Assembly (NCBI GenBank): GCA_009914755.4
Contig: CP068257.2
Span: 2,816,001-2,880,000 of the forward strand
From: the human T2T-CHM13v2.0 reference genome, Homo sapiens
Direction of reading: 5' to 3'
DNA length: 64,000 nucleotides
Shown: in pieces, positions 1 to 64,000 of the stretch
Layout: every line of letters starts with the position of its first letter
Position numbering within the stretch: the stretch's first letter is position 1
Program-made: the position numbers and the translations under genes
Notes under the pieces: generated by a model
What the model was told of the DNA's origin: nothing
The model's input: only the letters and a program-made list of their open reading frames with translations
The model's database searches: none

Positions 1-2265
1 TCATTAAGTGTGACTTCTTTAACTTTGGTATTTTTTTTTCAAAATTATTTTTGCAATTTAGGGTCCCTTGAGATTCCTCATAAACTTAAAAATTGATTTT
101 TTAATATCTACACAAAATAATTGGCATTTTGCTTCTTGGTTACTTCCTAATTTTATTCTTTTGATGCTATTGTAAATTGAGTTGTTTTCATAATTTTCTT
201 CTCAGATTATTCGTATTACTACATAAAATACAGTTTATTTTTCTATGTTGATTTTGTATGCTACTACTCTGCTGAATTTATTAATTTTAATATTTTTTGT
301 GTGGAATCTTTAAGATTTTCTACATAAAAGAATATATTTTCTGTACACACTTTGATGAAGTTTATTTCATTGTCTTTTTTAATTTCTCTGAATGAAACTT
401 CTAATACAGTGTTGAATAAAAGTGGCTGGCAAGAGCAGACATTCTGTCTTCTGAGCTTAGACGAAATAATTTTGGTCTTTTCCTCTAGAACATGTAGTTT
501 GCTGTGGGTTTTTATACGTGAATTTTACAAAGATGGTTTTCTTTTATTCGTAATTTATTGTTTTTATTATAAAATATTTTGAATTTTGTAAAATACATTT
601 TCTGTATTAATGAGATAATGTTTTCTAAAAATTTTGTTAATGTGTCATATGCATTGATTATTTTTCATATGCTAAAACTTTTGTTAAGAAAGGCTAGCTA
701 AGTGAACCAGTGAGACTGGAAAAAGAATAAAGAAATCTATGCTGGTTGTGATCAATTAGTTGTAAACACCATTGCACTGAAACCAGCCATACGCTAAATC
801 TTCCTTACATTCCAGTAATAAATTCCCCTTGGTCATGGGGTGTAATCTTGCTAGTATGCTGCTGAATGTGGTTAGCTAAGATGTTGCTGAGTAGTTTTGC
901 ATCCGTGTTCATAAGGGATATTAGTCTATGGGTTTTTGTAGTCTCTTTGTCTGGCTTTGGTATGAGCTAATGCTGGCATCATGGAATAAGTTTGGAACTG
1001 CTCTCTTCAGGCTTTTGGTAGATTTTGGAAAGGATTTTTGTTCTATAAATGCTTGATCTAAATCACCAGTGAAGCCAACAAAACAAGGGCTTTTCTTCAT
1101 GAGAGGTTTTTAATTACTGATTCCATTTCCTTAGTAGTTTTCTATCTATTCAGATTTTGTATTTCTTTGTAATCAAGTCTTGCATAAGTAGGAATCTGCC
1201 CACTTTATCTAGGTTTTCCAATTTATCATCCTATCATAGTTCACAGTACACTTTTTTAAACATTTTATTTCTTTGAATTAGTAGTAATGTCCCACTTTCA
1301 TTACTCATTTTAGTATGTGAATATGCTGTTAATTTTTCGTGTGTGTAGCTGAAGTTTTGCCAATTGTTAATTTTTTGAAGAACTGAGAGTGAACTTTTGT
1401 TTTTTTGGAATTCTGTTGTTTGTGTAATCTCTATTGCATTTATCTCTGCTAAAATCTTCAATACTTTCTTCTTTCTCTTTGCTTTGCATCTAATTTGGTC
1501 TTATTTTTCTAATTTACTAGGTGATAAAGTTATTATTTATTTGAAATCTTTGCTCTTTTTAAATGTATCTTAGCTGCAAACTTTTCATCTTAACACTGTT
1601 TTTGCTGTTTCCCATAACTTTTGATATGTTTTGTTTTCATTTTTCTTCCTCTGTATGTTCCTACTTCTTCCGTGATTTCTTCCTTTACTTAATTTATACA
1701 ATTTTGTAATTCTTTAAGTTGTAATTGTGTAGTTGTTTAATTTATACAATTTTGTAAACTTTCTAGCATTTCATCTGTTATTGATTTAATTTGAGATCTA
1801 CTATACAGCCCATCCTGGAGAATTCCCCATGTGCATTTGAGAAGAGTGTGTACTCTGTTTTGTTGGATGGAGTATATTGTATATATCTGTTAGATCAATT
1901 TAGTTCATTGAGTTAGTCAAGTCCTCTATTTCCTAATTTATCATTCATCTCATTTTTCTATTCATTACTCAGAGTGGAGTATTAACATCTTCAACTATTA
2001 TTTTAGAACTGTCTATTTGTCCCTTTAATTCTGTCAACTTAGTCTTTCTATATCTAAATGTTTTATTATTAGGTATGTAAGTGTTTAAACTATTTCTATC
2101 TTCTTGCCAAATGCACGTTCTATGATTATATAATGTCTTATTGTCTCTTGTAACTTTTTAAGTCTATTTTGTCTGCTATTAATATAGTCATCCCCAGTCT
2201 CTTTTTCCTACTATTGGTATAAAATAATTATTTTCTTCCCTTTTTTATAACCCTGAATTGCTGTG
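1..2265 (-). mobile_element. LINE-1 (older L1PB/L1M-like), reverse orientation, ORF2 C-terminal region
   Basis: The reverse complement matches L1 ORF2 3'-half motifs (e.g. 'cagtgttgaataaaagtggctggcaagagcagacattctgtcttct', 'gctggcatcatggaataagtttggaa', 'tgcccactttatctaggttttcc'). The sequence is AT-rich with no intact ORF. Confidence 0.8.
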
Positions 2266-5200
2266 GAAAGCTAACAGTAGCATTACTTAATTTAAAAAGC
2301 ACAGAAATCTTAAATCAATAGCTTAATGTTTGTAAAAGCATTTAAATGGAAATAAGCTACCAGTTCACCAGGAACAAAGGATATCAGTTGGGTCTAAGAA
2401 TAATCATGCCAAAAAGCTCTAGGAGGAAAAGCTCCTGGGAATTAGGACTGTGATAATGGTCTTTGAGATCAAGAAAGAAATGGGGAAATGGGGATGCTCA
2501 GGGTCAGGTACATGCTTAGCAAAAGACCCAGAAAACCCTAAGCTGTCACCTGTGTACTTTAAACTCTGCACAAGTAGAAAATAGAGGCACAAGGAGAGTT
2601 GTAACTTTATGCTGATTAGTAAAGGCATGCTCCAACAAACATACATAGATCCCAGGTGAAAAAAAATCAGATATTTATTTTTAGTGAAGGTTAAAAAATC
2701 TGGAGTCTTACTTTCCAATTAAGGATTAGTGAAAATATTTGGGGAGATTTGCATTGATCAGTTCATCCTGAGGTCAAGAAAATCTTGATTTTAAAATTTG
2801 GAGCCTCCAGTAAAGGATTAGCTTCCACCTAGAGGTGTTCTTTGGCCTTTTGGACTCAGAGCTATCTTGACACTACTACTGGTTACACTGATTTGAAAGT
2901 CAGCTAAGAGCTTGCTACAGAACTCCTGACAAACTAAGTTTGACCTATAGAGGGTTAGGGCATCCCCAGCTGGTTGAAATTTTGTGCCTCCTTCTATCCT
3001 CTGAAGCAAAGCTGCTGTCTCTGTGGGGCCCCCAATTTACTGAGTGTTTCCTATATGACTGGTCCTGGTTCATAGATGAGTCAGGGAAGGTGAAACCTCA
3101 TGATGTCCACTGGGCCGCTGTGGCTGTTTAACCTGTGCCAGCCATACAGAACCTGACATGAGTGGTTGCTCCTCTCAAAGGTCAGAACTCAGGGTTTGGG
3201 ATAATGGCACATATTCTATCTGTTTGGTTATCTACAATGGAAAGTGTAGACTGTCTGAATATCTTTTGGGCTGCAAACCGGAAACAACCCCAGATGCTGA
3301 TCTAACTGGGTCACTCATCTAGAAGTCCATGGTAAGTGTTTTCCAGAGAGTGACCACTATCAAGCTGCAGATTGAACCTAAATCTGTGTCCAACCCAGAG
3401 TCTAATACTGCAAACCAGACTTGGGGTTGCTGGTGAAAGTTGACCTATCTGTCTCATGGTTGAAGAATTCCTAGACCATACCTAGCAGAGTAACCAGAAG
3501 TGGACTTTTAGCCCACTTCTTGAGATATCAGTCACCACTGTTGACTTCTTCAGCATAACAGTCATCTGACTCCAGCCATACCATGTGTCCCTTGAAGCTA
3601 ATCTGTGCCACCTTTTAGGCTTTTGAGGCCAATTGAGCTCTGACTTCGTGGCATTTTTCACCACATCGACTAAAATGGGCCAACTCTACGATGTTCCCTC
3701 CTTTTCCACACATGTTGGTTAGATAATTCGTTGATTAGGTATGCTTTTCTCTAAAAGGGGATTATCTCTTCCAGATTGCCTCCAAGATAAGGATGAAATG
3801 GTTGGGGGATCTAGGAATCTATTTCACAAATTTGGAATTTCGTGCTAATAATTCCTGGGTGAAATGTCTTTCTTTCCCATACCTGCAATTCTAGGCAAGC
3901 CTGGCTTTTGTATCCTCTGAGTTGCATCCCAGCCTAGCAGCAGTTATGGGACTCCAACTTAGTTCTGGTTAAGTTTTATGTAAATATTCTTGTATCTGTT
4001 TTACCTGGCTCTACTAGATAAAATGTCTAGAAAAAAGTAAAGGGCGACTAGAATAAAGGTGAGATTGGTGAGATTATAGATATCGGAATGAGACACACTG
4101 ATTCTGTGGAGATAGAGGGAGAACAACAACCTGGAACGTGGGAAATGAACAACTTAGACCTCGGAAGCTACGGGGAATGGTGGGACATTAACAACTTTTT
4201 TTCTTTCTGAATAACCCCTGGTGCAGCCCACAAAAGAGTCTGGAAATACTATTAGAACAGACGGTAAGACAGAGGCTGTGGATTCAGCTCCTTTTGGTCT
4301 CCACGTTACTCTTAAGAATCCTTTGAGACTATTCTATCTCTCTGTGATGTAGGCATGGAACTCTAGTGGGCAGTGTGCACTCTCGGTGCCCATGGTTCAA
4401 CGCCACAGTTTTTCAGATGATGGACAACCATTGCTTTTTCCTGAAGAGACTTAGTACCCTGTGGCTGAGCTTAAGCGGGACTCTAGGAATTACTGATTGC
4501 ATTTTCTTCTTCTTCTGTGAACTGCGATTTCTCCTTCTGTTTTTCTACTACCTAGAGATTAATCTGTATTTGTCAATATTTAGGTAAATCAGAGACATAA
4601 AGCAGATAAGGAACCCTAGACACAGCTTCTAGCATAGCTGGACTCTTGCCTGTTTCTCTTCCCACTTTATGAGATCAATTATATTGGCACAGAGAGATAG
4701 CCTTAGATGGGTCTCTCAGGATCAATTAGAGAAGCATACTTCTAGAGAAGCTGGTAGAACAGGGCAGGAAGGCCAGTGAGGATCAAAGCTTCTATCCAAA
4801 TGTTTTAGCCTAGCTGTGTGTGGCAGACGAATCAAGGAAAGCTCCCAGATCCCTGGAAGGGATTATTAAGAGAGGATCCATTAGATTAGAATGCTAGGGT
4901 GGGTGTTCTTCTATCACCTTCTGAGTCAGATTTCCAGGGTTAAGTCTCTGGTAGGGCTGCAGAGAAATGCTCGCCTGGGAAAGCCTCTGATCAAGTGCAA
5001 CATAGGTGACTCCCGCACAGGGAGAAGTCCTCTATTTGAGGAACATCATATGTGTTTGGATGTATCTGTGCTCTTCCTCAGCAGAGGACCATTGACTGAA
5101 TGACTGTTTGACAATTACGCATAAAGAGCCCTATATTATTTTGAATTTAGTAAATATTGGAACAGAAACAAACAATATTATCTACTTTCAAATTGAATAA

Positions 5201-5449
5201 CAGCATGAGCAACTTCCAGGAAAATGTCACAGGAGGAAACTCTGGGGCCTTGCTCATCACCAGAAACCTTGAAAATCCTGATGCAACCTGTAGGGTTAAC
5301 CTTATCAACACTTAGTTTTTTACCATATAGATTTATCTTCATAAAAAATATTTTCTTTGGACCTTTATTTTGTTATATGCCATGAAGAATAAATCATTTA
5401 TTTCCTTTGCGATAAGAACATCACATTTTTACACCTCAAGTATTAATGG

Positions 5450-5790
5450 TTCCATCCCCCATGTAGTTTTTGTTGCGATGGCCTGAATGTTTATGTCCCT
5501 TTGCAAATTCCTATGTGGATAATTTTAGGCGTGTGGCCTTTGGGGAAGTGGTGAGGCCAAGAGTTCTTCATCTTCATGAATGGAATCAGTGCTCTTTCAA
5601 GGGAAGTTGAAGGCAATGCCCTTGTCCCGTGTGCAAGATGGTACCATCTATGGGGAACAGGGCTCTCAACATATACTAAATTTTCTGCTGCCTTGATCTT
5701 GCACTTTCCGGACTCCATAACTGTGAAAAATACATTTCTGTTGTTTATCCTTTACCCAGTCTGAGGTATTTTGTTATAGCAGCCTGGATG
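5450..5790. repeat. ancient interspersed repeat (MER/LTR-type terminal module)
   Basis: Contains the widespread terminal motif '...gatggcctgaatgt...ccagtctgaggtattttgttatagcagcctgga...', which resembles the ends of many MER/LTR elements. The family is not resolved. Confidence 0.35.
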
Positions 5791-8700
5791 CACTATGACA
5801 CTTTCTTAGGCACTTTGGTCTATTTCTGAATTTTTAGTTTCAGTGACATATGAGTTTTTAATCAATCAAGATTTTTCACAGAGCTTGCCAGTCTTGTTTT
5901 TTGCTTTTTTTTCAGAGTTTTCTTGTCTATTCTTATGTGTGTTTTCATCTATATAATATTTTATAGTAACGTGTACTTCCAATATTTAATGGTATCTGTA
6001 TAGGAACAAAATTGAATTTATAAATAAACTTAAGGACAATTGATGTTGATAATATTGAGATTTGCTGCCTAAGAATATGATACAAATTGTCTATTTGCTT
6101 ATGTCTACATTCATATATTTCATAAACTTTCTATGTTTTTCTCATATTCTGTACACATTTTTGTAATGTTTATTCCTAGTTTATTTTATTCTGCTAAAAA
6201 GTAATTTGAGACACAATGAAATTGCAAAGTGTCTATTTGAGTAAGAGCAATTGATAAATTATAAAATATCAGACCAAAAGATATTTAGTGCTTCTCTGAC
6301 AGAGTAAGAAGCAAGTATTTATTGAAAAAATGTAGAAACAAAAAAATCATTTGATTGGTGGTAACACAACTTTTTTATTGTTTTTTGTTCGTCTGTTTAT
6401 CTTGTTGGACAGTTTCTATTTATATAAGGATGTTGGCTACTCCTGATTGGTTGAGCTTCATTTCTCTTTTTTAAATAGGCAGCTACAAGAAATATTTAAG
6501 TTTTGCTTGTATTTGCAAATCAAGCAAGGTTGAGATCACTTATGAGACCTAACTAATTTCGTGTGCTCAGAGATTATTGAGACGTGATCTCCATTTTAAT
6601 TTATTTTAACAAATTTTCTGTACTTTTAATTCCCATCCAAACTGTAACTTATAAATTATTATTGTTGTACATATGTAGGCCCATGTTGTGTATGCTTTGA
6701 AGACATGTCCTGCTTTCAAACTCATTTGTATTATGTTATTATTGAATTTGCCCCATTTATTGGAATTATATACTGCAATCTCCCAACTACAAGAGGTATG
6801 AGTTCTGAGGAGATCACAGTAAAGATGAGTCAGAAGTGAAAACGGTTCTCCAACTCACACATGCAGTAAAAACAAATTTCACGTGGATATAATGAGTAAT
6901 TATTTAAAATTTAAAATACCCTAAAAACATTAACGTTTATCTCATTACTATGTAATATGGAAATTACAAGACAAAAAAACCCAAAGACTTATTTTTAAAA
7001 TAGAAATGGAGCTTTTTATATGATGAAATGGTCCATAATTTAAATGTAAAAAGTGAATAGGAAATATATGAAATAAAATAAAATTATTTGTAAAAGTGAC
7101 AATGCCCGTATTAGATTTAACAATATCTTACAATGAAATAAGTTGAAACCTACAAAATAGAAGAAAGTTTAAAATTAGGCAAATATTATGAGCCAGGTGA
7201 AGATTAAATACATATATCAATAAGCATTTAATGTATTTTGTCTTAGATTTTATATGAAATAATAAAAAGTAAGCAAACCAATAGCAAGGTAATTTCACCC
7301 TGATTGATTCAAACTGAAAAAATATTAACATTTCTCCATGAGAAGTTGGATTCATGGATTGGCCTCATGCTGCATTCAAGGCACTTTGGCCAGGACCCAA
7401 CACTCATTGCCAAGAGTCAACAGGCTAGAAGTTTGCTTTTAAGATGTTCCCCGGCCTGCAACCCAGACACTTTGTCTTGACTACTTCTTCAACTCTGACA
7501 TAGGTTTTGCTGATATAAATGCAAACCCAGCTCTATACCTACCAAGCATCTACATGGCTAGAGCTGCACATTGAATATTTAGGCATTAGGCAAGAGGTCT
7601 TCCCAGGTTTCCAAGCAGACTTTCTAGAATTTCCCAAAAATACTGACATTGTCTTTTTCAGACCCAATCTCCCAAAGAGAATCAGAGAGATGGTCTGGAA
7701 GCCATTTAGAATCTCCAGCCTCCAATTTAGTAACAATGGACTTGGATACAAAGAGGCAACCTACTGACCTCAAAGACACCAGCCCAGATTCTGGGCATTG
7801 AATTCCTGCCTCCCCATGAAAGATCTCATCTGAGTCACATCAAAGCCCACACTCTTCTTCAACGTTCACCTTCCAGACACGCTCCAAAACAGCCCCTCAG
7901 AATTGTCTTGAGATGAAACAAAAGGTGATGAAGCTCCAGGTTTGGAATGCCTGCCTCATTCCTCACTCCTGAAAAGTCTACACCTGCTGGTTAGAACTCT
8001 CATACATTAGGGAGCCCGGGTTCTCAGAGTGCATCCTCTAACAGGACCTCCTGGCCTTTTCCTCCTTGGAGGAGAGTGCCCAAGAATAAGAGGGAATACA
8101 TGGCCTCCACTCTCACTTGACTTGATTGACTGATGAACTGATGTCTGAGGAGGAAACATATGTAGGGAACAGCCTGGGTCTTTTGAATCCCTGTTCCCCA
8201 GCTATGATGCCTGTGCAAATGGAGGGAGAATCCCCAAGTATTGTTGGGAGGTAGACAGACACTGGCTAACACAATTAAGTAAATATAAGGTGACTTGCAG
8301 GGGAATTTATCATATGTCATATACAAAATTTTAGTTAGTGAACTTTATTTAAAAACAGTCACAATTTGTAAGGGGAGTAAAGTATAATTTTAATGGGGAG
8401 CTATGAAAATTATCTGCACTTGCTATGTAAATGATTGAGTTAGGGGTAACAATCTGAAGGTCATGAGCTTGATATCTGCTACTTAATTTCATAAGACATT
8501 TACTTGCAAATGGTTGTCATTTTTGCTCTCACCATATGAAAATTTTTTCTTGCTAAGAGCATTACTATGAAAGAAAAACTAGAAATTTTGCCAATTTCGG
8601 TTATTAAAACAATAAAACTGGTTTGTTTGTTATTCTTAACCAAATGCTCCTACAGATGGCACATAGTACCCATGCTTTGATTGTTTTTTTCCCACCTTAA

Positions 8701-8806
8701 GTCAATTGCCTTTCATTTTATTCATCAAACTGTTTTTACTGTAGATAGACATTGCAGTTGTCATGTGCCCTATGGATTTGTACTTTATTAGAAATATGAA
8801 TTCTCA

Positions 8807-8928
8807 GGCCGAGTATATTGGCTCACGTCTGTAATCCCAGCACTTTGCGAGGTGGAAGAGAGTGGATCACCTGAGGTCAGGAGTTCAAGACCAGCCTGAC
8901 CAACATGGTAAAACCCCATCTCTCTACT
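8807..8928 (+). mobile_element. Alu left-monomer fragment
   Basis: 'ggccgagtatattggctcacgtctgtaatcccagcactttg...gtcaggagttcaagaccagcctgaccaacatggtaaaacccc' matches the Alu 5' half. Confidence 0.85.
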
Positions 8929-10163
8929 ATTTACAGTTCGCATTGTACCTTGCAATGAATATACATTTTATCCAAAAAGCCTAAAAAATAATGAAATTGG
9001 GGGTGGGGGCATGGCTGGAAGTATAGATAAAACAAAAATGACACATGACTAGCAGCTGTTAAAGCTGGCTGACTGGTCTGTTATACTTTTTTTGTATTGT
9101 GTATACGTTTTTAGTGATCTGTAATAAAACACTTGTACAAAATGACAAAGTTTATCTACACTTAGCTCTTAAGGTCTTGGTTACCTTTGGGAAGGAGAAA
9201 GTGTCAGGGGCATGAACAAATCTGATTCTTAGATACACAAGTGTATTTATTTAGTAATAATTCATCAAACATTCCCTAAATGCTTTGTGCCTATATTGCT
9301 GTATGCATGTTATATATCAATAAAAATGTAAAGAATGCATATTTGCATAACAATCCTAAATTAATATTTTAGAAAAATAGCAATGTTTTGTTTTGTTTTC
9401 AAGTGGGGCGTGTTCACTCAGGACATCATCAGGTGTATGTTAATGTTCCAAGTTATTTATTTATGTTTTAACTTTTGGGTGAGCCCCCCTGGGTCTTTTA
9501 ATTTTTACTTCAACACAGTAAGTAGCATGGTTTTAACTTTTTGGAATGCAGCTTTGTTTTCATCAAGGTTCTCCCCGAAGAATGATGCTCACCCACGCCA
9601 GGGCACACAGTGACCCGTGCACAGGATGCACTGAGCACACACGGCACTGGGTGAACCAGGAACAGAAGGAGAAGCCAGCCTGGGTCTGCAAAATATACTT
9701 TGCAGGAAAAGCAGGTAAAATGGAAAGGTCACAATTCAGCAGCAAACGTTTTCACATTCATTGGAGAAATCATTTCTAACAAAAGCTGCTCGTTAAAGCC
9801 ATGGTTTTCTGGCTTGCCTACACATTGTAATCACCTGCACGACTTTCAACCGTATTTTTTTCAGATCCAGCTCCAAGGATTCTGATTTAGTTGTGCGGTT
9901 ACAACTTGGGTTTAAGGGATTTTGAAAGTTTTCCTCCCCGCAGGTGATTCTCTTGCGCCAGGGGTAAGAAGAGCTGGATAGGGGTGAGGGATGCTTTAGC
10001 TGTGAGAGATAGCCATGTACGCTTCAGGATTTGCCCCATCGCATATCTGGAGTTCGGGGTCTTAGAAAGCTTTCTTGCCCTGTTAAAAATTAAAGGATGG
10101 CTTCAATACATACTTAGCTGCTTGGCTACATTGCAGAAAAACAAATTGCCTTTCCAGAGATCA

Positions 10164-10466
10164 GTTTTTTGAGACAGGGTTTTGCTCTGTCAGCCAGGCT
10201 GGAGTGCAGTTGTGTGATCATGGTTCATTGCAGCCTTGACCTCCCAGGCTCAGGTGATCCTCCAGCTCCAGCCTTCTGAGTAGTTGGGACTGAAGTCATG
10301 CACCACCAGGCCTGGCTAATTTTTCAAATTTTTTTTTTTTTTTTTTTTTTGTAGAGATGGCTTTCTCTATGCTGCCTGGGCTGGTCTCAAACTCCTGGTC
10401 TCAAGTGATCCTCCCACCTCAGTCTCCCTAATAGTTCGACCTACAGGTACAGGGAAGCATGCCCGG
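10164..10466 (-). mobile_element. Alu (full length, reverse)
   Basis: The reverse complement matches Alu: 'tttttgagacagggttttgctctgtcagccaggctggagtgcag...' through '...cagggaagcatgcccgg'. An internal T-run corresponds to the A-rich linker. Confidence 0.9.
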
Positions 10467-12721
10467 TGTATTTATTAAAATGTAGTTACCAGAATATTTA
10501 AAATTCACTTGTGCCTCTCATATTATTTCTTAGAGAATTGCCTCCCTTTTGAAATCTCAGGCTGCCTGCTCTAAAACCTGGATGTGCCAGGAAAGTAAAA
10601 CATCTGAAATTTTAAAACAATTGTCATTATATTGATTCCATATATGAATAACACATATATATTATTCATTAATACAAATAATCTTACATACAAATGTAAA
10701 TGCAAATATTTTACAGGCAGGGCCAGTTTCTAGTTCACAGAGGAAGCCCTGCCAGAAAAGGATCCAGAAAAAACCTATAATTCTTGCTTTATTCAACCCA
10801 GTGTCAAATCACATATGTCACTCATGGTCTGAGGCGGCAGGGTAGGGAATTGAACTACATCCAATCATGGGTCTTGGAGTGGAAACTATCTAATCAGGTG
10901 CACAGCTGGAGAAGAATGGGCAGCTTTTTGGAAGTACGGAGGCCTTGGCCTGTCTCTCCACTCAGAGCTCAGGACACTAGAGCCACCTCAACATAATCAC
11001 CTGTTTTTTAGTTATTTTAACACTCCAAAAGGGAACTAGTTTTCTCATGCATTTTCCAAATGTGTGGCAGGCAGAGACTCAAATCTAACTCCCTGTTGCC
11101 CCAGCCTAACTCTGGCTTGCAATCAGATTTTAAATTTCCAGTTCTTTCCTGACACTCACCAACACTAACTAACCTTCCATAATTCACAACATTATCAACT
11201 GTTCTTTATTGTACATTTCAGACACAGTATTTCAATTCTTCTTTTTGTCAAAAAGCAGTGGATGTCATTTAAAAAAATTTTTTCTCATTTGTAAACATTT
11301 TACAGGAGATGAAAGCAGAGAATAATCCCCTGACACCCCACTGTAAAAAAAATAAATAAAAAGCGGAAAACCTTTGTGCCCCTTTGTTTAAACTTCTCTT
11401 GGCACAGACACCCCATCAGAAAGCCTTTGGGTTCAGGTTTCATTTTGGAAACTTCACAGGGCAATACATCCTCAGCCATCCTGTTATTTTCTTGGTTTTG
11501 AATTTCAAAACTGTTTGAGGATTCCCCAAGATGCCAACAGTGGCCATGACTCTTGAAGTGTCTAGTAAATAGCATCCCTTGTGTCATCTCCTCTCAGGGA
11601 ACAGCCCAAAGTATGGGAATGCAGCCTCTCTGTGGAGTGGTTGTTTGAGCTGTGCCTGGAAGGAATCTCTAGGTATACCCTTGCGCTAAAAGCAAACCCA
11701 TTAGGTCATTAAGATTTTCTTACCCCAAAGCTTAGTTTCCATTCCTTAGAGACACATTGCAGGCCAGGCAAATGGATGCTGATATTGAGGAAAAAATGTT
11801 CTCAGATTGGTGAAGGGAGAGAAAATATTTCAAAGGACAAAGAAACCCAACCTAGTGAGGCAGTGCAAAAACCTGCAAAGTAAAATGCACCTCAGGGACA
11901 CAGAGGAGCACAGGGTAGCGGCTCCTGGTAGGATGGTCATGACCCACTTCACTGAACCAGATGTGAGTGGGGAAAATATCCCAAGTAATAGAATGGCTTG
12001 ACTTGACCCTTGGGTCTGATATGTCTGTGTTTCAATCGGCACTGTCACCTTCTAATTTTGTCACCTTGAAAATGTTTTTGTACTTACTTTAACTTCACTT
12101 TTTAATTAACTGTAAATTATGTTTTATCAGTAGAGCTTGAAAGGTATGAAAATATTTATAAAGCACATTAAGTTGGTGAATTTTGAATAAAATTAAGTAG
12201 TAATATATTTCACTTGTTAAAAATTGTTACTTGCCTATTTCTTTAGCAGAATGAGTGTTGTACATTTCCCAGGACTGTTTTTTATTTGTCTGAGAGGTGA
12301 TTTCAAGCAGAATCTCACGGCTTACTGTTGGGAATGTTACCAGGTGTATAGATAGGGATAGTCTCTCTTCCACTACGGTGGTAGGAAATGAATACATACC
12401 TACAAGCACGTGAGGTAGATTAATTGTTAAATTACATAAATTTATCACATCAGTTATTCTTTTTTCAAAACAGAGAACTTCTGATAGTGAATATCTCTGT
12501 TCCATATGCTGTCATCTGGGTGTTTGAGGGTAACGCTAAGTTTTAGGAGCTGGGACTTGGCACCGCCTGGAAGTGTTCACATATGATTGTTTACTAAATG
12601 ATTTGTTATGAACATAATTAAATTACATGTTTATTTTCTGAAAGGAATAGATACTTTGGCTTTTCTTGTTGAGTTATAAAATGTAAGCCCCTTATAACTT
12701 TCTTTTTTAATTTTAATTTTA

Positions 12722-13004
12722 TTTTTTAGACTTAGTTTCACTCTTGTTGCCCAGTCTGGAGTGCAATGGCACGATATTGGCTCACTGTAACCTCCACCTC
12801 CCGGAAGCAATTCTCCTGCCTCGGCCTCCCAAGTAACTGGGATTACAGGAATACACGACCACCCCCGTTTAAGTTTGTATTTTTAGTAGAGACTGTGTTT
12901 CTTCATGTTAGTGAGGCTGGTCTCGAACTCCTGACCTCAGGTAATCTGCCCGCCTCAGCCTCCCAAAATGCAGGGATTACAGGCATGAGCCACCATGCCC
13001 GACC
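12722..13004 (-). mobile_element. Alu (reverse)
   Basis: 'cactcttgttgcccagtctggagtgcaatggcacgat...cctcccaaaatgcagggattacaggcatgagccaccatgcccgacc'. Confidence 0.9.
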
Positions 13005-15123
13005 ATAATTTCCTCTCTTTTAAACCTTAGATTTGAATGATTTTTGCTGGATTCTTCAAACATGAAGTATTTTTTAAATTGAAAACTAATTGAATGACTT
13101 TAACTGGTAAGTAGAAGTCTTAGACCATTGACTAAAAGCTAAGGCTAACGTTGACCCTGCAAAAGGGGGCCACTGAAGGCCCAGTTGATTATTCCTGGGT
13201 GTCTGCCCTGCAGACATCAAAGTCTGCTCACACCAACCATAGAAGGAGCCTTTGTCACTGTCAGAAGATACAGAGCTTTGGTAAGCTGGAAGTTCACAGG
13301 CAGATGCAGTTGGGGTTGACATAGAAGAAATGTTGGGATATTCTTTCTAGAATGGAGTTGTTATTGTCCTGAGACTGTTTATAGACTTTGTATAAGAAGT
13401 TACTTAAGAAGTGTTGTAACAAGGAAAAAGTACAAATGATTAGATCTTTGAGGATCTCAAACGTTAGGTGGAAAAGGGTTTTATTTCATAAGGAGGAGAA
13501 AACAAGTTTACAAAGAAGGTTGGAAGGGAAGCACAGGATGGAGGGTAGCAAAATCAGATCCCAGATAAGATAATGTTTCATCTTGAAGTCAGCCTGTTCT
13601 TAGGAGGGATATGTATAAATATGGGTTGTAGGTTCTCTGAGGCTGTGGGTGAGTCAAAGTTCAGGGGCTGAGGGAAGAAGGGGAACAAGCAAAGTTTTGT
13701 TAACAAGTACTCTGTTTTGACCACTGAAGACTAAATTACAGAATGGTTGTTCATTTTTAAAAATAGGAATTTGTAATCTGTGTCCGTCTTTGTGATAGGT
13801 TAAAAAAAAAAGGGGGGGAACATCCACAAAGTCATAATGGGAAGCACGTTTCTCTTCACTAAGCTGTTCTTTGAGAACACAAAGAATGGGGGAATTTCTT
13901 TAAATATAGCTATTTCCAGGATTACCTTCACCCACAACTGTTCCTTTTCCTAGACATCTCTTTCATTTGTCAGCTTCTGAGTTGTATTTTTATAATAAAG
14001 TGGTAAATATAATTAGACTTATTTGTTGAGTTTTTTTGAGTAATTCAATCAAATTATTTAACTTGAAAAGGGGTTTATGGGAGTCTCAGATTTATAGGCA
14101 GTAGCTCAGAAGTATAGATGGGCTTCTGGGACATGTGACTAACCTCTGCAGTGAGAGGGGTGATGTGGGACTGAGCCCTGAATTTGTGGGATCTGTGCGA
14201 ACTCTAAGTTGTGTCAGAATTAAATTTTGGGGCAAGAAATGGGTGTTGGAGAAGCAGTGGGTTTTCAGGGAACTTTACACATTTAGGATCAAAAGTGTTG
14301 TAAGGAGAAACACAATGTGGGGGCCTTTGCTGGAGAGAGACTCCAGGTGTCTCGGGGAAGGTAGACTCTGCTCTGCACACAGGCTGCTACGCCATGCACT
14401 GCCCTGTGGTTCCAGGCATCCTCCCATGGTAAGAAGGACCGACGACTCTGAGGGAACAAGTTCTGAGAACAGATGCCTTCTACCCTCCTGCCAACCTGAG
14501 GCCACCACATGTTTTTCACCCACTGAACATATGATGTGGTCAAGCCCCTCCCAGCACAGGGCTTCGGCATAAAGATTGTGGCCCATGCTACCTATCCTCA
14601 TAGACTTTCCCACCAAAAAGCTACACACGTGCCTACAAGACCCCTGGCATATGTTCTACCTCAGACACCGAATCTGCAGGGGCAACATAGTTTTTTCACC
14701 ATCCCAGATTTCTGTGCCACCTGATCATAATCTCGTCTTCCTGCATGAACGTAGAAATAACTCATAGAAAAGTTTCACCTGGTTCAGTATCTGTAGCATG
14801 AACCAGTCCTTCCACCAACCCTGTACTGTCTCCCAATTGTGGGTTCTTAATAGCACCTTCCCCTCTTTTACCTTTTAGTTCACCTCAAACTCTTTCTTTT
14901 ATGTGCACACAGTGTGCCCAAGGCCACCCCTCAGTTGCCTGAATCCAGCACCTACCAAAATTCAGATGTCCAGTAGTTCAAGACCATGGGCCTAGATTAA
15001 GTTTTTGTAGAAGGCAATACAAATTAGAAATGAGAGACTCTATTCTCCCATTTGAAAATAAAAAAAGATTTTTTTCTTTTCCCTTTTCTTAAACAATGTA
15101 ATCTGGAAAACTTTTATTAGTAA

Positions 15124-15276
15124 TTTTTTGAGGCAGAATCTTACTCTTTTACTCAGCCTGAAGTGCAACGGCATAATCATAGCTCACTGTAACCTTAACC
15201 TCTTGGGTTTGAGCAGTCCTCCTGCATCAACCGCTTAATTACCTAGGACTATAGGCATGAACCACCATGACTGGCT
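15124..15276 (-). mobile_element. Alu partial (reverse)
   Basis: 'tttttgaggcagaatcttactcttttactcagcctgaagtgcaacggcataatcatagctcactgtaacc...gcatgaaccaccatgactggc'. Confidence 0.8.
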
Positions 15277-15295
15277 AGCTTTATTTATTTTTGTT

Positions 15296-15735
<440 letters not shown>

Positions 15736-15926
15736 TGGAAAACTTTTATATGTACCTTTTTTTCTCTGCTTCTTTGAAATATAAGCAAATCATTTTAACA
15801 GCTAAATAAGCCTTTTGTCATTCTTCATGACAGAGAATTGTCTTTATCTAAGACCTGGAAACTATTGCTTTGTTTTTTAATTTGGCAAAGATTTATTTAT
15901 TTTTTATTTTCAGTCCTTTGAAGTAG

Positions 15927-16226
15927 GCACAGCGCAGTACAGTGGCTCATGTTTTTAATCCTAGTGCTTTGGGAGGCTGAGATGAGAGAATTGCTTGGGC
16001 CCAGGAGTTTGAGACCAGCCTGGGCAGCATAATGAGACACTTTCCTTATAACAAATTAAAATCAACTAGCAGGGCATGGTGACACAGGAGGCTGAGGTGA
16101 GAGAATCATTTGAGCTCAAGAGTTTGAGGCTGCAATGAGCCATGATCACACCACTCTACCACTGTACTCCAGCTTGGATGACAGAGGGAGACCCTGTCTC
16201 TAAATAAATAAGCAAATAAAAAAATG
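15927..16226 (+). mobile_element. Alu (forward)
   Basis: 'ggcacagcgcagtacagtggctcatgtttttaatcctagtgctttgggaggctgag...cactgtactccagcttggatgacagagggagaccctgtctc' followed by an A-rich tail. Confidence 0.9.
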
Positions 16227-17200
16227 TGTTTTTCCATACATAAAAATAAGTTAATAAACAGATAAATAAAATAGACATGGATTTGCTTAGAATAAAGCTA
16301 ATTATAAGATAACAGAAAAGTGAGCACCAAAGATGGGGTTCACCTTAGCAAGTGATTCCAGCCTATTAGGACACTCACAGAATTTTCCCTGCAGCATGAC
16401 CGACATGAAAGTAGAATGTCATCATGTCAGGCTGTACCAGCTTTGGAAGACTAAACACTGTGGGGAAGAACCTCCCTTATGGAATATTATCAACAGGTGA
16501 GAGCCCAGCTCCTGCCCTGATGGGCTACAGAGATGAATTCTTGAGATAACACATTGCAGAAACATGCATAGAGTAGTTTAACCTTTTTTGTGTGTAACCC
16601 TTTCTCCATTTTCCTGCGAAATCCTCCCTAGTAATAGTGTTAGCTTTTAAGTTTTGAGGGTCTGGTAGGACTGAAGCTGCATGCTGCAGGAGATACCTGG
16701 GGCAGGAAACTAATACAAACTGCAGCCACAGGCACAAATACTCATGGTCTAATGTAAAGTGAAAACAATAGAAAGGTCTTTACTGTTATTCACCCAAGTG
16801 AGTGAACAGAGACTTTCCATATAACCAACTTGCCACTGAGACTAATGAAGGCCAGATTCCACTGGATCAAGAATATGAGTTACTCATGGGAAGATCACAG
16901 GACACAGCCCAGAGAGTTTTCATATTGGAGTCTGGGTACTGGATCTGTCCCGGTCTTCTTGGGTTTCTGTCTGTAGAGACCGCTATGTGGCTGCTCTTAC
17001 CACAGCCCGGTGCTGGCTGTGGTTGCTGGTTTAGTGCACCTGCTCTTTTTCCAAAAAGAGGGAGGAGTTGGCCACATCAAGCAGCTCCTAATCAATCTGA
17101 ATGCAGCTCTGTAAAAAGTGCCTAGAAACCATGCAAAGAAAAGTCAGTGGTCTGCCTTGTTTTCACCGTATGTGACACCTCCACTAGAAATTCTGCTTTT

Positions 17201-17247
17201 CTCTGCACTGCAGCCTGGGTGACAGAGCGAGGCTTCCTCAAAAAACA
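17201..17247 (+). mobile_element. 5'-truncated Alu 3'-end fragment
   Basis: 'ctctgcactgcagcctgggtgacagagcgaggcttcctcaaaaaa' is the extreme 3' end of Alu. A 12-bp TSD 'agaaattctgct' lies at 17186-17197 and 17445-17456. Confidence 0.85.
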
Positions 17248-17313
17248 AAAAGAAAAAGAAAAAGAGAGAAAGAAAGACATAAGGAAGTAAGGAAGAAGAA
17301 AGAAAGAAAGAAA

Positions 17314-17373
<60 letters not shown>

Positions 17374-17444
17374 AGAAAGAAAGAAAGAAAGAAAGAAGAA
17401 AGAAAAAGAAAGAAAGAAAATAAAAGAGAAAAGAAAAGAAAAGA
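17248..17444. repeat. (GAAA)n/(AAAG)n tetranucleotide microsatellite (about 200 bp) grown from the Alu A-tail
   Basis: Long, nearly pure run of 'gaaagaaagaaa...' immediately 3' of the Alu fragment and inside its TSDs. Confidence 0.95.
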
Positions 17445-18585
17445 AATTCTGCTCTTCAGATTAGGCACATAAGGAGAATCTGTATAAATCTCCAGCAAGG
17501 AAGGAAACCAGAGGACAAGTTAAAGTCTTGGAATTCACATCTGAGTACACAGACTCGGTCTCCAACCCTCTTCTTTTTATTCTGCCAGCTATGGCCTAGG
17601 TATGAACATGACAAGTACACAAGAGTTCCAACACCTGACAATCTGCTTCAATAAAAGAAGAGTGCCCTCCCTCTTGCTCCCCATACAACTCATGGTACTA
17701 AGAAATGGTGTGGGTCTTCCCAGATGAGTTGACAAGAGAGGCCTGGCTCTGGGGCCTGTCCTGGGCTGCCCTGTGTTATTTGTAGGTGCACCCGGCCAAT
17801 AGCCAGGGGCATCAATGATGAGGCCTGAGTTGACATCCGTGTTTTCAGATAAGGCTTTTGCACTGAGCCTTTGTAAGGTCAAAACTCAGAAATTTCAGGG
17901 CACAATGAAAGAACATCTCACTCTCTTGAGCATCTCTCACTAACAGCGGTGGATACAGAGCTGTCTCAAGAATGTGGGTTCCTGGTTTCTTAACTGATGT
18001 TGGGTTGTCACCAAGAAAGTGTGTTAAACTCTTCAAGGTTCCATCTACTGGGTCCCTTCTTTCTGTAAGACCTACCCAAAGGTCGCACTATGCTACTAAC
18101 TGCTCAGTCTCCTCTTCTATGTCAACTCTTCATTTGTACACAAATATGCAAACAAAACTTCCCCTTAATTCCCTGGAAAGAACTAAATGCAGCCTGGGTT
18201 CCAGGATATAAGAGACAGCTGGAACATAAACTTGTTTTTCTTACCATCTCTGGGACCTAATAAAAGTCACTGTGTATTTGAGGCTTCCCCAGCCTCCTAG
18301 CATGCACACTGGGGATGATGCTAACATCTACTTCCTAGGGATTGTATTAGATGTATATAAGATAAAACATAAAAATCATGATGTGGTGTTACCTGTAGAT
18401 AATGCACACACTTAGAGATGGAAGCATTAGGAGAATACGTAGGAGGTAGCATGGGCCACAACTCAAACAGTCCTGGGTCTGGCAGGGTGATCTTGGGAAT
18501 GTCACTTCTCCACTGGGCTTCATTTTCATTCTGCTCCAGTATGAAGTTGAAATTAAATGTAGATACTGTCCTCTGACATTCATAT

Positions 18586-18915
18586 AGTTTAGCTGTGTGT
18601 TCCACCCAAACTTCTCTGTGTATTATAACTGCCAGGTGTTAAGGGAGAAACCTGAGGGGAGATGATTGGATTATCGGGACGGGTTCTCCTCATGCTGTTC
18701 TTGTGATAGTGAGTTCTCATGAGATCTGATAGTTTCATAAGCATCTGGTATATCCCCTGCTCTCACTCACTTCACTTGTCAGCCACTGTAATTGGAAGGT
18801 TTCTGAGGTGCCCCTCCAATTATGTGGAACTGTGAGTCAATTAAACTTCTTTTCTTTATCAATTACCCAGTCTCAGGTACTTCCTCATTGCAGTATGAGA
18901 ATGATCTAATACAGC
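18586..18915 (+). mobile_element. MaLR solo LTR, THE1/MST-like
   Basis: 'gctgtgtgttccacccaaa...gatctgatagtttcataag...tgtggaactgtgagtcaattaaacttcttttctttatcaattacccagtctcaggtac...agtatgagaatgatctaatacag' matches the THE1/MST LTR consensus pattern. It is absent from the homologous position of copy B. Confidence 0.7.
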
Positions 18916-19559
18916 CATTCAACTTTCTAGTGCTTTCTCCTTATATTTAGAATCATATCCATGTGCCTTCTCACGTCTATGACAGGGGAAGTCTTCACAA
19001 AATCTCACAGTACTAGGTGGTTAGTGACTCAGTTTTTTATTGAATAAAATGGCCTACTGCCTGATGACAGTAGTATGGCCCTTGGGTTTTGACGAAAATA
19101 TCATGTTGTAGGTTGGCCAACAAGGAGATAGCAGTCCAGCTGAAATTTGTTTTTTTATACTGGCTTTAAGACAGTGATTAGAAAAGGCCTAAGAGGTGGG
19201 TTCTGTAAGGGATTGCTGGAAGGAAAGTAGGAATATGGAAAGTAATGAGACATATACAGTCATCTCTTCTTGCTTCCTCTCAGGTCACATGCAAATTCAG
19301 GGAGAGTTAGTATGAAACACACAATGGAAATTTGGGCTCTAACATATGCAATCTGATTCTTCATGGACTTCATTTGGCCATATCAGTTCCAACAATTTCA
19401 GCCAATGTTTAAAAATCTTATAAGCAGATAAAATTTTAGTGTTTCAACAAGCCATTTCCTATCTTTCATTCTGAAAATCCATTTTAAGTCATTTTTTTTA
19501 ACAGCATAGGGGTACAAATTCAGCTTCTGTCCAATGAAATACAGAAAAGGATATCACTT

Positions 19560-20217
<658 letters not shown>

Positions 20218-22889
20218 GTCAAGATTTTTTTAAAGCTCTCATTTTCCTCCCACTGGGTTTTTCCTGTTTGCAACCTCAATCTTTCTCTGTCTCTTTTTGT
20301 GTACACCTTTTTGTCTAATTCTCTCTCTCTATTGTATACCTCAAACACAGGAAGCAAGCTTCAATGCTATGAGATGCTCCATGTAGAGACCCACATAACA
20401 GAGAGCTGAGGGGGTGCTCAGACCAGTAGAAAGAAGGAAAGTCAGGCTCTCCAGCCACACTAAACCCTGCCAATTTTCACATGAGTCAGCTTAAAAGCTC
20501 ATGCTTTCCCAGTCCAGCTTCAGTTAAGACCACAGTCCCAATCTCATAAAAGACGTGAAGGCAGAGGTACCCAACTGAACTGTGTCCAGATTCTGGTCCA
20601 CACAAATTATGAGATATTATATGTTGTTGAAAAGTGCTGACTTTTAGGGCAATGTTGTCAGAAAGGAGCAGATATCTAACCTCATCTCACAGGCCCTAGG
20701 ATTCTCCATCCCTCTACTTATATCTTCCTCAGGCTGTCTGCAGCCAAACTTTCTAACCTCTGCCAAACTCACACCTATGAGTCTCTTCACTAAGGGTGGC
20801 TTCTCCCTGACACATACATGTGCAGAGATGTCTCCCTGTTGTCATCCTTATCATGGATTAAAAGTCACCTCAGTGAGGCCTTAGGTCCTCCCATGCAATA
20901 ATTTTCCAGCTTTTCTTCTCAACATTCCACTTTATATTATAGTCCTTCCTCTTTTCTTTCACATATACTTGCTTTAGTGCTTTTGTCCAGCTGTCCTCAG
21001 ACTGTTTTGTCCTGGGTTGGGGGGTGCAGGCATCATGTAATAATTTTCTGTACCACGTTGCACCCACCTGGTTAGCTGGCAAAGGGTGAGCGCAAGGGAA
21101 AAAAGACTGGCTAAGTGATTATATGGAGGATCTCTAATATCCCTTCCCCTTTTGACCACCTGATAATGTGGAGATCATTGATAACAACATGAGGTGTGTG
21201 ACTCTTACTTGTTCCAGCTGCTCCAGCAAAGCTCAGTGGGCACCAGAAACAGAGCTGGCTGTAACCACCCCCAGGCCATCACTAACTCTATGGCCCAATG
21301 CAGGAGCACTATGGAACAAATCAGGTATCTTGATTTTTCTGTCCTCAAGACACTGGTTCTTCAAGGTCCTAGGGGATAAAGTAGCAGAATCTGAAGGCCC
21401 CAATTACAATGAGTGACCTTGGAATCCCCCTTTGCCTTCTATTTGCCTCTACCTTTTGGGTTGTGCTATTTATCCATGAGATATCCTCCCCTTATCCAGT
21501 GAAATTAGTTTCTACCACTTTCAAATGAGGACCTTAAGAACCCAACAGGAGCTGGGATTTTCCGTGGACTTCAGCCTCAGAGTCCAATGTTCTGGAACAT
21601 TTAGCTCCGTCTCATCTTCATCTACCCAAGATGCCTCTGAAGTGGCCATGCCTCCCTCTGATTTGAAGGACCTACAGAGAGTGGATGCATTTTTGCACAG
21701 TCTCAGAGCAAGAATCAGGGCTGGAAGACACTTATGAGTATGTGAAATCGTCGAGGTCACCCAGTTCAAAGAGCCCTATTTATGAGGAAGAAAACAGGTT
21801 TTCCTGCAGGCATTCTCTACATTAGGCTGAGGTGGAGCATAGCTCATTTTACTTCCAGGTGCCCTCAGAGCTGGATGCAAAACCCCAGTCCTGTCATCTT
21901 GAAATTGACATGGAGAGGTCCCCATGTGAACAGAACCCTGTATCTGCTCATTCTCTGTGCCCCTGAATGTGAAGCTACAGGCTCTAACTTCCAAAGCAAA
22001 CCTGATAGGTGGGATGGAGCCAAGGCCTAGGAAGCTGGAGCTCTCTCTAATGCTCTGGAGCCTGCCCACCTCCTGAGATCTGGATCAGTCCCTGCCTCTT
22101 TTGGGGCCTCATTTTCCCAATTGTAATGTAATGAGAAATTAAATGTAAAATTGCATAAGCATATGATCTGTGAGAATTTGGTGTCAGAGTCCTCAATACT
22201 GGATGATATATTTTGGTGGGAGGGGTTTGGGCCCCAGAGGTTCTCGGGACTCCTGACATATCCATTGCAGTAGGTGTAGAGCTCAGGAGATCCAGATCTT
22301 CTTTCCTGAGCCAGCTGATTACAATACAATGTACCACGGGCTATGATCTTAAATATGATTTCACAGGATTCCCCACCTTCAGCCACCATCTGCTCTGTGC
22401 TTCCCTTATTTTGGGGAGCTGATGACAACCTCCATTATAGTGAGAGAGTCCAAGAAACTAGACTTGTGGACCTGGAGAAAAGAAAAAAACACTTTTCTAT
22501 TTCTCTCAAACTGTAGAATCTGTTGTCAAATATTTAATTTTGATTCCATCTGAGCTTGATAATACGTTCATGTGTTAAGAGCTGCTTAAATTTATTTTTT
22601 CTGTGGTGTGGGATAATGTCTTTTCCCATATTTTAAATCAACTTCTAAAAGCTCTCTTTAAAGTGGAGATGTGAACATCTTTGTGATATAAACTGCACAT
22701 ATTTGTTGCAAGATTGTTCTTTTTCTCTTTGTTAAAATGTTTTGTTTTATTCTGGTTTGGATGTCCTTCAGGGTTTTGTTTTGTGGCTATTTATTACTAC
22801 AATGCAACTTCTCCCCTAATTGACTGACAGGTTTGTACATTCTCAATAAAATATTTTGGTAAAGTCTTTGTAAAAACTGTGTAGACAAT

Positions 22890-25800
22890 TTTACAGTTTT
22901 CATAAACATAAAACAGTCAAGACTGTCATGATGAAAAAGAAAGATTGAGGGCTTAAAAATTAAAATATGACACAGCTAAAGTAGTGTGCAAAGGGAAATT
23001 TATGGCACTAAATGCCCACAAGAGAAAGCAGAAAAGGTCTAAAATCGGCATCATAATATCACAATTAAAAATCTAGGGAAGCAAGAGCAAACAAATTCAA
23101 AAGCTAGCAGAAGACAAGAAATAATTAAGATCACAGCAGAACTGAAGGAGATAGACACACAAAAAGCCCGTCCAAAAAATCAACGAATCCAGGAGCTGTT
23201 TTTTTGAAAAGATCAAGAAATAAATAAACTGCTAGCCAGAGTAATAAGGAAGAAGAGAAGAATCAAATACATGCAATAGGAAATGATAAAGGGGATATAA
23301 CCATTGATCCACAGAAATAAAAATTACCATTAGAGAATATTATAAAAAACTCTTTGCAAATTAACTAGAAAATCTAGACGAAATGGATAAATTCCTGGAC
23401 ACATATACCCTCCCAAGTCCAAACCAGTAAGAAGTCGAATCCCTGAATATGCCAATAACAAGTTCTAAAATTGAGGCAGTAACTAATAGCCTACCAACCA
23501 AAAGAAGTCCAGGACCAGAAGGATTCACAGCCGAATTCTACCAAAGGTACAAAGAGGAGCTGGTACCATTCCTTCTGGAACTATTTCAAACAATAGAAAA
23601 GAGGTACTCCTCCTTAACTAATTTTATGCATCCAGCATCATCCTAAAATCAAAACTTGGCAAAGACACACCAGAAAAAGAAAATTTCAGGCCCGTATCCC
23701 TGATGAATATCGATGTGAAAATCCTCAATAAAATACTGGCAAACCGAATCCAGCAACACATCAAAAAGCTTATCCACCACGATCTAGTCAGCTTAATCCC
23801 TCGGATGCAAAGCTTGTTCAACATATGCAAATCAATAAATGTAATCCATCACATAAACAGAACTAATGACAAAAACCACATGATTATCTCAATAGATGCA
23901 AAAAAGGCCTTCAGCAAAATTCAACACCTCTTCATGGTAAAAACTCTCAATGAATTATGTATTGATGGAACTTATCTCAACATAATAAGAGCTATTTATG
24001 ACAAACGCACAGCCAATATACTGAATGGGAAAAAACTTGAAACATTCCTTTTGAAAATCTGCACAAAACAAGAATACCCTCTCTCACCACTCCTATTCAA
24101 TATAGTATTGGAAATTCTGGCCAGGGCAATCAGTCAAGAGAAAGAAACAAAGCGTAATCAAATAGGAAGAGGAACTCAAGTTGTCTCTGTTTGCAGCTGA
24201 CATGATTGTATATTTAGAAAACCCCATCGTCTCAGCCCAAAATCTCCTTAAACCAATATGCAACTTCAAAAAAGTCTCAGTATACAAAATCAGTGTTCAA
24301 AAATCACAAGAATTCCTATACACAATAATAGACAAACAGAGAGCCAAATCATGCATGAACTCTCATTCACAATTGTTACAAAGAGAATAAAATACCTAGG
24401 AATCCAACTTAAAAGGGATGGGAAGGACTTCTTCAAGGAGATCTACAAACCACTGCTCAAGGAAATAAGAGAGGACACAAACAAATGAAAAACAATCCGT
24501 GCTCATGGATAGGAAGAATCAATATTGTGAAAATGGCCATACTGCCCAAAGTAATTTATAAATTCAGTGTTATCCCCATCAAGCTCCCATTGACTTTCTT
24601 TACATAATTAGAAAAAAAACTACTTTAAATTTCATATGGAATCAAAAAAGATCCTGCATAGACAAGACAATCCTAAGCAAAAAGAACAAAAGTGGAGGCA
24701 TCACGCTAGCTATCTTCAAACTATACTAAAAGGCCACAGTAACCAAGACAGTATGGTACTGGTACCAAAACAGATATATTGACAAATGGAACAGAACAGA
24801 GGCCCCAGAAATAACATCAAACATCTACAACCATCTGATCTTTGATGAACCTGACAAAAACAAGTAATGGGGAAAGGATTCCTTATTTAATAAATGGTGT
24901 TGGGAAAACTAGATAGCCATATGCAAAAAAATGAAACTGGACGTCTTCCTTACTAGTTATACAAAAATTAACTGAAGATGGATTAAAGACTTAAATGTAA
25001 GACTTAAAACCATAAAAACCCCCTAAAAAACAAAGGCATTACCATTCAGGACATAGGCGTGGGCAAAGACTTCATGACTAAAACAGCAAAAACAATGGCA
25101 ACAAAAGCCAAAATTGACAAACGAGATGTAATTAAAGTAAAGAGCTTCTTCACAACAAAAGAAACTATCATCAGAGTGAACAGGCAACCCACAGAAAGGG
25201 AGAAAATTTATGCAATCTATCCATCTGACAATGGGCTAATATGCAGAATCTACAAAAAACTTAAGCAAATTTACAAGAAAAAAACAAACAACCATATCAA
25301 AAATGGGCAAAGGACATGAACAGACACTTCTGAAAAGAAGACATTTATGCAGCCAACAAACATATGAAAAAAAAACTCATCATCACTGGTCATTAGATAA
25401 ATGCAAATCAAAAACACAATGAGAAACCATCTCACTCCAGTTAGAATGGTGATCATTGGAAAAATCAGGAAACAACAGATGCTGGAGAGGATGTGGAGAA
25501 ATAGGAACACTTTTACACTGTTGGTGAGAGTGTAAATTAGTTCAACCATTGTGGAAGACAGTATGGCAATTCCTCAAGGATCTACAATGAGAAATACCAT
25601 TTGATCCAGCAATCCCATTACTGGGTATATAACCAAATGATTATAAATTATTCTACTACTTAGACACATGCAAACATATGTTTATTATGGCACTGTGCAC
25701 AAGAGCAAAAACTTTGAACCAAACCAAATGCCCATCAGTGATAGAATGAATAAAGAAAATGTGGCATGTATACATCATGGAATACAATGCAGTCATAAAA

Positions 25801-26025
25801 AGGATGAGTTCATGTCCTTTGCAGGGACATGGATGAAGCTGGAAACCACCATTCTCAGCAAACTAACACAAGAGTAGAAAAGCAAACATCACATGTTCTC
25901 TCTCACAGTTGGGAGATAAACAAAGAGAACACAGGGACACAGGAAGGGGAACACCACACACTGGAGCCTGTCAGGAAGTGGGGGACTATGGGAGGGATAG
26001 CATTAGAAGATATATTCCTGGCCTA
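22890..26025 (+). mobile_element. LINE-1, 5'-truncated (ORF2 mid-region to 3'UTR), L1PA/PB-like, degraded
   Basis: Tracked ORFs are L1 ORF2 pieces. 23449-23646 reads '...[26 protein letters not shown]' and 23703-24200 reads '...[15 protein letters not shown]...[18 protein letters not shown]', which is the reverse-transcriptase domain. The 3' end reads '...gggggactatgggagggatagcattagaagatat'. Multiple stops and frameshifts are present. Confidence 0.9.
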
Positions 26026-27231
26026 GGCCACTATTGCGATTTTCTAAATTTTGTTTCAAAAACATGATGTTTCAAAAATTGTTATTGATATGTAATTATA
26101 CAAATATATAGTTCAGAAAAAAGAATCAACATTAATTATGCTTTTTCCAAAATACTTTATGGTTTTGAGCTCTTCTAGCAGTGACATTTTTGCTGTAGGT
26201 AGTTGCTCTATATCTGGTATATTCATCATAGCATCCTTTGTACCCTTTACACTTATCCTTCAACTTCCCACTCTCCTTAAGTGTAAATTTTCAAGGCCAG
26301 AGCTCCCATATCTTCCCAATATTACCTTTTGAAAAGAAGCTCCTATGTACTGTTTTCTCTGGTTCTTGTTGGATATAATGCTAAAAGAGCTGGAAAATAA
26401 TAATTTTTTAAAAAATTCGGTGATGAAATTAAGGTAAATATATTTTATAAATCTAATGAACAAAATGAGGCCAGCTGAGAACACAATGATAGTTGAAGAA
26501 GAACCTGAGATCCTGTTTCTCTCAATGGATGTATGAACTTAACTGCAATTGGGTGAGCAAAGCCAGTTGAGTTTGTAGCACCCCTCATGAGAAAAAAGCC
26601 AACTATAACCACATTTAGAAGAAAGAAAATTTGGTTACATTTGTGCACTACAGAACAGTGCAGTTAGATAAAATTCTGTCCATTCCATGATTCTCCCTCG
26701 GGAAAGAAAACAGAGTGAAACGTGTATGCAAACTTCTGACTTATTGATTTATACCTTTAACATTTAGTGTTGACCAGAATAGAGATAGAGTTTAAATGAC
26801 AGCTTGGGTCGACTGAGAATAAAGATAAATGTTTCTTACAACAAAGAGACTGTAGTGCCTGCAACAGTGACAAAGAGAAGAGACTAAAGGCTCCTAAGAG
26901 GAAAGAGAGGTAAACCTTATTAACAAGAAAATACATACAGTAGTCCAAAGAAGACACATTTTGACAACAGATTGGAGAAGCTCCCGGAATGACTAGTGTG
27001 GCTGAATATTGTCAATTTTCCCATGTACAAGCTTTTTCATAAAGGATAAAATAGGTAGTGGTTTCTTAATTGACCAAAACCTTAACAAAACCACAGTACA
27101 TAAAAGCAACCAGGAAATATAGCCTAATGAAACGAGAAAAATATATATTCAAGTGACCCTAAAGAAGTGGAGATCTATGAATTATTTTTTAACTTAAAAT
27201 CATTTTATTTTTCTTTATTTTTTCATTTTAT

Positions 27232-27504
27232 ACACAGGATCTTACTCTATCTCCTGGGACAGATTGCAGTGGTGCAATCACAGCTCACTGTAACCTCAAA
27301 TTTCTGAAGTAAAGCAGTCATGCCTCCTATGTCTCCTGAGTAAATATGACCACAGTTGGGCACACTACCACACCTGTATAGTTTCTTTAAAAGAATCTGT
27401 ACAAACAGAATGTTGTTATGTTGCCTCGGCTGGTCTCAAACTCCTGGTCTCAGGCAATCCTACTGCCTCAGTCTGAAAGTGCTGGCATGAGCCACCATAC
27501 CTGG
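27232..27504 (-). mobile_element. Alu (old, AluJ-like, reverse)
   Basis: 'caggatcttactctatctcctgggacagattgcagtggtgcaatcacagctcactgtaacctc...ctggtctcaaactcctggtctcaggcaatcctactgcctcagtctgaaagtgctggcatgagccaccatacctgg'. The copy is highly diverged. Confidence 0.85.
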
Positions 27505-27559
27505 AATTGTTTCTCTTTTAAGAAAAAAGGACTTTAAATCATTAATAGTAAAATAAAAC

Positions 27560-29105
<1,546 letters not shown>

Positions 29106-29510
29106 TATTAATGCTAAATTGAATTTAAAAAGTGTCACATGTACAGCAATACTACTTAGCAAAAACAACAACAACAAAAAAAAAACTTGTCCTTTGCAGC
29201 AACATTAATACAACTAAAGGTCATTCTACAATCAAATTAATGCAGAAATGGAAAACAAAAATACTGATGTTCTCACTTATAAATGGAAATTAACACTGGG
29301 TACACATGGACATAAAAATAAAAATAAAAGACAACTCTTAGAGGGTGGAGAGAGGGAGGGATCAAGAACTGAAAAACTGTCTATTTAGTACTATGCTCAC
29401 TGCATAAGTGATGGAATTACTTATATTTCAAACCTCAGCACTATACAAAATACCCATGTAAAAAACCTGTGTAGGTACCTCCTAAATCTAAAACAAATTT
29501 GAAATTCTAA
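29106..29510 (+). mobile_element. continuation of the old L1 3'UTR (same element as 27560-28807)
   Basis: L1 3'-end-like sequence resumes immediately after the Alu TSD. Confidence 0.65.
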
Positions 29511-29743
29511 AAGGCGGTCTTACTCTCTCACCCAGACAGGAATACAATATCATGGTTATAACTCAATGCAGCCTCAAATTCCTGGGAACTCAAGGAATAA
29601 TCTTACATCAGCCTCCAACTTCCTGAGACTACAGGAACATTCCACCATTCATGATTAATCTGTAAAAATATTTTTTACATATAGCTTCTCACAATATTGC
29701 CCAGGGTGGTCTCAAACTCCTAGCCTTAAGTAATTGATATGGT
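29511..29743 (-). mobile_element. AluJ-like element, 5' piece, split by an LTR insertion
   Basis: 'aggcggtcttactctctcacccagacaggaatacaatatcatgg...ccagggtggtctcaaactcctagccttaagtaattg'. The Alu resumes at about 30059-30120 ('cccttgccttagctttcaaagtagctggaattagacacaaatatcaatgtgcctggc'). Confidence 0.8.
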
Positions 29744-30058
29744 TTGGCTCTCTGTCCCCAACCAAATCTCATCTTGAATTGTAATAATCTCCACATGTCC
29801 TGGGAGGGACCCTGTGGGAGGTAATTGAATCATGGGGGTGGGATTTTCCCATGCTGTTCTCATGATAGCAAAAAAGTCTCACGTGATCTGATGGTTTTAT
29901 AAGTGGAGATTCCCCTGAACAAAGTCTCCTGTTTGCTCCAATAATTGTGAGACCTCCCCAGCCATGTGAAACTGTGAGGCCATTAACCTTTTTCATTATG
30001 AATTATCCAGTCTTGGTTATGTCTTTATTAACAGCATGAGAATTTATTAATACAGTAA
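29744..30058 (+). mobile_element. MaLR solo LTR, THE1/MST-like, inserted into the Alu
   Basis: Canonical start 'tgatatggtttggctctctgtccccaaccaaatctcatcttgaattgtaataatctccacatgtcctgggagggaccctgtgggaggtaattgaatcatggggg' and end '...tgtgaaactgtgaggccattaacctttttcattatgaattatccagtcttggttatgtctttattaacagcatgagaatttattaatacag'. A short TSD 'agtaat' is present. Confidence 0.8.
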
Positions 30059-30120
30059 TCCCCTTGCCTTAGCTTTCAAAGTAGCTGGAATTAGACACAA
30101 ATATCAATGTGCCTGGCTAA
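30059..30120 (-). mobile_element. remaining 3' piece of the split AluJ
   Basis: See the 29511-29743 entry. Confidence 0.7.
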
Positions 30121-30124
30121 AACA

Positions 30125-31245
30125 CCTAGCTTAAAGATGCTCATTCAGCTAAAGAAGAACATAGAAAGCTAAACAGAAAAAGAAAACAATTCATGAAGAT
30201 AATGAGATTATCAATGAAGTGATTAAAAGTACAAAATAGAAACATAAAGTGTGGAGCTGAAAAATAAAATACCTGAATTTAGAGATTCACTAGAAGGTCC
30301 AACAACTGGTTTGATCTAGCAGGAAAAAATCCAGCAAGCTTCATAAGAAGTCTTTTGAAATTATATGGTGAGGAGGGTAAAAATAATTTTAAAAATTAAG
30401 AAAGCCTAAGGGACTTATGGGATACCATTAAGATGGCCAATATACTTCTAATGGGAATTCTAAAATAAAAAGAGAGAAAAGAGAGCAGCAAAGTTATTTC
30501 AAGAAACAAACAGTGGCTGAGAACTCTCAAAATTTGAGGGAGAAAATGGCCTAAAATTTAATGAAACTTTACCAACTAGTAGCAACACAGGGAGACCCAT
30601 GACAAGACACATTTTAATCAGAGATTCAAATGTTAAAACACCGAGAATCTTGAAGTCAGCAAGAAAAAATGACTTAGCATGTACAATGTTACCCCTATAG
30701 GATGACCAGCAGATGTCTCAGCCAATAGCATGCAGGCAAGAGGTTGTAGGATGACATACTCAAAGTGCTGAAAAAAATGGCAAGTACCAACCAAGAACAC
30801 TATGTCTGCCAAAGCTATCATTTCAAATGAATTAAAAAATAAAAATAAAGAATATTCAAGATCAACGAAAACTGTATTAATTTATGCACGGTAGGCCTGT
30901 ATAAAAAAATGCTAGTCATTGACATTAAAAAATAAAATAATGATGAGAGCAACATAGAATTATGTAAAATATAAAGTTTTCTAACAGATAATTATGTACA
31001 CAATTATAATATTTTTGTTATTATAATGAAGATGCACAGAATACTTTTAATTCTGCTATGTAGTTGAGATAACAAAGACTTAAAAATGACTATATAACTG
31101 TGCCAATAGATTCACAATACAAAATGATGTAATTCGCGACATCAATAAAACACATAGGCAGCCATAAAGAGGCAGGGTTTTATATGCTATAGTAGTTATT
31201 TTTGGTAATATCTATAGTAACAACAAAGAAAATACCTATAGTACT
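30125..31245 (+). mobile_element. old L1 (L1M-like) ORF1 / inter-ORF region
   Basis: '...aagaaagcctaagggacttatgggataccattaagatggccaatatacttctaatgggaattctaaaa...gaaactttaccaactagtagcaacacagggagacccatgacaagacacattttaatcagagattcaaatgttaaaacaccgagaatcttgaagtcagcaagaaaaaa' parallels the L1 ORF1 C-terminal coding sequence. Confidence 0.65.
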
Positions 31246-31477
31246 TAGGATTTTGAGACTAGTCTGGGCAACATGGCAAAACCCTGTCTCTATGAAAAAT
31301 AACAAAAATTAGCCAGGAGTACTGGTGCACATCTGTGGTCCCAGGTACTCAGAAGGCTGTGGTGGGAGGATTGTTTGAGTTGAGCCTGAGAGGCAGAGCT
31401 TGCAATAAGCAGATATTGTGCCACTGCCCTCCAGCCTGGGCGACAGAGCAAGACCCTGTCAAAAAAAAAAAAAAAAA
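31246..31477 (+). mobile_element. Alu, 5'-truncated (forward) with A17 tail
   Basis: 'gagactagtctgggcaacatggcaaaaccctgtctc...agccaggagtactggtgcacatctgtggtcccag...ccactgccctccagcctgggcgacagagcaagaccctgtc' followed by A17. Confidence 0.85.
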
Positions 31478-31620
31478 GGAAATACCTATAATACACACAC
31501 ACAAAGACATACACACAGAGAGAGTAGTGAGAAAAGAAGTAAAACATGTCACTATAAAAATCAATAATACGCTAAGAAAGAGAACAAGAGAGAAAAACAG
31601 GAAATAATAGCTACAGGACC

Positions 31621-31926
31621 GGCCAGGAGCGGTGGCTCACGCCTGTAATCCTAGCAATTTGGGAGGCCGAGGTGGGTGGATCAACGAGGTCAGGAGATTG
31701 AGACCATCCTGGCTAACACAGTGAAACCCTGTCTCTACTAAAAAAAATAAACAAATAAAAATAAAAAAAAGCCGGGCATGGTGGCGGGTGCCTGAATTCC
31801 CAGCTGCTGGGGAATCTGAGGCAGGAGAATGGCGTGAATCCGGGAGGCGGAGCTTGCAGGGAGCCAAGATTGCACCACTGCACTCCAGCCTGGGCAACAG
31901 AGCAAAACTCCGTCTCAAAAGAAAAA
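31621..31926 (+). mobile_element. Alu, full-length AluY-lineage, perfect 12-bp TSD
   Basis: 'ggccaggagcggtggctcacgcctgtaatcctagcaatttgggaggccgaggtgggtggatcaacgaggtcaggagattgagaccatcctggctaacac...'. The diagnostic 'gagat(c/t)gagaccatcc' is present. The TSD 'agctacaggacc' lies on both sides. Confidence 0.95.
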
Positions 31927-32079
31927 GCTACAGGACCTAAAACAAAAAAGAAACAAAATTAAATAGAAAGTCATAGGAAATTATTCCCTTTTAGTAATGA
32001 TTTTTTATATATATAAATTATGTCAATCAAAAACATACTTTCACTAAATAAATTCATGAAACAAGATTCAACTCTCTGC

Positions 32080-33524
<1,445 letters not shown>

Positions 33525-33812
33525 GCTGGGTGTGGTGGCTCACACCTGTAATCCCAACACTTTGGGTGACTGAGACAAGTGAATCACAAGGTCAGGATAT
33601 CAAGACCATCCTGGCCAACATGGGGAAACAACGTCTCTACTAAAAATACAAACAAAAATTAGTTGGCGGTGGTGGCACATGCCTGCAGTTCCAGACACTC
33701 AGGAGGCTGATGCAGGAGAATCTCTGGAATCCGGGAGGCAAGAGTTTCAGTGAGCTGAGATCATGTCACTGCGCTCCAGCCTGGTGACAGAGAAAGACTC
33801 CACCACAAATAA
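33525..33812 (+). mobile_element. Alu (forward), TSD 'ataaactcaa'
   Basis: 'ggctgggtgtggtggctcacacctgtaatcccaacactttgggtgactgag...ctgcgctccagcctggtgacagagaaagactcc'. Confidence 0.9.
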
Positions 33813-33879
33813 AGAAATAAACTCAAAATAACTAATTTTTGGTAGCTATTAAAATGGAATTTATAATTTTATTTTTCAG

Positions 33880-34330
33880 ATAGTTCGCTATCATCATACA
33901 GAAAGCTACTACTGTGTTAATTTTCTGCAATGTTACAGAATTTGTTTAGTAGTTCTAATAGTTTTTGGTGTAGTGTTTAGAGTTTTTCACATATAAGATT
34001 ATTTTGTCCACAATCAGAGACCATTTGACTTCATCCTTTCAATTAGTATGACTTTTATTTCTTCCTCTTGCCTAATTTCCTTGGCTAGGACTTCCAGTAC
34101 TATGTTGAATAAGAGGGCTGAAAGTTTGGACGATTTGTCTTGTTCCAGATCTCAGAGAGAAAGCTTTCAACTTTTCCTTATTCAGTATAAAGTTAGCATT
34201 GCTTTTTCATAAATGGCCTTTATTGAGTTAAGGCACATACCTTCTATTCCTAACTTGTTGAGAGTTTTCATCATAATCAAGGCTGAATTTCATCCAATTC
34301 TTCTTCTGCATATGCAAAAGCTACAAAAAT
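33880..34330 (-). mobile_element. inverted L1 ORF2 fragment
   Basis: 'ggacttccagtactatgttgaataagagggctgaaagtttggacgatttgtcttgttccagatctcagagagaaagctttcaacttttccttattcagtat...' is the reverse complement of the L1 ORF2 region encoding '...SNRSGERGHPCLVP...'. Confidence 0.6.
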
Positions 34331-34719
34331 GAAAATACTTAACGTGATGGCTAATACAGGGTCTCAAATTGATTGGATTGGAGGATAGAAAGCATTGATC
34401 CTGGGTGTGTCTGTGAGGGTGTTGCCAAAGGACATTAACATTTGAGTCAGTGGGCTGGGAAAGGGAGATCCACTCTTAATTGGGTGAGCACCATCTAATG
34501 AGCTGACAGTGAATATAAAGCAGGCAGAAAAACGTGAAAAAGAGAGACTGGCCTAAGCTCCCAGACTACATCTTTCTCCTGTGCTGGACACTTGCAGTCC
34601 TCAAACATCAGACTCCAAGTTCTTCAGCTTTGGGACATGGACCGCCTCTCCTTGCTCCTCAAACTTGCAGACAACCTATTGTGGGATCTCATGATCTCTC
34701 TAGGGAAGCCCAACTAATA

Positions 34720-36415
34720 CACCTAGCAACAAACTTAACTAAAAAGGTAAAAGATCTCTACTCTGAAAACGACAAAACATGGATAAAAAATATAAAATAC
34801 AAATGAATAAATAAAAAATATTGTGTTTATACACTGGAAGAATACTGTTGATATAGCTACCCAAAGTGATCTACAGACTTAATGTGATTTTTATCAAAAT
34901 ACCAATGACATTTTTTCACAGAAATAAAAAAATTTAAATTTATATGGATCCACAAAAAACTCTGAATAGACAAAGCAACTTTGAGCAAAATAAGCAAAGC
35001 TGAAGGCATCACTTCATCAAACTTCAAAACTTGCTATAAAGCTACAGTAACCAAAACAGCACTGTACTGGCATAAAAACAAACACATAGACTAATGTGCC
35101 CAATAAGCCCGGAAGTTAATTTATGCACCTAAAGCCAACAGATTGTCAACAAAATTACCAAGAACACACTTTAGAGAAAAGCTAATCTCTTTAATAAATG
35201 GTGCAGGGCCATTTAAATATTTATATTCAGAAAAATAATACTAGACCCTTGTACCTTGCCATATATGATAATCAACTAAAACTAAAGACTTAAATGTAAT
35301 GCCATCAATTATGAAACTATTAGAGAAAAACATAAAAAAATGCTTTATAACATTGGACGGTGAAAGGATTATTAAAATAAGATTTCAAAACATGGGCAAC
35401 AAAATCAAGAATAAACAAACAACATTATGTCAAACTAAAATGCTTTTTCATATTAAAAAAACAACTAAAAGTTTGAAGAGACAGCTTAGGCGATGACAGA
35501 AAATGTTTTCATATACATGTGACAAAAGGCTAATATTCAGAATATATAAGAAACTTTAAAATCTCAAAATAAAATACACTTATAATCTAATTTAAAAAAT
35601 GCAAAAGATCTTAATAGATGTTTGTCAAAAAGAGATACAAAAATGGCTAACTGGAACACAAAAAGATGCTCTACATTACTAATCACCAAGGAAATGCAAA
35701 TCCAAACTGCAATGAAGTACCACCTCATTCCCATTAGAATGGCTATAATAAAAATAAATAAATAAATAAATCAAGAACTAATGAGGATATAAAAAAGAGT
35801 GGATGTATACCTTGTTGGTGGAATTGTAAATTAGTATGGCCATTATAGAAAATAGTATGGAGGTTTCTGAAAGAAATTAAAAATATATCTATTATATGAT
35901 CCAGCAATTTTACTTCTGGGTGTATATCCAAAAGAAAGGATATTACTGTGTCAAAAAGATATTTGCATTCCCATGTTCATTACAGAACTATTTATAATAG
36001 CTTATATATGGAATCAATTCAAATGTACAGCAACAGATAAATGGATAAGGAAAATGTACTATATATACACAGCGAAATACTATTCAGCCATAAGAAAGCA
36101 TAAAATTCTGTCAGTTAAAAAGAGCATGGATGAACCTTGAGCATACCATGTTAAGTAAAATAAGCCACACAGAGAAACACAAATACTTTATGATCTTATT
36201 ATCTCACTCATTTGAGGAACCTGAAAAAAAGGGTTGATAGAAGCAAAGAGTACAACAGGGGTTACCAGAGACTGAAGCAGGAGGATGGGAAAAGGTTGCT
36301 TCACAGGTATTGTGTTATGATTAGATAGGGGAAATAAGTTTTTGTTTTTTATTACACAGTAGAATAATAATAATTAATGAAAAGTTATCTCATATTACAA
36401 AATAGCTAAAAGAGA
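34720..36415 (+). mobile_element. old L1 (L1M-like) ORF2 3' half to 3'UTR
   Basis: '...gatctacagacttaatgtgatttttatcaaaataccaatgacattttttcacagaaat...gcaaagctgaaggcatcacttcatcaaacttcaaaacttgctataaagctacagtaaccaaaacagcactgtactggcataaaaaca...ccaaggaaatgcaaatccaaactgcaatgaagtaccacctcattcccattagaatggctat...' is colinear with L1 ORF2. Confidence 0.8.
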
Positions 36416-36712
36416 CCAGTTTTGGTGGCATATTCTCGCAATCCATACATTTTGGGAGATTGAGGTAGGAGAATCACTTGATGTCAGAAGTTCAAGATGA
36501 GCCTGGACAACATAGTGTGACCCCGTCTGTATGAAAAATTAAAACATTAGCCAGGCATGGTGGCAGCTTCCTGTAGTCTCAGCTAATTGGGAAACTAAGG
36601 TTAGAAGACTGTTTGAAGTTACAGTGAGCTAGGATTGCACCACTGCACACCAGTCTGGGTGTTAGAGCAAGATCCTGTCTCTAAAATAATTAATACATAA
36701 AGATAAAATAAA
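36416..36712 (+). mobile_element. Alu (AluJ-like, forward), TSD 'aaatagctaaa'
   Basis: 'ccagttttggtggcatattctcgcaatccatacattttgggagattgaggtaggagaatcacttgatgtcagaagttcaagatgagcctggacaacatagtgtgaccc...'. Confidence 0.85.
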
Positions 36713-37310
36713 ATAGCTAAAGAAGGAGCTTTTGAATATTCTCACCACAAAAATAACAAATGCATGAGGCAACAAATATAGAAGTACTGATTTTTATTGT
36801 TATACAACACATATATATAATTGTTTCCCCAAAATATGCACAATTACATGTGTCAATTTTAAAAAATGAATGAAGACTATAATGTAAAACCTATAGCTGT
36901 AAAATTCCTAGCACAATACAGAAGGGTGAAGCTTCATTACAACTGGTCGTGGCAATAATTTGGGGGACGTAGCATCAACGGATGAGACAACAAAAGCAAG
37001 GGAATACACATGGTACTGAATCAGTGTATGAAAAATATCCCAAACAGACAAAGCAGAACATGGAATAGATATATGCACATTGTAGTATTACTCACAAACA
37101 TGTTACCTGGAAGCAAATGTACCCTTAAGGATGAGTAGATTCAGCAAACAGGGCACGTACAATCACTGGGATAGCATTCAGCCTTAAAAATAAGGAAATC
37201 TTGAAAAGTACTACAATAAGGACAAATCTTCAAAACATTCTGTTAAGTAAAATAAGACAGTCAAAAAGGAAAGCTGTATAATTACACTCATGTAAAATAT
37301 TTAGTCAAAG
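36713..37310 (+). mobile_element. L1M 3'UTR remainder
   Basis: AT-rich sequence contiguous with the preceding L1M and interrupted only by the Alu. Confidence 0.5.
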
Positions 37311-37867
37311 TCAAAGAAACCAAGTGTCGTAGTCTCAGCAGTGCACCAAGATGTAACAGTCTCTCGTAGTCTGAGATAACATCCAGAGTTCTTTGTTCTA
37401 CCTCTAAGGAGATTAAGGAGCGTGAACACAAAGGTGAGGTTGGAGTGAAAGTTTAAGAAGCAAGAGAAGAAAGCTCTTTGCCAGCAGAGATAGGTATCTG
37501 AAAGTGGTGCCCTCTACGAGGCTGGGTCCAGGGTTTTTATGGACTGGGAAGGGAAGGATATGTGCCTAGTTCACAGGCTGTCTTGAAAAACGTGTGGCTC
37601 AGCTTGGCCCAGGCCTTTGGCCCGGGATCAATCAGGAGCTGAAGGGATGATTGATAGATGCTGCTTAGCTTGGCCCAAGACTTATCAGAAGCTAAGGTGA
37701 AAGTTTGGCCAAGGAGCTTGGCCCGGGAGCAATCAGGGGCTGAAGTAATTATTCATAGAGGTCAGACTTACAGTCCAAATAAAGGAGAGTGTCGACCGGA
37801 ATGCACCAGATCCCACAGTGCCCATGCCAACAAAAAGAGAAGGAACATTTTCCTGGGAGCCCACTGA

Positions 37868-38243
<376 letters not shown>

Positions 38244-38889
38244 AAACAAAGGCATTTCTATGCTAGGTCGTTCTTGTTCCTTTATCTGAGTGAGCTGGAG
38301 GTTTCTACAAGTTTTTATCCAAATGGGCCAGAGGTTTTTCTATCTGTGCAGCCACGGGCATGTCTCCAAGCACAACAACATATGCTAGTTCCCTTGTTAG
38401 TGTCTGCAGCTTGATTTTTTCCAGGCTTCTTTATATGTTATGCAGGGATGAGGCACTGACCAGGGACTTTCCAGGGACTCTTCTCTTGCTATCTACCTAA
38501 GGCAAGCTAACTAACTTCTTTCATAAGTAATGAGTATTCACTTTTACTTTTGTAAGACACAAATTATCTAAAACCTACTGCAAAACAATAGAACTATACT
38601 AACCACTTCTAAACCATATACTTAAAATGTCAGAAATGACAATGGCATGTTTTTAACTACAATTAGAAATTTAAGACTAACTAAAAGGCACAGTTAGAAA
38701 ATCTTTCAAACATCACCTTCAAATAACAAAGGGTTCTTCTCACACAATTAAATGGATTTAAACTATATGTTGATTGTAAATTTAAGATTATTTCCCTGAT
38801 GACTCACCAAGATAGAATAAAATAATCACTGGAAACCAAGAAAAGAGGGAAATTTATAGCACTAATGTCCACATCAAAAAGATAGAAAG

Positions 38890-39190
38890 GGCTGGGTGTG
38901 GTGGCTCATGCCTGTAGTTCCAGCACTTTGGGAGGCTGGGGTAGGCAAATCACTTAAGGCCAGATGTTCAAGACCAGTCTGGACCACACAACAAAACCCC
39001 ACCTCTACAAAAAAAATTCAAAAATTAGCTGGTTTTTGTGATGCACATCTGTAATCCCAGCTACTCAGGAAGCTGAGACAGCAGAAATCACTTAAAACTG
39101 AGAAGTGGAGGTTGCAGTGAGCGGAGATCATGCCACTGTACTCCAGCCTGGGTGACAGAGTGAGACTCTGCCACAAGAAGAAAAAAAAGA
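38890..39190 (+). mobile_element. Alu (forward)
   Basis: 'gggctgggtgtggtggctcatgcctgtagttccagcactttgggaggctggggtaggcaaatcacttaaggccag...ctccagcctgggtgacagagtgagactctgcc'. Confidence 0.9.
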
Positions 39191-39194
39191 GAAA

Positions 39195-42100
39195 CTAGAA
39201 GATCTAAAATTAACAGCCTAACATCTTGATTAAAAGAACTAGAAAACCAAGTGAAAACTAACCAGAAAGGTAGCAGAAAACAAGAAATAACCAAGATCAA
39301 AGTAGAGCTGAGGGAGATAGAGACACTGAAAACTCTTCCAAAAAAAAAAGTCAACAAATCCAGGAGCTGTTTTTATGAAAAAAATTAATAAACTAGATGG
39401 AACACTAGCTAGGCAAATAAATAAGAAAAGAAAGGAGAACCAAACACAATTAGAAATAATAAGGGAGATATCATCACTGATCCCATGGAAATATGAACAA
39501 CAATCAGAGAACACTATAAACATATGTATGCACATAAACCAGAAAATCTAGAAGAAATAGACAATTTCGTTGCAAAATAAACCCTCCACAAGACTGAACC
39601 CTGAATAGATCAATAATGTGTTCTGAAACTGAGGCAGTAAAAACTAGCCTACCAAGCAAGCTGAATTTGAGCAGAGGTACAAAGAGGAGATGGTACCTTT
39701 TCTCCTAAAACCATCCAAAAAAAATTGAAGACAAAGAAGTTCTCTCTAACTCATTCTATCAGGCCAGCATCATCCAGATACCAAAACCTAACATAGATAC
39801 TACAACAACAACAACAACAACACATCATGCCAATGTCTTTGGTAAACACTGTGCAAAAATCCTCGATAAAATACTGGCAAACCAAACCCAGCAGCACATT
39901 AAAAAGTTCATCTGCAACAATGGAGTTGGCTTTGTCCCCAGGATGCAAGGTTGATTCAACATATGCAAATCAATAAATGTGACTCATCACATAAAGAGAA
40001 CTAAATACAAAAACCACATGATTATCTCAATAAATGCAGAAAAAGCATCCAATAAAATTCAGCATTCCTTCAGGTTTAAAATTCTCAGTAAACTAGGAAG
40101 TGAAGAAGCATATCTGAAAATAATAAGAGCCTTATACAACAAACCCACAGCCAATATCATACTGAATGTGCAAAAGCTGGAAACGTTCCACCTGAAAACT
40201 GGCACAAGAAAAGAATGCCCTCTCTCACCACTACCATTCAATATAGTATCAGAAGCCTTGGCCAGGAAAATCAGGCCAGAGGAAGAAATAAAGAGTATTC
40301 TAATAGAAAGAAAGGAAGTCAAATTATCTTTGTTTGCAGATGACCTGATCCTACATCTAGAAAACCTCATTGTCTCAGGCCCAAAGCTTCTTAAGGTGAT
40401 AAGCAACAGTAGCAAAATCTCAGGATATAAAATCAATGTGCAAAAGTAGCTAGCATTCCCATACACAAACAACAGGCAAGCAGGGAGACAAATCATGAAT
40501 GAACTTTCATTCACATTTGCTACAAAGAGAAAAAAATACCTAGGAATACAGCTAAGAAAGAAAGTGAAGGACCTCTTCAAGGAGAACCACAAACAACTGC
40601 TCAGAGAAATCAGAGTGGACACAAAACAGATGGAGAAACATTCCATGCTCATGGAGAGGAAGAATCAGTATCATTAATATGGGCATATTGCCCTAAGTAA
40701 TTCATAGATTCAATGCTATTCCCATTGAACTACTGACATTCTTCAGAGAATTAGAAAAATAAAAACTTTTAAAGTTCATATGGAACCAAAAAAGAGCCCA
40801 AATAGCCAAGCCAACCTTAAGAAAAAAAAAAAAAAAAGCTGGAAGTGTCACTCTACCTAACTTCAAACTATACTAGAAGAGTACAGTAACAAAAACAGCA
40901 TGGTACTGGTATAGAAACAGACACATAGACAAATGAAACAAAGTAGAGAACCTAGAAATAAAGCCAAAACCCTACAACAACCTGATTTTTGACAAAGTCA
41001 ACAAAAACAAGGAATTAGGGAAATGTCTCCCTATTCAAAAAATGGTGCTAGGAGAACTGGCTAGCCATATGCAGAGAATTTAAACTGGAACCCTTCCTAA
41101 CACCATATACAAAAATTAACTCAAGATGGATTAAAGACTTAAATGTACAACCCAAAACTATAAAAGCCTTAGAAGACAAAATCTAGATAATACCATTCAG
41201 GATATAGGCATGAGAAAAGACTTTATGACAGAAAGGCAAAAAGCAATAGCAACAAAAGCAAAAATTGACTAATGGGGTCTAATTAAACTAAAGAGCTTCT
41301 GCGGAGCCAAAGAAACTATCATCAGAGCAGACAACCTAGAGAATGGGAGAAAAATTATGCAACCTATCCATCTCACAAATGTCTAATATCCAGAATCTAG
41401 GAGGAATTTAACAAAATTTACAAGAGAAAAAAAAAAGGCCCCATTAAAAAAGGGTCAAAGAACATGAACAGACATATCTCAAAAGAGGACATACATGTGC
41501 CCAACAAACATGAAGAGCTCAACATCACTGATAACTGGATAAATACAAATCAAAACCATAATGAGATACCATCTCACACAAATTATAATGGCTATTAATA
41601 AAAAGTAAAAAAAAAAAAAAACAGATGCTGGCGAGGTTGTGGAGAAAAGGGAACACATTTACACTGTTGGTGGGAGTGTAAATTATTTCAAGCATTGAAG
41701 AAGAGAGTGTGGAGATTCCTCAAAGACCTAGAAGCAGAAATACCGTTTGACCCAGCAATACCATTACTAGGTATACACCCAAAGTAATATAAATAATTCT
41801 ATTTTAAAAATACATGTATACATATGTTCATTGCAGCACTATTTACAATAGCAACATCATGTAATCAATCTACATGCCCATCAATGATACACTGGATAAA
41901 GAAAATGTGGTACACATACACCATGGAACACTATGAAGCCATAAAATGTAATGAGATGATGTCCCTTGCAGGGACATGGTTGGAATTTGAAGCTATTACT
42001 CCCAGCAAACTAATGCAGGAACAGAAAACCAAACACCACCTATTATTATTCTAACTTATTAGCAGAAGGAGATCAATGAGAACACATGGACACATCAGGA

Positions 42101-42353
42101 AGAACAACACACACTGGACACCTGTTTCATGGCATGGGGGAGGGGAAGGAGAGCAGCAGGAAGAATAGCTGCGGATACTGGGCTTAGTACCTGGGTGATG
42201 AGATGATCTGTGCAGTAAACCACAGTGGTACGCATTTATGTATGTAAGAGACCTGCATACTCTGCACATGGACCCCTAAACTTAAAATAAAAGTTGAAAA
42301 ATAAACTTTATCACATATGGACCCCTGAACTTAAAATAAAACTTGAAAAAAAA
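39195..42353 (+). mobile_element. LINE-1, 5'-truncated in ORF2, through 3'UTR and poly(A). The last roughly 37 bp are tandemly duplicated
   Basis: ORF 39979-40449 reads '...[20 protein letters not shown]...[21 protein letters not shown]...[14 protein letters not shown]', the L1 reverse transcriptase. The 3' end reads 'acatggacccctaaacttaaaataaaagttgaaaaa' and is repeated as 'atatggacccctgaacttaaaataaaacttgaaaaaaaaa'. Confidence 0.9.
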
Positions 42354-42389
42354 ATGTGTTTCTGGTGGATTCTCTATGTTAGACCCAAA

Positions 42390-44270
42390 CTGAGGATCTT
42401 GAAGCTCTCGCTGGGGGAATCGGGGCTGGGGGCACACTGGGGAGCCGCTGCCAAGGCCATCCACCCTCCCTACAAGCCACCTCCCTTCCCGGCCAGTATG
42501 GAAAGGAGAAGGGTTATGTGAACAGCTGTGGAGGTCAGAATCTCGGGAACTGAATCAGGCCCCAGCCCATGCCCCCCAGCCCAGTCCAGCCAGCGTGCTT
42601 GCCAGTCTTCCCACACAGCCAGCCCAGCCCTCAGGATTGTTAGATGGAACAAGGCTCCATCATCACCCAGGCATGGATGGAAGATGCCCTGGTCCTTACC
42701 AAGCAAGGCCTGGTTTCCAAAGTCCTCTCCGAAGAGGCCTCATGTTTGTCACATCTTAAAAGTCCCCTTTCTGCTGTTCTTGCACCCAGCATGTTGGACA
42801 GTCAAGTTCCCCCGCTGAGCAATCCACACATAAGGAGGGAGTCAACACTATTGCTATGTCAGATCAGCTCCAGCGTCTCCAGTATCAGTTTTATCAGATC
42901 CCAGGAACCTGCCTGCTCCCAGAGGTGACAGAGAAAAATCAAGGAAGGATCTGTATGGTCACTGACCTAGATGAAAACCTTGTGCATAGCTCCTTTAAGC
43001 CAATCAGCAATGCTGACTGCCTAGTGCCTGTAGAGTTTGAGGGGACCATGCACCAGATCCATGTGCTCATGAGGCCTTATATGGATGAGTTCCTGACATG
43101 AATGGAGGAAATGTTTAAATGTGTTTTCGTCATTGCTCTCTTCTTCCCAGCCTGAACAAGTAGGCAGATCCTGTGATGGGTGAGCTGGACGGGTATGGGA
43201 TGGTCTGGGGCTGCCTGTCCCATGAGTCATGTTTGTTTCACCAGGGCTGCTATGTCAAGGACATCAGCCGTCTGGGTAGGGACCTGAGGAAAACTCATCC
43301 TGGACAACTCGCCTGCTTCTTACCTCTTCCACACAGAGAATGCAGTGCCTGTGCAGTCCTGGTTTGATAACATTCCAGACAGCAGCTGCTGCACCTGATA
43401 TCATTCTTTGAGGAGATGAGTGGAGGAGCAGAGGGCCTCTGCACTAGCCTTGGGCAGCAGTGGGCCCTTAACCTTCCCTGCTTCCCAGCAATGGCCATCA
43501 CAGTAGGGGATTTTCCCACACTGTGCCTCTATGATCAGCCTGAAAGAGCGAAGGCTGGAACACCTACCCACATGGGCCTGGAAAGAGTGAGAAGTGATTG
43601 AAAAGAGCTTTAGGACAGCTTAGATTCCCAGTGGGTGAATGCCAGACCAAGGATACCCAGAGCTACCTGCCATCAAGTTGTTGGGTTCCCAAGATGTGGG
43701 TGTGAGAGAAAGAAAGAGAGCATGTGTGTTTTGTGATGAACTGTGGCCCCAAGTATATAGTGTTTCAGTAGGGGAGAAGCTGAAGGACAAAGACTCTTCC
43801 CAAGCTAGCTTGTCTCCTCTCCTGTCACCCTATGAGCCCCTGAGATCTATAGGGATGAAGAGTATTGAAGGCTCCATTGCAAACCTGGTCTTTCTACAGT
43901 GCTACAAGGCCTATGCCAAAGAGAAAGGAAAGGTACGTCTTTGGGTGTTCCAGGCACACATCTTTCTGAAATATTTCTCCAGCCAGTTGTTGCAGACAAA
44001 AGACGACATTTCTGGGAAGATGGGGACTTATGTTCAGACGAGTACCCAAACTATCAGGTCTTCTGGTCCAAAGGCTATTTTTACTTACCTCTAGCCAAGT
44101 GCCTGGGATGGATCCTTCCTGCATCTCCCCAAGGCTCACCACTTAGCCATAGCCTCAAACCCGTGGGGAAGGAAGGTCTACCCGCCCTGCAAGAGGACAA
44201 ATAACTGATTTTTGTTCATTTGACTCTGTTTTAAAATTCTCTTTAAAAAAAAAAAAAAAAAAAAAAAGAA
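42390..44270 (+). pseudogene. CTDSP2: CTDSP2 (SCP2, CTD small phosphatase 2) processed pseudogene / retrocopy
   Basis: Intronless. It begins at 42644 with 'MEQGSIITQAWMEDALVLTKQGLVSK', versus CTDSP2 'MEHGSIITQARREDALVLTKQGLVSK'. A second frame reads '[19 protein letters not shown]', versus 'SSPKKPRGRNIFKALFCCF'. A third frame reads '[73 protein letters not shown]', the FCP1-homology catalytic core with DxDxT altered to DLDEN. Further on come '[24 protein letters not shown]', '[28 protein letters not shown]' and 'SLGQQWAL'. There are at least 2 frameshifts and several stops. The 3'UTR ends in an A24 tail at about 44245-44268. Confidence 0.85.
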
Positions 44271-44605
44271 AAAGAAAGCGTATCTGAAACTTAAAAAAAA
44301 AAACAAGGAAAAAAGATGAAAAAAATGACATACATAGGTGAAAAACACATAGATATATGTATAAGCAACAAACACGGCTAATTCACATATAAATTAAATA
44401 TCACATTGTCATAAAGTGTACCGAGTTAAAAAATTATCATTCAACTCATGATATCAAGCTTTAAAAGCAAAAATACAATTAACTGATCTGAGAAAACATA
44501 CCCCCCCAAGAAAAGAAACACAACAACACAGAATTGAACATAAGAAGAGAGATTAAATGCATAAAATCCTGAATACAACATAAATATACAATGAAAAATA
44601 AACCC

Positions 44606-44906
44606 TTTTTTTTTTTTTTTTTTTTTGAGACAGAGTCTCACCCTGTCGCCCAGGCTGTAGTGCAGTGGTGCCATCTCGGCTCACTGCAAGCTCCGCCCAC
44701 TGGGTTCACTCCATTCTCCTGCCTCAGCCTCTCGAGTAGCTGGGAATACAGGCACCCACCACTATGCCCGGCTAATTTTTTCTATATTTAGTAGAGACGG
44801 GGTTTCACCGTGGTAGCCAGGATGGTCTTGATCTCCTGACCTCGTGATCCACCCACCTTGGCCTCCCAAAGTGCTGGGATTACAGGCGTGAGCCACCATG
44901 CCGGGC
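44606..44906 (-). mobile_element. Alu (AluS/Y-like, reverse), T19 tail, TSD 'gaaaaataa(a)ccc'
   Basis: 'tttttttttttttttttttgagacagagtctcaccctgtcgcccaggctgtagtgcagtggtgccatctcggctcactgcaagctccgcc...gtgctgggattacaggcgtgagccaccatgccgggc'. Both flanks read 'gaaaaataaaccc' / 'gaaaaataaccc'. Confidence 0.95.
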
Positions 44907-46158
44907 TGAAAAATAACCCTTTAGATATCTACAGCTTTAAACTGTGTGCAGTCATGAAAAGCAGACATTGGAAGTCATTGGCATTTAATAAATTGCAGAA
45001 AAATTATACAGTAAATACATTACAATCATTAATAATAGGCTCTAATGAGAAGAATTTAATAAATAATCATTAAAAAGACAGCAGAATTTTATCTGTTCTC
45101 AATATGTTGCTGCTCTTCTTATCAAATACTATAATAAAACTATATGACTATAATATAGCTTTCAGGAGCTAAAAAAAGCCTTATATTTTCAAATAAAAGA
45201 ACAATATAAATTTTGCAAAATACAATGAGCATTACTGAAGTATAAAGTAAATATTTGGAATTAAAATATATGGTCATTTAGATACAGACTAAAAAAGAAT
45301 AGAAATCTTAATGATTCCTTTCTGCCTACAGTGAGCTTAAAATTACAACCAAAAATTTTAACAAATATGTAGCACCTACAAGAAATTTTATTAACAGCTT
45401 ACATAATGTGTAAATTTGAGCAATTTATTTTAGAACTTTTGAATCTGAAAATCACCTGCTTGACATTCATTTGAGAAAGTGAAACATAAAGGAGAGTAAC
45501 ATAAGCAAGACGACAGAATGTGAGGTTCTGCATCCACATCCCCCACGACATAATGCAGCTGCCACAGCAAACATAAGTGCATTCATGAAAGCCTTGGAAT
45601 CCAGTTCAGAGTTTGTGGCACCCAGCTGGAGGCAAAGACCAAGGAAGACATTTTCAGAGGGTGAGCACTTGACCAAGTGGCAAGCTTGCCAATCATGGTC
45701 CCGGCTTCAAAACAGAATACTGCCACATCTTACTGTAGACTTGGCTATAACTCATTTGACCTTGGTCCTGCCACTGCAACAATCTGTGAAAAACACAAGA
45801 GAATTCATACTCACCTGAGACTTAGGTGACAGGCCTGCAGAACTTGGTTCTCTCTATAGTCACTGAGTCAGGCAAAACACACCTTCTTTCCTTCTCCAGC
45901 CATGGTCTGGAAGAAATCTTCACATTGATATGATGAAATGCTAACTAACAATATGAAAAATACTAAAGTATAAATGTCACTAAAATGGTAAATACATACT
46001 GAATTTCAGAATACTCTAAATTGTTATCATCTTAAACTAGACTATTAAAATACAAGATGTTTTACCTAAGTCTCATGATAACCACTAGGAAAAAAAAACT
46101 GCAGTAAAGAAAAAGAGAAAGTAATTAAAGCATACACAAACAACAAAAATTACACATT

Positions 46159-46380
46159 GGATATGGTGTCTCCTGCTTATAATTCCAACACTTTGGGAGG
46201 CCAAGGTGGAAGAATGAAATCTCCTTGGGTGTTGTGGTACGTGTCTGTAGTCCAAGCTACTTGGGTGGCTAAGGTGGGAGGATTATTTGAGCCCAGGAGG
46301 TTGAAGCTACAGTGAGCTGTGATATGCCACTGCACTTCAGTCTGAGCAAGAAAGCATAACTTTGTCTCAACAAAAATGAA
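46159..46380 (+). mobile_element. Alu (old, internally deleted, forward)
   Basis: 'ggatatggtgtctcctgcttataattccaacactttgggaggccaaggtggaagaatg...gagcccaggaggttgaagctacagtgagctgtgatatgccactgcacttcagtctgagcaag'. Confidence 0.8.
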
Positions 46381-46439
46381 CAATACCACAGGAAAGACAG
46401 AACCAGAAAAAAAAGAAGCAAACTTAAAATGCACAGAAA

Positions 46440-47300
46440 ACTACAAATTTACAATAGTAACTCCTTACCTATCACTACCTTACAAATAAAAAGATTAAAG
46501 TATCTACTAAACAGATACTGCTGTACACTGAATGTCATCTCCAAAATTTAGGATAAAATTTAATAGCCAACATGTTAGAATTAAGAGGTGGAACCTTTAA
46601 AAATTAATTAAGCTCTAAGAACTCTGCCCTCATGAATGGATTAATGTTCTTATTATGGGAATGGGCTAATTTTAACAAGAATGGATCTGTTATATATTAA
46701 AAAAAAAAAGCTCTCTCTCCCTCACATCTTTGTCTATGTTATTATCCAGCAACTAGACCTTCAACATATACCAGTATCATGTTGTTTTGGCTTCCCAGCC
46801 TCCAGAATCATAAGTCAAATAAAATTCTATTCTTTATTAATTACCAGTGTGTGATATTCAGTTATAGCAGCCAAAAGAGACTAAAGCAGACAGAGTGGAT
46901 AAATTAATCTTTCAAACCTAGTAATATGCTGCTTACAAGAGACTCAATTATGAATTAAGAGCATAGGCTAAAAGTGAAAGGATAGAAAATGATATTCCAT
47001 GCAAACAATAACCAAAGGAGTGCAACGGTAATGCTTAAATTAGACAAAATAGACTTTCTAGCAATGTCTCTCACAAGCATGAAATGAGTTTACCATACAA
47101 TAATAATAGAGGTTAATTTCTCAAGAGAATATAGCTTTATATATTTATGCACCCAAAAGGGAGGCTTCTAAATATAAAAAGCAAATATTGCCAGAACTGT
47201 AGGGAGAAGTAGAAAGAAACCAAATAATAGAAAACTTTAATGAAATGTATAATAAAGGACATATAGTTAACAGCATTGTAAATTGGCAAGGGAAAGCTGG
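46440..47300 (+). mobile_element. old L1 (L1M-like) ORF2 5' (endonuclease) region
   Basis: '...gcataggctaaaagtgaaaggatagaaaatgatattccatgcaaacaataaccaaaggagtgcaacggtaatgcttaaattagacaaaatagactttctagcaa...ttatgcacccaa' parallels L1 ORF2 '...cataggctcaaaataaaaggatggaggaagatctaccaagcaaatggaaaacaaaaaaaggcaggggttgcaatcctagtctctgataaaacagactttaaacca...tttatgcacccaa'. Confidence 0.6.
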
Positions 47301-47859
47301 TCTCATGTGTTGCATTTGAGAATGCAGCAAAGAAAGTGGGAACTGATAATTTTACTGCAAGCCTGAGTTAGGATGAAAAACAGGGTGGTCGATTAGAGGT
47401 TCCACTTGCCATACATTAAAAAAACACAGGAGAAAACCAGTCCTCCTCTGGAGTGTTAAAATAATTAAAGATCAGAAAATTAGTCTAAAGTGGCTCTAGT
47501 GCCCTGTGTTCATAGGTAAAAAGCAAAAAACAAACAAAAAAAAATCTAAAACCTAACTCAAATATATTTCCTATAAAACACTATCTTAGCCTGAAGCAAA
47601 ATGCAGGTTTAACCCATGACAAACATGCAATTAACCTCTGAATATGTAACCAGGACATTTCCATCTGGATAGTTCAAATAAGGCTACCATATAACTGGAA
47701 CCAATTCTTGAATTTGGGTTGCTTTCTCATGCATCTTATAAAAGCCTTTCCTTTATGCCCCTCTGGTGGACCAGAAATCATGGCTGGGTGCTTTCCATTT
47801 CACCAATCACTCTTTGTTCAGATAAACTGATGAACCTTTTAACATAGACTCCCGTTAAT

Positions 47860-48480
47860 TTTTAACAAGAGAGACTGGGGACCCCACGGGCCGCAGCTCC
47901 TCCCACGCAAACATCCAGTCGCGGTTTTTCCCTGATGACCCACCAGGCCTCCCTGAACAATCTGGGAAATACTCATGGCTGTGGGCGCAGAGCAGGGCGC
48001 TGCCCAGGGACAGGACCGGATGGGCCGGACGGGACGTGGGGGCCCTCGCTGCTGGCCCAGCGGCCATCTTGCAGCCACAGGGGACTGAGGGCCAAGCTGC
48101 GGGAGACTCGGAGCTAACCGTGGGGAGGCCGGTCCTGCCGGTTTCACAGTCTGTTCTCCCCTCTCGGGATGGCGAACCCCGTATACTCACCATTTCCCAG
48201 CTTCCAGGATGTCCTGGCACCTTAACTATGCGTCCCCAAGGACCTACAGATCACAGGGCAACAGGGGCTGTGAGAGAGTAGCCCGGGGCTCCCAAGGTGC
48301 AGGAGGCGAAAGAGGAGACGGATCCCAAGCTCTTGTGCCAGCACCAGCGAGAGACACAGATCCCGCCAAATGCTGGAAGCCACGCCCTCCTTTCCTCTCC
48401 TCTGCCACCGCGCGCCTGATTGGGCGGTTCCCACATCAGTGTCAATGACTGGATAAAACTCCAGGACGCACCCACCCGAG
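47860..48480. promoter_or_regulatory. CpG island (about 600 bp) with promoter-like motifs. Possibly a minus-strand promoter and first exon
   Basis: By my count about 34 CpG dinucleotides lie in about 600 bp of G+C-rich sequence, versus near zero in the flanking L1/Alu DNA. On the minus strand, the reverse complement of 48416-48423 is CCAAT 'ccaatcag', next to a GC box at 48422-48427. Further downstream the minus strand reads '...ctgggaaatg|gtgagtatacgggg', a consensus 5' splice donor with GTGAGT at 48190-48185. On the plus strand there is a TATA-like 'tataaaag' at 47737-47744. Confidence 0.5.
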
Positions 48481-49137
48481 CCTGACTCCTGCCCTTACCC
48501 CCACTCCCCCTCAGCCTTAGTGCATTTTTGTTAGTTTGTTTTTCTTTAAGTTCTGGAATACATGTGCAGAAAGTGCAGGTTTGTTACATAGTTTTACATG
48601 TGCCATGGTGGTTTGCTGCACCTATCAACCTGCCATCTAGGGTTTAAGCCCCACATGCATTAGGTATTTGTCCTAATTTTCTCCCTCCCCTTGACCTCAA
48701 CCCCTTAACAGGCCCCAGTGTGTGATCTTTGGTTCCCGGTGTCCATGTGTTCTCATTTTTCAACTCCCACATATGAGTGAGAGCATATGGTGTTTGCTTT
48801 CCTGTTCCCGTGTTAGTTTGCTGAGGTTAATGGTTTCCAGCTTCATTCACGTCCCTGCAAAGGACATGAACTCATTCTTTTTATGGCTGCTTATTATTTC
48901 ATGGTGTAGATGTGCCACATTTTCTTTTTCCAATCTATCAATGATGAGCATTAGGGTTGGTTCCAAGTCTTTGCTATTGCAAACAGTGCTGCAATACACA
49001 TATGAGTGCATGTGTCTTTATGCTAGAATGATTTATATTCCTTTGGGTATATATCCAGTAATGAGATTGCTGGATCAAATGGTATTTCTGGTTCTAGATC
49101 CTTGAGGAATCACCACACTGTCTTCCATAATGGTTGA

Positions 49138-49757
<620 letters not shown>

Positions 49758-51171
49758 AAATATCTTCTTTTGAAAAGAGTCTGTTCATATTCTGTGCCCA
49801 CTTTTTGATGGTTTTTTGTGTGTGTGTGTGTGAATTTGTTTAAGTTCCTTGTAGATTCTGGATATTAGACCTCTGACACATGGATAGAGTGCAAAAATTT
49901 TCTTTCACTCTGTAGGTTGCCTGGTCACTCTGGTGATAGCTTCTTTTGCTGTGCAGAAGCTCGTTAGTTTAGTTAGATCTCATTTGTCAATTTTAGCTTT
50001 TGTTGAGATTGCTTTTTGTATTTTATTCATGAAGTCTTTGCTCATGCCTATGTCCTGAATGGTATTGCCTAGGTTTTCTTCTAGGGTTTTTATGGTTTGG
50101 TGTTTTACATTTAAGACTTTAATCCATCTTAAGATAATGTTTGTATAAGGTGTAAGGAAGGGGTACAGTTTCTGTTTTCTGAATGTGGCTAGCCAGTTCT
50201 TTCAGCACCATTTGGTAAGTAGGAAATCTTTCCCCATTGCTTGTTTTTGTCAGGTTTGTCGGAGATCAGATGGTTGTAGATGTGTGATGTTATTTCTGAG
50301 GCCTCTGTTCTGTTCCATTGGTCTATATATCTGTTTTGGTATGAGTACTGTGCTGTTTTGATTACTGTAGCCTTGTAGTATAGTTTGAAGTCTGGTAGCA
50401 GGATGCCTCAAGCTTTGTTGTTTTTGCTTAGGATTGTTTTGGGTTGACCGGCAAACAGGCTCGTATATTTGGGTTCACATGCCCAGAGTATCACAGCTAA
50501 TTAAGACGTGAGCTGAGACTTGAAATGCACATGCTCTTTCCCTTACCTGGGTCTGTTGTATAATGCATCTTAGCAGCTATGTAACAGTAGGAATTAGAAT
50601 ATTTAGACATGTTTTTAGCAACTTTTTAACCTGCATTTTGGTAACGCGGTAAAGACCTTCATCCCGTCCTTGAGCCCCTCTCTCACAACACTGCACCCCA
50701 CTGCTGACCACACTGTGGAGTGGCCATTAGGAATCAGGGGGGCAGCGGGGGCTGGAAATAAATAAGAAAGGATTATGTTGCCCAAATTTGCTCACCTTAG
50801 AAAGTCTCTTCAACCATTCTGTGTGAGGTGATTTTTCCAAGGTAATTGTGCCCTGACTGCGCTGGATGTCAGTGTGTCTTGTCTTTTTGAAAATCACTGG
50901 ATTACTCTCATGAACGGGGTATTTCTCTTTCTATTTGAAAACGGTCAACTGTCCTCTGCAGGTGTCCTGATTTGCTAGTTTAGACACTGAAGGTAGCGGT
51001 GAGAAAATATTTGGGCCACATCAGAATACCTATTCTCAGCTGGAGGATATATAGAAATTTCTTAATAATATCTAACCATTTTCTCAATAACCATTATATT
51101 TAACATTGATAGCTTGGAGGGCAGGGAAGGACACAGATGACACAATCTTCAAAGTTTAATTTATTTATAAG

Positions 51172-51262
51172 GTTTTTTTTTTGTTCTTGTTCAGTTTTGC
51201 TTAGTTTTTGGATACAAGGTCTTGCTCTGGTGCCCAGGCTGGAGGGCAGTGGCATAATGATA
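51172..51262 (-). mobile_element. Alu fragment (reverse)
   Basis: 'tttttttttgttcttgttcagttttgcttagtttttggatacaaggtcttgctctggtgcccaggctggagggcagtggcataatgat'. Confidence 0.6.
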
Positions 51263-51304
51263 ACTCATAATTTGGTTGTAACGGTTCTTTAAAATATATT
51301 TTTG

Positions 51305-51565
51305 CTGAGAGTGCTAGCTCACACCTGTAATGTAAACACTTTAGGTGGCCAAGGTGGGATTATCGCTTGATCCCAGGAGTTCAAGATGAGTCTGAGCAAC
51401 ATAAGTAGGCTCAGTCTCTAGAAAAAAATTAAAAAATTGTCTGGGTGTAGCTTTGCATGCCTGTAGTCCCAGCTACTTGAGAGGCTGATTTGAAAGCATC
51501 ACTGGAGCCTAAGAATTTGAAGATGCAGTGACCCATGATTCAGCCACTGCATTGACAGAGTGAGA
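51305..51565 (+). mobile_element. Alu (AluJ-like, forward) followed by (TG)n at 51567-51592
   Basis: 'gagagtgctagctcacacctgtaatgtaaacactttaggtggccaaggtgggattatcgcttgatcccaggagttcaagatgagtctgagcaacat...gcctgtagtcccagctacttgagaggctgatttgaaagcatcactggagcctaagaatttgaagatgcagtgacccatgattcagccactgcattgacagagtgagat', then 'gtgtgtgtgtgtctgtgtgtgtgt'. Confidence 0.85.
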
Positions 51566-53349
51566 TATGTGTGTGTGTGTCTGTGTGTGTGTATAAAGAA
51601 TTTGTATGTGAAAAAAATTCAAGCACAGGATAAAAGTGAAAGCCCATGGTGGGGGATGTGGAGAAGGGTCAGTGTGGCTCCAGCACCTCAGTGAGACTTG
51701 GTTTTCCATCTTGAAGAATTGCCCATCCACACTGAAACCATAGCCTAACATATGCCAGTTCTCACACTACACCTGCTGGGATACCAGTATGTAGCCTTTT
51801 GAAAAAAATAAAATCTTTCACCTAAGAGAAGGACAAGAGAAAACGAGGGTTTCACATCTAAAGCCTTCATTTTGTTTATGAATCAACAGCCACTTGTCAT
51901 TTGAATTGTCCAGAGGCGACTGACAGCACCAATACACTTAATGAATCAACCAGGAAAAATGGGCCTCTCAGGTGAGGAGGAGGCACAATGGTCACAAAAC
52001 CCAATCCGTTCTCAGCTTTGCATGGTGCTCGCATCTCAAGAAGTGGTGTTAGCCATGTGAACCGTGTTCACTGGACAAGGCCAGAGGAAAGAATATTTAG
52101 TACAACACAACTATGGGGCTGCAAATCAAACTGGTAGTGAGAGCATGCATGAGGCTTCAGTGGCCGAGACACTGGTGGCTACCCTTCGGTGTCACTTAAA
52201 CCTTTGAGGTGAAGGACATCTTTTTTCCCAACTGGCTCAGAGAAACCAATCAACATTAAAATTGAGATTTGTTTTTCTTTTCAAAATTTCTAAGACATAG
52301 AGGACTCTCTAACACTCCAAAAGAGATTCAGCTATACATGCAGCTGAGGACCTGCCTGCTCTGTAGAGGGATGGCAGAGCAGCGGCCACCAGCTTTAGTA
52401 GCTTTAAGCTCCTCTTCTCATAGGGACAGGTCACCCCCACACAACCCCCCTAACTTCATAGGCTCTGGCTGTCAGGTGCACCTGGGGGACTGTCTTCCTC
52501 CCATCTCATTAGCTCTCGAAGACAGTTCAGCTCAATCTAAAACCTACCTTAGGATGGTGAGTTGTAGGCTCTCCTCCATTCTCCCAGCGCAGTGTGACTT
52601 CTGGAGAGTGCTTCTCCATCCTCTTACCTCAGATGATGTGAAAAGAGCTGCTTCCCGGGTAGTTAGATGTTCAGTGACATAACAGGCCCAGCATGCGCAG
52701 GGCCTGGCCCCACAGCCTGGCACGTCTCCCCTACCTGGCCTTCACGCTGGACTTTTCTCTTCTGCCACAAATATCAGGTGATGATCACCTCTGCCACACT
52801 CTCATGAGCTTGGTAAGTAGCAGGGGTGTAAACCCCAACAGATTTCCTGTGACTCTACCCTCTTACCACACACTCAAGTGACATTATAAGCATACTTTTA
52901 CATTTGATCTTATTTATGCATAATTTTTTTATAACATTTCTGACAACAGCCCACACAACGAAATGAGTCTGGCTTACAGAACACACGGGCGAGGCTGGGG
53001 TAGCATGTTTCAATTACTTTATTCCAATGTGAAATGAAGACTGATGATTTAAAAACAAGACAAAGTTGTTTATCAGCTGTGGGGTGGCTACACTTGCTAG
53101 CTCATGCTCACTTCCTTTGAAACAAGGTATCTGGACAGACCATATTCATAAGTAGCTCTTCGCAAAACCCCAGACAGAAGCCCCAGTCAGACACAGCTCC
53201 CTCAGGCTCACAGGGCAGCAACCTCCTCCTCCATGTTAGGCTCTGACAGCAGGCAAGGGAAGAAGCACAGGCCACAGGGGACAGGGAGATGTCCCGGACT
53301 GTAGGAATCCCCAAATGCCCCAGAAGTATTCTCTGTAGAAAGGCACACG

Positions 53350-53452
53350 CAGGTCTCACTGTGTCAGTGCAGTGGCTGAATCATGGGTCACTGCAGCCTC
53401 AAACTCTTAGGCTCCAGTGATGCTTTCACCTCAGCCTCTCAAGTAGCTGTAT
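53350..53452 (-). mobile_element. Alu fragment (reverse)
   Basis: 'ggtctcactgtgtcagtgcagtggctgaatcatgggtcactgcagcctcaaactcttaggctccagtgatgctttcacctcagcctctcaagtagctg'. Confidence 0.7.

Positions 53453-64000: not shown

What the first reader, a model, noticed from the sequence alone, without database searches (positions are those of the whole stretch)
47860..48480. Isolated CpG island with CCAAT/GC boxes and a candidate minus-strand splice donor. Possible unannotated promoter and first exon
This is the only CpG-rich stretch in 64 kb of otherwise CpG-depleted L1/Alu sequence. I count about 34 CpGs in about 600 bp. CpGs are lost quickly when methylated in the germline, so their retention suggests a hypomethylated, probably functional, promoter-type island. 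On the minus strand there is a CCAAT box (reverse complement of 48416-48423) beside a GC box (48422-48427). About 230 nt downstream is 'GGGAAATG|GTGAGTAT', a near-consensus 5' splice donor (GT at 48190-48189). That layout fits a TSS near 48.35 kb and a roughly 150-nt first exon spliced to something upstream in window coordinates. A plus-strand TATA-like 'tataaaag' (47737-47744) is an alternative, weaker reading. The island directly abuts the poly(A) end of a minus-strand L1PA-like element (48523), so the L1 landed at its edge without destroying it. The open reading frames that cross the island (47855-48220 on the minus strand, 48036-48281 on the plus strand) are Pro/Gly/Ala/Arg-rich low-complexity translations. 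I do not think they are coding.
Basis: partly seen in the sequence, partly recalled or inferred. Interest (0 to 1): 0.55.

Follow-up and report, generated by a model that had tools for sequence, protein, structure and literature searches.

The report
Duplicated CpG-island promoter-like element
This is a real but weak CpG island laid out like a gene promoter with a first exon, but it is one copy of a much-duplicated primate DNA segment rather than a unique site, and whether it is active could not be tested here.

Summary
Window 47860-48480 has 34 CpGs, 62% GC and CpG o/e 0.57.

The promoter reading is partly supported. The ~670-bp unit (47847-48515, sense = minus strand) is collinear with a titi-monkey locus (T1) that is a stronger CpG island (o/e 0.72). 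It also has a more diverged paralogue there (T2, 60-65% identity).

W1, T1 and T2 keep the same ordered features:
- two CCAAT boxes, a GC box and an E2F-like site;
- the G|GTGAG donor;
- a YY1 motif.

An ETS core is intact only in T1 and some copies.

Fourteen related copies recovered from metagenome contigs all keep the donor. Across them, island CpGs vary no more than other bases, while flank CpGs are about 14-fold enriched for variation. That is the expected signature of germline hypomethylation.

The island is not unique. Those copies differ by 1-10% over up to 10 kb, two came from one sample, and their variants are mosaic, so it lies in a multi-copy segmental duplication. This copy has lost the distal CCAAT and the ETS core.

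No coding potential and no conserved downstream exon were found. Transcription, TSS, donor use, genomic locus and annotation status remain untested. It is an ordinary kind of element.

The parts
47847..48515 (-). Homology unit W1, which is the CpG island (promoter motifs, candidate exon 1 and the 5' part of intron 1).
   Evidence: Bounds come from alignment to titi T1 and T2 and from the nhmmer profile. It has 35 CpG in 636 bp with o/e 0.57.
48448..48452 (-). Distal CCAAT box, mutated to CCAGT in this copy.
   Evidence: It reads CCAAT in T1, T2, W2 and 6 of 14 related copies.
48419..48427 (-). Proximal CCAAT box (ATTGG on the plus strand) overlapping a GC box (GGGCGG).
   Evidence: The 23-mer GGGAACCGCCCAATCAGGCGCGC is identical in the window and titi T1. 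The CCAAT is kept in T2.
48380..48387 (-). GGGCGTGG, an Sp/KLF-type GC box.
   Evidence: Identical in T1 and AGGGCGG in T2. Invariant in the related copies.
48373..48379 (-). Decayed ETS core. It reads CTTCCAG here, against CTTCCGG (CCGGAAG on the other strand) elsewhere.
   Evidence: CTTCCGG is present in 7 related copies, and TTCCGG in T1. The window copy carries a CpG-to-CpA change.
48361..48370 (-). E2F-like site, TTTGGCGGGA.
   Evidence: Present in 12 of 14 related copies. T2 has TTTCGCGGG and T1 has TGTGGCGGG. The motif assignment rests on my own knowledge.
48191..48345 (-). Candidate non-coding first exon. The 5' end is inferred, not observed. It contains the conserved block CAGCCCCTGTTGCCCTGTGATCTGTAGGTC (48270-48241).
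   Evidence: The block is conserved in W1, T1 and T2. The TSS position is inferred from the motif layout only.
48185..48193 (-). Candidate 5' splice site, ATG|GTGAGT.
   Evidence: Invariant in all 14 related copies. T1 reads AGG|GTGAGT and T2 reads ATG|GTGAGA. The motif alone is at chance frequency.
48155..48172 (-). Conserved block CCATCCCGAGAGGGGAGA, just downstream of the donor.
   Evidence: Nearly identical in W1, T1 and T2.
48060..48070 (-). YY1-type motif AAGATGGCCGC, in the CpG-densest lobe.
   Evidence: Conserved in T1 (AAGATGGCAGC) and T2 (AAGATGGCGGC), and in all copies that cover it. It fits the AANATGGN(C/G) motif quoted in PMC3491394.
48524..50441 (-). 5'-truncated L1 with an Alu inside (49471-49757). 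Its poly(A) end abuts the unit.
   Evidence: Read from the sequence. The Alu was found. The L1 is absent at the titi empty site and present in every related copy that reaches it.
42644..47546 (+). CTDSP2 processed pseudogene. The CDS-like part is 42644-43466 and the A-rich tail is about 47517-47546. A minus-strand transcript from the island would run antisense through it.
   Evidence: Pfam NIF match, E 2e-9. tblastn shows the whole CDS contiguous with frameshifts and stops. The CTDSP2 query sequence was recalled from memory. The extent of the 3' UTR and tail is inferred from the sequence.
10596..10978 (+). W2, a decayed fragment of the paralogous unit. It keeps the CCAAT part only and has lost its CpGs. 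It includes flank orthologous to the titi T2 flank.
   Evidence: blastn 65.6% identity, E 1e-34. nhmmer hit at 10836-10974, E 9e-12. CpG o/e 0.085.

Best explanation
The island is one copy of a TATA-less, intermediate-CpG RNA polymerase II promoter module, together with a short non-coding first exon and the start of its intron. It reads on the minus strand.

Proposed mechanism (inferred):
- NF-Y binds the CCAAT boxes, assisted by Sp/KLF, ETS and E2F-type sites at 48.45-48.36 kb.
- Initiation occurs near 48.35-48.31 kb.
- The transcript is spliced at 48191|48190.
- A YY1 site about 120 nt downstream of the donor (roughly 250-290 nt from the inferred TSS) modulates transcription or marks a second start cluster.
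- The product is most likely a non-coding RNA that runs antisense through the adjacent CTDSP2 retrocopy.

History (inferred from the comparisons):
- The duplication that produced T1 and T2 predates the window-titi divergence.
- An L1 landed about 40 bp upstream of the unit in the window's lineage.
- The whole segment of at least 10 kb was then multiplied by segmental duplication. Many near-identical promoters therefore exist.
- The window's copy is slightly degenerate, having lost the distal CCAAT and the ETS core.

Shown here: the CpG enrichment, the conservation of motif order and of the donor, CpGs in the island not being hypermutable, the multi-copy status, and the lack of coding potential.

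Inferred only: factor binding, TSS, strand, splicing, and activity of this copy.
For: - CpG enrichment is real and unique within the window.
- The titi homologue T1 lies in a collinear chain and is a stronger island: 45 CpG in 608 bp, o/e 0.72.
- The paralogue T2 (60-65% identity, CpG o/e 0.51) keeps both CCAAT boxes, the GC box, the E2F-like site, the exon block, the ATG|GTGAG donor and a perfect YY1 motif, all in the same order.
- All 14 related copies hold 31-37 CpGs and an invariant donor. All copies that cover the YY1 site keep it unchanged.
- Island CpG positions are variable at 10/70 against 9/18 in the flanks (p 0.0025, or 0.004 without the selected 23-mer). The CpG versus non-CpG odds ratio is 1.6 inside the island and 14 outside it.
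- The YY1 motif and the donor are both on the minus strand. The motif cluster lies at the upstream edge of the island for that strand, as is typical of CGI promoters (my own knowledge).
- Orphan CGIs commonly turn out to be promoters (PMC2944787).
Against: - No expression, TSS or methylation data could be consulted.
- The island is no better conserved than its flank against titi: 78% versus 81%.
- The motif-cluster and exon-1 part is actually more variable among copies than the flanks.
- GGTGAGT is at chance frequency. Its reverse complement also reads as a good plus-strand acceptor.
- GC skew gives no strand signal.
- No conserved downstream exon is shared with titi.
- This copy has lost two motifs.
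Confidence: 0.5

Rival explanations
1. Dead copy. The family has, or once had, an active promoter somewhere, but this window copy is an inactive relic. Its CpGs look protected only because gene conversion from active copies keeps homogenising it.
For: - The window copy has CCAGT in place of the distal CCAAT, and CTTCCAG in place of the ETS core.
- Its o/e of 0.57 is below the 0.72 of titi T1.
- 57% of informative site pairs fail the four-gamete test, which indicates sequence exchange among copies.
- The sister fragment W2 in the same window has fully decayed, with o/e 0.085.
Against: - The copy still carries 35 CpGs, within the 31-37 range of all copies.
- It keeps the proximal CCAAT/GC box, the E2F-like site, the donor and the YY1 motif.
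- Copies with different motif losses have equal CpG content. That argues against rapid decay of any one of them.
Confidence: 0.2
2. Different start site or a bidirectional promoter. Transcription would start in the CpG-densest lobe next to the YY1 motif (about 48.10-48.06 kb, minus strand), and/or a divergent plus-strand transcript would start near the CCAAT cluster. The GTGAGT at 48190 would then not be used as a donor.
For: - CpG density is bipartite in W1, T1 and T2, and the larger lobe surrounds the YY1 motif.
- The segment 47847-48190 is the least variable part among copies, at 15/344.
- One described class of YY1 sites lies at or just downstream of the TSS (PMC3491394).
- NF-Y, ETS, E2F and YY1 motif sets are typical of bidirectional promoters (my own knowledge).
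Against: - No good conserved donor lies downstream of the YY1 site; the candidates are weak (read).
- On the plus strand a transcript would immediately enter the antisense L1.
- The donor at 48190 is conserved in T1, T2 and all copies.
Confidence: 0.15
3. Transposable-element origin. The ~670-bp unit would be an old LTR or another interspersed repeat whose promoter motifs and CpGs survive by chance or by co-option. The reader named this as a refuting outcome.
For: - It is a discrete unit with the same ends in W1, T1 and T2 and no flank homology between T1 and T2.
- The ends read roughly TG...CA-like in some copies.
- The 60-65% identity between paralogues is typical of old repeat families.
Against: - A profile search of 103 kb finds only W1, W2, T1 and T2.
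- There are no tandem subunits, no terminal inverted repeats and no obvious target-site duplications.
- The unit is not followed by L1 ORF1. The downstream flank is unique and shared with titi.
- Old repeats do not normally keep an o/e of 0.5-0.7 in three copies.
- Dfam and RepeatMasker could not be run.
Confidence: 0.1
4. Protein-coding first exon. The ATG that ends the exon (48193-48191) would be a start codon, as in genes whose first exon ends at the initiator ATG, with the coding sequence continuing in a distant exon.
For: ATG|GT is present in the window, in all 14 related copies and in T2, with A at position -3.
Against: - T1 reads AGG.
- No conserved coding exon lies downstream in the window or in titi.
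- No alpha-tubulin, beta-tubulin, FRG1, FRG2, FAM86, KRAB-ZNF, TPTE, WASH, ANKRD20A or BAGE coding matches were found in the window. The query sequences were recalled from memory.
- The island ORFs have no family match and no real homologue.
Confidence: 0.03

Closest known systems
Orphan CpG islands that act as unannotated promoters (Illingworth et al. 2010, PMC2944787)
   Same: It is a CpG-rich, apparently germline-unmethylated stretch with no coding gene found within the window. It has promoter-type motifs and a homologous counterpart that is also CpG-rich.
   Different: It is weak (o/e 0.57, fails Takai-Jones) and multi-copy through segmental duplication. Initiation and chromatin state were not tested here.
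TATA-less NF-Y / Sp1 / ETS / E2F / YY1 CpG-island promoters of housekeeping, cell-cycle or bidirectional type
   Same: It has two CCAAT boxes about 30 bp apart, a GC box, an ETS core and an E2F-like site in a row. A YY1 motif of the AANATGGN(C/G) type lies downstream, as described in PMC3491394.
   Different: The motifs were assigned by eye and by conservation only. This copy has lost the distal CCAAT and the ETS core. No partner gene or cell-cycle element was identified.
Promoters carried and multiplied by primate segmental duplications (multi-copy lncRNA or pseudogene families in duplication-rich regions)
   Same: A segment of at least 10 kb containing the island, an L1, Alus and a retrocopy exists in many 90-99% identical, mosaic versions.
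   Different: The family and its chromosomal locations could not be named. The copies come from contaminating host DNA in metagenome assemblies, not from an assembled genome.
LTR-derived CpG-rich promoters such as LTR12 (NF-Y dependent), SVA, and the L1 5' UTR
   Same: It is a discrete promoter-bearing unit with CCAAT boxes. A YY1 motif is also a feature of the L1 5' UTR.
   Different: It has no tandem subunits, no ORF1 downstream and a homologue in a New World monkey. Only four family members were found in 103 kb. Dfam was not available.

Membership tests
CpG island (Gardiner-Garden and Frommer) | At least 200 bp with GC >= 50% and CpG observed/expected >= 0.6. | tested here: met
A 448-bp interval (47792-48239) has GC 0.587 and o/e 0.60. 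Several 200-bp windows have o/e 0.60-0.66.
CpG island (Takai and Jones) | At least 500 bp with GC >= 55% and o/e >= 0.65. | tested here: not met
   No interval in 47500-48800 qualifies.
CpG island (functional sense) | CpGs are protected from methylation-driven decay in the germline. | tested here: met
   This is an indirect evolutionary proxy. Island CpG positions are variable at 10/70, against 9/18 in the flanks (p 0.0025). The CpG versus non-CpG odds ratio is 1.6 inside and 14 outside. Selection or gene conversion could mimic this pattern.
CpG island (functional sense) | Directly measured lack of methylation (bisulfite or long-read data). | not testable with these tools
   No methylome data are available.
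RNA polymerase II promoter with first exon | A mapped transcription start (CAGE, PRO-cap) and promoter chromatin marks. | not testable with these tools
   No such data are available. The TSS at about 48.35-48.31 kb is inferred from the motif layout only.
RNA polymerase II promoter with first exon | The splice donor is used in transcripts. | not testable with these tools
   Only conservation of G|GTGAG in T1, T2 and 14 copies is available. The motif is at chance frequency.
Segmental duplication | At least 1 kb at 90% identity or more, present more than once in one genome, and not simply a transposon. | tested here: met
   Fourteen distinct contigs are 90-99% identical to the window. The longest, L003, is 97.5% identical over 10.2 kb, spanning unique DNA, an L1, Alus and the retrocopy. 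Two versions that differ at about 6% of aligned bases (89.8% identity) came from one sample. 57% of site pairs are tree-incompatible. Caveat: the host genome or genomes are not identified.
Interspersed repeat / LTR (Dfam family) | Many dispersed copies, defined termini and target-site duplications. | tested here: inconclusive
   Only 4 members were found in 103 kb. There are no tandem or inverted terminal repeats and no clear TSD. Dfam and RepeatMasker are not available.
L1 5' UTR | The unit is followed in the same orientation by L1 ORF1. | tested here: not met
   The downstream flank (47647-47879) is unique sequence shared with titi. The neighbouring L1 presents its 3' end to the island.
SVA VNTR / LTR12 | Internal tandem subunits, and a catarrhine- or hominoid-restricted insertion. 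| tested here: not met
   No tandem repeats were found. The unit has a collinear homologue in a New World monkey.
Protein-coding exon | An ORF conserved in frame, with homologues or domains. | tested here: not met
   No Pfam match. The only hit among 5.8e9 proteins is an ab-initio titi model. A frameshift is present in 5 copies. The ATG is AGG in titi.

The most novel reading that the evidence does not exclude
A promoter module that duplicated before the window-titi divergence has been carried along and multiplied by segmental duplication in the window's lineage. It now drives a family of unannotated transcripts, expressed in germline or embryo, that run antisense through a CTDSP2 retrocopy. 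These transcripts could act on the parent CTDSP2 mRNA, or the copies could simply mark a set of active promoters hidden in duplicated DNA that is poorly represented in reference assemblies.
Probability: 0.12. Interest if true: 0.5.

Novelty: new member of a known kind. Interest (0 to 1): 0.28.

Why it matters
If the module is active, it adds a set of near-identical promoters in duplicated primate DNA. Such regions are under-annotated because short reads multi-map, so a whole small RNA family could be missing from gene catalogues. The island and its neighbours also make a compact natural experiment on how a CpG island survives an L1 insertion about 40 bp from its upstream edge, repeated duplication and motif loss. 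If it is inactive, it is simply an ordinary relic of a duplicated promoter.

Tried and rejected
- Locating the window: it could not be placed on a chromosome. A mir-1324-like hairpin suggested the human 3p12.3 FRG2C region. However, tblastn with FRG2, FRG1, FAM86, KRAB/zinc-finger, alpha-tubulin, beta-tubulin, TPTE, WASH, ANKRD20A and BAGE proteins found nothing. These query sequences were recalled from memory. The hairpin also differs from the family consensus.
- Literature: searches on MIR1324, FRG2C and CTDSP2 pseudogenes gave nothing useful.
- Protein searches: ORFs from the GC-rich 52-58 kb block have no protein relatives and no Pfam domains.
- Structured RNA: no Rfam family matches the island even at E<=5.
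- Strand from GC skew: no consistent signal in W1, T1 or T2.
- Downstream exons: no unique nucleotide or translated similarity exists between titi downstream DNA and the window.
- Transcript evidence: none of the island ORFs is in the 5.8e9-protein collection apart from the titi model, so no transcript-derived contigs could be retrieved.
- Bacterial-type promoter and terminator scan: irrelevant and empty.
- Discarded contigs: L004 is a host/bacterial chimera. The rearrangements in L016 look like Alu-mediated misassembly.

Full report
**1. Observation**

The stretch 47860-48480 is 621 bp with 34 CpGs, 62.3% GC and CpG observed/expected (o/e) 0.565. The whole window has 455 CpGs and a background o/e of 0.17.

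At the window-wide density only 4.4 CpGs would be expected (P 4e-19). At the local base composition and the background o/e, 10.3 would be expected (P 5e-9).

Every 200-bp bin with 8 or more CpGs lies in 47801-48500. The only 200-bp windows in the 64 kb that pass GC>=0.5 and o/e>=0.6 lie in 47841-48560.

The island is weak. The longest Gardiner-Garden/Frommer interval is 448 bp (47792-48239), and nothing meets the Takai-Jones criteria.

- ATTGG at 48419-48423.
- GGGCGG at 48422-48427.
- Donor GT at 48190-48189.
- tataaaag at 47737-47744.
- The L1 tail at about 48524.
- The two ORFs.

The heptamer GGTGAGT occurs 7 times in the window against 6.6 expected. The donor match means nothing on its own.

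**2. A homologous locus in a New World monkey**

I searched the concatenated island ORFs against 5.8e9 proteins. The single hit was an ab-initio 'hypothetical protein' of the titi monkey Plecturocebus cupreus. Its genomic locus is L001.

L001 is collinear with the window's minus strand:
- Window 51769-50490 matches L001 6928-9678.
- An L1 with an internal Alu follows that is present only in the window.
- The island, 48457-47857, matches L001 9778-10385 at 74% identity.
- An Alu follows that is present only in titi.
- Window 47879-47647 matches L001 10652-10881 at 80% identity.

Titi shows the empty L1 target site.

The titi counterpart (T1) is a stronger island, with 45 CpGs in 608 bp and o/e 0.72. 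Eighteen CpGs are shared.

Overall identity is no higher in the island (78%) than in the flank (81%). Specific blocks are conserved:
- The 23-mer GGGAACCGCCCAATCAGGCGCGC is identical in both.
- GGAGGGCGTGG is conserved.
- G|GTGAGT is conserved.
- GCAAGATGGC is conserved.

The exon-final ATG reads AGG in titi.

The 74-82% identity is low for a catarrhine-platyrrhine orthologue pair. Strict orthology is therefore not certain.

**3. An older paralogue**

L001 carries a second copy, T2 (L001 4530-5195). It lies on the opposite strand, head-to-head with T1 and 4.6 kb away. It is 65% identical to T1 and 60% identical to the window unit across the full ~650 bp, and there is no homology outside the unit. 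T2 is also CpG-rich, with 30 CpGs and o/e 0.51.

The three-way alignment shows the same ordered features in W1, T1 and T2:
- A distal CCAAT (TTATCCAATCA).
- A proximal CCAAT (CCAATCAGGC).
- A GC box.
- An ETS core (TTCCGG), intact in T1 only.
- An E2F-like site (TTTGGCGGG or TTTCGCGGG).
- A 30-nt block (CAGCCYCTGTKGCYCTGTGAYCTGYAGGT).
- The donor G|GTGAG.
- A CATCCCGAGAG block.
- A YY1-type AAGATGGCNGC motif.

The YY1-type motif fits the AANATGGN(C/G) consensus quoted in PMC3491394.

The window also holds a decayed fragment of the T2-type copy, W2 (10596-10978, plus strand; o/e 0.085). It retains only the CCAAT part plus flank orthologous to the T2 flank.

A profile built from W1, T1 and T2 finds no further copies in 103 kb. 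The unit has no tandem or terminal inverted repeats. This looks like an old local duplication of a promoter module rather than a high-copy transposon. Dfam could not be consulted.

**4. The island is multi-copy**

An exact search for the conserved 23-mer in metagenome contigs returned 15 contigs. One is a host/bacterial chimera.

The other 14 align to the window over 0.5-10.2 kb. Together they cover unique DNA, the island, the L1, Alus and the retrocopy tail. Identity to the window is 90-99%. None is identical to the window or to any other contig. Pairwise identity over 1.4 kb is 92-99%.

Two points argue against orthologues from different species or alleles:
- Two versions that differ at about 6% of aligned bases (89.8% identity) come from the same sample.
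- 57% of informative site pairs fail the four-gamete test within 1.4 kb.

The pattern fits paralogues that exchange sequence, or reads from several paralogues merged by the assembler. Either way, the island lies in a multi-copy segmental duplication. The L1 insertion predates that amplification, because every copy that reaches it has it.

**5. Test of the hypomethylation inference**

I used majority-consensus CpG positions covered by at least 8 sequences.

| Region | CpG positions variable | CpG vs non-CpG odds ratio |
|---|---|---|
| Island | 10 of 70 | 1.6 (not significant) |
| Flanks | 9 of 18 | 14 (p 8e-7) |

Island versus flank CpGs differ with Fisher p 0.0025. The p-value is 0.004 after removing the six positions fixed by the search 23-mer.

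All copies keep 31-37 CpGs.

CpGs in the island have therefore mutated at about the background rate. That is what germline hypomethylation predicts. Purifying selection or gene conversion are alternative contributors.

Unexpectedly, the motif-cluster and exon-1 part (48191-48482) is 2.9 times more variable among copies than the flanks (p 7e-8). The part downstream of the donor (47847-48190) is the least variable. I have no explanation for this beyond conversion tracts from diverged copies.

**6. State of this copy, and coding potential**

The window copy reads CCAGT where T1, T2, W2 and 6 copies read CCAAT. It reads CTTCCAG where T1 has TTCCGG and 7 copies read CTTCCGG, the ETS core. It is a slightly degenerate member of the family.

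The ORFs crossing the island show no sign of coding:
- They have no Pfam match.
- They have no genuine homologue.
- A 1-bp deletion in 5 copies breaks the long minus-strand ORF.
- No conserved downstream exon is shared with titi at the nucleotide or protein level.

**7. Surroundings**

A CTDSP2 processed pseudogene lies just downstream of the island on the opposite (plus) strand. Its CDS-like part is 42644-43466, with frameshifts and stops, and its A-rich tail is at about 47517-47546. A minus-strand transcript from the island would be antisense to it.

The window also has a mir-1324-like hairpin (56227-56317) and a Y RNA-like element (688-788).

I could not place the window on a chromosome (see Tried and rejected).

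**8. Interpretation**

The best reading (confidence about 0.5) is a TATA-less, intermediate-CpG Pol II promoter with a short non-coding first exon on the minus strand.

The proposed steps are:
- NF-Y binds the CCAAT boxes, together with Sp/KLF, ETS and E2F-type factors.
- Initiation occurs near 48.35-48.31 kb.
- Splicing occurs at 48191|48190.
- A YY1 site lies downstream of the donor.

The supporting evidence is comparative rather than direct. Strand, TSS and splicing are inferred.

The rivals are:
- This copy is a dead relic (0.2).
- The start site lies at the YY1 lobe, or the promoter is bidirectional (0.15).
- The unit is an old LTR-like repeat (0.1).
- The exon is a coding first exon ending in ATG (0.03).

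**9. Comparison with what is known, and verdict**

The element works like the orphan CpG islands that turn out to be promoters (PMC2944787). It also resembles NF-Y/E2F/ETS/YY1 CpG-island promoters.

It passes the lenient CGI definition and fails the strict one. It meets the definition of a segmental duplication. The L1 5' UTR, SVA and LTR12 alternatives fail the features I could test.

It is a further example of a well-known kind of element and may already be annotated, which I could not check. I score interest at 0.28.

Noticed in passing
window 42644-43466 (+), tail about 47517-47546: A CTDSP2 processed pseudogene. The whole coding sequence is contiguous, with frameshifts and stop codons, and it gives a Pfam NIF phosphatase match. 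It ends about 300 bp from the island on the opposite strand.
   Followed up: partly
window 56227-56317 (-): A mir-1324-like hairpin (Rfam, 87 bits, full length). It differs from the family consensus at several positions, including the mature-arm region. It is probably a paralogue rather than the canonical gene.
   Followed up: partly
window 688-788 (-): A Y RNA-like element (Rfam, 42.5 bits, just above threshold). It is probably a Y RNA pseudogene.
   Followed up: no
window 10596-10978 (+); L001 4530-5195 (-): A decayed fragment (W2) of a second, older copy of the island unit. The titi counterpart (T2) is intact, CpG-rich and head-to-head with T1, 4.6 kb away. In the window, W1 and W2 are tail-to-tail and 37 kb apart.
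   Followed up: partly
window 47780-47811 and 47735-47742: A 32-bp block (minus strand: AGTGATTGGTGAAATGGAAAGCACCCAGCCAT) is 100% identical between the window and titi. It contains an inverted CCAAT. This could be a second, TATA-type start just beyond the island.
   Followed up: no
window 48191-48482 versus 47847-48190: Among the duplicated copies, the motif-cluster and exon-1 part of the island is 2.9 times more variable than the flanks (p 7e-8). The part downstream of the donor is the least variable. The variants come in shared blocks.
   Followed up: partly
window 54243-54812; L001 5993-6620: A segment matches the titi locus in both orientations, indicating a local inverted repeat or inversion. 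Collinearity with titi breaks down beyond it.
   Followed up: no
L004; L016: Metagenome contig L004 joins 84 nt of the island to bacterial coding DNA and is a chimera. L016 shows inversions at Alu boundaries that look like assembly misjoins.
   Followed up: partly
window 17125-17520 and 49329-49559: Long low-complexity tracts: a (GAAA/TTTC)n-like run, and a CTT-rich run inside the L1/Alu.
   Followed up: no
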